Positions 1-64,000 of a stretch of 64,000 nt of DNA are shown here, one piece after another. The notes beneath the pieces were generated by a model. That model was given only the letters and a program-made list of their open reading frames with translations, had not been told where the DNA came from and ran no database searches. Source of the DNA: Bryobacterales bacterium (GTDB lineage: Bacteria; Acidobacteriota; Terriglobia; Bryobacterales; UBA6623). The stretch is from contig CBDDCH010000002.1 of assembly GCA_965226215.1 (NCBI GenBank), positions 1,495,180 to 1,559,179 of the forward strand, written 5' to 3'. Within the stretch, counting starts at the first letter, position 1. Every line of letters begins with the position of its first letter. The translations under genes and the position numbers were made by a program.

Positions 1-60
1 CGCCGCTTTTTGGCCGGCCGGCCCACTTCCAATCACTACTAGGTCGTAGTTCTGGCTCAC
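1..60 (-). CDS. sthA: 5' end (partial) of an FAD-dependent pyridine nucleotide-disulfide oxidoreductase, probably soluble NAD(P) transhydrogenase
   Basis: The reverse strand from GTG at 60 reads MSQNYDLVVIGSGPAGQKAA, a GxGxxG dinucleotide-binding motif, with a GGGAGG RBS just upstream. The ORF runs off the window edge and is not in the ORF track. Confidence 0.6.
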   Translation of the reverse strand, partial: MSQNYDLVVIGSGPAGQKAA

Positions 61-290
61 CACTTCGCCTCCCGAGTCTTGGTACCAGGGCGCAATTACA
101 CTCCGAGGCGCCAAGGGACCTACCTAATCATATATCGGCTGGCGAACGGCGAAGCTGGCCGCCAGCTACCGGCATCCCGTCTGCTGCGGCCCACACGGAC
201 GCGAGATCGGCTGTGCAACTCCCGAGACGCGCTGTCCGTTTTTCTCCAGATCTATCGGAACTAGTGCTACGCTCTGAATCTGCGCCAACT

Positions 291-1193
291 ATGAGTGAAG
301 ACCGGGAGATGTCTGTCGTGGTACCCGTGCGCTTGGCTCCGGAAACGGTTGCCTCGACGCTCAGCTAACTGCTAGATCGGGAGGGTCTCGAGGTAATCGC
401 TGTCGTTTCCTCTGGCGACCCGAGCGCCCTATTGCTGCACCAGCTGAAGGCGCAACGTCCAGCGCTTGAGGTTATCGAGGTGCCGGGAGCTTGCTCGGTC
501 CCACAGCTCAGAGCTCATGGCATTCGTCGCGCCCGCGGGCGGCTGGTTGCAATCACTGAGGACCATTGTTCTTTTAGCGAATCCTGGCCCGCGGCGCTCG
601 CCCCGTCACTCGACAATCCGAAGATTGGCGCGGCTGGTGGCCCGGTCATCAACGGGTGCAGGGGCGGTATCGTCGAGTGGGCGATATATTTCTCCCGCTA
701 CGCCACGGCTATGCCACCCGCCTCGCGCGGTGCGGTGAACTCCCTCACAGGATGCAACGCCTGCTATCGCCGCGAGCTGCTGGAGTCGCTCCAGGACATT
801 TACAGAGATGGGTTTTGGGAACATGAGGTACACCAGGAGCTACTCGCCAGAGGAATGCGGCTTTGGCTCGAACCCGATGCGTCGGTAGCCCACGGGAAGC
901 GCTATGGGCTAATCAGATATTGCACGCTAAGGTTCCGGCACGGACGCTGCTTTGCGGCTAGGCGCTTTCCGACACCGGCGTTTTGGGCTTTGCAAGCGCG
1001 AATCTTGCTGTCTCCGCTGACACCACTGTTGCTGCTTTCCCGCGCCGGCCGGGCCGTTTTCGCCAAGCGAAAGCGCCGCCGGGAGTTTCTCGTCTCTTCC
1101 CCACTGCTTGTGCTGCTCTACGGCGTCTGGGTGCTCGGCGAGTTGAGCGGCTACCTCTTCGGGCCCGCTGGAAGCTGTTCTCAGACCGACTAA
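291..1193 (+). pseudogene. Glycosyltransferase family 2 gene interrupted by an in-frame TAA at 366-368
   Basis: ATG at 291 gives MSEDREMSVVVPVRLAPETV (GT2-type start) in the same frame as ORF 432-1193. That ORF has VAITEDH (DxD-like), GPV, LTGCNACYRR and C-terminal TM segments. One TAA interrupts the frame. Confidence 0.7.
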
Positions 1194-1948
1194 TGCCACC
1201 AACCCGCGCCATTCTGACCTACCATTCGCTCGATGCCTCCGGTTCGGTCATTTCCCTGCGCCCCGAGATCTTCCGCCAACACATACGCAGCCTTGTCGAG
1301 CAGAAGATCGCTGTTGTCTCGCTCGAAGACATACTTGGCCCTCGCCAGGGCGAGGAAACTCAACCCGCCGTCGCACTCACGTTTGACGACGGTTTTGCCA
1401 ACTTCTTTCACGAAGCTTGCCCCCTTCTTCACGAGAATCATCTTCCCGTGACGGTTTTCTTGATCTCGGGTTATTGCGGCAAAACGAATGACTGGTCCTC
1501 GCAGCCTCCGGGCCTCGGCGGACGAGCTTTGCTCGGCTGGTCGGAGATTGAAGAGCTGAGCCGGCACGGGATCGAATTCGGCGCACATTCGGTCAGCCAT
1601 CCCGACTTGACAAAGTTGGCCCTGGCGGCGGCTACGGAAGAGGTTCTTCGCTCCAAAAAACAAATCGAAGACCACGTGGGCAGGCCGGTTAAGGACTTCG
1701 CCTATCCCTATGGCACCGAGTCTAAGCTGCTTCGTGAATTGGTGGCTGAGTACTTCGCCCGGGGCTGCTCGACTCGGCTCGGATATCTCCGCCCCGACTC
1801 GCCGCGAGAAAGCTTAGAGCGAATCGACGTCTACTATCTGCGGAACCGCTTTTGGTTCCGGCGTCTTTTCGGCGCGCCCACGATCCAGTACTTGGGCCTT
1901 CGAGCCACCTTGCGTCATTGGAGAAGCCAGGCTCCAGCTCACCGCTAG
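1193..1948 (+). CDS. Polysaccharide deacetylase (NodB/CE4 family)
   Basis: Motifs ILTYH, LTFDDG, HSVSHPDL and FAYPYG. The ATG at 1193 overlaps the upstream TAA (TAATG); the track's start at 983 is probably too long. Confidence 0.85.
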   Translation: MPPTRAILTYHSLDASGSVISLRPEIFRQHIRSLVEQKIAVVSLEDILGPRQGEETQPAVALTFDDGFANFFHEACPLLHENHLPVTVFLISGYCGKTNDWSSQPPGLGGRALLGWSEIEELSRHGIEFGAHSVSHPDLTKLALAAATEEVLRSKKQIEDHVGRPVKDFAYPYGTESKLLRELVAEYFARGCSTRLGYLRPDSPRESLERIDVYYLRNRFWFRRLFGAPTIQYLGLRATLRHWRSQAPAHR

Positions 1949-2326
1949 CCCGGTGTTCTAATACTCCCCGACGCAGGCTTCCTACAACGGTACGCTCATG
2001 CCGGGGATGCCACTGTAGACCTCGAAAGCGGCATGCCCGTGAAGCTCACAACGGTGGACAAGATCGTCTCAGAGTTAGACCTGCAGCGTGTCGATTTCAT
2101 CAAGATGGATATCGAAGGCTCTGAGCAGCGCGCGCTGAAGGGTGCCCAGGAAACGATCCGGCGCTTCAAACCGAGAATGGCAATCGCGTCTTACCATTTG
2201 GCCGACGACAACGACAAGATCCCGGAAATCGTCCGCCGGGCCCGAACTGACTATCAAGTCGAATACACCCGCTGTCTTCTGCTGACTCACGGGACCATCG
2301 AGCCACACCTGCTCTACTTTCACTGA
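1949..2326 (+). pseudogene. C-terminal fragment of a FkbM-family methyltransferase
   Basis: VKLTTVDKIV..RVDFIKMDIEGSEQRALKGAQETIRRFKP matches the FkbM C-terminal half. The N-terminal SAM-binding motif is absent. ATG at 2033; the frame is open back to 1949. Confidence 0.65.
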
Positions 2327-2496
2327 GGATTTGGCGGGGAGCACCCCTGTGGCGGCACTAAAAGTGGCGGCCGCTACCCGTGACGGCAAACCCTCATGCT
2401 TCTCCTGGGTAGGGGTTGCGGCGAACTGCATCCGCGTGCCGGCCACACTCCTGGCAGCTGCCCCTAGGTCACCGACTGAGCTATGGTGAGGTCATT

Positions 2497-3882
2497 GTGA
2501 TCACTGAGACAAAGGTTTCAAAAATACATCGAAGCTACCTGGACAAGACACCGACCTCGGCCGAGCGCTATCAAAAAGCTCTGGAGCTGTTTCCGAGTGG
2601 TGTCACGCACCACGCCCGGTACCTAAGACCGCACCCGGTCTATGTTTCACTCGCCAAGGGTTCGAGGAAATGGGACATCGATGGAAACGAATACGTCGAC
2701 TACTTTGGCGGGCACGGAGCACTGATCTTGGGGCATTGCCATCCCGCGGTCGTCCAGGCTGTGGAGCAACAGATCGCACGCGGTACCCATTTCGGGGCTT
2801 GCCATGAGTTGGAGATCGAATGGGCGAGCCTTATTCGTGACATGGTGCCTTGTGCGGAGACGATTCGGTTTACCTCCTCCGGCACAGAGGCCACCCACTT
2901 GGCGTTGCGCGTCGCCAGAGCGTACACAGGCAGATCCAAAGTAGTGAAGTTCGGCGGGCATTTTCACGGCTGGCATGATTATGTCGCCGCGGGGACAGTA
3001 CCTTCGGGTGCAGGCGGACCGTCAGGCATTCCCCGCGAAGTTCTCGATCAGGTTATCGTCGTTCCGCCAAACGACATGGAGGCGTTGGACTCGGTTTTTA
3101 ACGACCGAGACGACGTTGCCGCGGTGATACTTGAGCCCACGGGCGCGACGTTCGGCGCGGTTCCGACCGGCGTCGATACCCTGCGAGCCCTCCGCGATCT
3201 AACCCGCCGACATGGGGTCGTTCTGATCTTCGACGAAGTTGTCACGGGTTTCCGCTGTTCACCGGGGGGCGCGCAGGCCTATTACGGAGTCACGCCCGAT
3301 CTGGCGACGTTTGCCAAGATTGTTGCCGGCGGGTATCCGGGAGCGGCGCTCGTCGGGCGGGCCGATATCCTCCGTGTCATGGAATTCGGCGAGAGCGAGC
3401 AGGGCATTGTCGATCCGGCCATTGTTCATCAGGGCACCTTTAACGCCTCACCGGTCTCCGCCGTCGCCGGCATTACAACGCTAAGGCTGCTGCAAACGAC
3501 GGACGTCATCTCTCGGGCCAACGAGACGGCAGCGACGATTCGTGAGGAAATGAACTCGGTCTTGCGCAGACTCGGGGCGAGTTGGTGCGCCTACGGAGAG
3601 TTTTCCGGGGTCCACATTTTTACGAACCCCGATAGCCGGCCCGTCAGTCCGGAAGAGATCTACGCGGGTAAAGTTCGGTGGGAGAGTCTGAAGAAAAGTG
3701 CCCCGGCAGAACTCGCTCACAAGATCAGACTGGGGTTTCTCTGCGAGGGCGTCGACGTCATGCCCTGGCCGGGAGGTTTAGTCTCAGGGGTACACAGTCT
3801 GAGCGACGTCGATCGGACGGTAACTGCCTTTGAGAACGTCCTCAAGCTGTTGGCGGAAGACGGGGATTTGGCGGGGGGTTGA
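2497..3882 (+). CDS. Class III PLP-dependent aminotransferase (glutamate-1-semialdehyde aminomutase-like)
   Basis: Motifs WDIDGNEYVD, SSGTEAT, GHFHGWHD, LIFDEVVTGFR and TFAKIVAGG (PLP lysine). GTG at 2497 follows a GGTGAGG RBS. Confidence 0.9.
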   Translation: MITETKVSKIHRSYLDKTPTSAERYQKALELFPSGVTHHARYLRPHPVYVSLAKGSRKWDIDGNEYVDYFGGHGALILGHCHPAVVQAVEQQIARGTHFGACHELEIEWASLIRDMVPCAETIRFTSSGTEATHLALRVARAYTGRSKVVKFGGHFHGWHDYVAAGTVPSGAGGPSGIPREVLDQVIVVPPNDMEALDSVFNDRDDVAAVILEPTGATFGAVPTGVDTLRALRDLTRRHGVVLIFDEVVTGFRCSPGGAQAYYGVTPDLATFAKIVAGGYPGAALVGRADILRVMEFGESEQGIVDPAIVHQGTFNASPVSAVAGITTLRLLQTTDVISRANETAATIREEMNSVLRRLGASWCAYGEFSGVHIFTNPDSRPVSPEEIYAGKVRWESLKKSAPAELAHKIRLGFLCEGVDVMPWPGGLVSGVHSLSDVDRTVTAFENVLKLLAEDGDLAGG

Positions 3883-3945
3883 GGAAAGACGACCGCCCCG
3901 GTGAGAGGGTTACCCTGATGATTCTGCCTGGGTACTGAACGAATA

Positions 3946-4050
3946 GTGCCTAAGACGAAAGATGCCATAGAGATCCTTGATCGCCTTACAGTCAGCGACG
4001 AGGAGTTGCGTGACCTCATCGAGAAGGAGACGATCAACGTCAAAGTTGCT
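3946..4050 (+). pseudogene. 5' fragment of an XRE/HTH antitoxin-like regulator
   Basis: MPKTKDAIEILDRLTVSDEELRDLIEKETINVKVA resembles the N-terminal leader of a group of XRE-HTH proteins as I recall it. The sequence then switches to the antisense of the TPR gene, so the HTH itself is missing. Confidence 0.4.
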
Positions 4051-4534
4051 GCTGGGTTCGACCCGCACGGCATCGCGCAGGGTTCGCTCAGCTTCTTGGT
4101 AACGCTCGAGCTCGATGAGCGTCTCGCCGAGGCCCTGACGAAGAGCCGCAGCTTGGGGGAATCGACCAATCGCCCGGCGGAATGCTCGTTCCGCTTGTGG
4201 AAAGTCCTTCTTGTTGAAAAGAATCAGCGTAGTGGGCGTTGCCGGGATCAAGCTGCTGTGCCAGCCGGTTAGCGGCCATTGCCTCCTCGTAACGGCCCAA
4301 TTGCACCAACGCGACGGCCTTTAGATTGTGTGGTGGTGGTCGATTCGCTTCATCCGCCGGCAGCTTCTCCACCAAAACAATTGCCTCTTCAACGCGCGCT
4401 TCCCGGAAAGCCGCGACGGCCTGCTGATAGGAATCCTGGGCCGGTAACAGGGGAGCGAGAAGTAGCCATGCCGCAAACTGAAACTTCAGTTGCAAGACGC
4501 TCGATACTTTGTGCCGAGGCGATCTCATGGGCAA
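4048..4534 (-). pseudogene. Secreted TPR protein, frameshifted near 4228 and 3'-truncated
   Basis: Signal peptide plus TPR (HNLKAVALVQLGRYEEA..LDPGNAHYA) in one frame. The TPR continues in another frame (LILFNKKDFPQAERAFRRAI..LGETLIELERYQEAE). Confidence 0.7.
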
Positions 4535-4928
4535 CCTGACTCGTATTGTAGGGAAACCCTACGGAAGATCTCGTGCCGTCCTGACGAACTGCTCCCTCCC
4601 GGACAAGCGGGTGACGGGTCTGCCCGTTGTGGCAAGCACTTGAATCGGTAGGTACTTAAGCCCCCCTTTGCGTTCCCGCCATCGTGGGAGCTGCTTACTG
4701 TCGGGGTGCCAAGCGCGACCTGCTCAGGATACCGGTTCCCGCCTGCCTTACGAAAAGCTCGCAGCGGTCGATACTACTTATTGAGAACCGTCGTTCAGGG
4801 AACCCGCCCTCGGAGCAACTCGTGCTCGGCGCTATTAGAGAGATCGTAGGGATACATGCGGTCGTGAGACAGCGAGAACCAGACTCCGAGGATGCGCCGT
4901 TCGCCCTTCCCCCACCAGAAAACCAGCG

Positions 4929-6995
4929 ATGAGCGACCAACCTGTTCGCGTCCTTCTGATCGAGGATAGCTCTACGTTCCGGGCAGCCATCCGAGGATTC
5001 CTAGCCGGCACCTTCCTGGGTGCGGTCGAGACGACCTCCGCCGACTGCCTGGCCAAAGGGATCGAGCTTCTGCGCGAACCGCAACTCGTCGATGTGATTC
5101 TGCTCGATCTGATGCTGCCGGACTCCGAGGGACTTGAGACCTTCCACAGTGTGCACACCGCTGCCGGGGACTTGCCCATCGTGCTGTTAACCGGGGTCGA
5201 CGACGACGAGATGGGCTTTAGGCTGGTTCAAGAGGGCGCGCAGGACTACCTGGTCAAAAAGCAGGTGAACAGGGATTCGCTCGCCCGCTCCTTGCGCTAC
5301 GCGATCGAGCGGGCCAAAACCGAGCGCGAGTTGGCGAAAGCGCGGGACGCCGGGCTAGAGTCGGCCCGTCTCAAGAGCCAATTCTTGGCGACCATGAGTC
5401 ACGAAATCCGAACGCCGATGAACGGCCTCATCGGCATGTCGAACCTCTTGCTGGAGACTGATCTCGACGCGGAGCAGCAGGAGTACGCCCGCACCGTGAG
5501 CCTCTGCGCTGAATCCCTGCTGGCTTTACTCAACGACATCCTCGACTTCTCCAAGATTGAAGCAGGCAAGTTGACATTCGAGTCGGTGGAATATGAGCTC
5601 CACCAAGTGGCTGGGCAAGCCGTCGAGCTCCTTGCCTGGCGAGCCCAAGCAAAGGGCGTCGAGATCGTCATCCTGATTGAAGAAAGCGTGCCCCGCTGGG
5701 CCCAGGGAGACCCCGGCCGGCTGCGGCAAGTGCTGGTCAATCTGATCGGAAACGCGGTCAAGTTCACCGACAATGGCTCGGTTGTCGTGCGGGTCGAGTG
5801 CAAAACCCAACCTGGCGAGGATGCCGTGGTGAAGTTCAGTGTTCGAGACACTGGCGTCGGCATCGCTCCCGAGGCCCAAAAAGTTCTTTTCCGACCGTTC
5901 ATCCAGGCCGATAGCACCACCACTCGCCAGTACGGCGGAACGGGTCTGGGTCTGGCCATTTCGAAGCAACTTGTCGAAGAAATGGGAGGGCAGATCGGCG
6001 TCGAGAGTTCGCTGGGAAGCGGCTCCACTTTTTGGTTCACGATCGAGCTTGGAGAAGCCCAAGACTCAGCGCAGGTCCGCCAACCGCCGCCGGAACTCGC
6101 CGACCGGCGGGTGCTCGTTGTCGATCGTCACCCGGCCAACTCCGAAGTCATGCAGTACTACCTGAAAAGCTGGAAATTACGGCCCACGCTGGCGACGAGC
6201 GGAAACAGCGGGCTCGCTCTGCTTTATAAGAAGGCGGAAAACGGTGTCCCTTATGACTTGGCCATCATTGATGATGAGCTGCCGGATGTCAAAGGCCTCG
6301 AACTGGCTCGAACGATGCACGCCGACCAAACCCTGGGCCGTACGCCTGTGGTATTGCTATGCCCTTTCAGCAACCGGCTGGATCCGTCGGTGGCCCGCCT
6401 GGCCGGGATCACCTCGGTGCTGTCGAAACCTTTCCTTCGCAACCGTCTTTTGGGGATGCTAACCAGCCTCTTCGCTCCCGCCGGCGCAGCCGAGGGATCC
6501 GACCCGCAACAAGCGATGAAAAGGGTCTCCCCCGCCGACTCTTCGGCCGACGAGATGAATATTCTCCTGGCCGAGGATAACGCCGTCAACCAGATGCTCG
6601 CCGTACGTCTGCTCGAAAAGATCGGCTACCGGGTCGATGTGGTCGAAAATGGACTGGATGCGGTCGACAGGGTCCGAAGAGGGCGATACGATCTTGTCCT
6701 GATGGATTGTCAGATGCCCGAAATGGATGGCTATCAGGCGACGGCGGAAATCCGGCGCCTGGAAGCCGGCCAGCGTCACACGAACATTGTCGCCGTGACC
6801 GCCAACGCCATGCTGGGCGACCGCGAGAAATGCCTCAAGGCGGGCATGGACGACTACCTATCAAAGCCCATTCAACTGGCGCAGCTCAAGAATGTTTTGG
6901 AGCGTTGGTCGCAAGTAGCTTCCGGGAAACAAGATGAGTTATTCCCCGCTTCGACCGCCCGACCGGGCGACGGCGGGGGTCGCCAAAAGCCTTAA
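4929..6995 (+). CDS. Cytoplasmic hybrid histidine kinase (REC-HisKA-HATPase-REC-REC)
   Basis: H-box [16 protein letters not shown]-box [16 protein letters not shown] and [10 protein letters not shown]. Three receiver domains ([13 protein letters not shown]; IIDDELPD; [17 protein letters not shown]). Confidence 0.95.
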
Positions 6996-6996
6996 C

Positions 6997-7137
6997 GCAT
7001 CATTTCGTAAATACGGTTACGAAAGGTGGCCGGGCGCAATGAATTGCGCCCGGAGGCGCGACAAATCGCTGCCCTACGGATGGGCTTGAGCATCTCGCGT
7101 TTAAGCGTAGGGGCACAATTCATTGCGTCCGAGCTGA
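6997..7137 (+). repeat. Repeat family B (MITE-like), left part; contains palindrome GGGCGCAATGAATTGCGCCC and a GTAGGGGC REP
   Basis: GCATCATTTCGTAAATACGGTTACGAAAGGTGGCCG is nearly identical to the start of the element at 38622, and the internal blocks also align. Confidence 0.8.
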
Positions 7138-7143
7138 ACAAAT

Positions 7144-7390
7144 GGGGACTGTCAACGATTTTCGCTTCCGCCAGCGCCTTGTTTCCAGTATGAGCTAGCT
7201 ACTTTCCGGCGCAAAATACGAGTACCGCTCGGGGCGGGGACTGTCACCAATTTCGCGCCTTCAAAGAATCAACAACTTGCGGGCGCATCCGGACGCGAAA
7301 TTGGCTGACTGTACCCAGCCGCCACGCAGTTTCTCCTTTTTGCGCCGAAAAGTAGCTAGATGACGAAAATCGGTGACTGTACCCATTTGT
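7144..7390. repeat. Nested imperfect palindrome, family E (REPIN/BIME-like)
   Basis: GGGGACTGTCA(A/C)C..TTTCGC at 7144 and 7236 faces (G)CGAAA..GG.TGACTGTACCC at 7295 and 7364. CTAGCTACTTTCCGGCGCAAAA pairs with TTTTGCGCCGAAAAGTAGCTAG. Confidence 0.75.
7267..7279 (+). promoter_or_regulatory. IHF consensus site
   Basis: AATCAACAACTTG matches WATCAANNNNTTR and lies in the centre of the palindromic element. Confidence 0.5.
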
Positions 7391-7469
7391 CGCCCTGCGG
7401 ATCCTATCCTTGTGAGTGGATTCGGACGAATCCTGCCTCCAAACAGCACTTAATTTCCGGAAAAACCGT

Positions 7470-7488
7470 GGTCCGTTTCCGAGCGTTT
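7470..7488 (+). promoter_or_regulatory. Partial copy of the putative ECF promoter motif upstream of the ECF sigma gene
   Basis: GGTCCGTTTCCGAGCGTTT matches the 12282/13382 motif at 16 of 19 positions; the -10 part has diverged. Confidence 0.4.
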
Positions 7489-7510
7489 CTTGATATGGTA
7501 GAGGCGCACG

Positions 7511-8074
7511 ATGACGGGTGAAATGACGGACCGGCTCCTGCCGGAGCGGTATCGCAGTTTTCTGATCATGTTGGCTCGGGTAAGCCTTCGAGATTTGGGG
7601 CCGATGGCGCGCAAAGTCGATGCCTCGGACGTCGTGCAAGAGGCCTTGTTGCAGGCGCACGTGGCGCTGCCCAAGTTTCGTGGGACCACCAGCGTCGAGT
7701 TAAGAGCATGGTTGCGGACGATTCTGGCGAATAAACTTACCGACGCTGTTCGTTATTGGCTTCGCGGCAAGCGCGATGTCGGGTTGGAGCAGACGATCCG
7801 CGAGTCGCTGAGCAAATCTGATGGCAGGGTCGCGGTACTCATTCACAAGACCGACCCGGGCCAACGCATTTTGATAGACGAAAAGCTGATCCGTCTGGCC
7901 GAGACGTTGGAAACTCTTCCTGAAGACCAATGCGCGGCCGTCGAACTGCGTCACTTGTACGGTTATTCCGTATCCGAAATCGCCTCACAAATGCGCCGCA
8001 CCAAACCAAGCGTGGCCGGTCTGCTGCGGCGTGGGCTCAGCGGGCTGCGCGAACAGCTGGAAGACTTGGCGTGA
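7511..8074 (+). CDS. ECF sigma-70 factor, Planctomycete-type (STK-associated) subfamily
   Basis: Region 2 DASDVVQEALL..FRGTTSVELRAWLRTILANKLTD..KRD and region 4 LPEDQCAAVELRHLYGYSVSEIA..VAGLLRRGL. Confidence 0.9.
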   Translation: MTGEMTDRLLPERYRSFLIMLARVSLRDLGPMARKVDASDVVQEALLQAHVALPKFRGTTSVELRAWLRTILANKLTDAVRYWLRGKRDVGLEQTIRESLSKSDGRVAVLIHKTDPGQRILIDEKLIRLAETLETLPEDQCAAVELRHLYGYSVSEIASQMRRTKPSVAGLLRRGLSGLREQLEDLA

Positions 8075-8121
8075 GTCCGGCATTGTCAGCGTAGACTCCT
8101 GCATGTCGTCAGGCGCTGACT

Positions 8122-8150
8122 CGCATTTTTCACGAGCTGACGGTCGAAGC
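8122..8150 (+). mobile_element. Left-end fragment of MITE family C
   Basis: CGCATTTTTCACGAGCTGACGGTCGAAGC matches the left ends at 52755 and 59726. Confidence 0.6.
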
Positions 8151-8184
8151 GCGCGCGAGGCCTGCCCCGGCTCTCCCAGCAGCT

Positions 8185-10311
8185 TCATCGTGCGCGGTGC
8201 TTGACCCGCGGCAGGACGTACCTGACGACTCCCGCCGAGAGGAGGGCCACCAGGCAAAACCCGACCACGACCCACAGCTCCGTCGGGATAACTTGGCTGT
8301 ATCGCCGCTGCACGACAACAATGAACTCAGAGTCTTCCACCGGAGCGAAGCCGGCAATCCAGCGGCCGGTGTACTGCTCGTTCAACGGCGCAACAGGATC
8401 ATAGTAGTCGTCGGCGATACTCTTCCGAATCGTTTCTAGCTGCCCCCTTGGAACCCAGACGGGCGGTGTTCGACGCTCGTAGGCCGGATGAAGCAGGACC
8501 AGGTATTCCGACGCGTCGGCGGGGGCAGCGGGTTCTCCCGGCGCGAAAAACGGGTCTTTTCGGGCCACAAGAGCGGTTGTGAACTCGTCGCTCTCCGTCT
8601 CGGGCAGACCCATCTGCCGACTGGTGGTGACTGATGCCGTCAGAACGCCGACGATCTTTTCGCCGTCTCGCACCGCGGCGGCGATCCCAAATTTGTACAG
8701 GTCATCCGAGAAGGCCTTATACACCCGCGAGATGTAAACGGGTGCTCCGCCTTCCGTTTTCGCCAAACCGAGCGCACCCTGATAGTAGTCTCGGCGCCTC
8801 AGGTCTTTTCCTTCCGTCTCCGGCGACGGCGCCGGCCAGCGCGCCACGATTTCGCCGTCGAGGTTATTGCCAATGAACCAACTCTCAAAAGGGGATTCGC
8901 CGTTCAGATCGACACGGCTGTTCCCTGTTTCCTCGATGAACGTTTGCAAGCCCGTGAGGTCTCGTTGCGTCAGAAGTTCGCCGACCTTTGGGTCCCGAGC
9001 CGCGGCACCGACCGCCCGGCTCAATTGTGTCAATCGAAGGTGCATAGTCTTCGCTCGCTGTTGAGCAAGAGCTATTTGGGCGCGGTAGGGTCTCTCTATG
9101 AGGTCGGCGATCAATAGACCGACCAATGCCAGACTGGCCAAGACCATGACGGCAAGACCCGCTCCGAGCGGGGTGCGCCGGCCCCAGAGCCACGAGCGCT
9201 CCCAGAACCACAGCGGCCTTGCTTCGGTGGGCCGGTAGGTCAACCATCGCTCGAGGTCCTTGGCGAGACCCTCGGCCGAACGGTAACGCTCTTGGGGATC
9301 CTTCCGCAGACACCTGAGCGAGATCGCTTCCAGCGTGCGGTCAACGTGCGGGTTAATCTCGCGTGGCGGCTTCGGTTTCTCCTTCGGATTCTTGACGCGC
9401 TTAAGCGTCGCTTCGACTGTGGGGCCTCGAAACGGAGGTTCGCCCGTCTGCAGCGTATACAAAATCGCTCCGACCCCGTACACGTCGCTCAACGTCGTTA
9501 CATCTTTTCCTTCGGCCTGTTCAGGCGACATGTAGCTGGCTGTGCCGGCGATAGTCCGGTACACCTGGCTCGTTGCGCTAACTGTCGCGCCTACTTCCGC
9601 CGGCAATCCGTCCGCGCCGATCGTCTTGGCCAGACAAAAATCGGTTACATAGGGCCTGTCCTGTTCGCTTTCGTCTTTGTCCAACAGGATGTTGGCCGGT
9701 TTCAAGTCGCGGTGCAGAATGCGGCGCTGGTGCGCGTGATGCACGGCGCGAGCCACGTTCACCATAAGCTTGGCGGCGGATCTCTGATCATGGATAAAGC
9801 GATCCCGATGCTCGTCCAGGCTACGGGCCTCGACCAATTCCATGCTCAAGAAGGGACGGCCTTCGTGCTCCCCCACGTCGTGAACTCGGACGATATTGGG
9901 ATGTTTCAACTTTGCCATGCTTTGCGCTTCGAGGCTGAAACGCCTCATCTCCTCAGCCGTAATCAGATTGCCGGGCAGGCTCATCTTTAGGGCTAGCGAA
10001 ATATCTAGCTCCTGATCGAAGGCCTTGTAGACGACACCCATCCCCCCGTGGCCAAGGTATTTGATATCCGTATACCGGCCGAAGTCGGGCAGACGACAAG
10101 GGATGCTCCCGAGATCGGATAAGACAATGCTTTCGTTCTCGAAGTGACTGAGGAGCTGCTGTGCGAGGTCGGGATGATCCTCAACGTACTTCTCCTGAAG
10201 AGCGCACAACTCGGAGAGATTGTCTTTGAAGGCCTCGGCCTCCTCGTAGTATTTGGCGAGGATGTGGTCCAGCGGCTCTGCGTCAGGCTCGGAGTCTTGG
10301 CGCTTGTTCAT
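8185..10311 (-). CDS. Hanks-type Ser/Thr protein kinase with TM, extracytoplasmic Cache-like domain and C-terminal TM
   Basis: Motifs LGHGGMGVVYKA, ALK, HRDLKPANILL, DFC (DFG variant), GTASYMSPEQ, SDVYGVG and PPF. The sensor region has RDYYQGAL..VYISRVY..IAAAVRDGEKIVGVL (Cache-like). The N-terminal extension LDHILAKY..HPDLAQQL is typical of ECF-linked kinases. Confidence 0.92.
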   Translation of the reverse strand: MNKRQDSEPDAEPLDHILAKYYEEAEAFKDNLSELCALQEKYVEDHPDLAQQLLSHFENESIVLSDLGSIPCRLPDFGRYTDIKYLGHGGMGVVYKAFDQELDISLALKMSLPGNLITAEEMRRFSLEAQSMAKLKHPNIVRVHDVGEHEGRPFLSMELVEARSLDEHRDRFIHDQRSAAKLMVNVARAVHHAHQRRILHRDLKPANILLDKDESEQDRPYVTDFCLAKTIGADGLPAEVGATVSATSQVYRTIAGTASYMSPEQAEGKDVTTLSDVYGVGAILYTLQTGEPPFRGPTVEATLKRVKNPKEKPKPPREINPHVDRTLEAISLRCLRKDPQERYRSAEGLAKDLERWLTYRPTEARPLWFWERSWLWGRRTPLGAGLAVMVLASLALVGLLIADLIERPYRAQIALAQQRAKTMHLRLTQLSRAVGAAARDPKVGELLTQRDLTGLQTFIEETGNSRVDLNGESPFESWFIGNNLDGEIVARWPAPSPETEGKDLRRRDYYQGALGLAKTEGGAPVYISRVYKAFSDDLYKFGIAAAVRDGEKIVGVLTASVTTSRQMGLPETESDEFTTALVARKDPFFAPGEPAAPADASEYLVLLHPAYERRTPPVWVPRGQLETIRKSIADDYYDPVAPLNEQYTGRWIAGFAPVEDSEFIVVVQRRYSQVIPTELWVVVGFCLVALLSAGVVRYVLPRVKHRAR

Positions 10312-10340
10312 CGCTTAGGCCCGCGGTAGAAGTGAAAGTC

Positions 10341-10438
10341 GCGAAAATCGGGTACAGCCAGCCAATTCGCTTCAGGCTACGTACTCTTTTTCTAGGGCCA
10401 TGGCGGGGGGCGAATTGGTGGCAGTCCCCATTTTTCGC
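10341..10438. repeat. Family E palindromic element in reverse orientation
   Basis: GGGTACAGCCAGCCAATTCGC (10350) and GCGAATTGGTGGCAGTCCCCA (10410) are reverse complements of the 7295 and 7236 units. Confidence 0.7.
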
Positions 10439-10632
10439 TCCCGAACGACTTTTGCCACGGGCTGTTAGGCCTTTCGGCCTGCTTTCGGCACTGTGGGAGT
10501 TCAACACGCGGTAGCGCGCCCGCAGCGCCCGCCAATTCATCTTGGCGCGCCCATATCCTCGACGCAGGCCGAGGACAGTATGCCCCGGAGCGGCCAGGAC
10601 CGATCGGGAGAAAGAGCAGGCCTTTGCAGGAG

Positions 10633-10661
10633 AAGACGACAACCGGGCCGAAGACGGACCG
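10633..10661 (-). promoter_or_regulatory. Putative ECF-dependent promoter facing the kinase gene
   Basis: The minus strand reads CGGTCCGT-cttcggcccgg-TTGTCGTCTT, the same two blocks as at 12281 and 13381 with a one-base longer spacer. Confidence 0.55.
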
Positions 10662-10837
10662 CAGTATTGACGATTTCTCGCTGTTGGTCCGGACCCGGGT
10701 GGCCGGGTTCTTTGGAGGCGGCCAGGCGCAAGGGTACCTAGTCCGCCCCAATCTGTTTCCCCTTTTCCCGTTTCCTTCCATTTCGCGCGGTCTGTTGTTC
10801 GCAGGGTGGCGTCCTGGTTAGTAGAGGACATTAACCG

Positions 10838-12268
10838 ATGAATTGGCTAACGGAACACTGGCTGCAGCTACTCTTCTTGGTCGGCTACTTAGGCATGCTG
10901 GCTCACCATTGCCGGGCAGGAAAGAAAAGCACTCACAACTTAGGAGACTATCTGATCGCCGGACGCGGCTTGGGCGGTTGGGTCATCGCCCTGTCGTTCT
11001 ACGCGACGTTTGTCAGCACGAATAGCTTCGTGGGGCACGCCGGCAAAAGCTGGGATGTGGGGTTGATCTGGTACATCAAGGGGGCGGTCATTGTCGCCTC
11101 GTGCTACTTGGCCTGGTATTTGGTTGCGCCGCGGTTTTTCACCAAAGCCCGCGAGTACAACTCATTGACCTTGGCTGATTTTCTGGGGCACCGGTATGAG
11201 TCTCCGGCGCTGCGCCGGGTTTCGGCGCTAGTGATCTTCGTAGCGGCGGGGCTTTACATGGTCGCCGTTTACAAGGGATCCGCGCTCGCCTTGCAGCAGT
11301 TTCTCGGGCTCGAGTACCACCTGGCGGCAGCCGCGGTGTTCGTGGTGGTCACCGCCTATACCCTGGCCGGCGGCTTCCGTTCCGTGGTGCTCACCGATGC
11401 CGTGCAAGGGCTGCTGATGGCTTTCGGCAGCGTCGTATTGTTCGTCGCTGTAATCATCAAGGGCGGTGGGCTGACGGCAATCGTGGACACTGTCCGCAAC
11501 CAAGATCCCAACCTAGTCTCGTGGGAAGGGAACATGCCCCTAGCCGCCATTCTCGGCCTATCGATCGCGGGCGGGATGAAGATGCTGGTCGATCCGAGGC
11601 AACTTTCACGGATTTATGGCCTCAAGGACGAAGGCGCCCTGCGGACGGCGCGGATCGTGTCGCCGTTACTCATACTGATTACGTACGTGTGTCTGTTACC
11701 TATCGGGACCTTTGCGCATGCTCTGATTCCCGCCAGTTCTATACCCGATTCCGATCACGTGATGCCCTACCTGTTGGGCACAGCCGAAGTGCTTGGCCCC
11801 GTACTCAGCTCCTTCTTCCTGTTGGTCTTGTTGTCAGCCGCGATGTCATCGCTGGACTCGATTCTGCTGGTGGCGGCGTCTTCGGTGAGTCGCGACGTGG
11901 TGATTACTGACGACCAGGATCAAAATGCAATCCGCCGGACCCGGCTGTGGGTCGTTGTGCTGTCGCTGGCAAGTATGCTGGTGGCGCTGAACCCGTTCGC
12001 TGATATTGTCCAGATCACGGCGTTTTCGGGGTCCCTCTACGCGGCCTGCTTCCTGCCGACGCTCGTGATGGGGCTTTACTGGAAGCGCGGCACGCGGGCC
12101 GGCGCTCTGGCCTGCGTCGTGGTTGGCTCTATCACCGTGATTGCTTGGTACCTCGCCAGATATGCCGGCTGGACAGGTTGGCATGAAGTATACGTGGGAA
12201 CTTTGGTGGCATTCGTGGTGTACGTTGGGGTGTCGCTGCTGACGTCGAACCGTACTTCTCGAAAATGA
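10838..12268 (+). CDS. Sodium:solute symporter (SSS/PutP-PanF family)
   Basis: YLIAGRGLG, ALSFYATFVSTNSFVGHAG, TLADFLGHRY, YTLAGGFRSVVLTDAVQG and SAAMSSLDS; about 13 TM segments. Confidence 0.92.
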   Translation: MNWLTEHWLQLLFLVGYLGMLAHHCRAGKKSTHNLGDYLIAGRGLGGWVIALSFYATFVSTNSFVGHAGKSWDVGLIWYIKGAVIVASCYLAWYLVAPRFFTKAREYNSLTLADFLGHRYESPALRRVSALVIFVAAGLYMVAVYKGSALALQQFLGLEYHLAAAAVFVVVTAYTLAGGFRSVVLTDAVQGLLMAFGSVVLFVAVIIKGGGLTAIVDTVRNQDPNLVSWEGNMPLAAILGLSIAGGMKMLVDPRQLSRIYGLKDEGALRTARIVSPLLILITYVCLLPIGTFAHALIPASSIPDSDHVMPYLLGTAEVLGPVLSSFFLLVLLSAAMSSLDSILLVAASSVSRDVVITDDQDQNAIRRTRLWVVVLSLASMLVALNPFADIVQITAFSGSLYAACFLPTLVMGLYWKRGTRAGALACVVVGSITVIAWYLARYAGWTGWHEVYVGTLVAFVVYVGVSLLTSNRTSRK

Positions 12269-12280
12269 GTGCCGGACCAC

Positions 12281-12319
12281 CGGTCCGTTTCTCCGCGTTT
12301 GTCGTCTTTGTCCATAGAG
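12281..12319 (+). promoter_or_regulatory. Direct repeat copy 1, putative ECF promoter upstream of the GIDE-like gene
   Basis: CGGTCCGTTTCTCCGCGTTTGTCGTCTTTGTCC (33 bp) is identical at 13381 and is followed by (A/T)TAGAG. Confidence 0.65.
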
Positions 12320-12398
12320 CAACAATGAGGTAAGACGCGTGAGGAGGTTGGAAAATGATTAGTCCAAATTGTAAATTGCTCAGAATAGGAGGAGGCAC

Positions 12399-13205
12399 AT
12401 GGGATTGGTCGGGATAGGTGCTGTTCTCGCGCTGCTACTGGCATTCCTTATGCTTCTGGCAAAGGCCCGACACGACAGGGTCGTCCGCCTGATTCATCAA
12501 ACCCCTGTTACTCCCATCGCCGACCTGGTCCGGTCCTTCATAGCCCACGCTGACTCTGCGAGCCCAACCCATGCCGCGGTGCAGGGGCGCGTCGTGGCAA
12601 GGGAGACGACACGTTTGACGGCTCCGATCACGGGTAGCTCCTGCGTTGCCTATAAGGTCAGCGTACTTTACCCGGGTGATGGCGACGAAATCTGCGACGA
12701 GAATTACATCGAGGACTCCAAGTGGGTGCCGTGGGCGGTCGACGATGGTACAGGGCTCGCCCTGGCCCCCTTCAATCCATTGGAACCGCCCCAAGAATGG
12801 TGGGATCGGTATCTGTTATCTTGGCCAGGAATAGAATCCTCCAGGGACACTTTCAAAAACACCCCGCGACAACTCGAGCGTGTAATCTCGCACTATGGTC
12901 GTTGGCGCTTGCCGTCACCAGAAGGATTGATGCCCGCGTCGTATCGTAGAGATGACTACAAGGACCTCTCGTGGAAGGCGAGCATTCTCAAGGAGTTCGG
13001 GAATGAGGTCTTCCTCCTGGGCCCGTGCACGGTCCAAGAAGGCCGTGCTCACTTCCAGCTCGGTTCAGACTCGATCCTCTGGTTTGGCAGCAGAGCGGAT
13101 GCTCTCTCGCATGTGCAACTGTCCGCGAAACGCAGCGCGCGCTGGGCCAAGATCTCGTTTACCGTATTTGTCACTCTCGCTCTCGTGTATCTCCAGTTCG
13201 GTTGA
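12399..13205 (+). CDS. Two-TM membrane protein with a GIDE-like (MUL1/SP1 luminal-type) domain
   Basis: N-terminal TM, then TPIADL..VQGRVV..LTAPITGSSCVAYKV..W.VDDGTG, then a C-terminal TM. Strong AGGAGGAGG RBS. The family call comes from motif memory. Confidence 0.6.
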   Translation: MGLVGIGAVLALLLAFLMLLAKARHDRVVRLIHQTPVTPIADLVRSFIAHADSASPTHAAVQGRVVARETTRLTAPITGSSCVAYKVSVLYPGDGDEICDENYIEDSKWVPWAVDDGTGLALAPFNPLEPPQEWWDRYLLSWPGIESSRDTFKNTPRQLERVISHYGRWRLPSPEGLMPASYRRDDYKDLSWKASILKEFGNEVFLLGPCTVQEGRAHFQLGSDSILWFGSRADALSHVQLSAKRSARWAKISFTVFVTLALVYLQFG

Positions 13206-13380
13206 ACCTTAAGGGTTACAGGCTGACCAACCGGGCAAACGCTTTCCCCGTTCAACGCCCATCGGCAGCTTTCGGGTCTCGGATACCAAGTATCTGCCGC
13301 CAATTGGGTGGCAGCGGGTGTTCCGAGGCGGTGTCTGGAGCCGGGAACTTCCAGCAGACGGCGAAAAGCCCCTCCCCGCG

Positions 13381-13419
13381 CGGTCCGTTTCTCCGCGTTT
13401 GTCGTCTTTGTCCTTAGAG
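13381..13419 (+). promoter_or_regulatory. Direct repeat copy 2, putative ECF promoter upstream of the SPFH gene
   Basis: Identical to 12281-12313; lies 33 bp before the ATG, with an AAGGAG RBS in between. Confidence 0.65.
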
Positions 13420-13451
13420 GCGGAAATTTCAAGTGAAAGGAGAAAATCATC

Positions 13452-14783
13452 ATGGGTATGTTTGACGAACCGGAAGCGAGAGGACCAGGTGGACTCGACC
13501 CCCAAAAGGCCGGCAAAGTCGGCTCGGAGGCAATCAAGCAGGTGGGTGTAGGGGCAAGAGCGCTTTTCAGTGCGCTTCCCCTCATACGAATAGTGTCCCT
13601 CGGGGCCATCCTAGTGGTGGCGGTGGTGCTTGGCAAAGGGCTCGTTGAGACCGTGGCCAACGGCACCTACCAAATAAGACAGATGGTGATTACGGGTACG
13701 ATGAAGGCCAAGATAGAGCCGGGCATGTGGCTGCGGCTGTTCAGCGACATCAAAACCTGGCCCAAAGCACAAACCTTTTTCTTCACCAAAGATAAAGAAG
13801 GAGGAGAGAGCGCCGACAACAGCATCGAGGTTCGCTTTAACGACGGTTCTTTGTGCGACGTGTCGGGAACCATGCGTATTATTCTGCCCAGCTCCGAACC
13901 CCAAGCGATTGAGTTGATCAGCAAGTACGGCTACATGGACTACAAGGATCTGGAACAGAAGCTCGTTCTCCCGGTCGTGCGTAATGCATTGCGTCTGACC
14001 TCCAATCTTATGTCGGCTCGAGAGTCCTATTCCGAGCAGCGCGCGGACTTCGTTTTCTGGACCTGGGATCAGGTCCAGAACGGGCTCTACGAAACGACGG
14101 AGGAAACCCGCAAGGTAGTTGATCCCGTTTCGGGGCAGGAGGTAACCAAGACCTTCAAGATCATCAGAAAGGACGATGGGGGCAACCCCGTCTATCAGCG
14201 CAATCCGCTAAAGGGCTTGGGTATCACTTTGGCGAACTTCGAGGTCAAGCTGTTCGATTACACCGATAAGGTGCGGGCTCAGATCAGCACCCAACAAACC
14301 GCCCTGATGGCGGTGGCCACGGCCAAAGCCAAGGCCCAACAGGCTGAACAAGAGGCCCTGATGGCCGAGGCCGAAGGCAAGGCGAACGTGGCGCGGGCCA
14401 AGTACGAAGAAGAGGAGAAAAAAATCAGAGCCGTCGTCGGCGCGCGGCAGCGCCTGGAAGTCGCCGATCTCGATCGCCAAGCGGCCGGCGAGAAGAAGCA
14501 AGAGCAAATTCTGCTGGGGCAAGGAGAAGCCGAGCGAAAGCGATTGGTCCTGAAGGCCGACGGAGCGTTGAAGCAAAAGTTAGAGGCGTACGTACAGGCT
14601 CAGCAGCTATGGGCGAATGCATTTGCTCAACGGCAAGTGCCCAGTTTGGTCATGGGAGGCGGCGGCGCCGGTGACACGGACAAGTCGACCACGAATTTCG
14701 CCCAGATGATGCAGCTCCTTGTCGCCAACCAAATGGGGCTGGACCTTTCAATGCCCAAGGGCGCGACAAGTAGGCAACGGTAA
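13452..14783 (+). CDS. SPFH/band-7 family membrane protein with a long coiled coil
   Basis: One N-terminal TM, an SPFH-like core (IEVRFNDGS..SGTMRIILP..VVRNAL..MSARESYSEQR) and an Ala/Glu-rich coiled coil (AKAKAQQAEQEALMAEAEGKA). Confidence 0.75.
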   Translation: MGMFDEPEARGPGGLDPQKAGKVGSEAIKQVGVGARALFSALPLIRIVSLGAILVVAVVLGKGLVETVANGTYQIRQMVITGTMKAKIEPGMWLRLFSDIKTWPKAQTFFFTKDKEGGESADNSIEVRFNDGSLCDVSGTMRIILPSSEPQAIELISKYGYMDYKDLEQKLVLPVVRNALRLTSNLMSARESYSEQRADFVFWTWDQVQNGLYETTEETRKVVDPVSGQEVTKTFKIIRKDDGGNPVYQRNPLKGLGITLANFEVKLFDYTDKVRAQISTQQTALMAVATAKAKAQQAEQEALMAEAEGKANVARAKYEEEEKKIRAVVGARQRLEVADLDRQAAGEKKQEQILLGQGEAERKRLVLKADGALKQKLEAYVQAQQLWANAFAQRQVPSLVMGGGGAGDTDKSTTNFAQMMQLLVANQMGLDLSMPKGATSRQR

Positions 14784-14912
14784 CGGCCCAGCGCGAGGGC
14801 GAGCTGCGGTGGTGGATGTGGAGGCCGGCCCGGAAGTCGGCCTCTTACGGCTCGCCAATCAACAGATAGGTGATTTCAAAAGAAGTGTCAGCGGATAACG
14901 AGAGCCGAGTGA

Positions 14913-15959
14913 TCACTGATCGGGGTGAATGGTAAACACCGGTCCCATGTCAAAGCGAGGCGGCTTGCGTTGTCGGAGGAGTTCGGTCTGTTCGGAAAGG
15001 GCGGTGACGAGCAGCGGCATGGCGATCGTGGAGTCGCAATGGCAGTTGACCATCTCGGCCCCTTTTGCGAGCTTTCCCCAGCTTTGCGATTCCTCGAACG
15101 TGCAACCGGAAAGTCCGCCCCAGTGGGGAGCGTCGGTGACCACCTGGACGCCGTAGCGATGGCCGGTCTTATCCTTGTTCATGAGGATGGCGATCACTTC
15201 GGTCTGCTGGACGTAGTTCTTGGGAGTGCCGCCGCCGAAGTAGATCACGCCGGTGGCGCGTGAGTCGGCCACGACGTTGGTGATTTCGAGAACGTCCCCC
15301 ATTATGTCGAACATGAGGCGGTTTTCTCCCCGATGCCGGCTCTCGGCGACACCAATGCCGATCGAGCTATCGCCGATCGCAGGACAAAACAGGGGAACCT
15401 TGGCCTTCGCCGCCGTAGCTACGATGCCCGGTTCCTTCGAATCCTTGAGAATTTCTTTCCCCAGCAGGTACAGAAACTCGCGTGTCGTGTAAGGGCGGGA
15501 TTGGTCGAGCCGCGAGGCGAAGCTGCCGATCCACAGATCGTGCTCGCGAAATCGAACTTCGTCCGCCAGCACGTCGTACATACGGTCCACCATGTGATCA
15601 CCCAGCTCTTCGTCATCCATATCCGCCGAGCCCTGGTAGTGGTAGAACCCCTTGGTTTCGTGGATGTCGTGAAAGAAGTTGGCTCCCGTCGAAGCCAGCA
15701 CGTCGATCAGCCGGTTCTCGATCATGTAGACCACCAAACGTCGCATGCCGGCCGGGACCATAGCCCCGGAGAGGCCCATCAAGATCGTACATTCGGGATC
15801 GGCCAACATCTGCTTCCAAACCTGGAATGCGCGGCCTAACTCTCGCCCTTGGAAGGCGGTGCCCGCCATTTTTTCGAGAATCACGGAAGCACTTTTTTGT
15901 TCATCTATAGGGAAAGGCAGAGTGGGGTGAGACAGGATCTCCTCTTTGGAACGCTTCAT
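14913..15959 (-). CDS. Deoxyhypusine synthase-like protein
   Basis: Motifs GLSGAMVPAG, STGAN..HD, DSSIG, GGGTPKN, TD.PHWGGLSG and ESQSWGK (catalytic Lys retained). Confidence 0.92.
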   Translation of the reverse strand: MKRSKEEILSHPTLPFPIDEQKSASVILEKMAGTAFQGRELGRAFQVWKQMLADPECTILMGLSGAMVPAGMRRLVVYMIENRLIDVLASTGANFFHDIHETKGFYHYQGSADMDDEELGDHMVDRMYDVLADEVRFREHDLWIGSFASRLDQSRPYTTREFLYLLGKEILKDSKEPGIVATAAKAKVPLFCPAIGDSSIGIGVAESRHRGENRLMFDIMGDVLEITNVVADSRATGVIYFGGGTPKNYVQQTEVIAILMNKDKTGHRYGVQVVTDAPHWGGLSGCTFEESQSWGKLAKGAEMVNCHCDSTIAMPLLVTALSEQTELLRQRKPPRFDMGPVFTIHPDQ

Positions 15960-16187
15960 TTCGCCATTACTCGGGTCGCAGAGCGGCAGGCTCGGACCAA
16001 TGCTGTTTTCAGGTCCTATCAGCCGCCTTATAGAGATCGGACGTCTCCGTTCGGGCGGCTTGACCGCCTAGCAGAACGTCCGAGTAGATCACAAGAAACT
16101 ACGCCGTCGTGTCGTTCGGCTGGTTTTTGAGGTTGCGCTACGACTCCGACAACCTCGCTTTGCAGACAATGGGCCATGGTATCAGAA

Positions 16188-16344
16188 TTAGCTGCTTATG
16201 CGCGTCGGAACGAGAATCTTGCTGGCGGCGTCGAGGTACACGCGGGTTCATCGGTGCTGAGCGGCGTCATCTCTGGACCGCTCGCTCACACTCTCGGCTC
16301 GGTGCTCGACGCTCTGGGATATCAAGGGCGGAGCCCTTGGTTAG
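16188..16344 (-). repeat. Repeat family D (about 160 bp), bounded by CTAA/TTAG at both ends
   Basis: 16267-16344 is the reverse complement of 43401-43478 at 75 of 78 positions, and the remainder also aligns. Terminal hairpin AAGGGC-TCC-GCCCTT. Confidence 0.8.
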
Positions 16345-16425
16345 CGTGGGCTTGCTAACGACTTTCTCCAGGCGGACAATAGAAATTAGCCAGCCATCCG
16401 CGAGTGGCGAAATCGCGCCGCGTCC

Positions 16426-17049
16426 ATGGGACAGCCCAGCCAATCGGTGGACCTTAATGAGTCTGAACTGGTGGGCCAGTCCAGGAATGTGGACCGTGCG
16501 GCCTTCACGGAGCTGGTCAACCGCTATGCCGCCAAGATCTTCCGCTTGGCGCGGCATATCACCAAGAACGATCACGACGCCGAAGACGTTCTTCAGGAGG
16601 CTTTCCTCAAGGCCTACTCCCGGCTGGATCAATTTCAGGGAAACTCGAGATTCTACACCTGGCTAGTGCGCATCGCGGTCAACGAGGCCTTGATGAAGCT
16701 GAGGCGGGCGAAGACGCGAAAGACCGTCTCTCTCGATCAGGAGCTGGAGTCCGAGGACGGCTCGCTTCCGCGGGAGACAGCCTCCGAGGAGGAGAGTCCC
16801 GAAGAACGCTACGGCCGTCTCGAGACCCGCGAATACCTGACCCAAGCGATCGATAGCCTGTCCGAAGCTTACCGCTCGGTCTTGGTGCTGCGCGACATCG
16901 AGGGCCTTTCGACGGAGGAAACCGCCGAGATGCTGGACCTTTCCGCTTCAGCGGTGAAGTCGCGGCTCCTCAGGGCGCGTTTGCAGTTGCGGGAAAAACT
17001 GAAGCGACACCTAGGTCGAAATGGGAGACAAACACAAAATCAACTGTAA
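16426..17049 (+). CDS. ECF sigma-70 factor (RpoE/SigW-like)
   Basis: AAFTELVNRY..DAEDVLQEAFLKAY..FQGNSRFYTWLVRIAVN and YRSVLVLRDIEGLSTEETA..AVKSRLLRAR. Confidence 0.95.
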   Translation: MGQPSQSVDLNESELVGQSRNVDRAAFTELVNRYAAKIFRLARHITKNDHDAEDVLQEAFLKAYSRLDQFQGNSRFYTWLVRIAVNEALMKLRRAKTRKTVSLDQELESEDGSLPRETASEEESPEERYGRLETREYLTQAIDSLSEAYRSVLVLRDIEGLSTEETAEMLDLSASAVKSRLLRARLQLREKLKRHLGRNGRQTQNQL

Positions 17050-17278
17050 GAGCTTCCTCGAGGAGCTGTCGGATTACATCGACGGGGACCTCGATGTGGA
17101 ACTGCGGGTCTCTGTCGAGGCCCATCTCGGGAAGTGCCCAGACTGTTGGGTGGTGTATGACGAGACGAGAAGAACGATTGAGATCTCGCAGAGTGTCGAC
17201 TGTCACCCCCTACCGGCAGACGTTCACGATCGGCTGTTGAAGATTCTGGAACAGCACTGGGACACCTCCCGCAAATGA
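17021..17278 (+). CDS. Soluble zinc-binding anti-sigma factor (zf-HC2/ZAS)
   Basis: C..LSDYIDGDL..HLGKCPDC (HxxxCxxC). It overlaps the sigma stop codon and has no TM. Confidence 0.9.
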   Translation: MGDKHKINCKSFLEELSDYIDGDLDVELRVSVEAHLGKCPDCWVVYDETRRTIEISQSVDCHPLPADVHDRLLKILEQHWDTSRK

Positions 17279-17519
17279 TTCCGATGAATCCCCGGGATGC
17301 CTTGCATTCGCAACACGGGGCGTAGCACACCGAGTTTCCCTGTCGGGCCAAAAATCGCGCCGTTCCGCCTCTCGGATCGCCTTCCGTAGATCTCTGTAAA
17401 TTGTCTTCCTAGGCCGAAAAGCCGAAACCTGATCGAGGGTCCCGCGAGTCTAACCCATAGAGGAGGATTGCCGGCCCGACTCGCTGAACCGGGCGATCCT
17501 CCACTACGGAGGTTCAACA

Positions 17520-18194
17520 ATGTCGGCTACTGTTATGAGCTCGCTTCTGATTTCGTCGATCGGCGATGACCCGCTACTCCTCATGCCCCGACGAAAACCC
17601 CAGTATTTTCATAAAAATCAGACCATCTATTCCTCTCAGGACCCGGCCGACAGCCTCTTCCTCGTGGTCGACGGGACTGTCAAATTGAGCCGCATCTCCG
17701 GCAGCGGTCGAGAAACAGTACTCGACTTTTGCGTGCAGGACTCGTTCTTCGGAGAGTCAGGCCTGCTTGGCCTCCCCGACCGGGGGGAAACCGCTGTCGC
17801 GCTAGAGGACACGGCTGTCATGGAGTGGTCGATGGTGGAACTGGGACAGATCATGCTCCGCACGCCGGAACTGGGGCCGTCACTGTTACGAGTACTCGCC
17901 GGCAAGCTGTTCGAGGCCGATTCCAGGATCGCAAGCTTGGCCACCGACCAGATCTCTCACCGCCTCTTGAAGGCGCTGTTGACGCTCGGCAAACGTTTTG
18001 GTTCGGTCGATGGCTCGGGCGAAATCCACATCATGCCCATTACCCACGAGGTGCTAGGCAAGTATGTCGGCACGTCGCGTGAGATTATCACCCAGCATAT
18101 GAGTCAGTTGCGCCGGCAAGGCTTGGTTGATTATTCGCGCACGGGGATTGAGTTCAACCCCTCGGAACTCGAACGAGCTCTCTCCTCCACCTGA
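17520..18194 (+). CDS. Crp/Fnr family transcriptional regulator
   Basis: cNMP domain (IYSSQDPADSLFLVVDGTVKL..FFGE) and HTH ITHEVLGKYVGTSREIIT. Confidence 0.92.
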   Translation: MSATVMSSLLISSIGDDPLLLMPRRKPQYFHKNQTIYSSQDPADSLFLVVDGTVKLSRISGSGRETVLDFCVQDSFFGESGLLGLPDRGETAVALEDTAVMEWSMVELGQIMLRTPELGPSLLRVLAGKLFEADSRIASLATDQISHRLLKALLTLGKRFGSVDGSGEIHIMPITHEVLGKYVGTSREIITQHMSQLRRQGLVDYSRTGIEFNPSELERALSST

Positions 18195-18236
18195 GGCGAG
18201 CTTCACAAACGCAAAGGTCGTTTGAGTAAGCCGGCT

Positions 18237-18296
18237 CGTGAGAAAGCGGGCTAGTGCTTGGTATCAAAAGTTCGCGTATCTAAAAAGCCCTTTCCC
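18237..18296. mobile_element. Right end of MITE family C joined at CTAG to the left end of MITE family F
   Basis: CGTGAGAAAGCGGG-CTAG-TGCTTGGTATCAAAAGTTCGCGT..AAAAGCCCTTTCCC; the second half matches 24785-24831. Confidence 0.7.
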
Positions 18297-18302
18297 TAGT
18301 TA

Positions 18303-18485
18303 GTAGTCCGTTTGATAAATTCGGCCACGTATGTCTAGATTAGACGCCTGATGAACGACCGGGAACTTCGGGCACGGCATGCCGTGCCCCTACATTTGCG
18401 GAAACCCAACAGATTTGTAGGGGCACAGCATGCTGTGCCCGCCTGCACTCGCCCGAAATGTGAGTGTAGTTGCCAAACGCTGTAC
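18303..18485. mobile_element. MITE-like element family A carrying an inverted pair of GTAG REPs
   Basis: GGGCACGGCATGCCGTGCCCCTAC and GTAGGGGCACAGCATGCTGTGCCC. Flanked by TTA on both sides, with imperfect terminal IRs; homologous to 45277-45456. Confidence 0.75.
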
Positions 18486-18500
18486 TTAGCGAGGTACGCC

Positions 18501-20189
18501 TTACGCGTTCAGACTTGACCTGGTGATTGCTCCTTCCGCGGCCGAAGACACGAGTAAGCAATACTTCGCGAACACGCCAGAAGGGTAGCGCTGCTTGGGT
18601 GGCGTCCATTTCGCGAGGCGTTGCTCGATTTCAGAGTCCTCGAGTTCTACGTCGAGGCGCCGATTTTCGACGTCAATGGCAATCGTGTCGCCTTCCTCGA
18701 GCGCGGCGATCGGTCCGCCGCGAGCGGCTTCGGGAGCAACATGCCCGATCATCAGACCGCGTGTCGCGCCGCTGAAACGGCCGTCCGTCATCAGCGCCAC
18801 ACTTTCTCCCAAGCCTTCGCCGACGATCGCCGCGGTCACGCCGAGCATCTCACGCATGCCCGGACCTCCCGCCGGCCCTTCGTAGCGAATGACCATGACA
18901 TCACCCGGTTGAATCTGTTTGCTTGTGACCGCCTGCATGGCTGTTTCCTCACGGTCGAAAATGCGCGCCGGCCCGCGGTGCTGTTGGCGGCCATGTCCGG
19001 CAACCTTCAGCACGGCTCCGTCGGGTGCCAGATTGCCTCGCAGGATCACCAATCCGCCCGTCGATTTGATGGCGTTTGAAAGCGGGCGGATCACGTCTTG
19101 TCCGGGTGTCTCTTTAGCGTCGGCGCAGGCTACGGCGAACGTTTGTCCTGTCACGGTGAGCTGAGAGCCGTCCACGAAGCCCCCCTCGAGCAATCTCTGG
19201 GCGATGAGTTGGATGCCACCCGCGCGGTCGACATCCGCGGCGACGTACTTGCCGCTCGGTTTCAAGTCCACCAACAGTGGTGTCTTGCGGCTGATCTCGT
19301 CGAAGTCGTCAATCGTCAACGGGACGCCGGCGTCCCGGGCCAGCGCCAGCAAGTGAAGGACCGCATTGGTCGAGCCGCCCGTCGCGGCGACACTGGCGAT
19401 CGCATTTTCGAATGCTCGTCGGGTAAGAATCTGGCTAGGACGGATGTCGTTCTTGAGTGCGTTCATCACGAGGTTGCCCGCTTGGCGTCCGACATCATCT
19501 TTGCGAGGGTCGGTCGCTGGCACGCTGGCGCTTCCCATCGGCGACAGCCCGATGAGTTCCATGACGGTAGCCATGGTGTTGGCTGTGTATTGACCGCCGC
19601 AAGCGCCGGCCCCCGGACAGGCCACGTTTTCGATTTCGAGCAGTTCGGCGTCGGACATCGTTCCGGCCGCATGACGGCCGATGGCCTCGAAAACGTCTTG
19701 GATGGTGACGTCGTGCCCTTGGAATTTCCCCGGCATGATCGAACCGCCATAAAGAAGAACCGACGGTATGTCGAGACGTGCCAGCGCCATCGCCGCGCCG
19801 GGGATGGTCTTGTCGCAGGCCACGAGTGCAATGACGGCGTCGAACAGGTAGCCTCGTACCGTCAGCTCGATCGAATCGGCGATGACTTCGCGGCTGACGA
19901 GCGAGGCCTTCATGCCCTCGGTGCCCATCGTGATCCCGTCGCTGATGGCGATGGTATTGAACTCCATGGGAGTGCCACCGGCGGCGCGAACCCCTTCTTT
20001 GACCTTGACCGCCAGATCTCGGAGGTTGAAGTTGCAGGGCATGGTCTCGATCCAGGTATTGGCAATGCCTATAATGGGTTTGCCCAAATCGTCGTCGGTG
20101 AAACCGATGGCCTTAAACATCGAGCGCGCCGCGGCTCGGTCGCGTCCCTCCGTGATGATGTGGCTTTGATGTTTGAGCGGATTCGACAT
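18501..20189 (-). CDS. ilvD: Dihydroxy-acid dehydratase
   Basis: PCN, DG(I)TMG, CDKTIPG, GACGGQYTANTM, GGSTNAVLHL, EGPAGGPGMREM and TDGRFSGAT. Confidence 0.97.
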   Translation of the reverse strand: MSNPLKHQSHIITEGRDRAAARSMFKAIGFTDDDLGKPIIGIANTWIETMPCNFNLRDLAVKVKEGVRAAGGTPMEFNTIAISDGITMGTEGMKASLVSREVIADSIELTVRGYLFDAVIALVACDKTIPGAAMALARLDIPSVLLYGGSIMPGKFQGHDVTIQDVFEAIGRHAAGTMSDAELLEIENVACPGAGACGGQYTANTMATVMELIGLSPMGSASVPATDPRKDDVGRQAGNLVMNALKNDIRPSQILTRRAFENAIASVAATGGSTNAVLHLLALARDAGVPLTIDDFDEISRKTPLLVDLKPSGKYVAADVDRAGGIQLIAQRLLEGGFVDGSQLTVTGQTFAVACADAKETPGQDVIRPLSNAIKSTGGLVILRGNLAPDGAVLKVAGHGRQQHRGPARIFDREETAMQAVTSKQIQPGDVMVIRYEGPAGGPGMREMLGVTAAIVGEGLGESVALMTDGRFSGATRGLMIGHVAPEAARGGPIAALEEGDTIAIDVENRRLDVELEDSEIEQRLAKWTPPKQRYPSGVFAKYCLLVSSAAEGAITRSSLNA

Positions 20190-20287
20190 CAGCAGATCTC
20201 CTCAACTGAAAGGACATATCATCGTACCGCAAGTTCGTTGAGACTCGACCGCGGCCGGCTCCAATGAGGCTGGGCCAGCCCACCGTG

Positions 20288-21850
20288 CTACTTGGTTCTA
20301 TAGATTCGAGCCGAGAAGGAACCCTTGTGAAGAGTTTCTACCGCTTGCCGTGCCGCGGCTAGTTCCCCGAGGCGGGCCTCCTCGAGATTCGTCGCCTCGA
20401 AATCACTCCACACCACAAGCCAGTCGGGAGAAGCGGGTGCTGGCGCAAGCCCGCCTTCGTGGCCGGGTTTGCCCGCCAACAGGCGAGCGTCTTCTTCGGG
20501 AAGTGGCAAACTCGCCAGCGATCGCAAGCGGTCTTTGCCGAGGCGTGAGTGAACGAGCGTCCGCTGGTAGTCGGGCGGGGAAGTGTCAAGCCTTGCAAGC
20601 GCCAGAGCCGCTTTGCGGCGACCGATCACTCCACCAAGCTCTTCGCTCTTGTCGAGGTACCGGCTCAGCAGTTCAGGAGCAATCGGTTTAGCAAGCACCA
20701 CAACTTTCTCGGAACCGGACACGGCTTGGTCGAGGTACCGAGCAAGTTCGTAGCTGAGCTTGAGACGTGGATCGGAGGTTTCGCGGTTTACGAAGCGGTC
20801 GGCCATGAAAAGGCTGATTGCGAGACCGAGCGCGAGCACGATGCCGCGGAAGCGGCGGAGGCGGCTGAGTCCGAGACCGGCCATAACGGTCACCGCGGCG
20901 AAAAGTAAGTGTGCCTCGCGGGCGGTGACGAAGCGGTCGGGTTGGTCGCGTTCACCGTGCGCGGAAAACAGAATGGCAATCAAGAACAAGGCCAGGAAAC
21001 CAGCGAGCATCCTGTATCGCGCCGCGCGAAGCATCCCTTGTTTAAAGAAGCGCCACAGGCCTACGGCAGCGAGGATGAGAAAAGGGACGGCGGTGTTTTG
21101 GACCGTGATCCAACCCAGGTATAGGTAGCGGAAGAGGCGCTCCGGGCTCAAGTTGGTATCCAGCAAAAAAGATCCGCTCGGCCCGGTGGCCACCCTCCAG
21201 ATGAGCCATCCGAGCGGCGCCCAGCCGAAAAGGAACGATCCCTCGAGGAAGTCTCGAGCCTGCGTACCTCGTTTGACGGCGAACGCCAGCACAAACACCG
21301 GGCATGCAGCCCAAGCCTCGTAGCGAGTCAAGCAGGCAAGGCCCAAGAACAGGCTCGCAGCCAACCAGTTGTCTTTGAAGAAGAAGTAGAAGCCGAAGAA
21401 AAGACCGCCGAGCATCAGGATTTCTTGGTAGGGAACGATCGAGTAGGCGAGCACAAACGGGTTCGTGACGAAGATGAGGGCCGTGTGGAAAGCAGTGCTG
21501 GGTCCGAGCAGCTCCTTGGTCATCAGATAGAAGCCCAGGCCGGCGGAGGCTCCGATGAGAGCCATCAAGCAACGGATCCATAGCGGGTTTTCCGAGATCA
21601 GTGAAATGTAGTGAACGCCCAACTGCAGGAGCGGCAGCTGGTATGCCAGCAGGATGCGGTCGTGGTTGGCCAGCCGCATGATGCTGTCGCCGCCGAAAAC
21701 AACGGGATACGCGTGGATGAACCACAAGCGCACGCCGAGACCGAGCAGGAACACGAACACGCCGTGATACCGCTGGAATCCAGGCGTTGCGTCGAGCGGC
21801 TCTGGGTTAACCTCAGCGGCTGGAGCGGGTGAACTCATCGTAGGCGGCAA
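20288..21850 (-). CDS. Multi-TM GT-C fold glycosyltransferase (family 39/83-like)
   Basis: GVRLWFI..FGGD, many TM segments, PYQE, ACLTRYEAW and a soluble C-terminal domain. Confidence 0.65.
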   Translation of the reverse strand: MPPTMSSPAPAAEVNPEPLDATPGFQRYHGVFVFLLGLGVRLWFIHAYPVVFGGDSIMRLANHDRILLAYQLPLLQLGVHYISLISENPLWIRCLMALIGASAGLGFYLMTKELLGPSTAFHTALIFVTNPFVLAYSIVPYQEILMLGGLFFGFYFFFKDNWLAASLFLGLACLTRYEAWAACPVFVLAFAVKRGTQARDFLEGSFLFGWAPLGWLIWRVATGPSGSFLLDTNLSPERLFRYLYLGWITVQNTAVPFLILAAVGLWRFFKQGMLRAARYRMLAGFLALFLIAILFSAHGERDQPDRFVTAREAHLLFAAVTVMAGLGLSRLRRFRGIVLALGLAISLFMADRFVNRETSDPRLKLSYELARYLDQAVSGSEKVVVLAKPIAPELLSRYLDKSEELGGVIGRRKAALALARLDTSPPDYQRTLVHSRLGKDRLRSLASLPLPEEDARLLAGKPGHEGGLAPAPASPDWLVVWSDFEATNLEEARLGELAAARQAVETLHKGSFSARIYRTK

Positions 21851-21926
21851 ACCTGCGTCGCGGGACGTGTCTACTTCGAGTCGCTAGCGGACTGTCCTGG
21901 AGACGAGTTCACTATATATTCGGAAA

Positions 21927-21972
21927 TGTCGGGCTCGAAAGCCCGACACGGCACGCTGAAAGCGTGCGCCAC
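21927..21972. repeat. Two adjacent REP-like hairpins
   Basis: TGTCGGGCT-CGAA-AGCCCGACA and GCACGCT-GAA-AGCGTGC-GCCAC (reverse complement starts GTGG). Confidence 0.55.
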
Positions 21973-22076
21973 GTCGCCAAGACGATCAGAAGTCTTGTCT
22001 GGAACAGCTCTCTAGTTGCTATGGCTCCGCCTACTGTAGCTCAAGGAAGAGGACATTCGCCCGGGCTGAACCAGGG

Positions 22077-23648
22077 TCATCGCAACTTGTAAAGAATCGT
22101 GGTGGGGTGGGTGTATCTCCAATCATGCGGTGAACCGGCTTCCCCCAGGGTCGCCCAAGGAAAGAGTAAGGGGCTGCGGAAAACAGCGACTTTTTCGTAG
22201 CGCGTTTCAAAGAGGTTCTTGTTTTGATGGGGATAGTCGCCGACCAGAAGATCGGCGGTGAGAACCCAGGGCGGGTACGTTTGGGCGAGATCGTCCAGAA
22301 AAGGGTTCGGCCCCATCGGGTAGGCCGATTCATCGAGCGGGGGAACCTCCCGCATGATACGGGCTATGGTTTGGCCCCGCGGGACCCTCTTGGGGACCTC
22401 CGCCAGTGCTAGATTCACCGGGTGCGGGGACAACATGAACTGCAGTTGGGTGGTCGATGCCGCGAGAGCGACACCGAGGGCCAGGAGTGCCGCAATCCAC
22501 CGCCATCGGGGCCGAAGGCCGTCGAGCGCTACAGCCGCGGCCGCGGCGCAGAACGGGACGAGGGGCAGCTGATATCGCAGCAACGGCCAGTTCTGGGGAA
22601 GCAGGGTAACGAGGCCCACGATGAACATCACCGGCGCCATCCAGCCCGCCGGCGAGCCGCGGCGGCCCAGAAGCCAGAACCCCCATCCGGCCAGCAGCGC
22701 CGCCGGAATTCCTAATGAAAACCGGGCAAGGTCGACCAAATGTTGGCCCAACAGGGCGGGTTTCGAGATGTAGTAGTGCTCGGGAATCGCTTGGCGGCTT
22801 GCCTGAACGATCTTACTTGCCTGGTCAAATACTTCACGGGAGTTCGTAAGGATAAACGGTTCACCCGCCAGGAAGCCCGCCACGACGCCAAGGAGCCACC
22901 AGCGCGCTCTCGACCAGGCGAAACGATGCGGCCACAAAGCAAATGCGGCGGCGCCTAGAACCATGGGAGCCGAGGAGTACTTTGCTGCCATGGCAAGTCC
23001 CGCGGCGATCCCGAACCCTAGCCACAATCTGCGCCGGTCGGTCGCGAGCAACCGCAACCCCAGCACTGCAGTCAAGGTGACGAACGTCGTCTCCGTGACA
23101 TCCACTCTGATTTGGGCCGCTTGCAGAAGGTGTCCGGGAGACAAGGCCACCAACGCGGCAGCCCACAGTCCGGCATGCCTGCCGCAGAGCGTCGCGGCCA
23201 GCAAGAAAGTGAACAAGACGGTCGCCAGGTCAACAGCTACCGAGACGAGCCGCCCTACGACGTATACCTTTTCAAACTCGCCGGGAATCATCCCCCCGAA
23301 GGCCGTTCGCCAGGGTTTTTCGAATACGCCGGCCGCTTGTGCTCCTTCCAGTGCCAGCAGAACCAGTTCCAAGTGCAACGTGCCCCAGCGGTAAAGCTGG
23401 GGATCGAAGTCCAGGTTCGCCGGGTCGGTCCGCGCCAGACTATAGAGGACGCTAACTTCGTCGAACGCATACGACCCGCGGAACCCGGATGCAATGGTTT
23501 CAGGCGTCGTAGGCGGCAGCCCCCAGCCGATCCCCGTGACCCGAAGCAACAGGCCGACCGCCAGAATTCCGAGGAGCCAGAGTCGTTCCCTGGTCGTGAG
23601 GGATTTCAACACACCAGTGGTTTGGAGGGGCTGGGCAGGCTTCCCCAT
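22077..23648 (-). CDS. Glycosyltransferase family 39 (ArnT/PMT-like)
   Basis: GLLLRVTGIGWGLP..FDE, GRLVSV, ALVALSPGH, and GIAAGLAMAAKY; multiple TM segments. Confidence 0.8.
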   Translation of the reverse strand: MGKPAQPLQTTGVLKSLTTRERLWLLGILAVGLLLRVTGIGWGLPPTTPETIASGFRGSYAFDEVSVLYSLARTDPANLDFDPQLYRWGTLHLELVLLALEGAQAAGVFEKPWRTAFGGMIPGEFEKVYVVGRLVSVAVDLATVLFTFLLAATLCGRHAGLWAAALVALSPGHLLQAAQIRVDVTETTFVTLTAVLGLRLLATDRRRLWLGFGIAAGLAMAAKYSSAPMVLGAAAFALWPHRFAWSRARWWLLGVVAGFLAGEPFILTNSREVFDQASKIVQASRQAIPEHYYISKPALLGQHLVDLARFSLGIPAALLAGWGFWLLGRRGSPAGWMAPVMFIVGLVTLLPQNWPLLRYQLPLVPFCAAAAAVALDGLRPRWRWIAALLALGVALAASTTQLQFMLSPHPVNLALAEVPKRVPRGQTIARIMREVPPLDESAYPMGPNPFLDDLAQTYPPWVLTADLLVGDYPHQNKNLFETRYEKVAVFRSPLLFPWATLGEAGSPHDWRYTHPTTILYKLR

Positions 23649-23883
23649 TGGCTGCTCACATTCTACTCGCCGGCCAGGCGCCCCCCGGAGTGATCAGCTA
23701 CGGGCCGGCGAGGTGGAAGCGGCTGTAGGGTACGCCCGCTGACTGTTGAAACGCAACGACCGGAGACAGCGCTGGTGTCAAGCCACAATAGAAATCCCCC
23801 CGAAGTTGATCTTGGAGGCAAAGGCTCGATATGATCAGCAGCTTGAAGTAACCGCGCAGCCTTCCGAGAAAGACCTCCATAAG

Positions 23884-24780
23884 ATGACAGACAGCCCTTC
23901 TGTATTGCTTACTACCGACCTCCCCGGTTGCGAACGGGTCGCCCGTGGGAAGGTCCGTGATATCTACCGAGTCGGCGAGCAGCTTCTGATTGTTGCCACC
24001 GATCGAATTTCCGCCTTCGACGTCATCCTGCCGAACGGCATTCCACGCAAAGGCGAGGTCTTAACCAAGCTTTCGATCTTCTGGTTCGACTTTCTCAAGG
24101 ACGTCATCCCCACTCACTTCGTGACGGCTGATGTCGATAGCTACCCGGATCCGCTGCCCAACTACCGCGATCAGCTCGAGCATCGATCGATGCTGGTCAC
24201 GGCCCTTGAGATGGTACCGATCGAATGCGTCGCCCGCGGTTACCTATCGGGATCGGGGTGGAAGGATTATCAGGCCACGGGGTCAGTATGTGGCGTCAAA
24301 CTGTCTCCGGGAATCAGGGAGAGCGGTTTGTTGCCTGAGCCTGTTTTCACCCCGGCCACGAAGGCCGAAAGCGGCCACGACATCAACATCAGCTTCGAGG
24401 AAGCCTCCGAGCTGATAGGCAAGGAATTGTGTGAGAAGCTGCGCGACCTGACGTTGGACATCTATTCGCGAGCTTCGCAGCGAGCGCTTCAAGAAGGCCT
24501 CGTGTTGGCGGACACGAAGTTCGAGTTCGGCCGACTCGACGGCGAAATCGTGCTCGGAGACGAAGTGCTCACACCCGATTCTTCGCGCTATTGGCCGCTC
24601 GAACTCTACCAACCCGGCCGGCCACAGGTTTCCTACGACAAGCAATATGTTCGCGACTACCTGGAATCGGTCGACTGGGACAAGACACCACCCGCGCCCG
24701 AGCTGCCGCCGGAAGTCGTCGCCAACACCTCCGAGAAGTACTTGGAGGCCTACTACACGATCACGGGCGAGGATCTGTAG
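23884..24780 (+). CDS. purC: Phosphoribosylaminoimidazole-succinocarboxamide synthase
   Basis: RGKVRDIY, TDRISAFD, ECVARGYLSGSG, TPATKA..GHD, DTKFEFG, DEVLTPDSSR and DKQYVRD. Start taken at ATG 23884. Confidence 0.97.
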   Translation: MTDSPSVLLTTDLPGCERVARGKVRDIYRVGEQLLIVATDRISAFDVILPNGIPRKGEVLTKLSIFWFDFLKDVIPTHFVTADVDSYPDPLPNYRDQLEHRSMLVTALEMVPIECVARGYLSGSGWKDYQATGSVCGVKLSPGIRESGLLPEPVFTPATKAESGHDINISFEEASELIGKELCEKLRDLTLDIYSRASQRALQEGLVLADTKFEFGRLDGEIVLGDEVLTPDSSRYWPLELYQPGRPQVSYDKQYVRDYLESVDWDKTPPAPELPPEVVANTSEKYLEAYYTITGEDL

Positions 24781-24784
24781 TGAG

Positions 24785-24963
24785 CTAGTGCTTGGTGGCA
24801 AAAGTTCGCGTTATTTGAAAAGCCCTTTCCCGAAGGACCATACGATCGTCCGTCTGGCCCGGAAGTGGTTTGTTCGCAGAGTCTTCCGAGCCGCGACCGT
24901 GAGGGAGCGGTCCAGGGATTGTCCGCCTATAACCTATCCTGAATTTATGCAACCAAGCACTAG
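24785..24963. mobile_element. Complete MITE family F with CTAG at both ends
   Basis: The left 23 bp CTAGTGCTTGGTGGCAAAAGTTC matches the reverse complement of the right 23 bp at 20 of 23 positions. Contains an internal GAGCCGCGACCGTGAGGGAGCGG REP. Confidence 0.8.
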
Positions 24964-25188
24964 TTGTGTAGCCTCAAGAGGTTGTTCCGGGGAAAGGGGA
25001 GTCGGCTGATAGGGGGATTATAGCCGAGGCTGGCGTGGGGGCGATGCCAGTTGTAGTCGGGGAGCCAGGGTTCAAACTTGAACGTGACTTGTTTGGCAGC
25101 GCAACCCACAGCTCCTGTGGCAACGGCGAGAAGAAGTCGCGCTCAGCATCTTTGAGCACAGATTGCTGGCAGGAGGCTTCTTGATTGT

Positions 25189-26220
25189 TCAAAGTCTCAC
25201 CGGCCTGTTTTCATGCGCGGACTGAAGCAGCGCCGCCAGGGTGGCAGCGTTCCCTCGGCTGTCATCCAGCGAGATAACAGGCTCGTCGCCGTCCAAGATG
25301 CTTGCTTCGACGCCCTCGAGTTCACACTGATAAGCGTTGGTTTTTTCATAGGTGATGGTCTGCTCTTCGATACCCGCCGCGCTGTCCCCGAAGGTCTCCC
25401 CGTCAGCCTCGCCCTCTCGCAAGATGGTGAGGTGTGCTGTCTCTCCGACACGATTCAACCAAGGGTGGTCGAGCAGGATCCTGCCCCTGCTACCAATCAC
25501 TTCCGCGTTCCAACAGGCCGTGACTTGAAAACTGGACGCGATTTGAGCCAGGGTGCCTGAGGCAAAACGCAGTTGGCCTGCGAACGACAGGTCGACGCCA
25601 CTATCACTAAGGACCTGCTGGGCCTCCACCTCGACCGGATTGGCACCAGTCACCGTGCGAGAAAAGCTGACCGGGTAGCTACCAATGTCCCAGAGGGAAC
25701 CTCCCCCGAGGCTGGGGTCGAATCGGATATCGCCTTCCCGCTCGAGTGTGAAACCAAAGAAACCCTGAATCACACGGATCTCGCCGATGTCTCCGTTGGT
25801 AACCCATTCCTGAACTTGCCTTGTCTGCTCGTGGTAGCGATACATGGCCGCTTCCTGTATGAGGACCCCGTTCCTGCCCGCAGCCTCGGCAATGCGGTCT
25901 GCTTCCTCAGCGGTGAGCGCCATCGGCTTTTCGCACAACACGTGCTTGCCTTGCTCCGCGCTTTTGACACACCACTCGGCGTGCATCGAATTCGGCAGAG
26001 AAATATAAACGGCGTCTACTTCCGGGTCGGCAAGCAGCCCGTCGTATCCCTTATGGGCGCGTGGAATTTTCCACTCGTCGGCGTAGCGGTCTGCCGTTTC
26101 CTTGCTTCTGCTGGCAACCGCGACTAGCTCACTACGCCCGGAGTTCCCAATCGGTACGATCAATCTCTCGTTGATACGCGCCGTACTCATCAAGCCCCAG
26201 CGCAGTTTCTTTCCTGCCAT
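25189..26220 (-). CDS. Gfo/Idh/MocA family oxidoreductase
   Basis: LRWGLMSTARI, DAVYISLPNSMH, HVLCEKP and GGGSLWDIGSY. Confidence 0.92.
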   Translation of the reverse strand: MAGKKLRWGLMSTARINERLIVPIGNSGRSELVAVASRSKETADRYADEWKIPRAHKGYDGLLADPEVDAVYISLPNSMHAEWCVKSAEQGKHVLCEKPMALTAEEADRIAEAAGRNGVLIQEAAMYRYHEQTRQVQEWVTNGDIGEIRVIQGFFGFTLEREGDIRFDPSLGGGSLWDIGSYPVSFSRTVTGANPVEVEAQQVLSDSGVDLSFAGQLRFASGTLAQIASSFQVTACWNAEVIGSRGRILLDHPWLNRVGETAHLTILREGEADGETFGDSAAGIEEQTITYEKTNAYQCELEGVEASILDGDEPVISLDDSRGNAATLAALLQSAHENRPVRL

Positions 26221-26811
26221 CAGCGAGCTCCTTGTTGCCGTTTATCGATCCAGCGAGTTGACCGTTCCATAATATTATCAAGCCCCATGCGTGGCAGGCA
26301 GGCTGAGGGGACAAGCAGTCTTTGCTTTACTGCAGGTAGCGATACGCCTCTTGGCTGTATGGCCCCCACGGTTTGATCGAGCGGTCCCAGATCAAGCGTG
26401 GGGACGGAGACCGCGGCTTACCACCCGAAGAGCTTTTGAAGGAGATCGGGAACGAAGCGCGGCACTGGGTGCACTAGGAAGCGAACGATGAAATAACGTG
26501 CACAAAGCTAATGTTGAGCGCCGCGAGTCCCCGGCAAGCGGTAGGTCGTCCCCGTGATCGATTCCCGAAGACGCCCACGGTTGTCATGTCAGCCTCCCGA
26601 GATCGCGCTTGTGGCGGGCGGCGATAGTCTCGGGATTGCTTGGTTGGCCTCCTTCAGTTCATGAGCTCTCTTTGGCCGGGGGGAGAGGCGAGTTCTATTT
26701 TTAGGGCAGTAAGACGTTGCATTTGCAAGGCATGTCGGCGTATATTCAGGGCATTCGTGTCAGTCAACGACCACTCGCCAGAGTGCGACCCAAGTTTGGA
26801 GCAGCAAGACC

Positions 26812-27696
26812 ATGAACGTCAAGATCGGTTCGGCGCCGGATTCATTTGGTGTTTGGTTCCCCAGTGACCCCAAGCAAATGCCTTGGCAGCGATGCCTGGA
26901 TGAGATCGCGGAGGCCGGCTACGAGTGGACAGAACTCGGGCCCTACGGATACCTGCCCACGGACCTGCCCGTACTGCGTTCGGAACTCGAGCGCCGGAAG
27001 CTCAAGATCTCCGGAACGTTTGTGATGCCGCACTTAGAAGATCGAGACGCCTGGCCGGAAATCGAAAAAGAAGCCACCGGCGTGGGCAATTCGCTAAGCG
27101 CCCTTGGCGCCGAGTTCCTCATCCTGATCGACAACACCTATTCTGACGTTGACGGCAAACCGGTCCGTCCCGGGCGGCTGGACGAGGACGGTTGGAAGAC
27201 GCTCATCGAAAACACTCACAAGATCGCCGATCTTGTGAGTGAACGCTTTGGACTCAACCTTGTCTATCACCCTCACTCTGAAACCCACGTCGAATACGAA
27301 GATCAGATTGAGTTGCTTTTGGAGCAAACTGACCCTGATCGCGTTTCCATGTGCCTTGATACCGGCCACCACGCCTACCGCGGGGGCGACCCGATCGCTT
27401 TCATGCGCCGCCATCACGACCGGATCCGCTATCTGCACCTCAAGAACGTGGATCCAGAGATTCAGAACAAGGTAGAACGCGAGAAGATCCCGTTCGCACC
27501 GGCTGTTGGGATGGAAGTGTTCTGCGAGCTCGACCGAGGCGCGGTGGATTTCCTGGCGTTCCGGGACGTCTTGCAGGAGGTCGATTACGAGGGCTGGGCG
27601 GTTGTTGAACAGGATATGTATCCCGCCCCTTTCGACAAGCACTTCCCAATCGGCAAGCGCAACCGAGAGTATCTGCGAGAAATCGGAATAGGATAG
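26812..27696 (+). CDS. Sugar phosphate isomerase/epimerase, IolE (myo-inosose-2 dehydratase)-like TIM barrel
   Basis: APDSFG, ELGPYGYLP, YHPHSETHVE, CLDTGHH, YLHLKNV, GAVDF and WAVVEQD. Confidence 0.85.
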   Translation: MNVKIGSAPDSFGVWFPSDPKQMPWQRCLDEIAEAGYEWTELGPYGYLPTDLPVLRSELERRKLKISGTFVMPHLEDRDAWPEIEKEATGVGNSLSALGAEFLILIDNTYSDVDGKPVRPGRLDEDGWKTLIENTHKIADLVSERFGLNLVYHPHSETHVEYEDQIELLLEQTDPDRVSMCLDTGHHAYRGGDPIAFMRRHHDRIRYLHLKNVDPEIQNKVEREKIPFAPAVGMEVFCELDRGAVDFLAFRDVLQEVDYEGWAVVEQDMYPAPFDKHFPIGKRNREYLREIGIG

Positions 27697-27885
27697 CCCG
27701 AATGTCGCCGAGCGGCGAAACCGGGGACTGCCGTAGCCCATCTGTGTTGAGAGTCGGCAGGCAGCAGGAAGAGGTGGTGAACGGCTTTTGTGATCTTCAC
27801 GATGCAGCGCGAAGCTGGAACGGTGACGAAGTTGAAAAGCGGGATGACAATCAAACTTTCCGATTTCGGCAGCACCATACCTTCG

Positions 27886-27898
27886 TAAGTTATTGATT
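27886..27898 (-). promoter_or_regulatory. IHF consensus site upstream of tRNA-Leu
   Basis: The minus strand AATCAATAACTTA matches WATCAANNNNTTR. Confidence 0.45.
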
Positions 27899-27906
27899 CT
27901 AAATGT

Positions 27907-27996
27907 GCGCAAGTGGCGGAATTGGCAGACGCGCTAGGTTCAGGTCCTAGTGGGGCTTTAAACCCCGTGGAGGTTCAAGTCCTCTCTTGCGCACCA
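27907..27996 (+). tRNA. tRNA-Leu (anticodon CAG)
   Basis: Acceptor GCGCAAG/CTTGCGC, D-arm TGGCGGAATTGGCAGACGCG, anticodon arm CTAGG-TTCAGGT-CCTAG, long variable arm, GGTTCAAGTCC and encoded CCA. Confidence 0.97.
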
Positions 27997-28167
27997 TAAC
28001 TTCCTTTCATTGGGCAATCTGCGACTTTCACTCACGTTGCTGTCCATCTAGATCTGATCTAGCTCTCATCACCTGCCACACTAAACCCTTCACAAACCCT
28101 TCTATGGGCGTGAAACAGCCGGATTCGGGCAGTTCTGGGTAAGGGGCAATCTGCCCGGCGCACCGCG

Positions 28168-29277
28168 CTAGTCTCGCAGAAACTGCTGGAACACTTCATT
28201 CGAGAACATGACTCCGGCAGGTGTCAGACGCCAGGTGTTGTCTCCGGTTAGCTCCAGCCAGCCGTTCGCCGCCATGGCTTCCAATTGTCGTTCGTAGGCA
28301 GCAAACTCGTCGGGGGAAAAGCGAATCCCCGCCATTTGGCGCAGCCCGGCCATAAGCCGGTCTTCGATCCCGCGGTGTTCGTCGACCTCCGAGATTTGGA
28401 CCCTTGCACTTTCCCCACTGCGGCAACGCTCGACGTATTCGACTGGCGAGGAAGCGTTCGCCCAGCGCTTCTTGCCGTCGAAAGAATGGGCGTCGGAACC
28501 AAACCCGAGATATGCTTCCATGTTCCAATACTTGAGGTTATGGGCCGACTCGTAGCCCGGTTTAGCGAAGTTCGAAATCTCGTAACGGAGGATCGACATC
28601 TGCTCTAGACGGTCCACGGCCGCCGAGTAGAAGTCGGCGGTCTCCTCGTCGCTGGGAACGTCATCAGCCGCGTACCGCTTGCCCCCTCGCCGCAACTCCT
28701 CCCCCAGTAGGCTCTCGTCGTCGACTTCGAGCATGTAAACCGAGACATGTGGCGGTTGGAGTCTCGAAACCCAATCGAGCGAGCTGTGCCAGCTTCGCTT
28801 TGTCTGGTGGGGCAGGCCTGCAATCAAATCAATATTGACGTTCTCGATTCCCTCGCGTTTCAGCAGAGAGATCTCCGCGGCCACAACCTCTGGCGTATGT
28901 TTGCGGCCCGTGGCCGCGGCTTCCCTGGGCACAAACGACTGCACTCCCAGGCTCACCCGGTTGAGTCCCAGCTCGGCCCAGCCGGCGGCTTTTTGCTGAG
29001 TCACCGTGGTAGGGCTGGCTTCGATGGTGGCCTCCCGCCAGTTGACGGCTGGAAGCGCGGCGAGAACGTTGGCCAGCTGGGGGATCTCGAGTAGGCTCGG
29101 CGTCCCTCCACCTAGGTAGAGCGTATCCGGCTCGGAAGGGAATTCAGCTGCTTCGATCTCGGCTATCAGCGTGTCAACGTACGCAGGAACTAGATCTCGA
29201 GGGAAGACACCGGATGAAAAGTTACAGTAGCTACACTTTTGTTGGCAAAAGGGAAACGAAATGTAAACGCCTGCCAA
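28168..29277 (-). CDS. hemW: Radical SAM heme chaperone HemW
   Basis: YISFPFCQQKCSYC (CxxxCxxC), GGGTPS, NRVSLGVQSF, DLIAGLP, YEISNFA and HNLKYW. Start is uncertain (TTG 29277 or ATG further upstream). Confidence 0.9.
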   Translation of the reverse strand: MAGVYISFPFCQQKCSYCNFSSGVFPRDLVPAYVDTLIAEIEAAEFPSEPDTLYLGGGTPSLLEIPQLANVLAALPAVNWREATIEASPTTVTQQKAAGWAELGLNRVSLGVQSFVPREAAATGRKHTPEVVAAEISLLKREGIENVNIDLIAGLPHQTKRSWHSSLDWVSRLQPPHVSVYMLEVDDESLLGEELRRGGKRYAADDVPSDEETADFYSAAVDRLEQMSILRYEISNFAKPGYESAHNLKYWNMEAYLGFGSDAHSFDGKKRWANASSPVEYVERCRSGESARVQISEVDEHRGIEDRLMAGLRQMAGIRFSPDEFAAYERQLEAMAANGWLELTGDNTWRLTPAGVMFSNEVFQQFLRD

Positions 29278-29589
29278 ATTGGCCCTTGTAAGATCGGCGG
29301 GCCTACTTGGCCCAGCTATGAGTTTATCAAGAGTCATCGCGGCGACCGGGCGCGAGTGTCTCACCAGGTTGACGGACCCGCCTCGGGCGGTTGGGCAGCT
29401 TCAGCCCGAACTAAGGTCGGGCTCCACTGGTTCGGAGACGCCCTCACCCACTGCCCGACAGGTGTTCTGCTATCCTGATTTCGAGAGGCCGTTTTCCACT
29501 TTGCGCGGTCGTCGATACCGCGCAGCGGCTGACATTCCAGGTCGCTTCCCCGCAATCGGCAGTACTGAAAGATAAGGAAAGGCGTTGTC

Positions 29590-31200
29590 TTGAGCAGTAT
29601 CAACGGCATTTGTGTCAGGCACACGGACCTGCCCTCTTCGACCCCTTTATTCACCGATTTTCTTTACGACTTTGAACGGGTCGCCCCTTATTACGGGTAT
29701 CCGCCTCAGCCGTCCGCGGTCCCCTCGGCGGCCAGCGGAGTTCAGATCGACCCGAAACATCGCCAGGCGCTAGTCGAGGCGCTCCGTGAGCAAAACTGCG
29801 AGGCTGGGCCGGCGACGTCCACTCATCTCGACATGCTGGACCGCGAGGGGACGGTTGTCGTCGTAGCCGGCCAGCAAGTGGGCCTCTACGGAGGACCAAT
29901 CTTTGCGGTCCTCAAGGCGCTGAGCGCGATTCGCCTAGCTGAGCAACTCCGATCGGAAGGACTTCCGGCCGTGCCTGTTTTCTGGCTCGCCACCGAGGAT
30001 CACGACCTAGCCGAAGTCGATCATGTTTGGGTCTTCGACCATCAGAAGCAGCCGATCCGCCTCCAGGCTTCTGCCCAGGCCGGCTCGCACCAGCCAGTGG
30101 GCGGTGTCAAGGTTGCAGACGGCGCCGTAGAGTCTCTCAAGGCGGCCCTAGCGGACGCTCCCTACGCGAAGAACGCTTTGGATCTCGCCACGAGCGCCTA
30201 CCAGGACGGGTCAAGCTTAGGTGCGAGTTTCGCTGCGCTGTTTCGCAGTCTGTTCGATCGCTACGGCCTGATCCTGATCGATCCGATGCACTCAGGAATC
30301 CGCCGGGTGGCGGCGCCTGTGTTTGCGAAGGCCATCGAGCAGAACCTCGAGCTGGACGCTGCCCTCGTCGAACGCAGCCGTGCCCTTGAAGCCGCCGGTT
30401 ACCATGCCCAGGTTCAGGTTAGTGACGAAACGGCACTGGTGTTTCTCATCGATGAAAAGCAGCGTCGGGTCTTGCGACGGACGGACGCCGGCTATTCCGA
30501 CGGCAGCAGCTCTTATTCCGTGCCGGAGTTGCTGGGTCGATTGAAGGAGCGCCCGGAAGATTTCTCCCCGAGCGCGTTGCTGCGCCCGGTCGTTCAGGAT
30601 TTCATCCTGCCCACGGCCGCCTATGTGGCTGGGCCGACCGAGCTCTGTTACCTGGCGCAAGCCCAAGTTCTCTACACCCGGCTGCTTGGCCGCATGCCGG
30701 TAGTCCTGCCTCGGGCTTCGTTCACGGTGTTGGATTCGGATGCGCATGACTTTCTGCAGCGACACAAACTGAGCGTGACCGACTGCTTTGAGGGTCCAGA
30801 GACTTTGCGCAAGCGCGTGGGTGAAAAGCTTATTCCTTCAGTACTCGATACGGCCTTCAAGCGGGGTGAGGCCGGGATTGAAAGCTCGATCCACGCCATC
30901 GACGAAAGCCTCGCGGCATTCGATTCCACCCTTAGCTCAGCCCTTACCACGGCGCGGAGCAAGATGCTCTACCAGTTGGGGAAGATTCGCGGCAAGGCGG
31001 CGCGCGAAAGTCTTCGCCGGAATGGGGAAGTCCAGCATGAGATCGAGGCCTTGTCGAATCTGGTCTATCCAAATAAGACCCAGCAGGAACGAGTCTATTC
31101 GGTCCTCGCTTTCCTTGCCCACCACGGGCCTGATTTCATCGAACGACTATACGGGGCGATCAGTCCCGATTGTCACGACCATCAGGTGCTGGTGTTATAG
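29590..31200 (+). CDS. bshC: Bacillithiol biosynthesis cysteine-adding enzyme
   Basis: AGQQVGLYGGP, PVFWLATEDHDLAE, SALLRPVVQDFILPT..YVAGP.E..Y and QER. Confidence 0.9.
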   Translation: MSSINGICVRHTDLPSSTPLFTDFLYDFERVAPYYGYPPQPSAVPSAASGVQIDPKHRQALVEALREQNCEAGPATSTHLDMLDREGTVVVVAGQQVGLYGGPIFAVLKALSAIRLAEQLRSEGLPAVPVFWLATEDHDLAEVDHVWVFDHQKQPIRLQASAQAGSHQPVGGVKVADGAVESLKAALADAPYAKNALDLATSAYQDGSSLGASFAALFRSLFDRYGLILIDPMHSGIRRVAAPVFAKAIEQNLELDAALVERSRALEAAGYHAQVQVSDETALVFLIDEKQRRVLRRTDAGYSDGSSSYSVPELLGRLKERPEDFSPSALLRPVVQDFILPTAAYVAGPTELCYLAQAQVLYTRLLGRMPVVLPRASFTVLDSDAHDFLQRHKLSVTDCFEGPETLRKRVGEKLIPSVLDTAFKRGEAGIESSIHAIDESLAAFDSTLSSALTTARSKMLYQLGKIRGKAARESLRRNGEVQHEIEALSNLVYPNKTQQERVYSVLAFLAHHGPDFIERLYGAISPDCHDHQVLVL

Positions 31201-31281
31201 GGACCCCGTTGTATACCAAGCGCTGCGGTGAAACGGCGGTCGTGCGGACAGTAAGCTTGGGCTAGCTCCAATGGCAAGCCT

Positions 31282-31371
31282 ACAGGCAGGATTGCCTGTG
31301 CTACCACAGAGGCCACGGGCGCAATCGCTCCCGTGCTGCGTCAAGACCACAGACTGGATTGCCTGTGCTCC
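31282..31371 (-). repeat. Cluster of three GTAG-type REP variants
   Basis: ACAGGCAGGATTGCCTGTGCTAC (31282), CACGGGCGCAATCGCTCCCGTGCT (31314) and CACAGACTGGATTGCCTGTGCTCC (31348). Confidence 0.6.
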
Positions 31372-31431
31372 CGACAAGGCCAACAGGCTGCTATGGCGTG
31401 CTTCGACCCTTAGCTTGGCGAGAAAAGCGGG

Positions 31432-32163
31432 CTAACCCGTTTCTTTCAGAAAGGCCTTAGCCCGTCGGAACCAAGGCCGCTCCTGACGTCGCAGGTAACG
31501 AGGGAGCGTGGCTTTCTTGGCGAGGATTTCTTCCATCATCTGTCGTGCCTTTTCGATCTCCCCTCGCTGGGCCAGCAGCCGCCCATAGCTGAAGTAGGCA
31601 CGCGAGACGGTCGTTCGTCCCAGGATGGCTTCGTAGGCCTGAAGAGCTTCATCGACCCGGTCGGTGGCTTCGTAGGCCTCAGCCAGCGACAGATGGGCGC
31701 CGTAGATGCTGTAGGAAGGATCCGCTTGGACCACTCCTTCCAGATCGGCGATGGCGTTGGCAACCTGTCCGCTTTCAAGGTAGCTGCGCCCGCGACCATA
31801 AAGACTCTCGGGGTCTTCCGGGTCCAGCTGCAAGGCGCGGCCAAACAGGTCGATCGCTTCGGCGTGTCGTCCCTCGATGGCGTGGATCTCGGCCAGCCCG
31901 GTTAGCGCTTCGTGAGAAGGGCTCTCCACCACGAGCTTTTCCAGCCACTGTCGGCGGCGCTTGCGCTCAAACCGGCGAATGACCGGCGGCTTGACGCGCA
32001 GGTCGGGTATCACCTCGATCACAAAATAGACCGCGGCTCCCAACGGACCCAAGAAAAGGATCACGAAGAACCAATACCCTTCCGGGCGTCGGCGGAAAAA
32101 GTGAATCAGCATCAGGAGCTGAAAAATGAAAGACCAGCTCCAGTAGCCGTGCCAGAAGAACAT
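31432..32163 (-). CDS. Membrane-anchored tetratricopeptide repeat protein
   Basis: Two N-terminal TM segments (YWFFVILFLGPLGAAVYF) followed by several TPR motifs. Confidence 0.8.
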   Translation of the reverse strand: MFFWHGYWSWSFIFQLLMLIHFFRRRPEGYWFFVILFLGPLGAAVYFVIEVIPDLRVKPPVIRRFERKRRRQWLEKLVVESPSHEALTGLAEIHAIEGRHAEAIDLFGRALQLDPEDPESLYGRGRSYLESGQVANAIADLEGVVQADPSYSIYGAHLSLAEAYEATDRVDEALQAYEAILGRTTVSRAYFSYGRLLAQRGEIEKARQMMEEILAKKATLPRYLRRQERPWFRRAKAFLKETG

Positions 32164-32289
32164 GAACAGTTAGTCCATTGGGGAGGACAGCTTCGCTATA
32201 GTTTACTCGTTTCCTGACGGTGAGACGGGCCAGTGGCCTGTCTCGAGAGAGACGGACGTTGGTGTCGCCACGTACGGCCACCGCAGCAT

Positions 32290-33850
32290 TTTCTCATCGA
32301 AGGATGAGCCTGAAGACGGGGGTTGGGGCTTTTTGAGTCGCTGGGGCTCCTTTCGGGCTTTTTGATTTTGAGTTTTGGGAAGGGGAGAATCGTCGTCGGG
32401 GTTGTGGGATTGTGGGAATCGCGGAGCGATTTCCAAGGGCGGTGGGAAACGAAGGGAAACCTGGTTTTGGTTTTCCTAGTTTTCCATCGCCCGTCATTTC
32501 CACAGCCCTCTTCCTGTTGTTCAGCACGGCGTGTTCGCGGAACGGAAACTGGCAAACAGCTTCTGCTTGGCTCGCTGCATCCGGCGGGCCGCCGCCGTGT
32601 CGCTTTCGGCCTGGGCAATGCGGCCCAGAGCCTCCAGCCTCTGCCCTGGCTTGAGATAGCTGGCGGCCTCGGGCAACTTCTCGAAAGATTCCCAAGGCGT
32701 CTGGTAGTGGCGGTACACCCGCTTCTGCTTGCCTTTGGCGTCGGTCTTGATCTCGGGCTGTCCGCAGGGCCGGTGGAAGTTCAAATAGGGATTGAAGTGC
32801 TGTTGGTAGAAGCGCTGGATGCGCCCCGCGTGCGGCGCCGCGATGTACGTATATCCCATGTGTTTGCGGATCACCGCGCCGTTTTTCGATTCCACCAAGC
32901 CGTTGTCGTTGGAGTGCCGCGGACGCGACTTGGTCTGTTCGATCAGCAGCTTGTTCAATAGCTTCTCCACCGTGCGATTGAGGAACTCGCTGCCGTTGTC
33001 GGAATGGAAGCCGCGGATACGAAAGGGAAACTGCTCGATCATGGCTTTCAGCAACGGCTCCAGCCAGGCTTCACTGATCGCGGGCGTGGCGCCGACCACT
33101 TGCCACTGGGTGACTTCATCCACGGCATTGATGTGGTAGACGCCCTTGACGCCATCGCGATCCCCTTGATGCACCGTATCCACTCGCAGAAAGCCGGGTT
33201 GGCCTTGCGGGTCGGGCCGGCGCCGCTCGCCGATCGACACCGCCGTGGGCCGGGTCTTGGTGAAATGCAGCCGCCGCTGGCGGTAGGCTCTGCGCCGCCG
33301 CAGGCGATAGATCTGGGCCACCGAGATCCCCGCCAGCCGCTCGTATTCGCGCCGCTGGTACTGCTGGTATTCCCGCTCGAGGATCTTGCGCGTGGCCGGG
33401 CCGCTGAGGGTTTCGTGGGCCTCGTCCACCGCCGCCAGCAGTTCGACGTCGGCGGGCGTGTACTTGCGGGCAAAGCGATGCCGCCGGTAGCGGGCGGGTT
33501 GGAGTTCTCCGCCCTGCCGGTACTGCTGGATCAGCCGCGTGATTTGCGCCCGGCTCAGTCCGGTCATCTTGACCAGATACTGCCGCAGCAGCCCTTTGTC
33601 GGCGCGGTTCTGGCGGCTGTAGCCGTGCTGGCGAAGCGTGCGCGCCACCCACGTGTAGATCTCGGCCCGCCCTTTGCCTTTGAATCGAATCTCCTCGCTG
33701 GAGTGGAGAAACTGCTGGATCTGTTGCAGGTTCAGCTTGCTGGTGTTTTGCACTTGGATAGTCAATTCCCAGCATGCCCACTCCCCGATCCTTCAGGCTC
33801 ATCTTGTGTGAGAAACAAACTCCTCGTTCAGACTCATCTTGCATGAGACA
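32290..33850 (-). mobile_element. Insertion sequence (DDE integrase-core; ISNCY/IS481-like)
   Basis: Imperfect IRs: TTCTCATCGAAGGATGAGCCTGAAG (32291) versus CTTCAGGCTCATCTTGTGTGAGAA (33791) and GTTCAGACTCATCTTGCATGAGACA (33826-33850). No target-site duplication was recognised, so the ends are approximate. Confidence 0.75.
32521..33765 (-). CDS. Transposase (integrase catalytic core)
   Basis: DDE triad in RVDTVHQ, HSDNGSEF and NDNGLVESKN; N-terminal HTH region; intact 414-aa frame. Confidence 0.92.
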   Translation of the reverse strand: MTIQVQNTSKLNLQQIQQFLHSSEEIRFKGKGRAEIYTWVARTLRQHGYSRQNRADKGLLRQYLVKMTGLSRAQITRLIQQYRQGGELQPARYRRHRFARKYTPADVELLAAVDEAHETLSGPATRKILEREYQQYQRREYERLAGISVAQIYRLRRRRAYRQRRLHFTKTRPTAVSIGERRRPDPQGQPGFLRVDTVHQGDRDGVKGVYHINAVDEVTQWQVVGATPAISEAWLEPLLKAMIEQFPFRIRGFHSDNGSEFLNRTVEKLLNKLLIEQTKSRPRHSNDNGLVESKNGAVIRKHMGYTYIAAPHAGRIQRFYQQHFNPYLNFHRPCGQPEIKTDAKGKQKRVYRHYQTPWESFEKLPEAASYLKPGQRLEALGRIAQAESDTAAARRMQRAKQKLFASFRSANTPC

Positions 33851-33925
33851 AGACTACCGCTTGACCCAGGGCCGGTTCGAACCTCAGAATACAAGTGTCG
33901 GCCCAGCGTCGGATTTGAGGAAAAG

Positions 33926-34357
33926 ATGGCACCCGCTTATCGGCTTTTGCTACTCGTGCTTGTGGCCACGCTCGTCCTGCAGGCACAGAAAACATCCACG
34001 ACCTCTTCGGGTGCCAAGATCCGCCGGGACATAGACTATAAAGGCGGGCCCGAGGTCCCGCTGAACAAACCAGAGTCGGTGCTCAAAGTCCTCAAGGTCA
34101 AGGGCACTCTTGAAGGGATAGATCTCAAGAAACGCACCGTCACGATCCGTCCCGCAAAGCGAGATACCGGTCTCGAACTCGGGTTCCCCCAGCCGGCGGG
34201 ACGCGAGCAGATCAAAGTCTCGAAGAAAGCGGCCAAGATTCTGGGGATGAAAAAGCTAACACTCGAAGAGCTTAAGGCGGGTTCGAAGGTGCGGCTCCAG
34301 TACTACCCAGCACTGGACCAACTCATGGAGCTAATCATCGAGAAGCCGATCTCCTGA
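33926..34357 (+). CDS. Hypothetical secreted protein (small beta-rich domain)
   Basis: GAGG RBS before ATG 33926; signal peptide MAPAYRLLLLVLVATLVLQA; KGTLEGIDLKKRTVTI..LKAGSKVRLQY. Confidence 0.65.
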   Translation: MAPAYRLLLLVLVATLVLQAQKTSTTSSGAKIRRDIDYKGGPEVPLNKPESVLKVLKVKGTLEGIDLKKRTVTIRPAKRDTGLELGFPQPAGREQIKVSKKAAKILGMKKLTLEELKAGSKVRLQYYPALDQLMELIIEKPIS

Positions 34358-34391
34358 GCCGAGCGAGGGAAGTGGGGGATAGCCGGAAACC

Positions 34392-34832
34392 CTAATTGGG
34401 CTTGCCCGACCCACCGGCTTGACCGAAGTCATCGGCGATCCGCTTCCTGCCGGCGAAACCATCCTGGATGCGATGCCAGTATTCGATCCGGGGTTCTCCT
34501 AGCTTCCAACACAGATAGACTTCTTCGTTCTCCAACAGGGCCGGAAAGTCAATCAGCCCCGTGTCTAGGTCCTTGACGAGCGCTCCCGATTCCTCGATAT
34601 TGCGCGCCGCCCCTTGCAGTCGCTCGACGGCTTGGTGTCTTACGAGTTTACGCTTCGCCACCGAGGTAGGGTCGATCTCGACTCCGCCCAGCGCATTGAT
34701 TCGGGCGCTCAGCGAGCGCAGCTCACGTTCGACCTCGACCGCCTCTTTTTTAGCTTCGATGGCCTGTTGAAGCCACTCACGAAGTCTCGGAATGAGGTCG
34801 TCGGCTTCCTGTAAAGTAAAGAATTTTCCCAT
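34392..34832 (-). CDS. DUF2203 family protein
   Basis: FTLQEADDLIP and LVKDLDTGLIDFP..VYLCWKLGE..I.YWH..GFAGRK. Confidence 0.88.
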   Translation of the reverse strand: MGKFFTLQEADDLIPRLREWLQQAIEAKKEAVEVERELRSLSARINALGGVEIDPTSVAKRKLVRHQAVERLQGAARNIEESGALVKDLDTGLIDFPALLENEEVYLCWKLGEPRIEYWHRIQDGFAGRKRIADDFGQAGGSGKPN

Positions 34833-34978
34833 CAGTGTTGACGCGGGGCCGGTCTTGACCGAGCGGTTCGTTGCGCTTGCACGGCGCGGCGTAAGGACGC
34901 GAACGGAAACCGAAGCGCGAATGAGCGAGAAGACGCCCGCCTTGCCTCCCTCCAGAACAAAGGGCCGGATGGAACGTG

Positions 34979-35488
34979 CTAGATGCCCATCACTTGCACC
35001 GAGATGGAACGGTTCCGCGGGCCGTCGAGTTCGGCCAGAATAATGCTTTGCCAGGTCCCCAGCAGTACTTTTGCATTGCGCACTTGAAGCGAGACGAACT
35101 GGCCCAGAAACAGCCCCCGCAGGTGAGAAACGGCGTTCTTGCGCTCACAGTCGGAGTAGGCCGGGTCGTCGTGCCGCCACGAAGTATTCCGCCCTACGAA
35201 TTGCTCGAGCAAGGTCCGAATGTCGTGCAGCAATGCATCCTGCCACTCGTTGATGAACAAACAGGCTGTGGTGTGCAGGGACTGCAGGTGAACCGTGCCG
35301 TTTCGGACGCCGCTTTTGCGCACGATCTCGTTGATCCGGTCGGTTGCATTGATCAGCTCGAACTTCTCGTTCGTAATCCAGTCGACGATTCGCACGAAAG
35401 TCTTGACACCCGGCACACCTGCCGGCTGCTGAGGTTTGACAGGATCGGTTTTCACGGCTTGGGGTTGTAGGCTTGCCTTGGCGCTCAT
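34979..35488 (-). CDS. yjbQ: YjbQ/UPF0047 family (secondary thiamine-phosphate synthase-like)
   Basis: SLHTTACLFINE, HDD..NAVSHL and LLGTWQSIILAELDGPRNR. ATG 35488 follows a GGGAGG RBS. Confidence 0.9.
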   Translation of the reverse strand: MSAKASLQPQAVKTDPVKPQQPAGVPGVKTFVRIVDWITNEKFELINATDRINEIVRKSGVRNGTVHLQSLHTTACLFINEWQDALLHDIRTLLEQFVGRNTSWRHDDPAYSDCERKNAVSHLRGLFLGQFVSLQVRNAKVLLGTWQSIILAELDGPRNRSISVQVMGI

Positions 35489-35615
35489 GTTAGATTCAAC
35501 CTCCCAGACTTGGGACTTCGGGGAAAGCCTTAGATATGGTTGTCGAAAAGTGTCTGCATGGCCGTCGGGCAGCGTGCTCTTAACCTGTACGCTCCGTTGA
35601 CACCGGCTGAATCGT

Positions 35616-35624
35616 ATTATACCA
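35616..35624 (-). promoter_or_regulatory. Extended -10 sigma70 promoter element for yjbQ
   Basis: The minus strand reads TGGTATAAT (TGnTATAAT) about 130 bp upstream of the yjbQ start. Confidence 0.5.
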
Positions 35625-35795
35625 GGGGTTGTGCGTCGCCAAATGAAGGGTGCGGGCCTTCCACATCGCAGCCTGGCCTTCAACGGTAAAACTCGCCAGG
35701 CGGTACGAAGCAGTGGGCCACGGACTCTGACGACGGCCACGTGTCGGACGAGCGCATTGTTCGCTGCCGCATTCGCCCGAAAGATCGCGTATGAA

Positions 35796-35886
35796 GCCGG
35801 CAGGATTGCCGGCCGCTACTCAAAACTATTGAGGCTCGTAAAATACAGTGACTTTGGAACACGGGCACAGCATGCTGTGCCCCTAC
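35796..35886 (-). repeat. Two GTAG-type REPs
   Basis: GCCGGCAGGATTGCCGGCCGCTAC (35796) and GGGCACAGCATGCTGTGCCCCTAC (35863). Confidence 0.65.
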
Positions 35887-35994
35887 AGTCTGAACACGGG
35901 CCCTGTCACCATAATTCGCGAAACTAGGACCGCCAAGAGCGGCGGTCGTTACCGGTGCCGGCCAGCCCTTTCCATAAGTAGCCGGGGACGATCT

Positions 35995-36729
35995 TTACAT
36001 ATACATGCCGCCGTTCACGTTGAGAACGTGCCCGGTGATGTAGCCCGCTTCTTCACCGGCGAGGAACCGAACCGCGTGCGCTACATCGGTGGCTTCTCCG
36101 ATCCGGCGGAGGGGAACTGACGCCAGGATCTTCTCGCGTACTTTTTCGTCGAGAGACTCCGTCATGGCGGTCTGGATGAATCCGGGCGCCACGGCGTTGA
36201 CGGTAATGCTCCGGGAGGCAAGCTCTTGGGCGAGAGCCTTCGTCAATCCGATCAGTCCGGCTTTTGAGGCCACATAGTTGGCTTGACCGGGGTTGCCGGC
36301 CTGTCCGACCACAGACGAGATGTTGATGATGCGGCCCCATCGTCCTCGCACCATCGCGGGCAGAACCGCCTGAATGCAGAGGAAACTTCCGGTGAGATTG
36401 GTCTCGATCACCTGTTGCCAGTTTTCAGACGACATGCGTAAGGCCAGCCCGTCCCGGGTCATGCCGGCGTTGTTCACCAGGATGTGAATGCCGCCTGAGA
36501 TCTCCCGGGCTTTAGCAAAGGCCTGTTGAATCGACTCAGCCGATGCGATGTCGAGGGGCACGGCGTCAGCCCGCCCGCCTTGGGAGCGAATCTCTTCCAC
36601 CAGCTCATTTAGCTTGTCTTGCTGTCTCGCGCCGACAACCACCCGAGCGCCCGCCTCGGCCAGCTCCAAGGCGCAAGCGCGGCCGATGCCTTGGCTGGCT
36701 CCGGTGACAAATGCAACCCGATCTTTCAT
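35995..36729 (-). CDS. fabG: 3-oxoacyl-ACP reductase
   Basis: TGASQGIG, NNAGMTRD, SSVVG..GNPGQANYVASKAG and NAVAPGFI. Confidence 0.96.
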   Translation of the reverse strand: MKDRVAFVTGASQGIGRACALELAEAGARVVVGARQQDKLNELVEEIRSQGGRADAVPLDIASAESIQQAFAKAREISGGIHILVNNAGMTRDGLALRMSSENWQQVIETNLTGSFLCIQAVLPAMVRGRWGRIINISSVVGQAGNPGQANYVASKAGLIGLTKALAQELASRSITVNAVAPGFIQTAMTESLDEKVREKILASVPLRRIGEATDVAHAVRFLAGEEAGYITGHVLNVNGGMYM

Positions 36730-37649
36730 GACGCGAGTGTCTCCAAAGACTTCAAGTCTTCCACGTTCGATCCTTTCAGCGAGCGGTCGATTCGCTTCAA
36801 TAGACCAGTCAACACCCTCCCCGGCCCGACCTCAATGAAGTGCTTGACTCCCTGAGCGGCCAAGCAGCGCACGGACTCTTCCCACTGAACCGGGTTCGGC
36901 ACCTGCTCGTTGAGACCCTCGCGGGCTTGCTCGCCGCTTCGAATCTCCCGCGCCGCGTAATTGTTGACCAGCGGGATTGTGAGATCCTTGAACTCGACCT
37001 CATCGAGGTCGCCCGCCAGCCGCTCCTGAGCCGGTTTCATCAGCGCGCAATGGAAAGGAGCGCTGACCGCAAGCAGCACCGCCCTACGGGCCCCTCGGGC
37101 CTTGGCCAACTCGACGGCCCGCGACACGGCGCCGGCGTGTCCGGCGATGACCACCTGCCCCGGTGCGTTGAAATTAGCGGCGGAAACCACCTCGCCATTC
37201 GCCGCCTCGGCGCAAATCGCGCCTATCTCTCCGCCCGGCAGTCCGAGGAGAGCGGCCATGGCCCCGACTCCCGCCGGCACTGCCTCCTGCATATAGCGGC
37301 CCCGCCTGCGGACCAGACGTACTGCATCCTCAAAGCGCAAGGACCCGGCGGCCACCAGCGCCGAGTACTCTCCGAGGCTGTGCCCGGCCACGTAGTCGGC
37401 CTCGATTCCTCGTCCACGGAGCACGGCCAACGTCGCCACCGAACAGGCCAGCAAAGCCGGCTGGGTGTTTTCGGTGAGCTTGAGGTCTTCGGCCGGGCCC
37501 TCGAAGCAGAGCTTCGAGATGGGGAAGTCCAGCGCCTGGTCGGCCTTCTCGAAGACTTGAAGGGCGTCGGCGAAGCTCTCGGCCAACTCGCGCCCCATGC
37601 CGGGGACTTGCGACCCCTGGCCCGGAAAAACGAACGCGGTCTTGGGCAT
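36726..37649 (-). CDS. fabD: Malonyl-CoA:ACP transacylase
   Basis: FPGQGSQ, TQPAL, GHSLGEY, SAPFHC and EVGPG; overlaps fabG (ATGA). Confidence 0.96.
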   Translation of the reverse strand: MPKTAFVFPGQGSQVPGMGRELAESFADALQVFEKADQALDFPISKLCFEGPAEDLKLTENTQPALLACSVATLAVLRGRGIEADYVAGHSLGEYSALVAAGSLRFEDAVRLVRRRGRYMQEAVPAGVGAMAALLGLPGGEIGAICAEAANGEVVSAANFNAPGQVVIAGHAGAVSRAVELAKARGARRAVLLAVSAPFHCALMKPAQERLAGDLDEVEFKDLTIPLVNNYAAREIRSGEQAREGLNEQVPNPVQWEESVRCLAAQGVKHFIEVGPGRVLTGLLKRIDRSLKGSNVEDLKSLETLAS

Positions 37650-37722
37650 GAAGTCTCACACTATCTCGCTACAGGCCGAGAAGCAAGCCGGGATTGGTTG
37701 GCGCGGGGTGTCTTCTCGTAGC

Positions 37723-37863
37723 GCAGTATTTCGGAAAGACGGTTACGTATCAATCAGCGTCGAGGTATTGCGGCTCATCAGCTCGGGCGCAATGAATTGC
37801 GCCCCTACGTTTCAATGCGAGATACCCAAGCCCATCACTAGGCGCACGATTCATCGGCTCCAC
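37723..37863 (-). mobile_element. Family B element, right part, inverted
   Basis: Its reverse complement aligns with about 38660-38803, including the right terminal IR. Confidence 0.78.
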
Positions 37864-38063
37864 GAGTCTTGGCCGGCTTGCGACTGGACGCCGAAGACAT
37901 CCTGGGTCCCTCCGAACAGTGATCCGCCGCCTTACACTGCGCCGCGTCCCATTCCCAACGGCGGAACATCAAACTCGCAAACCGTCCCCGTCCGCCTCCG
38001 GGCCGCCGAAAAACTCCGCCCCGGCCGCTTGATCTCGGGGGCCATAGATTGTACCTTGTAGCC

Positions 38064-38528
38064 ATGGCATCGCGAAGTTTGAATAAAGTTATGTTGATCG
38101 GCAACCTTGGTAAGGATGCCGAGACGAAACACACGGCCGGCGGCGTCGCCCGCACCTACTTCACTCTGGCCACCTCAAGACGCTGGAAAGACCAGCAGAC
38201 AGGCGAGTGGCGAGAAGAGACCGATTGGCACGACGTGATCCTCTGGAGATCGGAGAACGTCGCGGCTTATTTGCAAAAAGGAAAGCAGGTCTTCGTGGAA
38301 GGCCGGCTGCAGACCCGGAGCTGGGAGGACCAGAGCGGAAACCGCCGCTATCGAACCGAGGTCGTCGCCGACAACTTGATCCTGCTGCGGGGAGGCCCGG
38401 CGGACGCCGACGGCCCCTCCGCCGTGGCCGGAGGCCAGTCGGCGTCAGCGAGTGGCGCAACGGCATCCGGCGCGGCATCCGGTGGTGACGCCGATCAGGG
38501 CATCACCGATGACGATGTCCCGTTCTAG
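38064..38528 (+). CDS. ssb: Single-stranded DNA-binding protein
   Basis: SLNKVMLIGNLGKD, ETDWH, VFVEGRLQTRSW and C-terminal DDDVPF. Confidence 0.97.
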   Translation: MASRSLNKVMLIGNLGKDAETKHTAGGVARTYFTLATSRRWKDQQTGEWREETDWHDVILWRSENVAAYLQKGKQVFVEGRLQTRSWEDQSGNRRYRTEVVADNLILLRGGPADADGPSAVAGGQSASASGATASGAASGGDADQGITDDDVPF

Positions 38529-38621
38529 CCGGCGGCGGTAGGCCGACCTGACAGTAGTGGCGTGTATCTTGTCCTGATACCGGCTTACCTGCCTCGCTGC
38601 TAAGATGACTCTAGGTTAAGT

Positions 38622-38803
38622 GCATCATTTCGCAAATACGGTTACGAAAGGTGGCCGACTGCGGGCGCGATGAATCGCGCCCCGACTGATGGGCTTGCGC
38701 ATCTCGCGTTCAAAGGTAGAGGCGCAATAAATTGCGCCCGAGCTGATGAGCCGCAACACCTCGACAAGCTAATTGATACGTAGCTGTATTTGCGAAATAC
38801 TGC
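38622..38803 (+). mobile_element. Complete family B MITE (182 bp)
   Basis: Terminal IRs GCATCATTTCGCAAATAC / GTATTTGCGAAATACTGC (16 of 18 match) and internal REP-like palindromes. Confidence 0.8.
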
Positions 38804-38931
38804 AAGCAGGGACAGGCGCTCCGGTTGTGCGGGGAGTCTCTGTGAGGGGGCAGGGACCTTATCACGACTCAGCGGATTTGACGAGCGGTCGGCGCGTTCC
38901 ATAGCAGGTCAGAGCGTCACAAGGGCTCACC

Positions 38932-40221
38932 GTGGGAATCTGGGTCAAGCGCGGACTGGCGATTCTCATCGCCGGCGGGATCGTCTTTCTCGTCGCGACG
39001 CGCGTCTTTGAAGCCCGCGAGGACGCTGCCCGCGCCAAGTCGCGCCAGCAGGCCTGGGGCGGAGGCCGCGTGGTCAATGTCGACCTCGCGCAAGCCTGGA
39101 CGGGCGTCGTTAGCGACGTACTCCTGCTGACCGGCGCTCTCAAACCCAAAGAACAAGTCGACGTCACGTCGAAAGCCACGGGGCGGGTCGAGAGCATCCG
39201 CTTTCGAGTCGGCGACCGGATCGGCGCCGGGGACTTGGTCGCCGAACTCGAGGACGACGAGCTGCGGCAGCAGGTTCACCGGGCCGAGGCGGTCATCGCC
39301 GTGGCTCGCGCATCCTACCGGCAGCGCCGAGCCGAGCACGATAACGCCGGGGCTGAGCTGGAGCGAGCCGAAAGCCTTTTCCAAGATGGACTCGTTTCTT
39401 CCCAAGACTACGAGGCGCAAAAGACCAGCCTGGCCGTCGTCAATGCCCAGGTGGAGTTGGCCGTGGCCCAGCAAAAGCAAGCCGAGGCCGAGCTGAGTGA
39501 GTTGAAAATTCGTCTGGCGCAAACGAAAATCTACTCCCCCATGAGAGGGATCGCCGCCACGCGGTATGTAGATGTCGGGGCGCTGGTGAGTCCGACCACC
39601 CCGATCATACGGATCGTCAATCTCTCGACCATGGTCACCCAGGGGAACGTTCCCGAGCGGAACATCGGCAGGTTGCGCGTGGGAAACCCGACCACAGTGC
39701 GAGTGGACGCGCTGCCCGAACAGCCTTTTAGCGGCCGCGTGGCGCGTATCGCCCCGGTTCTCGACGCCGCCACCCGCAGCGCTTTGATTGAAATCGACAT
39801 CCCGAACCCGAAGGGCGAGCTCAAGGCCGAAATGTTCGCCCGCATCGAATTGGATCTTGGCGCGACCCGTGAAGCTACATTGATTCCCCGCGACAGCTTG
39901 GTCTACCGCGGTCAGCAAGCGGGTGTCTATGTAGTGGAAGGCTCTCGCCCGGTGTTCCGGCCCATCGAGACCGGCATGACGCGGCAGGAGATGGTCGAAG
40001 TACTCTCCAACCTCGATCCGGGGACGGCCATCGTAGGCCGGGGCGCTTCCATGATCCGCGACGGAGACCGCATCGCCGCTCCCGAGACGCAGGAAGAAGC
40101 CGGTGGCCGTCCGGTGGCGGGCGGTGCAGAAAGTGCCGGGCGCCGGGATCGAGCCGGCCGTCCATCGGACCAGGGCCGATCGGCCCGCGGACAGCAAGGC
40201 GCCTCCAGCAAAGCTCAATAG
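38932..40221 (+). CDS. RND efflux periplasmic adaptor (membrane fusion protein)
   Basis: N-terminal TM, lipoyl halves (ATGRVESIRFRVGDRI..AGD; IYSPMRG..VDVGALV), coiled-coil hairpin, and GRVARIAPVLD..TRS. Confidence 0.95.
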   Translation: MGIWVKRGLAILIAGGIVFLVATRVFEAREDAARAKSRQQAWGGGRVVNVDLAQAWTGVVSDVLLLTGALKPKEQVDVTSKATGRVESIRFRVGDRIGAGDLVAELEDDELRQQVHRAEAVIAVARASYRQRRAEHDNAGAELERAESLFQDGLVSSQDYEAQKTSLAVVNAQVELAVAQQKQAEAELSELKIRLAQTKIYSPMRGIAATRYVDVGALVSPTTPIIRIVNLSTMVTQGNVPERNIGRLRVGNPTTVRVDALPEQPFSGRVARIAPVLDAATRSALIEIDIPNPKGELKAEMFARIELDLGATREATLIPRDSLVYRGQQAGVYVVEGSRPVFRPIETGMTRQEMVEVLSNLDPGTAIVGRGASMIRDGDRIAAPETQEEAGGRPVAGGAESAGRRDRAGRPSDQGRSARGQQGASSKAQ

Positions 40222-40224
40222 GAT

Positions 40225-43200
40225 ATGGCTATGAATCTGGCGGAGTTTTCCATTCGGCGTCCGGTAACGATTCTGATGGTCTGCCTGGTCGCCATCCTTT
40301 TGGGGACCATCGCGTTCGTTCAAATCCCCGTGGATTTGATGCCCGAAATCGAATACCCCATCATCAGCGTCAACACCAGCTATGAGGGCGTTGCGCCGGA
40401 GGAAATGGAAACCCTGATCGCCCGTCCACTGGAGCAGGCTCTCAGCTCCGCGCCCAACGCCGAGGAAATCACCTCCTCCTCTTCGGAAGGCCGAGCCAGC
40501 GTACGGGTGAGGTTTGTCTACGGAACTGACTTGGATGTCGCCGCCGCCGACCTGCGCGCGCGCATCGACGCCCGCAGAACAAGCCTCCCCGACGACGCGG
40601 ATCCGCCCACGCTGTTCAAGTTCGACGTCTCGCAGTTCCCCATTATGTTTGTTACGGTTGCCGCGGAGGATATGGACTCCAAGCAACTGCGTCACTTCGT
40701 CGAAAAAAGCATCCAGTATCGAATCGAACGCCTCCCCGGCGTCGCGCAGGCCCGTGTCAGCGGCGGTTTGCGGCGCGAGATCCACGTCGACCTGGATCTC
40801 AACAAGTTGCGCGCCTTGGATTTATCCGTGGCCCAAGTCGTCCAGACGCTGCGGAGAGAAAACCTCAATCGTCCGGTGGGGCCGGTCCGCGAAGGCCGCT
40901 ACGAGGTGTTGATGCGCACGGCGGGTGAGTTCAAGCGTCTCGAGGACATTCTCAATGTGGGCGTCACGACTCGCAACGGAGTGCCGGTCTACATGCGCGA
41001 CATCGCCTTGGTGGAAGACTCCCACGAAGAGATCCGCTACATCGTCCGGGTGAACGACGTGCCGGCTGTGCGTATGTTTATCTACAAGCAGTCGGGCGCC
41101 AACACCGTCAAGGTGTCCGACGCGGTGTGGGAGGAAGCGGGCAGGATCCACCGCGACCATGGCAACGTTACGCTGGCGGCGACGTGGGATTCAGCGGATT
41201 TCATACGCACTTCCATCAATAATGTGCGGGACGCTGTGTTGATCGGAGCCGGCCTGGCGGTCTTCGTTCTGTTGTTCTTCCTGCGCAGCATTTCGAGCAC
41301 GTTGATTATCGGCGTGGCCATCCCGATCTCGGTGATCGCCACGTTTGCGCTGATGTACTTCAACGGCTTCACGCTGAACACGGTTTCCTTCGGCGGACTT
41401 GCGCTCGGTGTGGGCATGCTCGTCGACAACGCCATCGTGATACTGGAAAACATCTTCCGCCACCGCGAGCGAGGCAAACAGATCGAAGAGGCAGCCGTGG
41501 TCGGCAGTCGCGAGGTGGCCATGGCCGTCACCGCCTCGACGCTGACGACGATTGCCGTCTTCGTCCCGGTGCTCTTTATGGCGGGTGTTTCGGCACAAAC
41601 GTTCCAACAGCTTGCCTGGGTGGTTGCTTTTTCCCTGTTTTGCTCGCTGACCGTCGCGCTGACCCTGGTGCCGATGCTGTGTTCGCGTTATCTGCGGGTT
41701 CGTCAGGCGGGCGGGGCTTCCCAGGGTACGTTGGCGCGGCGGGTGGCGGAGGCCCACGAGCGGATGTCCGACCGCTATGGACAAGTTATTTCCTGGGCTG
41801 TCGACCATCGCAAGACGGTGGTTTTGACGGCGGTGGGGCTGCTCGTAGGCGCCTTTTATTTGTCCGGGTTCGTTGGTGTCGAGCTCCAGCCGGAGGTCGA
41901 TGAAGGGCAGATTCGCGTGAGCGTCGAACTGGAGCCAGGCACGCGGGTAGAGATCACCGACGGCATCATGCGGCGGTTGGGCCGAACCGTCCGCGAAAAG
42001 GTTCCCGAAGCCAACTACGTCATGGTCGAGGCAGGCAGCAACAGCACGTGGCGCGCTGAAGGCACCAATCGAGGACAGTTGCGCATCGACTTGGTCGAGC
42101 AAAAGTTCCGCGAGCGCTCGGCAGCGGAGATTGCACGGACGCTGCGTCCCATGATGGAAATCGAGCCCGGCATGATTGTTCGAACCCGTGTCAGCAGCGG
42201 TCTGTTCCGGCGCGGCATGGGTGAGGGCGACCGGCTTTCGGTGGAAGTCCGAGGGCACGAGATCGAAGTGGCTCAGAAGCTTGCTGAGCGGGTGCAAGAG
42301 GCGATGGCGTCCATCGCGGGCGTGACCAGCTCCCAGGTAAGCCGCCGTCCGGGCATGCCCGAGATGCTGATTTCGGTTGACCGCGCGAAGGCTACCAGTA
42401 TGGGCTTGTCGGTATCCGAAATCGCCGACACGCTGGAGACGGCTATTGGCGGAACGCGAGCGTCGCTCTACCGCGAGGAGGGCGACGAATACGACATCGT
42501 GGTTCGCCTGCGCGAAGAGGACCGTCTGAAGATCCGACAAGTCGCTCAGGTGCCGATCACTCTCCCCGACGGGCGGACGATTCCCGCCGAGACCATCGTT
42601 CGCATGCGGCGTCAAGAGGGACCGGTCGAGATCACTCGTTCGGACCAGCAGCGCATTGTGACCGTCGATGGGACCATCGCCGATCGTGACCTGGGCAGCA
42701 TCGTGGGCGACCTCCGGGCGTCCCTCTCCCAGATCGAAATTCCAACAGGATACGAGCTCAAGTTCGGCGGCGAGTACGAAGAGCAGCAGGAAGCCTTCTT
42801 GCAAATGACCTTCGCCGCCATCCTGGCTCTGGTGTTGGTTTATATGGTGATGGCGGCGCAGTTCGAGTCTCTCCGCGACCCGTTCATTATCTTGTTCTCG
42901 ATTCCGCTGGCCTTCGTGGGGGTTGTTTTGGTTCTGTTTATGACCGCAACGACTTTCAACATTCAGGGATTCCTGGGGGTCATTGTCTTGGTCGGCATTG
43001 TAGTGAACAACGCCATCGTCCTGGTGGACTATACCAACAGACTGCGTCGCGAGGAGCATTTCTCGGTTCGGGAAGCGGTCGTCACCGCCGGCAGCCGCCG
43101 GCTGAGGCCGATCTTGATGACCACGATCACGACGGTGCTCGGGCTGACTCCCATGGCCCTGGGTATCGGCGAGGGCGGAGAGCTACAAGCGCCGCTGGCC

Positions 43201-43347
43201 CGCGTGGTTATCGGGGGTCTTTGCACCTCTACGCTGATTACTTTGGTGTTCATTCCGGTCGTTTACATGACCCTCGAAGAGCGCGCCGAGCGGGCCCGAG
43301 CACGCCGGCCGGTGCTTGCCCAGCCCGTCGAGTCCGCCGGGGATTAG
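40225..43347 (+). CDS. RND efflux permease (AcrB/MdtB/SwrC-like)
   Basis: SIRRPV, PVDLMP, GMLVDNAIVILENI, AQFES..PF, GIVVNNAIVLVD and RLRPILMTT; 1040 aa. Confidence 0.96.
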   Translation: MAMNLAEFSIRRPVTILMVCLVAILLGTIAFVQIPVDLMPEIEYPIISVNTSYEGVAPEEMETLIARPLEQALSSAPNAEEITSSSSEGRASVRVRFVYGTDLDVAAADLRARIDARRTSLPDDADPPTLFKFDVSQFPIMFVTVAAEDMDSKQLRHFVEKSIQYRIERLPGVAQARVSGGLRREIHVDLDLNKLRALDLSVAQVVQTLRRENLNRPVGPVREGRYEVLMRTAGEFKRLEDILNVGVTTRNGVPVYMRDIALVEDSHEEIRYIVRVNDVPAVRMFIYKQSGANTVKVSDAVWEEAGRIHRDHGNVTLAATWDSADFIRTSINNVRDAVLIGAGLAVFVLLFFLRSISSTLIIGVAIPISVIATFALMYFNGFTLNTVSFGGLALGVGMLVDNAIVILENIFRHRERGKQIEEAAVVGSREVAMAVTASTLTTIAVFVPVLFMAGVSAQTFQQLAWVVAFSLFCSLTVALTLVPMLCSRYLRVRQAGGASQGTLARRVAEAHERMSDRYGQVISWAVDHRKTVVLTAVGLLVGAFYLSGFVGVELQPEVDEGQIRVSVELEPGTRVEITDGIMRRLGRTVREKVPEANYVMVEAGSNSTWRAEGTNRGQLRIDLVEQKFRERSAAEIARTLRPMMEIEPGMIVRTRVSSGLFRRGMGEGDRLSVEVRGHEIEVAQKLAERVQEAMASIAGVTSSQVSRRPGMPEMLISVDRAKATSMGLSVSEIADTLETAIGGTRASLYREEGDEYDIVVRLREEDRLKIRQVAQVPITLPDGRTIPAETIVRMRRQEGPVEITRSDQQRIVTVDGTIADRDLGSIVGDLRASLSQIEIPTGYELKFGGEYEEQQEAFLQMTFAAILALVLVYMVMAAQFESLRDPFIILFSIPLAFVGVVLVLFMTATTFNIQGFLGVIVLVGIVVNNAIVLVDYTNRLRREEHFSVREAVVTAGSRRLRPILMTTITTVLGLTPMALGIGEGGELQAPLARVVIGGLCTSTLITLVFIPVVYMTLEERAERARARRPVLAQPVESAGD

Positions 43348-43355
43348 GTCCGAAT

Positions 43356-43395
43356 CGGCATGCCGTGCCCGAAGTTCCCGATCGTCCACCTGGCT
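43356..43395 (-). repeat. Fragment of family A element
   Basis: 40-bp perfect reverse complement of 45320-45359. Confidence 0.8.
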
Positions 43396-43400
43396 GCTAA

Positions 43401-43582
43401 CTAACTAAGGGCTGCGCCCTTGATATCCCAGAGCGTCGAGCACCGAGCCGCGAGTGTGAGCGAGCGGTCCAGAGATGAGGCCGCTCGGCAGGGATGAATC
43501 CGCGTCCGCCCCAACACCCACCTAACGAGAACAAAGTTCTCGTTCCAGCGCGCATAACGGCCTAACCAAGGGCTCCGCCCTT
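43401..43582 (+). repeat. Family D element (43401-43565) followed by the start of a second tandem copy
   Basis: CTAA-bounded unit; CTAACCAAGGGCTCCGCCCTT recurs at 43562. Confidence 0.78.
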
Positions 43583-43672
43583 AATGGAGTTGATGGACCA
43601 ACTGGTCAGGAAAACTGACCTCGAAGGCTCTGAAGTCCTGTGTTAAGATGGGCGAAGCCTGGCCGTATTCTC

Positions 43673-43748
43673 GCCACGGTAGCTCAGTTGGCAGAGCAGC
43701 GGTTTCGTAAACCGCAGGTCGTCGGTTCGAATCCGACCCGTGGCTCCA
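43673..43748 (+). tRNA. tRNA-Thr (anticodon CGT)
   Basis: Acceptor GCCACGG/CCGTGGC, TAGCTCAGTTGG, anticodon arm GCGGT-TTCGTAA-ACCGC, GGTTCGAATCC and encoded CCA; 76 nt. Confidence 0.97.
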
Positions 43749-43976
43749 TATTTTCCATAACTTAGCGAGAAAGAAGCTCTCCCGTAGCAGGGTTTTGCTA
43801 ATCTAGGCCACACGTTTAGCCTCTTTCCGGTGAGCTGTTTGAAGAGCTGCCGCTGCCCTTCAGCGGTACAATTTCCTCAGGCTGGGGGCGGCCCATGAGC
43901 GAAGGCTCAACCACTCACGCGGAATCTAATTCGGACAAGAATGGTTTTATCTTTCGATGTCACGAGGGACACTCTT

Positions 43977-45152
43977 ATGAGACCCATGACCACTCATCTT
44001 TCGTTTGCACTCACGTTCGTCCTTTTCTTCACCGGCTGCGCGTCCGAGTCTGAGACAGCCGAAGTGAAGGTCGGCGGGGATTCGTGGAAATCTAACTGGC
44101 CGCGGCACGTAGTCGCCGAAGGCTTTGCGAACCAAACCGCGGTGGCCGCCGACTTCAGCGGCGACGGCCTGCCCGACGTCATCGTCCACGCCGAGAACCA
44201 AGCCCGCCTCTACACTGCCCCCGATTGGAAGCAAACCATCATCAGCGAACAGCCCGGCAAGACAGCCGTCCACAGCGAAGTGATGGACGTGGATGGCGAC
44301 GGCGACCCGGACTACATCGGCGCGGTCTACAGCCCCGGCCCGGTCTTCTGGCTTGAGCGGCCCGCCAAACCGCTGACCGATCCCTGGCCTTACCACCTGG
44401 TGGACGACGAGATTGACGGCACACATGGGCTCATCCTGGGCGACATCGACGGCGACGGCGGCCTCGACCTCGTCGCCAACAGCGCGCAGCCCAAGGGACC
44501 GTACCCCGAATCCATCGTCTGGTATAAGGTGCCCGACAACCCGCGCCAGGCCGAGCGCTGGGTGCGCCACGTCTTTGCAAAAAACGACGCATCAGGACTC
44601 AGCCACTACATGGGTGTCGGCGACGTCGACGGTGACGGCAAGACGGACATTTCCTGCGCCGCCAAGATCCCGGAAGGTGGTAACTGGTTTGCCTGGTGGG
44701 AGCAACCCGCCGATGGCAGCCTGCCGTGGACGAAGCACGTTCTTGCCACCGAGCAAGAGGGTGCGACCAACATCCTGATCGCCGAGCTGAGCGGCGACGG
44801 CAAGACCGATTTCATCGCCAGTCGGGGGCATGGCAGAGGCGTGCTGTGGTTCGAAGCGCCCGAGTTCACGTTGAAGGAGATCAACCCTGATCTCGAAGGT
44901 CCGCACAGCCTCGCCGTTGGGGATATCGATCAGGACGGCGACATCGACGCCACCACCTGCGCTAAAGACAGCTTCATCGCGGCCTGGTTCGAAAACGACG
45001 GCAGCGGCAACTTCACCACGCACCACATCAACGAAGATCAGGCCGCCTACGATATTCGCCTCGTCGACATGGACAACGACACCGACCTCGACGTTCTCGT
45101 CGCCGGCCAGGAGAGCAAGAACGTCGTCTGGTACGAGAACGGTTTGCGGTAG
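43977..45152 (+). CDS. FG-GAP/VCBS repeat beta-propeller lipoprotein
   Basis: Lipobox-like FFTGC and seven D-x-[DS]-x-D-x-x-x-D repeats (DFSGDGLPD, DVDGDGDPD, DIDGDGGLD, DVDGDGKTD, ELSGDGKTD, DIDQDGDID, DMDNDTDLD). Confidence 0.88.
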   Translation: MRPMTTHLSFALTFVLFFTGCASESETAEVKVGGDSWKSNWPRHVVAEGFANQTAVAADFSGDGLPDVIVHAENQARLYTAPDWKQTIISEQPGKTAVHSEVMDVDGDGDPDYIGAVYSPGPVFWLERPAKPLTDPWPYHLVDDEIDGTHGLILGDIDGDGGLDLVANSAQPKGPYPESIVWYKVPDNPRQAERWVRHVFAKNDASGLSHYMGVGDVDGDGKTDISCAAKIPEGGNWFAWWEQPADGSLPWTKHVLATEQEGATNILIAELSGDGKTDFIASRGHGRGVLWFEAPEFTLKEINPDLEGPHSLAVGDIDQDGDIDATTCAKDSFIAAWFENDGSGNFTTHHINEDQAAYDIRLVDMDNDTDLDVLVAGQESKNVVWYENGLR

Positions 45153-45276
45153 GTGTTTCTCGCAAAGGCGCTAAGGACCGCAAAGAACACTCAGAACCCT
45201 TCCCCCGCTTGGTTTTTCCGCCATCCGCATCACCCAAAACTGATACGAAGAGTTCCACGACCGCGAACAGGACTAA

Positions 45277-45456
45277 GTAGTCCATTTCATAAGTTCGGTC
45301 ACGTATATTTAGATTTAGAAGCCAGGTGGACGATCGGGAACTTCGGGCACGGCATGCCGTGCCCCTACATTTCCAGGCACCCAATAGATCTCTAGGGGCA
45401 CAGCATGCTGTGCCCGCCTGCCTCGCCCGAAACGTGAGTGTATTCATGAAATGGAG
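45277..45456. mobile_element. Second family A element
   Basis: Colinear with 18303-18485; same REP pair; TCCATTTCAT / ATGAAATGGA terminal IR core. Confidence 0.75.
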
Positions 45457-45966
45457 AGAGCCTGCGGTTTGCCGTGGCCAAGCTCCAATCTCCCGGTCAC
45501 GGGCTGTAACATATTTTTTTTCAGTAACCTCTGGGCCCTTGTCCGGGGAAATCCTGGGCCCCCGCGATAGAATAGACGCAGGAGGCTGTGCCGGGAAGGT
45601 ATGACAGAATCGGGGATTGCGACAAGCGGCGAGAACCGGACAGAGCCGTGCCCGTCAGGGCGCGGGCCCTTCCCAGGGCTTTTTTCACCCGCGGAAACGA
45701 CCCGATCCAAGCAAAATTACCAAACAAACCAAATTCACATGTAAGACAAACTCTTTCAATAACTTAGACGACATTTCTGAGGCGAAGAAGAGACGCTACT
45801 CAGAGGCAAAACGAGCCCCATGGCTGCCCGCTTGCCTACCGCTGATGCCTGTCAGTGTCCCCCAGGCATTAGCCGGACTGACCCTCCGGGATCCATAAGC
45901 TTTTGCGTTGCCATGTGTCCCGAGTGATGCTGCGCCGTTCCCTGCCGGGTATGCTGAAAGGCAAGC

Positions 45967-46914
45967 GTGCGCTCTCAGGCCACAGCGGAAGACGCCGGCA
46001 AACGCTTGGATCGATTCCTAGCGGAACAGATGCCCGAAACCAGCCGCGCGCGGATTCAGCAGTGGATCCGCGACGGACGAGTTACGATCGACCAGGCGCC
46101 GGGCCGGGTTTCGTTTAGGCTACGTGGCACGGAGTTGATTGCGGTCGATCCTGGTCCCGCCAAGCCGCTCAAGGCCTTCGCTGAGGAAATTCCGCTCGAC
46201 ATTCTCTACGAAGACGAAGACATCGCGGCCATCAACAAGCCTGCCGGAATGACCGTGCATGCCGGCGGAGGAGCCACGTCGGGGACGCTCGTAAACGCCT
46301 TGCTGCATCACTTTGGGAAACTCTCGGGGACCGGCGGTGAACTGCGTCCGGGAATCGTACACCGGCTGGACCGACTCACTAGTGGCGTCTTGCTGATTGC
46401 AAGAAACGACCGCGCCCACCGTCGCCTGGCCCGGCAATTTCAGTCCCGGCAAGTCAAGAAAACGTACTGGGCCCTCGTCCACGGCGATGGCACGCGGGGT
46501 CACCCAAAAGGCAGGCGCGTGGAAGCCGACAGCCAGTGGTGGACGCGCCTGGAAATGCCTGTCCATCGCGATCGCCGGCAACGCGCGAAAATGACCGCCG
46601 GCCGCTCCGGGCGCTCGGCCCAAACCGACTTCCGCCCGCTGCAACGCTGGCCGTCATTCACACTGCTTGAAGTTCGTATCGCGACCGGGCGCACCCATCA
46701 GATCCGCGTGCACCTGTCCTCGATCGGACATCCCGTCGTCGGAGACCGCCTTTACGGGGCGCCGGCCTCGGTCCCTGAACTTCCCAAACTCGAGCGCTTC
46801 TTTCTTCACGCACGGGCGATCGGATGTCGCCACCCCACGACCGATGCCCCCTTGGAAATCGAGGCGCCCCTACCGAAGGAACTCGAGAGTGTATTAGAAG
46901 CCTTGGAGGTATAA
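45967..46914 (+). CDS. RluA-family pseudouridine synthase with S4 domain (RluD-like)
   Basis: GKRLDRFL, INKPAGMTVH, GIVHRLDRLTSG, TGRTHQIRVHL and GHPVVGD.LY. Confidence 0.95.
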   Translation: MRSQATAEDAGKRLDRFLAEQMPETSRARIQQWIRDGRVTIDQAPGRVSFRLRGTELIAVDPGPAKPLKAFAEEIPLDILYEDEDIAAINKPAGMTVHAGGGATSGTLVNALLHHFGKLSGTGGELRPGIVHRLDRLTSGVLLIARNDRAHRRLARQFQSRQVKKTYWALVHGDGTRGHPKGRRVEADSQWWTRLEMPVHRDRRQRAKMTAGRSGRSAQTDFRPLQRWPSFTLLEVRIATGRTHQIRVHLSSIGHPVVGDRLYGAPASVPELPKLERFFLHARAIGCRHPTTDAPLEIEAPLPKELESVLEALEV

Positions 46915-46945
46915 TGAAGCGGGGTTTCAAGCAACGAAAATCGTC

Positions 46946-47890
46946 ATGAAGCGAGTCGGACTGCTGTTCTTATTGGTCGGCGCGATGTTCGCGCAAAACG
47001 GCAAAAACGCTCCGACCGGCAGCGTCTTTCCCGCCGACCCGGAATCGACGATCCGCGTCGAGGTCTTCCGAGTCCCGCTTCTGTTCACCGTCACGGATCA
47101 GAAGAATCACTTCATCACCAACCTGGATCGTGAGGATTTCAGGGTCTTTGATAAGGGGAAAAGGCAAGTCATCAAGGAGTTCGTTCGGGAGAGCGAACTG
47201 CCGCTACGGATCGGCATTCTGCTCGATACGAGTAACAGCATCCGCAACCGATTCAAGTTCGAGAAAGAGGCGGCGATAGAGTTCGTCCGAACGGTTTTAC
47301 AGGAAGAGAAAGACAAAGCTTTCTTGGTCAGTTTCGACACGCGCGCCGAGCTGATCATCGATTTCACCAACGATGCCGACGAGTTGGCGAGAGGCATTCG
47401 GTCAACGCGGGCCGGGGGCGGGACGGCGCTCTTTGACGCCATCTATTACGCTTGCCGTGACAAACTGCCCGAAGATTGGCCGCCCGAACAGTTTCGGAGA
47501 GCGCTCGTGGTCTTGGGCGACGGAGAGGACAACCAGAGCTCGGTGACTCGCGAGATGGCGCTTGACATGGCGCAAAAGGCCGAGACGGTTATCTATGCCA
47601 TCTCGACCAACCGTTCCGGTAAGTTTTTCCCGGGAGACAAGGTGCTCAAGAGATTCACGCAGGAAACGGGGGGCATCAAGTTTCACCCTTTTCAGGCCCG
47701 CGACCTGGAACAGTCTTTCGCCGATATCGCCAACGAGCTGCGTCACCAGTACTTCATTCTGTATTCGCCGAATAACTTTGAGCCGGACGGGAGCTTTCAT
47801 AAGATTCGAGTCAAGGCCCGCGTCAAAGACACTGTTGTGAGGGTCAGACGGGGCTACTACGCTCCCCTGCCGGGCGAGGAACGACGCTAG
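46946..47890 (+). CDS. Secreted VWA-domain protein (acidobacterial VWFA-related type)
   Basis: Signal peptide, FTVTD..FITNL..EDF, LLDTSNS (MIDAS), GGTALFDAI, LGDGEDN, ELRHQY and DGSFHKIRV. Confidence 0.9.
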   Translation: MKRVGLLFLLVGAMFAQNGKNAPTGSVFPADPESTIRVEVFRVPLLFTVTDQKNHFITNLDREDFRVFDKGKRQVIKEFVRESELPLRIGILLDTSNSIRNRFKFEKEAAIEFVRTVLQEEKDKAFLVSFDTRAELIIDFTNDADELARGIRSTRAGGGTALFDAIYYACRDKLPEDWPPEQFRRALVVLGDGEDNQSSVTREMALDMAQKAETVIYAISTNRSGKFFPGDKVLKRFTQETGGIKFHPFQARDLEQSFADIANELRHQYFILYSPNNFEPDGSFHKIRVKARVKDTVVRVRRGYYAPLPGEERR

Positions 47891-47928
47891 CCACTGCGGC
47901 CTGCCTACCGCCGCGTGGTGGTTTTTTT
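47891..47928 (+). terminator. Probable Rho-independent terminator
   Basis: CCAC-T-GCGGC / GCCGC-GTGG stem followed by T7. Confidence 0.6.
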
Positions 47929-47949
47929 CACGGGATCGTCAGATTTCAC

Positions 47950-47978
47950 TTTCGCTTTTTGTTCGCCTGTAGTAAAAT
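47950..47978 (+). promoter_or_regulatory. recA promoter with an overlapping LexA-box-like site
   Basis: TTTCGC-N17-TAAAAT, with TTTC-GCTTTTT-GTTC (one mismatch to GTTC-N7-GTTC) at 47950-47964. Confidence 0.55.
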
Positions 47979-48150
47979 CAGCAGTCAAGAGGTCAGATCG
48001 AGCGCATCACGGGTGTAGAAGCCGGACTCGATTCAGCCGTTCAATCAGCTTTTCCGGTGCAGGCTGCGAGCCGATCGGATAGAACGCTGATGCGTTATCT
48101 CTCGGGCTTCCCCAACGCTGGAACCTGACCTACAAAAAGGAGCTAATTAC

Positions 48151-49230
48151 ATGGATCAGCTAGACCGCGATCGCAGCTTAGAACTAGCCCTGAGTGAGAT
48201 TGAAAAGGCTCATGGAAAGGGCTCAATCCTACGCCTCGGTTCGCGCGAAGCCATCGTGCCGGTGAGCACGATTCCAACGGGTTCGATTTCCCTTGATGCC
48301 GCCCTGGGTGTGGGCGGATTTCCGCGCGGACGGGTCATTGAAATCTACGGCCCGGAATCTTCCGGCAAGACCACGCTCGCACTGTCCGCCCTGGCACAGG
48401 GCCAGAAACTTGGTGGCATGGCAGCTTTCATCGACGCTGAACACGCCATGGACCCCGGCTACGCCAAGCAGCTTGGCGTCGATGTCGATAACCTGCTCGT
48501 CTCACAGCCCGACTGTGGGGAGCAGGCATTGCAAATCGCCGACGTACTGGTGCGCTCCGGCGCAATCGAGGTGCTGGTTGTCGATTCGGTCGCCGCTCTT
48601 GTACCTCGCGCTGAGCTTGAAGGCGAAATGGGCGACAGTCATATGGGTCTTCAGGCTCGCTTAATGTCCCAGGCGCTGCGTAAGCTGACGGGCATAGTGT
48701 TTAAGTCCAACTGCTGTCTCATCTTCATCAACCAGATTCGGGAAAAGATCGGCGTCATGTTCGGCAACCCGGAAACCACGACCGGCGGACGGGCCCTGAA
48801 GTTTTATTCCTCTGTTCGGATTGACATTCGGCGCATCGCCGCCATCAAAGACGGCGATAGGATAATCGGCAATCGGACGAAAGCGAAAGTCGTCAAGAAC
48901 AAGGTCGCGGCGCCGTTTCAGCAGGCTGAGTTCGACATCATGTACGGCCAGGGCATCTCGCTCGAAGGAGACCTGCTCGATCTCGGAGTCGCCCACCGCG
49001 TCGTGGCGAAAAGCGGCGCTTGGTACTCCTACGGCGGGGACCGCATCGGTCAGGGGCGCGAGAACACGAAAGAATTCCTCCGCGAAAACACCGACATCCG
49101 TGATAAGCTGCACGTCGAACTACGACAGGCTCTAGGCTTACAGCCGCCTCCGGAAACCCAGTCGGCCGAAGGACCGAACGGCTCGCCCAAAGCCACTACG
49201 GCGGACGCCAGTACGGCCGCTCGGGCGTAG
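48151..49230 (+). CDS. recA: Recombinase A
   Basis: [36 protein letters not shown] and GGRALKFY. Confidence 0.99.
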
Positions 49231-49271
49231 GGAGGTTTCGGCCGGAGCGAGGGCCGAATAGCGCAGCTTGT

Positions 49272-49332
49272 CTATTACGCTTTTCTCGCTACGCGGCGAG
49301 GCGAAGTGCGTGAGAAGGGCGTCAGGATGAGG
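49272..49332 (-). mobile_element. Inverted right-end fragment of MITE family C
   Basis: The reverse complement contains CTGACG..CACGCACTTCGCCTC..GCGAGAAAAGCG. Confidence 0.55.
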
Positions 49333-49513
49333 TGTGCGTAGCTCCCTCCGCCCTTTCGGGGCTCGACTCTGTGTGATCCCTACCCCCGGACCGCGGATTT
49401 CCATCCGCGGCTCTCCTGCGAGATTACAGGCCGCTCCCCGGGTATTCTTACCAACGGTTCGGGTTCACGTAGCGCTCCATTGGTTCGCCTCGCCACCTCG
49501 TGCCAATAGCGGC

Positions 49514-50614
49514 CTAATGACGCTGTCTCTTCTGCTTCCGATCCCGGCCCGGCGATTTTGGCCGGTCAGACACTTGCGCTGATTCAAACGTCGCCATTTC
49601 GTTGTAAAGCCGCAGGGCAGACTCGATGACGCCGATTGCCAAGGCGGAGCCAGTGCCCTCTCCCAAGCGCATGTCAAGCGACAAGAGGGGCTCGACCTCA
49701 AGAGCTTCCAGCATCACTCGATGGCCGGGCTCGGCGGACTGGTGCGAAAAAAAGAAGTAATCCCTAAGCAGAGGCGCCAGTCGAATCGCCAGTAACGCAC
49801 CGGCCGAGGCGATAAAACCGTCTACGACTACGGCCACACGTGAAGCGGCGGCCCCCAGGCAGAATCCGCCGACGCCCCCGATTTCGAAGCCGCCCACGGC
49901 GGCCAGAACTGCGATCGGGTCGGCAGGGTCGGGGTGATGCAGCTCGAGAGATCGCTCGATCACTTCGGCCTTGTGCTGAAGCTGGCTCTTGGTGATCCCC
50001 GTGCCGGAACCCACTAGTTCGCCGGGATCTTGGTCCGCAATCGCCGCCAGCACCGCACTGGCCGATGTAGTATTGCCGATCCCCATCTCCCCGACGCCCA
50101 ACAATCCAAACTCCAAACTTGCCGCCGCTCTGGCCAGAGCGATCCCCGTTTCGATCGACTGCACGGCCTGGTCCCTCGTCATCGCTGGTTCGCGCAAGAA
50201 ATTTCGCGTCCCGGGAGCCACTTTTCGGCGCACAACACCTGGAATCGAAGCCAGATCGTGATCCACACCCATGTCGACAATCACGGGGTCGATGCCGAAC
50301 TGCCGGCACAGGACATTGATGGCAGCGCCGCCGGAGACGAAGTTCCGCACCATTTGGTAGGTCACTTCCCGCGGATACGCGCTTACTCCCTCCGCCGTGA
50401 CGCCGTGGTCGGCGCAAAACACAAACAGCGACTTGCGGGGCAACGGCAGTTGCGTCTGGCCGCGCACCAGCCCATACTGCAAGACGATCTCCTCAAGACG
50501 TCCGAGGCTACCGCGGGGCTTTGTCAGGCTGTCCAGCCGGTCTTGGATTTGCTTGGCGAGACGCGGGTTCGCCGTGGGGGAGATTTGGCCAAGAGTCTGA
50601 GTAAGTAGCTCCAT
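49514..50614 (-). CDS. cobT: Nicotinate-nucleotide--dimethylbenzimidazole phosphoribosyltransferase
   Basis: LTKPRGSLGRLE, ADHGV..GVSAYP, GGAAIN, GEMGIGNT, GGFEIG, VDGFI and MRLGEGTG. Confidence 0.95.
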   Translation of the reverse strand: MELLTQTLGQISPTANPRLAKQIQDRLDSLTKPRGSLGRLEEIVLQYGLVRGQTQLPLPRKSLFVFCADHGVTAEGVSAYPREVTYQMVRNFVSGGAAINVLCRQFGIDPVIVDMGVDHDLASIPGVVRRKVAPGTRNFLREPAMTRDQAVQSIETGIALARAAASLEFGLLGVGEMGIGNTTSASAVLAAIADQDPGELVGSGTGITKSQLQHKAEVIERSLELHHPDPADPIAVLAAVGGFEIGGVGGFCLGAAASRVAVVVDGFIASAGALLAIRLAPLLRDYFFFSHQSAEPGHRVMLEALEVEPLLSLDMRLGEGTGSALAIGVIESALRLYNEMATFESAQVSDRPKSPGRDRKQKRQRH

Positions 50615-51001
50615 GAATCCGTGCGGACCCATTGTCTCAGACGATTCGCCGGGACGGTTGCCAGTGGGCGAACGACGCGTTCGTTTGGGTCGCTTTGCCT
50701 AATGCTGTTCCGGGCCCACATTTTCGTATATGAGGCAGATTGAGCGGGCTTTCAAACAACCAATACTGGGCAAGATCTGTGGCGGTTTTCGGGGCCGTTG
50801 CCGGTCGAAGTCCCACCGGACTGCACTATTGAGCCACGGGCTCCCTGGAAAAAGTTGGGCTTTTCGGATTTTTCCGCCAACTCTTCTCCAGCCGGGCCGT
50901 TGATTAGCTACAATACGTGCTGAAAATTGCATGGGTGGAGCTTTCCCCCGCTGACAAAATCGCGCCGCCAAGGCGCATGGAAGCTTGAGGAGTGCTACCT
51001 G

Positions 51002-52321
51002 ATGCCCAAGCCACCAAGTCACCCTGTTATCGTCGTCCCCGGCATCACAGCCACCGCACTGCGCGACGAGTACCCCCTGCCGACCGAGTCGGTTTGGTCG
51101 GTGCTGCGCAAGGATTACGCCCGGGTTGCTCTGCATCCCGACAACCTTCGCTATGAAGCCCGCGAACCGGCGCGCCTAGCGGCGGACCAACTTTTCGGTG
51201 TTGCCTACGAGGAGTTTATCGAGGAGCTGCGCTACAACCTGCGCCAACGAGAAGACGAACCGGTCCCCGTTTTTCCTTTCGCCTACGACTGGCGGCACCC
51301 ATTAGAAGTCATCGAACGTCACCTAGAGGCGTTCGTTGAAGAGGTGATCGAGCGAACCAAGTTGCTGAAGCACTACCACAACAGCGGCTATGGAGACGAT
51401 CCAAAGGTTAACGTTGTGGGGCACTCTATGGGTGGACTTGTGATTGCCGGGTACCTCGAGCGGGCTGGGAACAAAGCTCGCGTGGCGAAGGTAGCGACGC
51501 TGGCGACGCCTTTTCGGGGGTCATTCGAAGCGGTCGTCCAGTTGGCAACCGGAACTTCGAATCTGAGCGGGGCCGCCCCCAGCTCTCGCGAGCGGGAAAC
51601 AGCCCGCGTCACCCCGGCTCTTTACCACCTGATTCCGAGCTTCAGGCGAGGCCTAGAGGTCGCGCCTGGGCTGCCAAAGTCGCTCTTCAACGTAGACATT
51701 TGGCAGCCGAGCATCGTCAGTACGCTCTCTGAATACATCCGTCTCAAAGGCTTGCCGCCGAAGGATCCCAAGGCGCCCAAACGGCTTGATCGCGCCAAAC
51801 AGCTGTTTGCCAGTCTGCTCGCGGCGGCGCGCGCCCATCGCAAGCGAGTTGACAGCCTCAAGCTTTCCCAAGCCGGGCTAGATGCGAAAGACTGGCTCTG
51901 CGTGGTCGGTGTGGACGCGGAAACGCGCGTCAAATTGGAAGTCATTCGACAAGGCAGGTATCCCGACTTTCGAATCACGGGCAAGCACCGCGTGAATCAA
52001 TGGGATGACGCCGACAAGGATCGGTCGTTGACCGGCGACGGAACAGTGCCTTTCGCAGGCGGTGTCCCGAATTTTCTGCCGCTTGAAACCCTCGTCTGTG
52101 TGACTCCGGGCGATTTTGGCTACTGGGAAGTCTCAGATAAGGCTCTGATGAAGGTAGCCGGTTTCCATGGCATCATGCCGAACATGAACATGCTGCACCG
52201 GCTGGTGGTTCGGCATTTCACCGGCAGAAGCGACCGACGCCAAAACACATGGGGCCGACCGGCGCCATCGGTACAAGACAAAGACTGGCAGCCTCCCTTG
52301 CGCCTGCGGAACAAAGGTTGA
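51002..52321 (+). CDS. Alpha/beta hydrolase, LCAT/PGAP1-like lipase-acyltransferase
   Basis: PVIVVPGI, FAYDWR, VVGHSMGG (GxSxG), LATPFRGS and GDGTVP. Confidence 0.82.
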   Translation: MPKPPSHPVIVVPGITATALRDEYPLPTESVWSVLRKDYARVALHPDNLRYEAREPARLAADQLFGVAYEEFIEELRYNLRQREDEPVPVFPFAYDWRHPLEVIERHLEAFVEEVIERTKLLKHYHNSGYGDDPKVNVVGHSMGGLVIAGYLERAGNKARVAKVATLATPFRGSFEAVVQLATGTSNLSGAAPSSRERETARVTPALYHLIPSFRRGLEVAPGLPKSLFNVDIWQPSIVSTLSEYIRLKGLPPKDPKAPKRLDRAKQLFASLLAAARAHRKRVDSLKLSQAGLDAKDWLCVVGVDAETRVKLEVIRQGRYPDFRITGKHRVNQWDDADKDRSLTGDGTVPFAGGVPNFLPLETLVCVTPGDFGYWEVSDKALMKVAGFHGIMPNMNMLHRLVVRHFTGRSDRRQNTWGRPAPSVQDKDWQPPLRLRNKG

Positions 52322-52370
52322 GGCCTTCGGATCATCCCGAACATCATGACCGCCGGGGTCAAGAACCCTC

Positions 52371-52751
52371 ATGAGCCGCGAGGATTTCGAAGAGTTGGCC
52401 GATCGGGCCTGGCAATCGATACCCAAGAGCTTCCGAGATCGCTTTTCGAACGTGGCCGTTTTCGTCGAGCAAGAGCCGGCGCCTTCGGACTTGCGTGCCG
52501 CCCGAGTTCCCCCCCGGGGGACCTTGCTCGGACTCTACCAGGGTGTGCCGCTCTTGCGGCGGGGTCATGGCTACGGGATGGTTTTGCCGGACAAAGTAAC
52601 GCTATTTCAGGGGCCGATTGAGCGCTCCGCCCGACGGGCGGAAGAGATCCCTCAGATCATTTACGACACGTTGTGGCACGAGCTGGCCCATCATCTGGGC
52701 ATGAACGAGAAGGAGGTTCGCGACGCCGAACGCCGGCGGGGAAGGCGGTGA
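52371..52751 (+). CDS. Zinicin-like metallopeptidase (DUF1025 type)
   Basis: LLGLYQGVPL, PDKVTLFQGPI and HELAHH (HExxH). Confidence 0.88.
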   Translation: MSREDFEELADRAWQSIPKSFRDRFSNVAVFVEQEPAPSDLRAARVPPRGTLLGLYQGVPLLRRGHGYGMVLPDKVTLFQGPIERSARRAEEIPQIIYDTLWHELAHHLGMNEKEVRDAERRRGRR

Positions 52752-52754
52752 ACG

Positions 52755-52918
52755 TTAGCCCGCTTTCTCACGAGCTAACGGTCGAAGCACGGGATAGGCC
52801 CGCCATTACTTGGTTGCGCTTGCTGGCCGTCCGTAAGTATGCCTCCGCGCGCCGCACGCCTTGTACTGGCGGGCTTCTCAGGCACTTCGCGTCGCCACCA
52901 CGTGACAAAGCGGGCTAA
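52755..52918. mobile_element. Complete MITE family C (164 bp)
   Basis: TTAGCCCGCTTTCTCAC / GTGACAAAGCGGGCTAA terminal IRs (16 of 17 match); colinear with 59726-59908. Confidence 0.82.
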
Positions 52919-52943
52919 ATCCCTGAACCAAGGAAGCCCCGAA

Positions 52944-54641
52944 TCAGCCCTGGTATCCCAGAACAAGCAACGTTAAGTCGTCGTTCTGCGGAGCTCCCGC
53001 AGTGAAAGAGCTGACCTCCTCCCGAATGGATTGAAGCAGCTTCGGGGCGCTGGAGGAGGCGTGGCGCTGTGCGGCTTCCTTCAGGCGCTCTTCGCCGAAC
53101 TGCTCATTCGACCAATTGACAGCCTCGGAGACGCCGTCGGTGTAGACAATCACCTTGTCACCTTGCGATAGCGTAAACTCCCGTTGCGGAAACTCCGCCT
53201 CAGGGAAAAGTCCGATCGGGGAGCTGGTCGCATTCAGCCATTCCGTTTCTCCCGAGGCACGCACAAGTATCGCCGGGCAATGACCCGCGCTGACCCATCG
53301 CGCGGTGCCGTCGCGCTGCACCAAGCAGTAAAAGACAGTCGCGAACCGGGCCGAACGCGAGCGCTCACAGATGTAGCGATTTACTCGGGCTACGATTTCA
53401 GAGGGCCGGGAATCGAGCGATGCGGTGGCGAAAAAAGCGCCCTGGATGAGAGAAGTCAACAGGGCGGCCGACACGCCCTTGCCCGAGACGTCAGCTTGGA
53501 CAACGCCCCAGTGGTCCTCGGACAACTCCATGACGTCGAAATAGTCCCCGCCCACCTGGAAGCAGGCCTCGCTACAGCCCTCGGCCACCAACCAGCCCTC
53601 GGTGGGCAGTTGCGCGGGCAGCATCGTCTGCTGGATGTCGCGAGCGATCTTGAGTTCCTGCTCCAGCGACTGCTGCTTGTGTTCCTGGGCCAGCAAACGA
53701 GCATTTTCAAGCACCGTCGAAATCTCGATCGCCAGTGTCTGGAGCCGTTCCCGATTGGCTGCCGACAGGTCGCCCGTGACCTGCTTCGAGTCCATGTAGA
53801 GAGCGCCCAACGTATCCTCGCCGGGGGAAAGCAAACTCGTTTCGTGCTGTTGGCCGATTCGTATTCGCACCAGCGGTACGCAAATGACGCTCCTGAGCTC
53901 GAGCCGAGCAACGGTTTCGCCCAACTCTGTGTCGGCCGTCTCTTCCTTGGCGGGGTCAAAGGTCATCGACAGCAGATCCCGGCGTCTGGTAAGGGCTTCT
54001 TGGATCACCCGACGCGGCACGTGCAGTTCGTCGGCAGTCAACTGTTCGCCGCTGAGGTCTCGAGCAACTTTAACTTCCAGTTCCCCCGATTGATCCGTCA
54101 GCATCAGGAAGCCGCGCTCGGCTCCGGTCACGACCAGGGCCGCGTCGACAGCCGCGGCAAGAACTTCGTCAACTGCGAGTGACGCTTGCAGCGCCCGCGC
54201 CACTTCCAACACTGCACTAAGACGACCCAAGTTGCCCGTGCCCTCGCTTTCGGGCATGGCGGCGACCTTTTCCATCAGCGGAGCTGTGAAGGTTAGGTCC
54301 TTTCCGATTACAAGACGGTAGGAGTCTTCGATACCGAACTCGATTTCGTCTCCCGGACGCAGTTCGTGGCGGTCGACTTTCTTTCCGTTGACGAACAATC
54401 CGTGGCGGCTTTTGCTGTCTTCGATGTAGTATTTTGAGCCTTCGAGCAGGATTTGTCCGTGGTTGCGGGAAACGCGACTGTCTCGCAGGGGGATTTCGCA
54501 CTCGGGGAGACGGCCGATGCGAAACGGGCTATGGGTCACCTGAACCTCGTACCTCTCCCCGGATGGACCGATGACTGTTACCGTCAAGACGGTGTTGCGG
54601 GGACCGCGTGGCGGAGCCGAGGCCGCAGTGTCCGCGGACAT
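52944..54641 (-). CDS. FHA-GAF-SpoIIE (PP2C-type) protein phosphatase
   Basis: FHA (IGRLPEC..VSRNHG..DSKSRHGLFVNG), GAF (LRSVICVPL..GALYMDS) and PP2C (VGGDYFD, ADVSGKG, SAGHCP, YTDGVSEA, DDLT). Confidence 0.92.
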   Translation of the reverse strand: MSADTAASAPPRGPRNTVLTVTVIGPSGERYEVQVTHSPFRIGRLPECEIPLRDSRVSRNHGQILLEGSKYYIEDSKSRHGLFVNGKKVDRHELRPGDEIEFGIEDSYRLVIGKDLTFTAPLMEKVAAMPESEGTGNLGRLSAVLEVARALQASLAVDEVLAAAVDAALVVTGAERGFLMLTDQSGELEVKVARDLSGEQLTADELHVPRRVIQEALTRRRDLLSMTFDPAKEETADTELGETVARLELRSVICVPLVRIRIGQQHETSLLSPGEDTLGALYMDSKQVTGDLSAANRERLQTLAIEISTVLENARLLAQEHKQQSLEQELKIARDIQQTMLPAQLPTEGWLVAEGCSEACFQVGGDYFDVMELSEDHWGVVQADVSGKGVSAALLTSLIQGAFFATASLDSRPSEIVARVNRYICERSRSARFATVFYCLVQRDGTARWVSAGHCPAILVRASGETEWLNATSSPIGLFPEAEFPQREFTLSQGDKVIVYTDGVSEAVNWSNEQFGEERLKEAAQRHASSSAPKLLQSIREEVSSFTAGAPQNDDLTLLVLGYQG

Positions 54642-54650
54642 GGGCACTTA

Positions 54651-55163
54651 CTAGGACGCGCGGGGCGAGCGTTTTGGGCGGGCGAGATTGTTGGCGTGGT
54701 TTTCCGTCGCCTCGCCGCTGCTGCCTAACGCCGTGGTCTGGCAATCAGCGCAATAGCCTCCGACTTCGGTTCTGGCGACAAGGATTCGAAAGCCGAAGTC
54801 GGACTCGATTTGTTGCTTGAGTAACTGCAGCGGCTCCCCAAAAAATTCCTGGACGCCGCCGCAGCGAAGACAAACGATGTGGGCGTGCTCCCGCTTGAGC
54901 CGTGTTTCGTAGTAGTGCTGATCTCCTTCGTGGTGTAGCAGATCCAACTCGTCAATCAAGCCCTCTTGCTTGAGCAGCTTTAGCGTGCGGTAAACGGTAA
55001 CGCGGTTGATCTTGGGATCGCGTTTTTTCGCCAATTCATAGAGTTGGTCCGCATTGAGGTGCCTGTGAGAATGGTGAATGATCTCGAACAGGAGTTCCCG
55101 TTGGCGGGTTAGACGAATACCGTGCTTTCTTAGCGGGACTTTGAGAGAAGTTTCGCTAAGCAC
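54651..55163 (-). CDS. fur: Fur family transcriptional regulator
   Basis: RLTRQR, HLNADQLY, TVYRTLKLL, HAHIVCLRCG and GYCADC. GTG 55163 follows a GGAGAG RBS. Confidence 0.9.
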   Translation of the reverse strand: MLSETSLKVPLRKHGIRLTRQRELLFEIIHHSHRHLNADQLYELAKKRDPKINRVTVYRTLKLLKQEGLIDELDLLHHEGDQHYYETRLKREHAHIVCLRCGGVQEFFGEPLQLLKQQIESDFGFRILVARTEVGGYCADCQTTALGSSGEATENHANNLARPKRSPRAS

Positions 55164-55265
55164 GGCAAGGGCTCTCCATGTTCGGCCATTATCGTAGCAC
55201 AACGAACTTCGAATCCGTAGCGCTATCATGAGGGGAAGTACGTTCTCCGCCCACATAGGCTAGCT

Positions 55266-56423
55266 TTGACTCAAGCGAGGCAGGTGGTAACGAATCTTGT
55301 AACCCCACGGTGGCTTCTACTCGCCTGTCTGGTCGCGGTGATGGCACCCGAGATCCGCCTGGTCGGACAGCAGTCTACTGCCCTGGACCCGGCGGTTCTG
55401 CAGCACATCAACGCCGGTCTCCAGGCTCGACGCGAAAACCGCCTGGAAGACGAAGCTCGCGAATTCGAAGCCGTCACGCGGCTTGCTCCTAATCTTGCCG
55501 AGGCCCATTTGAATCTCGGGCTGGCTCGGCACAAGCAGGGGAAGCTACAAGAAGCCGTCGAGTCTCTTCAAGCCGCCCTGAGACTGAAACCCAATCTCAA
55601 AGGCGTTTCGAAATACTTGGGTAGTGATAGCTTACGAATCGGTCGCCTTCGCCAGGCTGTCAAGTATCTCGAGGAGGCTCACGAGTCGCAGCCTTCAGAC
55701 GCCATGGTCAGCTCGTGGCTAGGAGCTGCCTATGTCGAGGCAGGCCGGCATCGCGAGGCGATTCCAGTGCTCGAGGCGGCTCTGAAAACCAGGCCGGATG
55801 ACCACGACGCGCTCTTCTATCTCGCCAAGGCCTATCAGGCTGTCGCAGGTTCTCTCTCCGACGATCTTTTCCATCGTGCGCCTCACTCCGCGCGCGCTAG
55901 ACAGTCGGCGGCGGAAAACTACGCTGCCATCGGACGCACGGAAGACGCACTTCGGGAATACCAGCGAGCGCTGGAGCAAGACGCCGGTCTGGCCGGTATT
56001 CGTGCGGCCATGGCGAAGCTGTACATCGAGGGCGGCAAACTCGCCGACGCGGAGGCCGCTTATCGGACGGAGCTGGAAATCCAGCCCGCGAGCAGCGCCG
56101 TCAGCTTCGAATACGGCGAGCTTCTGATCAAGTTGGGGCGACCTGAAACCGCTGTTCCCCATCTGGAAGCTGCGGTGCAATCTGATCCCGGTCTCGTTCC
56201 GGCCTACTACCAGGTCGGCTTGAGCTTGCTTGAAGGGGGCCATCTTGCCGAAGCAGAAAAGGTTTTCCTTCGAACAACTCAGATTGACGTTCCCATTGAA
56301 CTCCAAATCTCCAGTCATGAGAAGCTGATCCAGAGCTACAAGAAACTAGGTTCTAAACAAAAGGCCCGCGAACAGGCGAAAACGCTCAAACAACTCCGGA
56401 AGCAGTTGGCATCACAAGAGTAA
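55266..56423 (+). CDS. Secreted tetratricopeptide repeat protein
   Basis: Signal-like N-terminus and many TPRs (AEAHLNLGLA, DALFYLAKAY, AYYQVGLSLL). Confidence 0.85.
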   Translation: MTQARQVVTNLVTPRWLLLACLVAVMAPEIRLVGQQSTALDPAVLQHINAGLQARRENRLEDEAREFEAVTRLAPNLAEAHLNLGLARHKQGKLQEAVESLQAALRLKPNLKGVSKYLGSDSLRIGRLRQAVKYLEEAHESQPSDAMVSSWLGAAYVEAGRHREAIPVLEAALKTRPDDHDALFYLAKAYQAVAGSLSDDLFHRAPHSARARQSAAENYAAIGRTEDALREYQRALEQDAGLAGIRAAMAKLYIEGGKLADAEAAYRTELEIQPASSAVSFEYGELLIKLGRPETAVPHLEAAVQSDPGLVPAYYQVGLSLLEGGHLAEAEKVFLRTTQIDVPIELQISSHEKLIQSYKKLGSKQKAREQAKTLKQLRKQLASQE

Positions 56424-56504
56424 TAGTCGCTCGCTCGCCAAACCGAGGGGTTCCCGCGGGTTGTCCTTTGGTGACGGCAGTGCAAATGAAGCTCTCCCGC
56501 CGTC

Positions 56505-57392
56505 ATGAGTGATCAACCACAGAACGCAGGAGACGGCCCAACTTGGTTCCACATCCGCAACACCGAAGCGAAAACGATTCTTACGAAAACGTCGGGATTC
56601 ATAGCTGCGGCCGGATTCACCCACTCCCTCACGCCGGCCCGCAATTGCACCTACGGATGCATGTACTGCTACGTCCCTACGCTCCGCGTCTACGGCGGTC
56701 TGAAGAAGGAAGACTGGCAACGTTGGGGCCAATTTACGACCATCAAGTCGAATGCGGCCGAACTCCTCCGCCGTGAAATCCGCCCTGAGCAGGTGATTTA
56801 TTGTTCTCCCCTCGTCGATCCCTATCAGCCGTCCGAAGAAACTGCGCCGATCATGCCCGGTATTCTCGAAGCCTTGATCGCAAAGCCTCCCGCTGTGTTT
56901 GTGATTCAAACCCGAGGTCCTTTGGTTCTGCGGGACTTGAAGCAGCTCCTCGAGTTGAACCGGCGCACGATTCTCCGTGTGAGTTTTTCCCTGACAACCG
57001 ACCTCGAGGGGGTCCGTCGGCTCTATGAACCCCACTGTGAACCTCTGCACGAAAGGCTGGCGGCGATTCGATCACTTCGCCAAGCCGGCATCGCTGTTTA
57101 CGCGACGCTAGCGCCGCTGCTCCCTTGTGACCCGGAAAAGCTGGCTACTCTGGCGCTTGAAGCGACCGACCGCGATATTATCGGCGACCCGCTGCACGTG
57201 CGGTCGATGAAGCCGCACGGGGCGACCACCAAGGAGGCCGCTGCTCGCATCAGCTCGGCACACGGTTACGTGGCGTGGCACGCGCCATCGTTTCAGCACA
57301 CCGTCGTTGAACGGATCCGCGCGGTCGTCCACGCTGCGGGGCGCCGCTTCGCCACTGGGCCGGAGGCCTTTGCCTGGCTATCGGAGCGATAG
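56505..57392 (+). CDS. Radical SAM protein, spore-photoproduct-lyase-like (SPL/Rv2578c-type)
   Basis: LTPARNCTYGCMYCY (CxxxCxxC), DPYQPSE, IQTRGPLVLRDL, VSFSLTT and EP..ERL. Confidence 0.8.
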   Translation: MSDQPQNAGDGPTWFHIRNTEAKTILTKTSGFIAAAGFTHSLTPARNCTYGCMYCYVPTLRVYGGLKKEDWQRWGQFTTIKSNAAELLRREIRPEQVIYCSPLVDPYQPSEETAPIMPGILEALIAKPPAVFVIQTRGPLVLRDLKQLLELNRRTILRVSFSLTTDLEGVRRLYEPHCEPLHERLAAIRSLRQAGIAVYATLAPLLPCDPEKLATLALEATDRDIIGDPLHVRSMKPHGATTKEAAARISSAHGYVAWHAPSFQHTVVERIRAVVHAAGRRFATGPEAFAWLSER

Positions 57393-57681
57393 GAGATTGC
57401 TGTCTATGTTGTTGATTTTATTCGATCGTGACCGCCACTCCTGGCGTCCTGGATGCGAGTACTGGGCCGGCAATCGTGCCGCTCGGCTCAGCGAGATTCA
57501 CATACGCGGCCAAACCCCGCGGAAACCTCTCTGGACAGGCACAGTGGCTTGCCGCTACAGTTTTGTGGTGAGTCAAGCAGGTCCACAATTCATGCGCCTG
57601 CGTACGCAAATCTGAGGCTGAGGTGACTCTTTCACAGCTTCCTGTTAAGAGCCTCGGATCCACTTTCGCTCGAAACCTCCC

Positions 57682-58101
57682 ATGGCCTCATTGCTAAAAC
57701 GTTTTTTCAAGCGAGAACCTCCCGGAAAACCGCTGCGAGGGACTCCCCAAGTCCGCCGCGAGAAGGCGTATTCGGCCGACACCGGTTATGTGTATCAATA
57801 TTTCTACGAAGGCTACCGCGACGCCGAACGCGCGGGAGATCCCGGTCGAGAGTACGTCTTCGAGGTGACTTCGGATCGCGCATCCGGATTCCCGGTGACC
57901 GTTTTTCTGAGTCGGCGTGCCATTGCGGCCTGGCAGCAAGCACACGGGTCCGAACTCTCTCCCACCGAGCAATACGCCGTTGTCAAGATGAGTCTGTTTC
58001 AGACCTTCGACGAGAGAACAAACTTCAGCGGCACCGCGGTCGATGTACTTGTTTCCTCCGACGACATCGAAACCCACACCGTCACGCTCGAACTGGACTA
58101 G
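57682..58101 (+). CDS. Hypothetical protein
   Basis: Coherent 139-aa ORF (LRGTPQVRREKAYSADTGYVYQYFYEG) that fills the gap; I recall similar proteins in Acidobacteria but cannot verify this. Confidence 0.7.
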   Translation: MASLLKRFFKREPPGKPLRGTPQVRREKAYSADTGYVYQYFYEGYRDAERAGDPGREYVFEVTSDRASGFPVTVFLSRRAIAAWQQAHGSELSPTEQYAVVKMSLFQTFDERTNFSGTAVDVLVSSDDIETHTVTLELD

Positions 58102-58107
58102 CTATAG

Positions 58108-58125
58108 CTAGCCCGCTTTTCTCAC
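58108..58125 (+). mobile_element. Isolated left terminal IR of MITE family C
   Basis: CTAGCCCGCTTTTCTCAC, 7 bp after the stop codon. Confidence 0.5.
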
Positions 58126-58296
58126 AAGTTTCGCCCGTTAGTCACAAAGACCCGTTATTCTCGTAGGGGCCGACCACCGTGTCGGCCCATTACCGATCCG
58201 TACACATTATCAGTCCGAGTTTGTGCAAGAGATCGTACATCGACGCTACGGGGCGGCACAGTAGCTCGCCCCTACGCTTCCCTCGAGAAATGCGGA

Positions 58297-59676
58297 CTAG
58301 TTGTTTTTGGCGGTTGCCGCTGCTGGAACCCGGAGCACTCGCAACTCCCCGCCTTCCGGATAGGCGAAGAACTCCGTTCCCAGAAACTGGATCTGAATGT
58401 GGCCCTGCCGGCGCTTCAAGTTCTTGCGGAATACCTCCCGGCGATCGGACACCCTAAAAACGTAGACGGCGTCGGGCGCCACATCGTGTCCGCAATAGGT
58501 GCATGAGACGCTCACCGCGATCAAGCGCCCCTCGGGTTCGACGGCGACGGAATGGATTTTCCGTCCCCGTAAAACCCTGTGACGCCCCGATTCACCGCGC
58601 ATAGTCCAGACGATAGCGTCCGAACCTTCTTCGTCGGACTGGCCCCAGGCAAGCCAACCGTCGGCGACTCGTCGAAACTGACGGTCGAACACCATAGCGC
58701 CGGGCGGAGTGATGGGTCCCCAGCGGAGATGGCCCTCGAGATCCAGGCCCAGAAGGTCGGAGACGCCTCTCTGCAGCACGATCTCCGGCTGATCCACGTC
58801 GAAGCTCAGCAAGCGGTAAGAGGAGCGGGTCTCGTCCAAAGGTTCGAAATCTACCGTGATCTGGTCGTCGGTTCCCAGGGACCGTATGAAAACCCTCGTT
58901 AAGGGTGGGTCCCTTTCGCTGTCGGGAAACTCGAGCCGGCCTATCCACTTTCCATCATCTGAGAGGACCGGCGGGTTGCGGTCAGGCTGCGGTGGCCAGG
59001 CCAGAGGACGCAGCTCGCTTCCGGGACCGGGCCAATACCACCACGACTCGCGCCAGTCCGGCCGACTCTTCGTAACGTAAAGCATGCGGCCGTTCTCGGC
59101 AGCGTAGGCGATGTGCGGGTACTCGCCGATTTCGAAGCTCACTTCGGTGATTTCGCACCCGGGCGTTTCGAGGAGGGCATACTCCTCTCCGCCCCGCCGG
59201 CGAAGCCAAGCCTGTCCCGCTTTCTCGAGCGACATGTCCAGGGGCCGCTCCGCGGGTGAGATTTGGTAACCAGACAAGGTGCAATCCGTTACCCACTCAG
59301 CTTGTTCCCCGGCACTCTCGGCTTCGATGGGAAAAGGGGGAGGAAACCGTCCTCCGTGCGCTAGGTTCAACGTCATGACAAAAACCGGGACGGAGGCCAC
59401 CAAGGACACGATGGGTGGCCAGCCCGGTCGGCGAATGAGCCAGTACAACAGCAGCGCGGCCCCAGCCTGTAGGACCAGCGCAAGGGTTAGGTCCCCGGCG
59501 AGCCAACCGATTCCGAGAGGGTACTTATCGATCTCCCCCAGCAACAGCAGTCCCCACGGACGATGGCTGAAGTGTCTCCCGAATACGGGGAGGAGATAAG
59601 TGGCGAATGACCCCACGAAACCGATCGCGTATGCTGCTGCCTTTCCGCTGATCGCCGGCTTCGGTTTCGTCGTCAT
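58297..59676 (-). CDS. Hypothetical membrane protein: three N-terminal TMs plus a probable beta-propeller
   Basis: Hydrophobic N-terminus; TolB-like strings PVLSDDGKWIG and SVAVEPEGRLIAV. Confidence 0.6.
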   Translation of the reverse strand: MTTKPKPAISGKAAAYAIGFVGSFATYLLPVFGRHFSHRPWGLLLLGEIDKYPLGIGWLAGDLTLALVLQAGAALLLYWLIRRPGWPPIVSLVASVPVFVMTLNLAHGGRFPPPFPIEAESAGEQAEWVTDCTLSGYQISPAERPLDMSLEKAGQAWLRRRGGEEYALLETPGCEITEVSFEIGEYPHIAYAAENGRMLYVTKSRPDWRESWWYWPGPGSELRPLAWPPQPDRNPPVLSDDGKWIGRLEFPDSERDPPLTRVFIRSLGTDDQITVDFEPLDETRSSYRLLSFDVDQPEIVLQRGVSDLLGLDLEGHLRWGPITPPGAMVFDRQFRRVADGWLAWGQSDEEGSDAIVWTMRGESGRHRVLRGRKIHSVAVEPEGRLIAVSVSCTYCGHDVAPDAVYVFRVSDRREVFRKNLKRRQGHIQIQFLGTEFFAYPEGGELRVLRVPAAATAKNN

Positions 59677-59725
59677 GGTAGGAGGTTTTGGGCCAGTCCG
59701 GGTCAGTTTACCGTAACGGCTCGCC

Positions 59726-59908
59726 TAACCCGCATTTCTCACCAGCTGACGGTCGAAGCACACGATAGGCCCGCCATTACGTCGTTGCGCTTGCTCACCG
59801 TGCTCAATGTACTGTTCAAGTACGCCTCCGCGCGCTGAGTGGCGCGCGCCTTGTACTGACGGGCCTCTTACGCACTTCGCCTCACCACCTGGTGAGAAAA
59901 GCGGGCTA
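59726..59908. mobile_element. Complete MITE family C (183 bp), with an extra right end at 60075-60090
   Basis: TAACCCGCATTTCTCAC...GTGAGAAAAGCGGGCTA; GTGAGAATGCGGGCTA recurs at 60075. Confidence 0.8.
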
Positions 59909-60121
59909 AGCAGCCAGCGATGCTCGAATTGCGCCCCGGGGATTCCGAACTGAAACTCAGAGGTTGTAGGGACACGGAAGGTGGCTAAAAAGGGAGGTCT
60001 CCCGGGGCGCGACATGTGACGACTCATATCAAGTAGCGACAAGCGATCTCGCTTGTCCAAAAACGGCGGCCGGGGTGAGAATGCGGGCTAGTAGCAACCT
60101 CCCCGGCGGGGACCTCAGTTC

Positions 60122-61441
60122 CTACAGCCAACCGCAGAAACCGCCATCCAGGCACATGTGTACCTGCAGGTCTTCGGGCTTGTGGGATCTTGACCACTCC
60201 AGGCCGTTGACCGACAGGCCGGTGGCCCAAGCCTCGCTGTCAAGGGTGGATGGGGCGACTACCGAGACCGATTGGGCGCCTTCGAGTGCCAGGCCCGTGC
60301 GCGGGTCGAGCAAGTGGCTGTAGCGCCTGCCGTTGGCCTCGAAAAACTTCTCGTACGACCCTGAAGTCGAAAGAGATTGGTCTTCAAGGTGGACCTCCGC
60401 GGCCCTTGAATCGGCATCGTCCGGATCACGGATTCTCACATACCAGCCGCGCGGCTCGCTTGGCGGAGATCCCATCCCGTAGAAGCTACTGCTGCAGGCG
60501 TTGACAAGAGCTACCTGGACGCCGGCCTCGCGGAGGACTTTAACCATACGATCAACGGCGTAGCCCTTGCCGATTCCGCCGGGGTCCAGCCGGACACCCG
60601 GCCGGCGAAAGTACACCGTCTGTTGCCCCTCATCCACAACCAGGTGACGATAGCCGACGTCGAGGAGCGTTCCGCGGATCGCTTGCCGTCTGGGAACGCG
60701 ACCGGCACCCTCGGCAAATCCCCAAAGGGCCATCAAAGGGCCTACGGTAATGTCGAAGCCCCCGTCCGTTAAGCGGCTGTACTCACGACAGCGGACCAGT
60801 AAGGCCGCCATCTCTGCGGACAGCTTTTTAGGCGCTGAAGGCGATAGGCGATTGAGGCGGCTCAACTCACTGTCCGGCTTGTAATGGCTCAGCCAACGGT
60901 CGATGCGATCCACTTCTTCAAAGGCAGCCTGGACGGCGGAGGCGAGGTGGCGGCGCTGGTCTCCGTAGGCGGTGACCGTATAGGTACACCCCATGGCTGA
61001 CGTGCTGGCTTCGTAGCGCTCTTGGAGTGAGCCGCCGCTGATCCCGCCACTCGCCGCGCATAACAGTGCCACCACGACCAGCGAGGTGGTCGAAGAGCGG
61101 GCGCGCTTTCGAATGCGTTCCAGCAGCGTCTCCACTCGCTCGGCGCTTTTCTGTCCCCGGTCTTCTACGAACTGCAACTCCGGCGTGTGTCGCAGCTCCA
61201 TTCTTTGTGCCAGTCTATAGCGAAAATAGCCGCGCGCCCGGTGAAGCGCACGCAAAATTTCTTTGGCGGGTGGACTATCAGAACGAAGATGAAAGAACAC
61301 CTGGGCGCGTTGTAGATCAGAGGAGACGTTGACTCGAGTCACCGAGACCGGGGCCAGACGGGGGTCGCCGGACTGGACAACGATATCTCTGATCTCGCGG
61401 CCCAACTGTTCCGCGATTTTCGCGACGCGGGTCGTCTTCAT
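60122..61441 (-). CDS. rbfA: In-frame fusion of ribosome-binding factor A and FAD:protein FMN transferase (RbfA-ApbE)
   Basis: Residues 1-115 are RbfA (RVAKIAEQL..DPRL..VTRVNVSSDL.RA.V..LRHTPELQFVED). Linker SLVVVALLCAAS. Then ApbE (MGCTY, LSHYKPDSELSRLN, GGFDITVGPL, LDPGGIGKGYAVD, STSGSYE, HLLDPRTG). There is no stop codon between them. Confidence 0.88.
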   Translation of the reverse strand: MKTTRVAKIAEQLGREIRDIVVQSGDPRLAPVSVTRVNVSSDLQRAQVFFHLRSDSPPAKEILRALHRARGYFRYRLAQRMELRHTPELQFVEDRGQKSAERVETLLERIRKRARSSTTSLVVVALLCAASGGISGGSLQERYEASTSAMGCTYTVTAYGDQRRHLASAVQAAFEEVDRIDRWLSHYKPDSELSRLNRLSPSAPKKLSAEMAALLVRCREYSRLTDGGFDITVGPLMALWGFAEGAGRVPRRQAIRGTLLDVGYRHLVVDEGQQTVYFRRPGVRLDPGGIGKGYAVDRMVKVLREAGVQVALVNACSSSFYGMGSPPSEPRGWYVRIRDPDDADSRAAEVHLEDQSLSTSGSYEKFFEANGRRYSHLLDPRTGLALEGAQSVSVVAPSTLDSEAWATGLSVNGLEWSRSHKPEDLQVHMCLDGGFCGWL

Positions 61442-61641
61442 CGTTCTAAGCCGCCGTCCTCAATTGCCCGTTGCGTGACAGGAGCGAGACGTCGCTCGGC
61501 CTAGGTGGCCCTCCAGCTTCGATCCGACCACACCCTGACACCGGCTCCAATAAACCCCAAGCCGAAGGCCACTCCGGCGACCACGAACAAAACGCTCTAG
61601 GCTTGTCTGAAGGCAAGAAGGAAGTGCCTGCTCGCAGCACT

Positions 61642-61665
61642 CCTGCCAGGATTGCAGGCCGCTAC
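61642..61665 (-). repeat. GTAG-type REP
   Basis: CCTGCCAGGATTGCAGGCCGCTAC, similar to 35796. Confidence 0.55.
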
Positions 61666-61709
61666 AACGGATGAGGCTCGCCGTCACATCTGGCCAATTT
61701 GTCTTCTTC

Positions 61710-62000
61710 TTAGCCTGACAGAAACTCGATCTCGGATGAAGTTAAGTCCGAACCAAGCTGGTGTGCGGCCTCCTGCTCGACACGTTCAAGCACTTCCTGG
61801 GTGTGAGCTTCTGTCTCCGAGATCGTGACAATGCCCACGACCGAGCGCTGCCACTTCTCTTGAAATTCGATTTCAGCCACTGAAACGTTCGACCGATGGC
61901 GAAGGCGGTCTTTGAGGGCTCGGAGAACTTTACGTTTGTCCTTGAGGCAGTGCGCGTGGGGAATATGGAGATGTAGTGTGAGCAGTCCGACGGCCGCCAT
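61710..62000 (-). CDS. DUF503 (YlxP) family protein
   Basis: VGLLTLHLHIP..LKDKRKVL..NVSVAE..WQR; canonical position between infB and rbfA. Confidence 0.92.
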   Translation of the reverse strand: MAAVGLLTLHLHIPHAHCLKDKRKVLRALKDRLRHRSNVSVAEIEFQEKWQRSVVGIVTISETEAHTQEVLERVEQEAAHQLGSDLTSSEIEFLSG

Positions 62001-62009
62001 GGGAACTCA

Positions 62010-64000
62010 TCAGACGAGCACTTTTTGCGCCACCTTCTCGGTGACGAAAGCCTCGACAATGTCACCTTGTTTGACGTCGTTAAATCCCTCCAGGCCAATG
62101 CCGCATTCCTGTCCGGAACGGACTTCTTTGGCATCGTCCTTGAACCGGCGCAACGACGAAACACGGCCCGTGTAAACCACCACGTTGTCGCGCAGCAATC
62201 TTACGTCGCTGTCGCGACTGACGCGCCCATCCTGCACAACACAGCCGGCAACTGTTCCGACCGTGCTAACCCGAAACAGCTCGAGCACCTCGGCACGGCC
62301 CAGGTAGGTTTCCTTGATGACCGGCTCGAGCAGGCCCAGCATCGCCTGCTTGATCTCATCCAGAAGTTCATAAATGACAGTATGGAGCCGGATGTCAATC
62401 TTTTCGCGTTCTGCCAAGGCCGCGGCCGTGCGCTCCGGTCGAACGCTGAAGCCCACAATGACACTGCGTGACGCGGAGGCGAGGAGCACATCCGACTCGG
62501 AGATGGCGCCAACGCCCGCATGCACGATCCGGACGGTGACCTTTTCGGTGGAGAGTTTCCGGACACTGTCGACAAGGACTTCCACCGAGCCTTGCACGTC
62601 GGCTTTCAACAGCAGTGAAAGCTCCTTGACGTCTCCCGCTTTCAGCCGCTCCTGGAACTGGTCAAGAGACAAACGCGCCGTCTTCGCGAGAGCCTGCTCA
62701 CGGACCTTGTTTTCGCGGTACTCGACAACCTTTTTAGCCTTTTCAGTGTCGGTGACTACTTGCAGAGTGTCGCCCACTTCGGGGAGTCCTTCGAGGCCCA
62801 GAACCAATACGGCGGAGGAGGGCGGGGCTTGCTTGATCTTCGCGCCGCGGTCGTTGATCAAGGCGCGCACCTTCCCGAAGACCGCACCAATGAGAAAATA
62901 GTCACCGACGCTGAGTGTCCCGTTCTGAATAAGCACGGTGGCGACTGGTCCCTGGCCGCGATCGAGTTTGGACTCCAGCACTGTGCCTTCAGCGGGGCGC
63001 GCGGGGTTAGCCTTCGGCTCCTTCAGGTCGGTTACCAGCAGGACCATCTCAAGGAGCGTATCGAGGTTCTCTTTCGTCTTGGCCGAGACGGGTACGACCA
63101 CGGTTTCCCCCCCCCACTCTTCGGGGAGCAGACCGCGATCCGCCAACTGCTGCTTGACGCGCTCGGGGTCCGCGTCGGCCTTGTCGATCTTGTTGACGGC
63201 AACCAGAATAGGTACATCAGCCGCTTTGGCGTGGTCAATCGCTTCGATGGTCTGGGGCATAATGCCATCATCAGCGGAGACCACCAAAACGACAAGGTCA
63301 GTCACCCGAGCACCTCTCGCTCGCATACGGGTGAAGGCTTCGTGACCTGGCGTGTCAAGGAAAACAATGTGGCGCCCGTTCTTCTCCACGTGATAGGCGC
63401 CAATAGCCTGTGTGATGCCCCCAGCTTCCCGGTCGGCGACATTGGTGTCGCGGATAGAGTCCAGTAGGGAGGTTTTCCCGTGGTCGACGTGGCCCATCAC
63501 GGTTACCACCGGCGGGCGGGTCTGGAGATCTTCGGGTACCTCCGTCTGTTCCACGAGCTGGGCCGCTTCTTCCTCAAAGCTGACCTCCGTGGCGGTAGCT
63601 CCGAAATATTTACAGAGGTTCTTGATGGTGTCTAGGTCCAGTGTTTGGTTAATGGTGGCAAAGACGCCTCGATCAACCAACCTCTTGATAACGAGGTTAG
63701 CCTTGATGCCGAGCCTTTCGCCAAGTTCTTTGACGGTCGTTCCGTCGCTGACCGTGACCTCGGTATGGAGGGCCTGAGGCGGGGCGGCAGCCACTTTGGC
63801 GGCTGCCTGGCGGCGCAAGATCTTTTCCTCGCGTGCAGCTTCGGGGTCACGAACGCGTCGGGCGCCGATCGGTCTGGGACCGCGGTACTGACCCGGGCCG
63901 CGAGGCGGCCCTCCCGCGGGGACGAAGCCCGGTCGGCCAGTGGGGTGGAACGTCCGGGGACGAATTTGAGGTGCGGCGAAAGACCGAGGCGTGGGCAAAC
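62010..64000 (-). CDS. infB: Translation initiation factor IF-2 (5'-partial; starts beyond the window)
   Basis: RPPVVTVMGHVDHGKTSLLD, GGITQ, DTPGHEAF, NKID, KADVQGS and ECGIG. Confidence 0.99.
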   Translation of the reverse strand, partial: LPTPRSFAAPQIRPRTFHPTGRPGFVPAGGPPRGPGQYRGPRPIGARRVRDPEAAREEKILRRQAAAKVAAAPPQALHTEVTVSDGTTVKELGERLGIKANLVIKRLVDRGVFATINQTLDLDTIKNLCKYFGATATEVSFEEEAAQLVEQTEVPEDLQTRPPVVTVMGHVDHGKTSLLDSIRDTNVADREAGGITQAIGAYHVEKNGRHIVFLDTPGHEAFTRMRARGARVTDLVVLVVSADDGIMPQTIEAIDHAKAADVPILVAVNKIDKADADPERVKQQLADRGLLPEEWGGETVVVPVSAKTKENLDTLLEMVLLVTDLKEPKANPARPAEGTVLESKLDRGQGPVATVLIQNGTLSVGDYFLIGAVFGKVRALINDRGAKIKQAPPSSAVLVLGLEGLPEVGDTLQVVTDTEKAKKVVEYRENKVREQALAKTARLSLDQFQERLKAGDVKELSLLLKADVQGSVEVLVDSVRKLSTEKVTVRIVHAGVGAISESDVLLASASRSVIVGFSVRPERTAAALAEREKIDIRLHTVIYELLDEIKQAMLGLLEPVIKETYLGRAEVLELFRVSTVGTVAGCVVQDGRVSRDSDVRLLRDNVVVYTGRVSSLRRFKDDAKEVRSGQECGIGLEGFNDVKQGDIVEAFVTEKVAQKVLV

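Follow-up and report, generated by a model that had tools for sequence, protein, structure and literature searches.

The locus examined here, from a Bryobacterales genome, sets an ECF sigma factor gene beside the gene of a membrane Ser/Thr kinase and repeats a bipartite motif before several neighboring genes, raising the question of whether these elements form a single circuit. A sequence-only reading of the same DNA had proposed a kinase-linked ECF sigma with a local regulon marked by a bipartite promoter. Comparative genomics upholds that core idea, but autoregulation of the sigma gene in this genome, a "GIDE-like" identity for one of the targets and a phosphosite in the stretch FRGTTS did not survive. 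We consider it probable, on comparative grounds, that the locus is a Bryobacterales signaling module in which a Hanks kinase controls an ECF sigma factor reading GGTCC-N16(17)-CGTC promoters; what is directly established is the motif as such, how rare it is, where it lies, how far it is conserved and that it co-occurs with the sigma and the kinase. Coordinates refer to the window, i.e., the whole 64-kb stretch of DNA that was analyzed; relatives are given by G and L numbers.

The sigma factor and the kinase

The two proteins at the center of the locus are encoded as follows:

7511–8074, plus strand: ECF sigma factor, 187 aa (Pfam Sigma70_r2, Sigma70_r4_2 and Sigma70_ECF)
8185–10311, minus strand: Hanks-type Ser/Thr kinase, 708 aa (Pfam Pkinase, E=2.4e-44)

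The sigma factor scores over the cut-offs of all three Pfam models and reaches 70 bits with TIGR02937 (cut-off 42.9); it comprises sigma2 and sigma4 domains only and is an ECF (group IV) member of the sigma-70 family. By far its best NCBIfam match is TIGR02984 (Sig-70_plancto1), at 149 bits and E=1.1e-43, which is under that model's cut-off of 183.75. The gene remains under purifying selection (dN/dS 0.15–0.31 within the clade). The kinase gene is convergent with it at a distance of 110 bp, and no ORF able to encode an anti-sigma factor lies between the two. The kinase is built of an 80-aa N-terminal extension, the kinase domain (residues 80–349), a TM helix, a periplasmic region of ~280 aa and a C-terminal TM helix. 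The Cache sensor earlier proposed for the periplasmic region receives weak support: the match to dCache_1 (PF02743) is sub-threshold here, at 24.2 bits and E=2.9e-5 against a gathering cut-off of 45, but all six of six kinase orthologues match the model, with a best E-value of 1e-9. A search of the PDB found no sequence relatives of this domain, and its AlphaFold2 model (pLDDT 38) was unusable.

A rare bipartite motif placed before genes

A pattern search of the window for CGGTCCGT-N{9,12}-TTGTCGTCTT returned exactly three matches, at 12281–12308(+), 13381–13408(+) and 10661–10633(−), against an expectation of 0 from 100 dinucleotide-preserving shuffles of the window. These are the copies that had been picked out by eye, including the minus-strand copy at the kinase and the identical 33 bp shared by 12281–12313 and 13381–13413. 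After these 33 bp, one base differs and a common TAGAG follows. No further full motif had been noticed in the window by eye, and the search agrees, with the additions that a variant site lies before the sodium:solute symporter (SSS) gene and that the copy upstream of the sigma gene is a relic (see below). Across the 5.6-Mb genome, in 2 contigs, the full motif (CGGTCCGT-N10/11-TTGTCGTCTT) has only one further copy, at C1:697212(+) on the other contig. All four copies are upstream of a gene and oriented along its coding strand, the distance from motif to start codon being 24–323 nt over all copies. The predicted promoters in the window are these:

10635–10660, minus strand: predicted kinase promoter, GGTCCGTCTTCGGCCCGGTTGTCGTC; 27.8 bits; spacer 1 nt longer than in the others
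10789–10813, plus strand: predicted SSS promoter, variant form GGTCTGTTGTTCGCAGGGTGGCGTC; ends 24 nt before the ATG
12282–12306, plus strand: predicted promoter of the gene for a 268-aa protein, GGTCCGTTTCTCCGCGTTTGTCGTC; 38.1 bits
13382–13406, plus strand: predicted promoter of the SPFH gene, GGTCCGTTTCTCCGCGTTTGTCGTC; 38.1 bits; ends 45 nt before the ATG

Sites in relatives served to build a 25-nt weight matrix, which, when scanned over this genome, gave four sites at or above 27.8 bits, the next best, at 20.0 bits, being an unrelated 8-copy repeat; the matrix scores of the training sites themselves are circular because those sites were picked by eye within the same family. Dispersed repeats crowd the adjacent intergenic DNA (7000–7360, 8110–8166 and 10319–10471). 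The motif is not one of these and does not occur in the true dispersed repeats of the genome. Every copy points to a start codon.

The motif has the geometry GGTCC-N16-CGTC at 12282 and 13382, with N17 at the kinase site, and thereby shows the bipartite −35/−10 structure, the 16–17-nt spacer and the CGT(C) −10 of ECF-type promoters. The typical −35 core of ECF promoters is AAC; here it is TCC, which counts against the promoter reading. The nominal spacer is also unusually conserved and includes a CGTTTC/CGTTTG direct repeat, 10 nt apart, that could alternatively be the site of a DNA-binding regulator.

Conservation and phyletic profile of the motif

The examination of orthologous loci revealed that the 25-nt motif (GGTCC-N16-CGTC, consensus cgcGGTCCGTTTCnnnGCGTTTGTCGTCTT) is kept across Bryobacterales genera. 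The 37 non-redundant sites in relatives have a common 25-nt core and diverging flanks, and across genera this core stands in front of non-homologous genes: those for the SPFH protein, the 268-aa membrane protein, the kinase, the SSS transporter (in the variant form) and, in other lineages, the sigma factor. A diverged form, GGTTTGTT..TCGTC, precedes an SPFH operon at a distant acidobacterial locus (L029) with a sigma that is 54% and an SPFH protein that is 37% identical. Planctomycetes were rejected as the host group; the motif-bearing Bryobacterales are Acidobacteriota.

The repeated 33–39 bp might be read as a recent local duplication or gene conversion, i.e., a small segmental repeat without any regulatory function, given that the two plus-strand copies are 97% identical over 39 bp and that the C1 copy lies within a 313-bp segmental duplicate adjoining an IS1595-like transposase. 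We find this very hard to credit: the core is conserved across genera before non-homologous genes while the flanks diverge, the copies invariably point towards a start codon, the motif counts follow the sigma and the genome's true dispersed repeats lack the motif. Duplication alone is already contradicted by the cross-genus conservation.

The motif was found 41 times in 11 sigma-positive genomes (3.7 each) versus eight times in 30 sigma-negative ones (0.27 each); a reversed-pattern control gave 12 occurrences in the 41 genomes (0.29 each), making the sigma-negative count equal to background. Target genes aside, only the sigma and the kinase were seen to co-vary with the motif, the other candidate regulator profiled being a second ECF sigma, encoded at 16426. 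A different factor might nonetheless read the motif, be it this second ECF, yet another ECF or a regulator binding the direct repeat, in which case the link to the first sigma would be positional. Conservation of all 25 nt, nominal spacer included, and the −35 lacking the usual AAC speak for this, as does the location of the second ECF gene, which follows the SPFH gene at a distance of 1.6 kb and stays close to it in G002, G003 and G004. However, the second ECF is almost ubiquitous and its presence does not follow that of the motif: it is present in 36 of the 41 genomes, including 25 of the 30 sigma-less ones with their background motif counts, and absent from G015, which has eight motifs. Further, GGTCC-N16-CGTC occupies a promoter position directly before the kinase-linked sigma gene in at least seven lineages, and sigma and kinase co-vary with the motif. 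We hence hold a reading by another factor to be quite improbable.

Loss of the autoregulatory promoter

The sigma gene itself is preceded by a degraded copy:

7470–7494, plus strand: relic of the sigma promoter; −35 half GGTCCGTTTC..GCGTTT kept, −10 CGTC removed by a 5-nt deletion

As earlier noted, GGTCCGTTTC-N3-GCGTTT begins at 7470; the sigma ATG (7511) follows 41 bp later. Several relatives have the motif 21–25 nt before the sigma start codon (G002, G003, G008, G010 with two copies, G015, G024 and L030); the promoter is intact in G003, G010, G015, G024 and L030, and slightly altered in G008 (GGCGTC −10), while in G002 a deletion has taken 2 nt out of the −35. The aligned upstream regions read GCGTTTG(C/T)CGTCTTGATAT in G024, G010, G002, G003 and L030 and GCGTT-----TCTTGATAT in G000, G001, G004, G005 and G006, and the matrix score of the relic is 18.0 here as opposed to 29–39 in relatives. 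The 5-nt deletion removes the −10; therefore, the autoregulation that had been proposed is gone in the clade of G000, G001, G004, G005 and G006. With its own −10 deleted, the sigma of this clade is presumably made from another promoter and controlled only post-translationally. A search for an alternative promoter of the sigma gene in this genome found none, and this, together with the defective promoter, counts against the module as we read it. Relative to the G002 and G003 orthologues, the sigma gene has a dS of 0.58 and the kinase gene one of 0.21; the sigma is thus much more diverged than its neighbors, and its specificity could have drifted.

Linkage of the kinase and a candidate phosphosite

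The predicted kinase promoter is conserved in G001, G005, G006, G015 and L030, and the leader downstream of it contains an insertion:

10319–10471, no strand assigned: copy of a ~150-bp dispersed repeat in the 5' leader of the kinase gene, outside the motif

This repeat has >100 copies genome-wide at 77–95% identity, and its insertion stretches the promoter-to-ATG distance to 323–331 nt in G000 and G001 versus ~180 nt in relatives. All 10 genomes that have an intact sigma also have the kinase sensor domain, and none of the 30 sigma-less genomes does. In G005 and G006 the sigma gene is ~485 kb away from the kinase cluster or sits on a different contig, yet both genes and the motifs persist. The distant planctomycetal homologues of the sigma (30–49% identity) all have an adjacent Ser/Thr kinase. 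The conserved association with a Hanks kinase and the lack of a co-encoded anti-sigma factor are the features of the kinase-regulated ECF class.

Region 2.2 of the sigma reads D37-A-S39-D40-V-V-Q-E. Ser at the third position of D-x-S-D-V-V-Q-E was found at 14 of the 20 homologue loci where a kinase lies no more than 4 kb away as against 4 of the 53 without one, and three of those four are from the family of the kinase-linked sigma; loci with no nearby kinase mostly have Glu at this position. The residues of FRGTTS, put forward by the sequence-only reading, are not conserved in the wider kinase-linked clade, whereas Ser39 of DASDVVQE is, and the latter appears the likelier phosphosite candidate. 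The phospho-Thr residues of EcfP (STTA) and EcfK (QATE) occupy the same position of the patch (PMC8999054, PMC13147305), and the D-x-S-D of this sigma agrees with the Ser phosphosite predicted at the DAED motif of ECF59 and ECF60 (PMC8103513). On the other side, the residue matching Ser39 is Pro in E. coli sigmaE (DVPD); acidity at this position is thus not universal, which counts against our reading; further, as the sigma keeps both Asp residues of DxxDxxQE, unlike ECF43, the "missing negative charge" logic is weaker here. We infer phosphorylation of the sigma from synteny and this one conserved residue.

It is also conceivable that the motif is an ECF promoter read by the kinase-linked sigma but that the kinase does not phosphorylate the sigma, being instead a regulon member that acts, for instance, on the SPFH or other membrane proteins; the activity of the sigma would then be set by transcription, proteolysis or an unlinked anti-sigma factor. 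This would fit the retention of the acidic DxxDxxQE patch missing in ECF43, the motif borne by the kinase gene itself, which makes it a target, and the unlinking of the two genes in G005 and G006; according to reviews, kinase-linked groups beyond ECF43 may also work differently (PMC8999054). We nevertheless deem it unlikely in view of the perfect co-occurrence of intact sigma and kinase sensor domain over 41 genomes, the sigma-kinase adjacency kept as far as Planctomycetota, the change of the canonical Glu to Ser specifically in kinase-linked homologues and the lack of an anti-sigma candidate adjoining the sigma.

The predicted regulon and a model of the circuit

The following coding regions lie downstream of the plus-strand sites:

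10838–12268, plus strand: sodium:solute symporter, 476 aa (Pfam SSF, E=1.2e-61)
12356–12418, plus strand: 20-codon leader ORF (MISPNCKLL...), with homology to the beginning of the Zn-ribbon/DUF3592 gene
12399–13205, plus strand: 268-aa protein, beta-rich in its middle region and with a TM helix at each terminus
13452–14783, plus strand: SPFH/Band 7 membrane protein, 443 aa, with a C-terminal coiled coil

The nearest models of the SSS transporter are PanF and PutP, under their cut-offs. Its suggested membership in the regulon is supported by the variant form cgcGGTCCGTyATTCkCAGGGTGrCGTC, which is conserved upstream of SSS at seven further loci in six genomes; the G024 site is of the canonical form (28.9 bits). 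The SPFH protein matches Pfam Band_7 (PF01145) over residues 96–302 at 26.5 bits, over the gathering cut-off of 23.6. Among the targets of the motif, its gene is the one conserved most widely (G001, G003, G004, G005, G008, G010, G015b and L030). Sites orthologous to the promoter of the 268-aa gene were found in G001, G005, G006, G010 and L030. This protein has no Pfam or NCBIfam match and only 39 close homologues were found; its AlphaFold2 model (pLDDT 66.8) has no significant Foldseek match in the PDB. The label "GIDE-like" was accordingly dropped: there is no match to GIDE (PF12483), none to any Pfam model at E≤10 in 18 family members and none at the level of the fold. The 20-codon ORF can be read as a remnant or as an upstream ORF overlapping the main ATG out of frame, and it also precedes the orthologues in G001, G005, G010 and L030. 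The segment 12281–12382 matches C1:697212–697312 at 85%, and the remote copy at C1:697212(+) stands before the gene of a Zn-ribbon/DUF3592 membrane protein.

In the module that we favor, the membrane Ser/Thr kinase would detect an extracytoplasmic signal through its periplasmic, probably dCache-type sensor and activate the adjacent ECF sigma, most likely by phosphorylation of Ser39, which is at the Glu position of the canonical DAED patch in region 2.2, contacting the beta' subunit of RNA polymerase. As comparative genomics suggests, the activated sigma would direct RNA polymerase to GGTCC-N16(17)-CGTC. The predicted regulon here amounts to exactly six transcription units: five local ones, namely the kinase gene (providing positive feedback), SSS (with the variant −10), the two-TM 268-aa gene, the SPFH gene and the sigma-gene relic, and the remote Zn-ribbon/DUF3592 gene on contig C1. 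The output would be a few membrane proteins, as would fit a response that adapts the membrane or envelope.

More doubtfully, the circuit may have been rewired in this clade, the 5-nt deletion leaving the kinase promoter as the sole feedback and promoter-plus-leader repeats recombining so as to swap genes into and out of the regulon. Cited for such swapping are a common ~85-nt promoter and leader, followed in one genome or another by an isocitrate-dehydrogenase-like gene, by an SPFH gene or by a 144-aa ORF, the fusion of the Zn-ribbon leader to the 268-aa gene and the movement of a promoter-gene unit to another contig. If true, this recombination would be a natural case of regulon turnover driven by the promoters themselves.

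Relationship to known systems

The closest characterized counterparts are EcfP-PknT of Vibrio parahaemolyticus and EcfK-PknS of Xanthomonas citri, both ECF43, which likewise combine a sigma lacking an anti-sigma factor with an adjoining Hanks kinase that spans the membrane. Also shared are the hydroxyl residue in third place of the DAED patch (region 2.2) and a small dedicated regulon (here a predicted one). ECF43 is defined by an acidic DAED/DxxD patch turned uncharged with a conserved Thr (QTTA/STTA); in contrast, the present sigma keeps both aspartates (DASDVVQE) and has Ser rather than Thr. The host phylum, Acidobacteriota, the putatively dCache-like kinase sensor and the targets also differ, the latter being SPFH and small membrane proteins here and polymyxin-resistance or T6SS genes in the ECF43 pairs.

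Kinase-linked ECF groups of Planctomycetes include ECF59, ECF61, ECF62, ECF217 and the original ECF60. The closest sequence relatives of our sigma beyond Bryobacterales are planctomycetal ECFs adjoining a Ser/Thr kinase; it differs from the planctomycetal TIGR02984 group in its score under the cut-off (149 vs. 183.75) and its acidobacterial host. In the part of the literature covered, we found no promoter or regulon described for the planctomycetal kinase-linked groups.

With the classical sigmaE/RpoE and SigW, the sigma shares the two-domain structure (sigma2 and sigma4) and a bipartite promoter with a 16–17-nt spacer and CGTC −10, and, as in classical autoregulated ECFs, the same promoter lies upstream of the sigma gene in relatives of this genome. 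Unlike in sigmaE/RpoE and SigW, there is no anti-sigma factor and the −35 core is GGTCC rather than GGAAC, and unlike in autoregulated ECFs, the autoregulatory promoter here is without its −10.

Implications

To our knowledge, experimental proof that Ser/Thr kinases control sigma factors is confined to two ECF43 systems of Proteobacteria, and we know of the large planctomycetal kinase-linked ECF groups only as predictions. Acidobacteria are a dominant, poorly studied soil phylum. The sensor kinase, sigma and promoter could serve as an orthogonal switch rebuilt in a laboratory host. This locus of an uncultured soil acidobacterium is a clear new example of a known, little-studied type of signaling. 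It provides a complete, compact and testable model for a kinase-linked ECF group in Acidobacteria, offering a promoter consensus from 37 sites, a predicted six-unit regulon and, in Ser39, one strong candidate for the phosphosite, standing in place of the Glu of DAED with the flanking Asp kept. Natural variants can also be compared, as some lineages have autoregulation and others lack it, and as the sigma is linked to the kinase in some and unlinked from it in others.

Organization of the locus

The locus couples a gene for an extracytoplasmic function (ECF) sigma factor with a convergent gene for a Hanks-type Ser/Thr kinase, beyond which lie three further genes on the forward strand:

7511-8074, + strand: ECF sigma factor (Sigma70_r2, r4_2 and ECF matches)
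8185-10311, - strand: Hanks kinase, 708 aa (Pkinase, E=2.4e-44)
10838-12268, + strand: sodium:solute symporter (SSS), PanF/PutP-like
12399-13205, + strand: 268-aa protein, no family match
13452-14783, + strand: SPFH/Band 7 protein

The ORFs of the window include none between sigma and kinase, and hence no candidate anti-sigma factor there. In the kinase, the catalytic domain is followed by a TM helix, an extracytoplasmic stretch of ~280 aa and a second TM helix. The sequence-only reading took this sensor for a Cache domain. The dCache_1 profile scores 24 bits here, below its threshold of 45, but it is matched in all six kinase orthologues (best E-value 1e-9), making the assignment plausible. 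A profile search found no PDB sequence relative of the domain below E=0.5, and its AlphaFold2 model, derived from a 6-sequence alignment, was unusable (pLDDT 38). The kinase additionally carries an N-terminal extension of ~80 aa (residues 1-79), which the orthologues and some planctomycetal ECF-linked kinases (loci L029, L034 and L042) share and the genome's 12 other kinases lack; this extension might serve to dock the sigma factor.

The "GIDE-like" label given earlier to the 268-aa protein finds no support: Pfam searches with 18 members of its family at E<=10 recovered neither GIDE nor any other consistent match. The family is small and lineage-restricted, with 39 close homologues that all lack Pfam domains. 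The AlphaFold2 model of the protein (pLDDT 66.8) predicts a beta-rich central region with a TM helix at either end, and has no PDB match at E<=0.001 with Foldseek. Since all local targets in the source genome (G000) are membrane proteins, the output of the system may reasonably be inferred to be an envelope or membrane response. The leaders contain no RNA family (Rfam at E<=0.1, positions 6900-15000). A reading of the locus as a defence system was dropped because PADLOC returned only generic kinase-domain matches for the kinase (PD-T4-6, mad6) and none for the other proteins.

A conserved promoter-like element

A pattern search for CGGTCCGT-N{9,12}-TTGTCGTCTT yielded exactly three matches in the window, at 12281-12308(+), 13381-13408(+) and 10661-10633(-), against a chance expectation of 0 (100 shuffles), thereby confirming the copies noticed by eye. 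The two forward copies share 33 identical bp, followed by one differing base and a common TAGAG. Extending the search to the whole assembly, as had been proposed, added just one full copy, at C1:697212(+) (5.6 Mb in two contigs, C1 and C2; the window is C2:1495180-1559179). A weight-matrix scan of the genome likewise recovered four sites of at least 27.8 bits:

C1:697213: 39.3 bits
window 12282 and 13382: 38.1 bits each
kinase promoter: 27.8 bits

The next score, 20.0 bits, belongs to an unrelated 8-copy repeat. Since the matrix was built from 20 sites of this same family, it is the gap between 27.8 and 20.0 bits, not the top scores, that is informative. A relaxed two-block pattern, GGTYYRT-N12,13-KBCGTC, is by itself non-discriminating (27 matches versus ~20 expected), its sole signal being the clustering of four matches within 2.8 kb.

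The possibility that the motif is itself a dispersed repeat, raised in the sequence-only reading, can be rejected. True dispersed repeats, with dozens of genomic copies each, do occupy local intergenic DNA (7000-7360, 8110-8166 and 10319-10471); the motif lies outside all of them and belongs to none of their families. These repeats comprise at least four REP/MITE-like families of ~50-170 bp, with tens to >100 copies each at 75-97% identity genome-wide. The individual copies in the window are at 7000-7140, 7192-7360, 8110-8166 and 10319-10471, the last lying within the kinase 5' leader in G000 and the relative G001 and missing there in the other relatives.

Comparison with orthologous loci from relatives carrying the sigma gene revealed that a 25-nt element precedes the SPFH, 268-aa and kinase genes, and also genes for a Zn-ribbon/DUF3592 protein, an isocitrate/isopropylmalate-dehydrogenase-like (IsoDH-like) protein, a DUF3857/transglutaminase protein and a conserved unknown protein (FPFAARLARD...). 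The consensus from 37 non-redundant sites is cgcGGTCCGTTTCnnnGCGTTTGTCGTCTTnnTccTTAGAG, with an upstream flank of low information content. The geometry is GGTCC-N16-CGTC, with N17 at kinase promoters; this retains the layout of most ECF promoters but has TCC in place of AAC. A distant acidobacterial contig (L029), on which the sigma factor, SPFH protein and kinase are 54%, 37% and 35% identical to those here, has GGTTTGTT...TCGTC 5' of both the SPFH operon and a gene divergent from the kinase. This comparative sequence evidence marks the motif as a conserved element of promoter type rather than a dispersed repeat. Across the promoter sites of the window and relatives, conservation extends past the -10 element: T at +2 and +5 after CGTC is nearly invariant, and TAGAG(G) occurs ~10 nt downstream, near the expected transcription start.

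A variant site, GGTCTGTTGTTCGCAGGGTGGCGTC (10789-10813), ends 24 nt before the ATG of the SSS gene and is conserved upstream of SSS in 7 further loci (6 genomes); G024 has the canonical form at this place. The transporter, already suspected of being part of the system, would therefore belong to the predicted regulon.

Loss of the -10 element upstream of the sigma gene

In seven relatives (G002, G003, G008, G010, G015, G024 and locus L030) the 25-nt element also precedes the sigma gene, at a distance of 21-25 nt from the start. The sigma gene of G010 is present as two divergent copies, arranged back to back and with a separate motif for each. In the window, the GGTCCGTTTC-N3-GCGTTT reported earlier is indeed present, starting at 7470, 41 bp 5' of the sigma ATG at 7511. 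Alignment of the upstream regions gives GCGTTTG(C/T)CGTCTTGATAT in G024, G010, G002, G003 and L030, and GCGTT-----TCTTGATAT in G000, G001, G004, G005 and G006. Thus, a 5-nt deletion has taken out the CGTC of the -10, and by this alignment the element at 7470 is a relic rather than a working copy; autoregulation of the sigma gene appears lost in G000. The -35 half, too, has decayed in G005 and G006. The sigma gene is not decaying: its dN/dS within the clade (0.15-0.31) spans the same range as in lineages with an intact promoter. A sigma-70 scan found no alternative promoter upstream of it, though with an E. coli consensus that says little for this phylum. Two further loci, L109:4330 (G003) and L110:3979 (G002), have a sigma-type promoter and leader (..GCCGTCttgatagggtagaggcgcaa..) without a sigma gene, upstream of DUF3857-like genes; these orphans probably derive from a second copy of sigma that has since been lost.

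The factor that reads the motif

We applied three phyletic tests to the same 41 genomes, 11 with the sigma gene and 30 without. Firstly, GGTYYRYTYN8TTGNCGTC has 41 matches in the sigma-carrying genomes (3.7 per genome) and 8 in the 30 others (0.27 per genome), compared with 12 in all 41 for the reversed-pattern control. Secondly, orthologues of the kinase sensor domain occur in all 10 genomes whose sigma gene is intact and in no others, the remaining carrier, G008, having a frameshifted sigma gene and no such orthologue. Thirdly, the second ECF sigma factor (16426), a rival candidate for reading the motif, is encoded in 36 of the 41 genomes, including 25 of the 30 lacking the kinase-linked sigma, and is absent from G015, which has 8 motifs; its distribution does not follow that of the motif. 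Moreover, two genomes have the sigma gene apart from the kinase-SSS-268 cluster: ~485 kb separate them in G005, and in G006 they lie on different contigs. Both genomes have nevertheless kept the sigma and kinase genes and strong motifs (34-37 bits), which is what a trans-acting factor would predict. These correlative observations, along with the motif preceding the sigma gene in other genomes, favor the kinase-linked sigma, as first proposed, as by far the best candidate reader. In G005 a 443-aa DDE transposase (L105:10770-12101) lies beside the kinase where other genomes have the sigma gene; its insertion may explain the unlinking in G005 and G006.

A candidate phosphosite in region 2.2

In ECF43, the group of the experimentally studied pairs EcfP-PknT and EcfK-PknS, the DAED/DxxD patch of region 2.2, which contacts beta', is uncharged and its third position is a phospho-Thr, in the context STTA in EcfP and QATE (T51) in EcfK (PMC8999054, PMC13147305); Ser is predicted at the DAED motif in ECF59 and ECF60 (PMC8103513). 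The equivalent region here is D37-A-S39-D40-V-V-Q-E, aligned by HMMER to DVPDVVQE of E. coli sigmaE. Ser39 is invariant among all orthologues, while D37 varies (G, S, E), and it recurs in planctomycetal kinase-linked homologues. Across 73 homologue loci, which are phylogenetically non-independent, this residue is Ser in 14 of the 20 that have a kinase no more than 4 kb away and in 4 of the 53 that do not; most of the 53 have Glu instead (DAED or DGED). Of the four exceptions, three are members of the present family in which the kinase has become unlinked or has been lost. The threonines of FRGTTS, earlier proposed as the phosphosite, are conserved within Bryobacterales alone, the wider clade having D, Q, R or E. 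Hence, Ser39 would be the better candidate. Unlike ECF43, the sigma factor retains both aspartates of the acidic patch, and so the mechanism may differ in degree; on the same ground we rejected membership of ECF43.

Evolution of the locus

In the comparison of G000 with G002, the sigma gene has a dS of 0.58 (dN 0.30), far above that of the kinase (0.21), SPFH (0.24) and second ECF (0.19) genes, which suggests that it either evolves fast or was acquired through recombination as an older allele. Within one genus, the sigma is 62% identical to those of L020/L021 (G002/G003), the kinase, SPFH protein and second ECF being 90-97% identical.

An ~85-nt promoter plus leader, with a hairpin, is common to different genes across genomes:

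G015 and G024: IsoDH-like gene
G010: SPFH gene
G005: 144-aa ORF

Further, in several genera the leader of the 268-aa gene holds 9 codons from the start of the Zn-ribbon gene. These observations suggest the hypothesis that genes join or leave the regulon by recombination at promoter units. The same leader contains a 20-codon ORF, MISPNCKLLRIGGGTWDWSG (12356-12418), homologous to the Zn-ribbon/DUF3592 start. This ORF runs out of frame across the main ATG, is retained in several genera, and could be a functional upstream ORF or a promoter-capture fossil.

The C1 motif precedes a gene for a Zn-ribbon/DUF3592 membrane protein, which in G001 lies between the 268-aa and SPFH genes. The region C1:696849-698799 is a segmental duplicate that holds the 3'-terminal 83 codons of the 268-aa gene, intergenic DNA, the ECF promoter and the Zn-ribbon/DUF3592 gene, whose last ~8 codons are replaced by an adjoining IS1595-like transposase ORF. 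From this arrangement, the unit on C1 appears to have been translocated. On G015 contig 15 a sigma/IsoDH-like/kinase/SSS block is present twice (L022 and L023; ~2.66 Mb and 5.09 Mb), with identical promoters and different downstream cargo; one kinase copy is apparently frameshifted.

Relationship to known kinase-linked sigma factors

Among family models, TIGR02984 ("Planctomycetaceae-specific subfamily 1") fits the sigma factor best, with a score of 149 bits that lies below the cut-off of 183.75. The nearest homologues of the sigma factor outside Bryobacterales are planctomycetal ECFs (30-49% identity), each beside a Ser/Thr kinase. The system would resemble kinase-activated ECFs, which are experimentally proven for ECF43 and predicted for ECF59-62 and ECF217. 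The searchable literature yielded no account of a comparable system from Acidobacteria. The original proposal of a kinase-linked ECF with a bipartite-promoter regulon is supported by the conserved motif and by the co-occurrence of sigma and kinase; autoregulation in G000, the GIDE-like label and the FRGTTS site find no such support. The predicted regulon of this kinase-linked sigma factor is unusually well defined.

Follow-up and report, generated by a model that had tools for sequence, protein, structure and literature searches.

A conserved in-frame fusion of RbfA to an ApbE flavin transferase in soil Acidobacteria, joined by a probable internal signal peptide

Two related families of soil Acidobacteria (Bryobacterales) encode the ribosome-assembly factor RbfA and a flavin transferase of the ApbE/Ftp family in one uninterrupted reading frame. 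RbfA is a near-universal, freely diffusing factor of late 30S assembly. ApbE/Ftp carries out extracytosolic flavinylation (Meheust et al. 2021, PMC8238504). The RbfA-ApbE fusion is genuine, old and undescribed; a literature search returned RbfA and ApbE together only in one unrelated pangenome list. The explanation we prefer, at a probability of about 60%, is an old and fixed fusion of two translationally coupled genes, in which RbfA stays in the cytoplasm, ApbE is exported and signal peptidase I most probably cleaves the chain between them.

Results

A single reading frame spans RbfA and ApbE

The fused frame lies in a 64,000-nucleotide stretch of Bryobacterales DNA, called the window here (assembly GCA_965226215.1, contig CBDDCH010000002.1, positions 1,495,180 to 1,559,179). 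The rbfA::apbE ORF occupies positions 60122..61441 of the minus strand, with its ATG at 61441 and its stop codon at 60122-60124, and encodes 439 amino acids; the ORF listing of the window places no stop inside it. The original prediction had described a single 439-aa frame with no stop between the domains, and the ORF listing and Pfam searches confirm this; the junction (...ERVETLLERIRKRARSSTTSLVVVALLCAASGGISGGSLQERYEAS...) reads as it had been given. The predicted infB-DUF503-rbfA position also holds, with both partners preceding the fused gene on the minus strand. The run infB-DUF503-rbfA::apbE is headed by infB (IF-2; 62010..63998, minus strand; Pfam IF-2, GTP_EFTU and IF2_N), and its second gene, the upstream operon partner DUF503 (61710..62000, minus strand), matches PF04456 with an E value of 1.7e-26. 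The same run is seen in 30 relatives; the order infB-DUF503-rbfA was counted in the window and in 26 relatives. The listed infB frame begins about 2 bases from the end of the window, and the true N-terminus of IF-2 may fall outside it.

The DUF503 stop and the rbfA start are separated by a 268-nt spacer (61442..61709, no strand assigned) that is found only in the window's genome, where its sequence occurs once; the other congeners (L002-L006) have just a few bases between DUF503 and rbfA. An Rfam search of the spacer gave no match, and a search for structured RNAs, promoters and terminators at the junction or in the spacer yielded nothing above chance.

Both halves are intact and under purifying selection

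The N-terminal half (aa 1-114; 61100..61441, minus strand) matches RbfA in sequence and in predicted structure. Pfam RBFA (PF02033) aligns to aa 5-107 with an E value of 2.9e-24 and 85.8 bits (cut-off 34.7), the TIGR00082 rbfA equivalog model scores 87 bits (cut-off 51.15), and PDB RbfA entries match with E values from 1.8e-13 (8BXA) to 5.9e-07. RbfA is defined by a type II KH-like fold with an A-x-G helix-kink-helix, as in the NMR structure of the E. coli protein. The AlphaFold model of the domain (pLDDT ~90) displays this alpha-beta-beta-alpha-alpha-beta order (H2-23, E32-39, E45-52, H59-68, H70-80, E88-93), followed by an extra C-terminal helix at aa 95-114. A69-R70-G71 interrupts helices 59-68 and 70-80 at the position where the family consensus is A-x-G-F-L-R. 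The gene lies downstream of infB, as expected of rbfA. After the RbfA domain the frame runs on for 325 codons, so the product is not a free RbfA of 105-140 aa. This frame is the sole RBFA match in the window's genome; likewise, no fused genome in the survey has any rbfA besides the fused frame.

The C-terminal half (aa 141-439; 60125..61021, minus strand) is an ApbE/Ftp (FAD:protein FMN transferase) domain. Pfam ApbE (PF02424) aligns to aa 150-416 with an E value of 3.9e-73 and 246.7 bits (cut-off 25.6). Two structures of E. coli ApbE, 2O18 and 4XGW, are matched at ~1e-41 with their motifs aligned; PDB 4XGV is a further entry for this enzyme. The domain opens with a conserved ERYEAS..MG strand and carries the motifs GGIGKGYA, STSGSY and HLLDPRTG, whose columns (the last as H..DPRTG) are invariant across 75 homologues. 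It scores 164.9 bits with the E. coli-type equivalog model NF007774, below the cut-off of 498; the fused ApbE thus belongs to the same family as E. coli ApbE and lies outside its orthologue group.

A further motif, Cys430...Cys436-x-Trp438, closes the protein (60134..60154, minus strand). Both cysteines are invariant in the orthogroup and the tryptophan is conserved in at least 90% of it, and orthologues of all three kinds (fused, RbfA-less and separate) carry the motif. AlphaFold places it in a β-hairpin (strands E426-430 and E436-438), and the two cysteines may form a disulfide, which would fit an extracytoplasmic location.

Both halves are under equal purifying selection: within the genus, dN/dS is 0.17 for RbfA and 0.16 for ApbE. 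When pairs are compared at the same infB divergence, RbfA is 43% identical in fused pairs and 44% in unfused ones. Relaxed selection on the fused RbfA is seen neither in the dN/dS value nor in this comparison.

The genomic surroundings were also searched for a functional link, and this was rejected on two counts. The genes downstream are not conserved and vary among members of the genus itself, and no FMN_bind substrate is encoded nearby. The only two FMN_bind genes of the genome lie beside or within ~5 kb of two other ApbE paralogues, 230 kb or more from the fused gene.

The linker has the layout of a signal peptide

The segment that joins the two domains keeps a constant pattern: a basic RbfA tail, a hydrophobic core of ~12 residues, small residues and the N-terminus of mature ApbE. 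Assignment of n-, h- and c-regions was based on charge and hydrophobic-core statistics over 108 homologues. In the window, the basic patch R109-I-R-K-R-A-R115 (61097..61117, minus strand) ends the last RbfA helix and doubles as the putative n-region. The core, SLVVVALLCAA (aa 120-130; 61052..61084, minus strand), is a Kyte-Doolittle peak that AlphaFold models as just an 11-residue helix between two confident domains. It is followed by a candidate c-region or linker, SGGISGGSLQ (aa 131-140; 61022..61051, minus strand), which is rich in small residues, has a pLDDT below 60 and lacks secondary structure. Signal peptidase I is expected to cut here, between aa 130 and 141.

In each of the 108 fused homologues, the net charge of the 12 residues ahead of the core lies between +2 and +9, and the core has a median length of 12 aa (IQR 10-13), values that agree with the charge of a Sec n-region and with an h-region of ~7-15 residues. 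Cores of at least 18 aa occur in ~6% of homologues and could be true membrane anchors. The linker (aa 113-146) evolves faster than either domain, with a dN/dS of 0.48. The basic RbfA tail had been proposed to double as the n-region, and this gains support: RbfA of unfused relatives ends in a basic tail of the RRIKRGRPR type, and in the fusion this stretch stands directly before the core. In standalone ApbE orthologues the homologous segment is an ordinary N-terminal signal peptide; that of the fusion follows 118 residues of folded RbfA. Processing by signal peptidase I after a folded domain of 118 aa is unusual in bacteria.

Candidate cleavage sites in many homologues are LRA/E, ARA/D, GLG/Q and AFA/A, and those of the LRA/E, ARA/D and GLG/Q types fall 5-10 aa ahead of the conserved ERYEAS strand. 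The c-region of the window, CAASGGISGG, offers several weak candidate sites and no textbook A-x-A. The linker is probably a Sec signal peptide cleaved by signal peptidase I, and from the positive-inside rule and the exported orthologues we infer a topology with RbfA inside and ApbE outside.

Lipoprotein and Tat signals were rejected, neither motif being conserved. Judged against the pattern [LVI][ASTVI][GAS]C, ALLC128 is not a canonical lipobox; congeners L004 and L006 have Gly in place of the cysteine, which most homologues lack or carry at another position, and no linker Cys is among the invariant columns of the 75 homologues. The earlier hint of a lipobox is therefore not borne out, Cys128 varying even within the genus. 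For Tat (S/T-R-R-x-F-L-K), no conserved RR-x-F-L was found among n-regions such as RIRKRAR, RLRKKSK, RIKKRTP and RISKGKG.

The fusion is fixed in two families and derives from coupled genes

A check for the RbfA+ApbE architecture and for orthologues in Bryobacterales, as suggested with the original prediction, recovered both domains in more than 100 protein clusters, at identities down to 44% (clusters drawn from NCBI, ENA, JGI and Logan assemblies). All of the best 120 matches are orthologues, and at least 105 of them carry PF02033 together with PF02424 (44-93% identity). Full-length orthologues with 84-93% identity are found in six congeners. A stop or frameshift between the domains in close relatives had been named as the result that would overturn the prediction; the junction frame is uninterrupted in 6/6 congeners and in most genera of the two fused families, f1 and f3. 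Across a survey of 151 Bryobacterales genomes, the fused frame occurs in nearly all genomes of both the window's family and one sister family, and the in-frame junction was seen in ~60 of them.

A second sister family, f2, has separate rbfA and apbE genes that are translationally coupled, either by an ATGA overlap (G037, G040) or by a TAA followed directly by an in-frame ATG (G039). In a tree of infB, DUF503 and ApbE, the fused families form one clade with a support of 100, versus f2. The coupled separate genes of f2 show the route by which the fusion arose. Outside Bryobacterales rbfA and apbE lie far apart, and the other orders of the class keep them separate. No independent fusion was found among the best 150 clusters at 50% identity: the four full-length fusions that these hold all belong to this family.

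In one subclade ApbE was kept and the RbfA part was later deleted, leaving no rbfA at all; the RbfA-less genera are g2, g6 and g11. The loss may be a sign that RbfA was by then of little use in its fused form. One genome, G119, holds a g3-like fused copy as well as its own genus's standalone apbE, against a pattern of one loss; it is probably a mixed MAG.

Discussion

We propose that, in the ancestor of the two Bryobacterales families, a coupled rbfA-apbE pair lost a stop codon, a start codon and the short acidic tail of RbfA, and that the basic C-terminal helix of RbfA would now lead straight into the Sec signal peptide of ApbE itself. The product would be made as one chain, whose RbfA part (aa 1-114) folds in the cytoplasm. 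On emerging, the core (aa 120-130) would engage Sec, with the positive RbfA tail staying inside and ApbE being threaded to the periplasm. A signal peptidase I cut after the core would free soluble periplasmic ApbE and leave RbfA at the cytoplasmic face with a short hydrophobic tail, which signal-peptide-clearing proteases may remove or which may simply be tolerated. Cleavage by signal peptidase I is the most probable outcome because the core has the length of a signal peptide and is followed by small residues. The best reading of the arrangement is a tolerated, then frozen, by-product of tight operon packing. We saw no evidence that the activities of RbfA and ApbE cooperate, and the suggested link between ribosome maturation and redox state finds no support: no flavinylation substrate or conserved gene lies nearby, and one subclade dropped RbfA and kept ApbE.

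Several rival explanations were weighed. Overlapping genes or an accidentally lost stop codon, one of the options raised originally, are refuted by a frame conserved in six congeners and two families and by several orthologues (L002, L003, L005, L010 and L012) in which no ATG, GTG or TTG stands between the last RbfA helix and the core. In a related scheme, one frame would give two products, with ApbE initiated at the GTG at 61135 or a similar codon and the fusion apparent or minor. To assess it, every in-frame ATG, GTG and TTG was scanned with its Shine-Dalgarno pairing at 17 orthologous loci, and none is conserved. The GTG of Val103 (61133..61135, minus strand) exists and has a weak Shine-Dalgarno pairing (-1.8 kcal/mol), as had been noted, but it is not the only internal candidate, the others being the TTG of Leu89 and the GTGs of Val122 and Val123. 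Leu89 lies inside the RbfA domain and the two valines inside the hydrophobic core, so only a start at Val103 would keep the whole signal peptide. That codon is GTG in the window and in L004, L006, L009 and L016; in congeners L002, L003 and L005, however, it is not a start codon, and in L010 and L012 the stretch from the RbfA domain to the core contains none of the three codons. Pairing is weak throughout (-1.8 to -2.6 kcal/mol), and ribosomes that start at rbfA meet no stop, so the fusion is made regardless; we regard a two-product frame as very improbable. Slightly less credible still is recoding, such as a programmed frameshift, that would release free RbfA beside the fusion. It was prompted by the cluster of AAA/AAG codons at the Lys/Arg-rich junction and found no support: an X XXY YYZ slippery heptamer is absent from 11/11 loci examined, and out-of-frame stops are not conserved, the first one coming after a long and variable distance (28-163 codons for the -1 frame and 3-73 for the +1 frame). 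An error of sequencing or assembly, or a recent read-through of the pseudogene kind in the window's genome alone, has the smallest probability of all. That genome is a MAG of 2 contigs, maybe from a long-read assembly, and congener G004 has an apparent frameshift later in the same gene, but the same in-frame junction recurs across the >100 clusters, whose source projects and platforms are independent, and ~60 surveyed genomes, and purifying selection acts on both halves. For the family as a whole, an artefact is refuted.

The more serious question is whether the chain is cut. Of the two remaining options of the original prediction, a polyprotein cleaved by signal peptidase is favoured over a membrane-spanning tether because the hydrophobic core is short, both in the homologues and in the AlphaFold model. 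An uncleaved bitopic protein, in which a type II signal anchor holds RbfA on the cytoplasmic face and ApbE on the outer face, is possible, at about half the weight that we give to the cleaved form. Here the transmembrane anchor would stand in for the lipid anchor of many ApbE/Ftp proteins. The ApbE/Ftp proteins of E. coli and Treponema pallidum are lipoproteins anchored in the membrane, and a membrane-held ApbE is thus the normal state. Tethering would also suit the positive-inside rule, obeyed in 108/108 homologues, the lack of a clear A-x-A site in the c-region of the window, and a minority of homologues with uncharged stretches of 20-28 aa and cores of up to 21 aa. Against it, the whole uncharged stretch is at most 15 aa in 30% of homologues, too short for a stable span (one example, flanked by R and R, is TPLIVLLLLCSGL), the core and its modelled helix are similarly short, the linker evolves fast like a signal peptide, and the homologous segment of standalone orthologues is an N-terminal signal peptide. 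A regulated variant of the cleaved form, in which RbfA is born membrane-bound at the Sec translocon and is freed for pre-30S particles by signal peptidase I and then an intramembrane or signal-peptide protease of RseP/SppA type, with secretion capacity and the state of the envelope gating the supply of active RbfA and late 30S maturation, appears unlikely. If true, it would be a case of regulated intramembrane proteolysis of a ribosome-assembly factor, and the RbfA-less subclade would have found a way around it.

In a whole bacterial lineage the sole RbfA has long been joined to a secretion signal and to the exported enzyme behind it, and a daughter lineage does without RbfA altogether. Nature has thereby set up experiments on how far RbfA tolerates a C-terminal cargo or membrane tethering, on whether Sec and signal peptidase I of bacteria can deal with a signal peptide behind a folded 118-aa domain, on the route from translationally coupled neighbours to a fixed fusion, and on what replaces a lost RbfA. 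There is a practical side as well. Annotation pipelines label the fused protein RbfA or "thiamine biosynthesis lipoprotein", either of which conceals half of it, and pipelines that look for N-terminal signal peptides will call the fused ApbE cytoplasmic.

Canonical RbfA (E. coli P15B/RbfA) is encoded in the nusA-infB-rbfA-truB operon and is a free cytoplasmic protein of 105-140 aa with affinity for pre-30S subunits. The fused RbfA resembles it in its model scores above cut-off, KH-like fold, A-x-G kink, position near and downstream of infB, and basic C-terminal helix, and differs in the added hydrophobic segment and 300-aa exported enzyme and in the lack of a free copy in the genome. With E. 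coli ApbE and T. pallidum Ftp, the fusion shares the domain, the motifs and presumed export. Its export signal, unlike theirs, is internal, 118 residues in, and non-lipobox; unlike the two other ApbE paralogues of the genome, it has no FMN_bind gene nearby.

For the fate of the RbfA tail, E. coli RseP, a protease that clears signal peptides from the membrane and acts in the sequential cleavage of FecR (PMC8144685), offers a precedent for both signal-peptide clearing and the release of N-terminal cytoplasmic domains. As in RseA and FecR, type II bitopic regulators set free by sequential proteolysis, a single hydrophobic segment of the fusion links a cytoplasmic N-domain of ~100 aa to a periplasmic C-domain. 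RseA and FecR, however, have full-length membrane helices and undergo regulated site-1 cleavage, whereas the fusion has no evident regulatory logic, and the likeness is an analogy only.

Our literature search for an internal-signal polyprotein precedent, directed at FbcH, returned nothing usable. The cytochrome b-c1 precursor FbcH of Bradyrhizobium japonicum is a polyprotein split at an internal signal peptide. Like FbcH, the fusion has an upstream part in or at the membrane, an internal signal peptide and an exported downstream part, with processing predicted in the fusion. The two halves of FbcH share one complex; those of the fusion, by contrast, are unrelated, and its upstream half is a soluble ribosome-assembly factor.

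The fused frame and its distribution

The rbfA::apbE gene occupies positions 60122-61441 of the window on the minus strand, as a single open frame that starts with ATG, contains no internal stops, and encodes 439 amino acids. The product carries full Pfam matches to RBFA (residues 5-107, E = 2.9e-24) and ApbE (residues 150-416, E = 3.9e-73), scores above the cut-off of the rbfA equivalog model TIGR00082, and is encoded downstream of infB and the DUF503 gene on the same strand. At the junction the sequence is ERVETLLERIRKRARSSTT-SLVVVALLCAA-SGGISGGSLQ-ERYEAS, just as the original prediction described it. In databases the protein goes under one of two names, RbfA or thiamine biosynthesis lipoprotein. 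The literature searched yielded no paper connecting RbfA and ApbE, and the fusion is so far undescribed.

Two neighboring features are less widely shared. A 268-nt spacer between the DUF503 stop and the rbfA start (61442-61709) is present only in the window's genome, where it occurs once and matches no Rfam family; in the other congeners a few bases separate the two genes. A 459-aa frame 3′ of the fusion (58297-59676, minus strand) shows hydrophobic segments near its N-terminus and gives no Pfam match, is found in some congeners only (e.g. locus L003), and lies outside any conserved unit.

In a search of 5.8 billion proteins, the best 120 matches are all orthologues, and at least 105 of them contain both Pfam domains (44-93% identity); their assemblies derive from NCBI, ENA, JGI, and Logan. 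The junction frame is unbroken in the whole genomes of all six congeners, with neither a stop nor a frameshift between the domains. These independent assemblies contradict a local error or one-off read-through, which the original prediction had allowed for, and confirm that the fusion is real and conserved. Clustering of 1.84 billion proteins at 50% leaves just four full-length fused clusters among the best 150, and in other orders of the class rbfA is distant from the best apbE; the fused architecture is therefore a single lineage-restricted family.

A PF02033 survey of 151 genomes of the order places the RBFA match in frames of 436-535 aa (one of 783 aa) in all matched genomes of the window's family (f1) and its sister family (f3) except G012, and in frames of 118-242 aa in a third family, f2, where rbfA and apbE are separate and translationally coupled. 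The fused copy is the sole RBFA match in the window's genome and in the other fused genomes surveyed, apart from two in which the entire locus is present in two copies with identical scores (G014, C1:629676 and C3:1010257; G142, C5:1169128 and C5:1860871), reflecting either a large duplication or assembly redundancy. The closest relative, one of the six congeners (L007, G004:C6:3737995-3739300; 93% identity), has the gene in two overlapping pieces that break near residue 350, probably a long-read assembly indel error and not a pseudogene.

Selection on both halves

Within-genus dN/dS values are 0.17 (RbfA, codons 1-112), 0.16 (ApbE, codons 147-439), and 0.48 (tail and linker). When infB divergence is matched, fused lineages share 43% RbfA identity and unfused lineages 44%, giving no sign of RbfA decay. 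Both halves are maintained by selection. In an AlphaFold model built from a 75-sequence alignment (mean pLDDT 88.7), the RbfA fold is KH-like, its helix-kink-helix containing A69-R-G71, and the ApbE fold is complete. The ApbE motifs GGIGKGYA, STSGSY, and H..DPRTG are invariant across the family and align with E. coli ApbE structures (E ~1e-41).

The ApbE half ends in a Cys-x5-6-Cys-x-Trp hairpin (Cys430...Cys436-x-Trp, residues 430-438; window 60134-60154) that is invariant across the order's apbE orthogroup, whether fused, split, or RbfA-less. The E. coli chain (2O18/4XGW) has no cysteine at the Cys430 position, and its alignment stops before Cys436. The two cysteines may form a disulfide, as would be consistent with ApbE lying outside the cytoplasm.

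The linker resembles an internal signal peptide

Across 108 fused homologues, the 12 residues preceding the hydrophobic peak always carry a positive net charge (+2 to +9), and the entire uncharged stretch is at most 15 residues long in 30%. Typical junctions are KKRTP-LIVLLLLCSGLRA/ELVRYEAS, KRKQ-LAVLLLLGCLHGRA/ELLRYEAS, and KKSKSG-LAVVALACLAGFG/QAQ. The linker is the exact positional counterpart of the N-terminal signal peptide in standalone orthologues. No twin-arginine motif occurs in the homologues' linkers, and no linker cysteine is conserved across the family, so this is not a lipobox. One f3 protein (L029, G032:C129/P0072) has an Ala/Pro-rich low-complexity insert of ~50 aa separating the ApbE domain from the core, so the distance that follows the signal can vary.

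The main rival to a cleaved precursor is a bifunctional protein that stays uncut and tethered to the membrane. This reading is plausible where the core is long, as in a minority of homologues (at least 18 residues in 6% of the 108), but the median core of 12 residues (interquartile range 10-13) and the modeled linker, whose only helix spans 11 residues (120-130) with low-confidence coil on either side, have the geometry of a cleavable Sec signal peptide rather than of a membrane anchor. The tether had also been proposed to link ribosome maturation to redox state, and here neither the neighboring genes nor a clade that discarded RbfA and retained ApbE provided evidence of cooperation between the halves. 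The window genome's two FMN_bind genes adjoin or lie within ~5 kb of its other two ApbE paralogues, outside the window (G000:C2:1261497-1262719 and G000:C2:4719677-4725625), and encode likely substrates of those paralogues; the rbfA-linked ApbE has no such neighbor, and genes 3′ of the fusion are unconserved even within the genus.

Overlapping genes would instead yield a separate ApbE. The GTG at 61135 that was offered as the only internal start candidate exists and has a weak Shine-Dalgarno match; it is the sole internal start that would preserve a complete signal peptide, yet it is unconserved even within the genus. In five orthologues (L002, L003, L005, L010, and L012), the stretch from the last RbfA helix to the core contains no ATG, GTG, or TTG codon, and we rejected internal initiation on these grounds. 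Recoding was likewise rejected, as the junction shows neither a slippery heptamer nor a conserved out-of-frame stop. Searches of the region for promoters, terminators, and Rfam elements revealed nothing of note. With no conserved start, recoding signal, or promoter, ApbE must be made as part of the fusion.

A plausible mechanism for a cleaved fusion is that RbfA folds in the cytoplasm while the internal signal, following the positive-inside rule, inserts N-in, C-out. Sec would translocate ApbE, and signal peptidase I would most probably release it at a putative cleavage site. RbfA would be left on the cytoplasmic side bearing a short hydrophobic tail, which proteases that clear signal peptides might then trim; in E. 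coli, RseP is reported to clear signal peptides and to act in the sequential cleavage of FecR, a type II protein (PMC8144685).

Origin of the fusion and later loss of RbfA

Family f2 retains precursor states of the fusion. The rbfA stop codon overlaps the apbE start as ATGA in G037 and G040, and in G039 the rbfA TAA is followed at once by an in-frame ATG-AAA-CAT (MKHFVLLLLVAPAMLLA/AEP), which opens an ordinary signal peptide. The C-terminus of unfused RbfA consists of RRIKRGRPR and a short acidic tail. This tail, the stop, the start, and the first ApbE residues are all absent from the fusion, and their loss brings the basic RbfA helix against the hydrophobic core. In a maximum-likelihood tree of infB, DUF503, and ApbE rooted on f2, the entirely fused f3 groups with f1 (support 100), and a single fusion event would suffice.

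Inside the fused f1 clade, G012 has rbfA and apbE in different frames ~280 nt apart (L028, G012:C1:6729799-6731315). This split involves a frame change and an insert, its three congeners are fused, and it is either secondary or an assembly error.

Ten f1 genomes from genera g2, g6, and g11, including a third g6 and five further g11 genomes, were checked for RbfA (G016, G011, G020, G007, G093, G102, G105, G108, G110, and G112). None gives an RBFA match, and TIGR00082 likewise finds nothing at E up to 10; several are single-contig and some closed. At all four loci examined (L022, L023, L024, and L025, in the first four genomes, respectively), infB and DUF503 are followed directly by an apbE with its own start and N-terminal signal peptide, and these four genomes form one clade (support 98). 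RbfA is, to our knowledge, otherwise near-universal in bacteria; the three genera without detectable rbfA form a monophyletic group.

G119, larger than its congeners, combines a fused gene of the g3-like type with the standalone apbE typical of the genus to which it belongs (L101, L104); because both forms are present, it is probably a mixed MAG. The whole locus is absent from G059 and G125, likely owing to assembly gaps.

Comparison with known systems

Taken separately, the two halves are ordinary family members in both sequence and fold. The fused protein nevertheless differs from RbfA in not being a free small protein and from ApbE in having no N-terminal signal or lipobox, and it falls below the equivalog cut-off for E. 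coli-type ApbE. The nearest logic is that of a polyprotein split at an internal signal peptide, of which Bradyrhizobium FbcH is an example; for the rbfA::apbE fusion, the origin is traceable.
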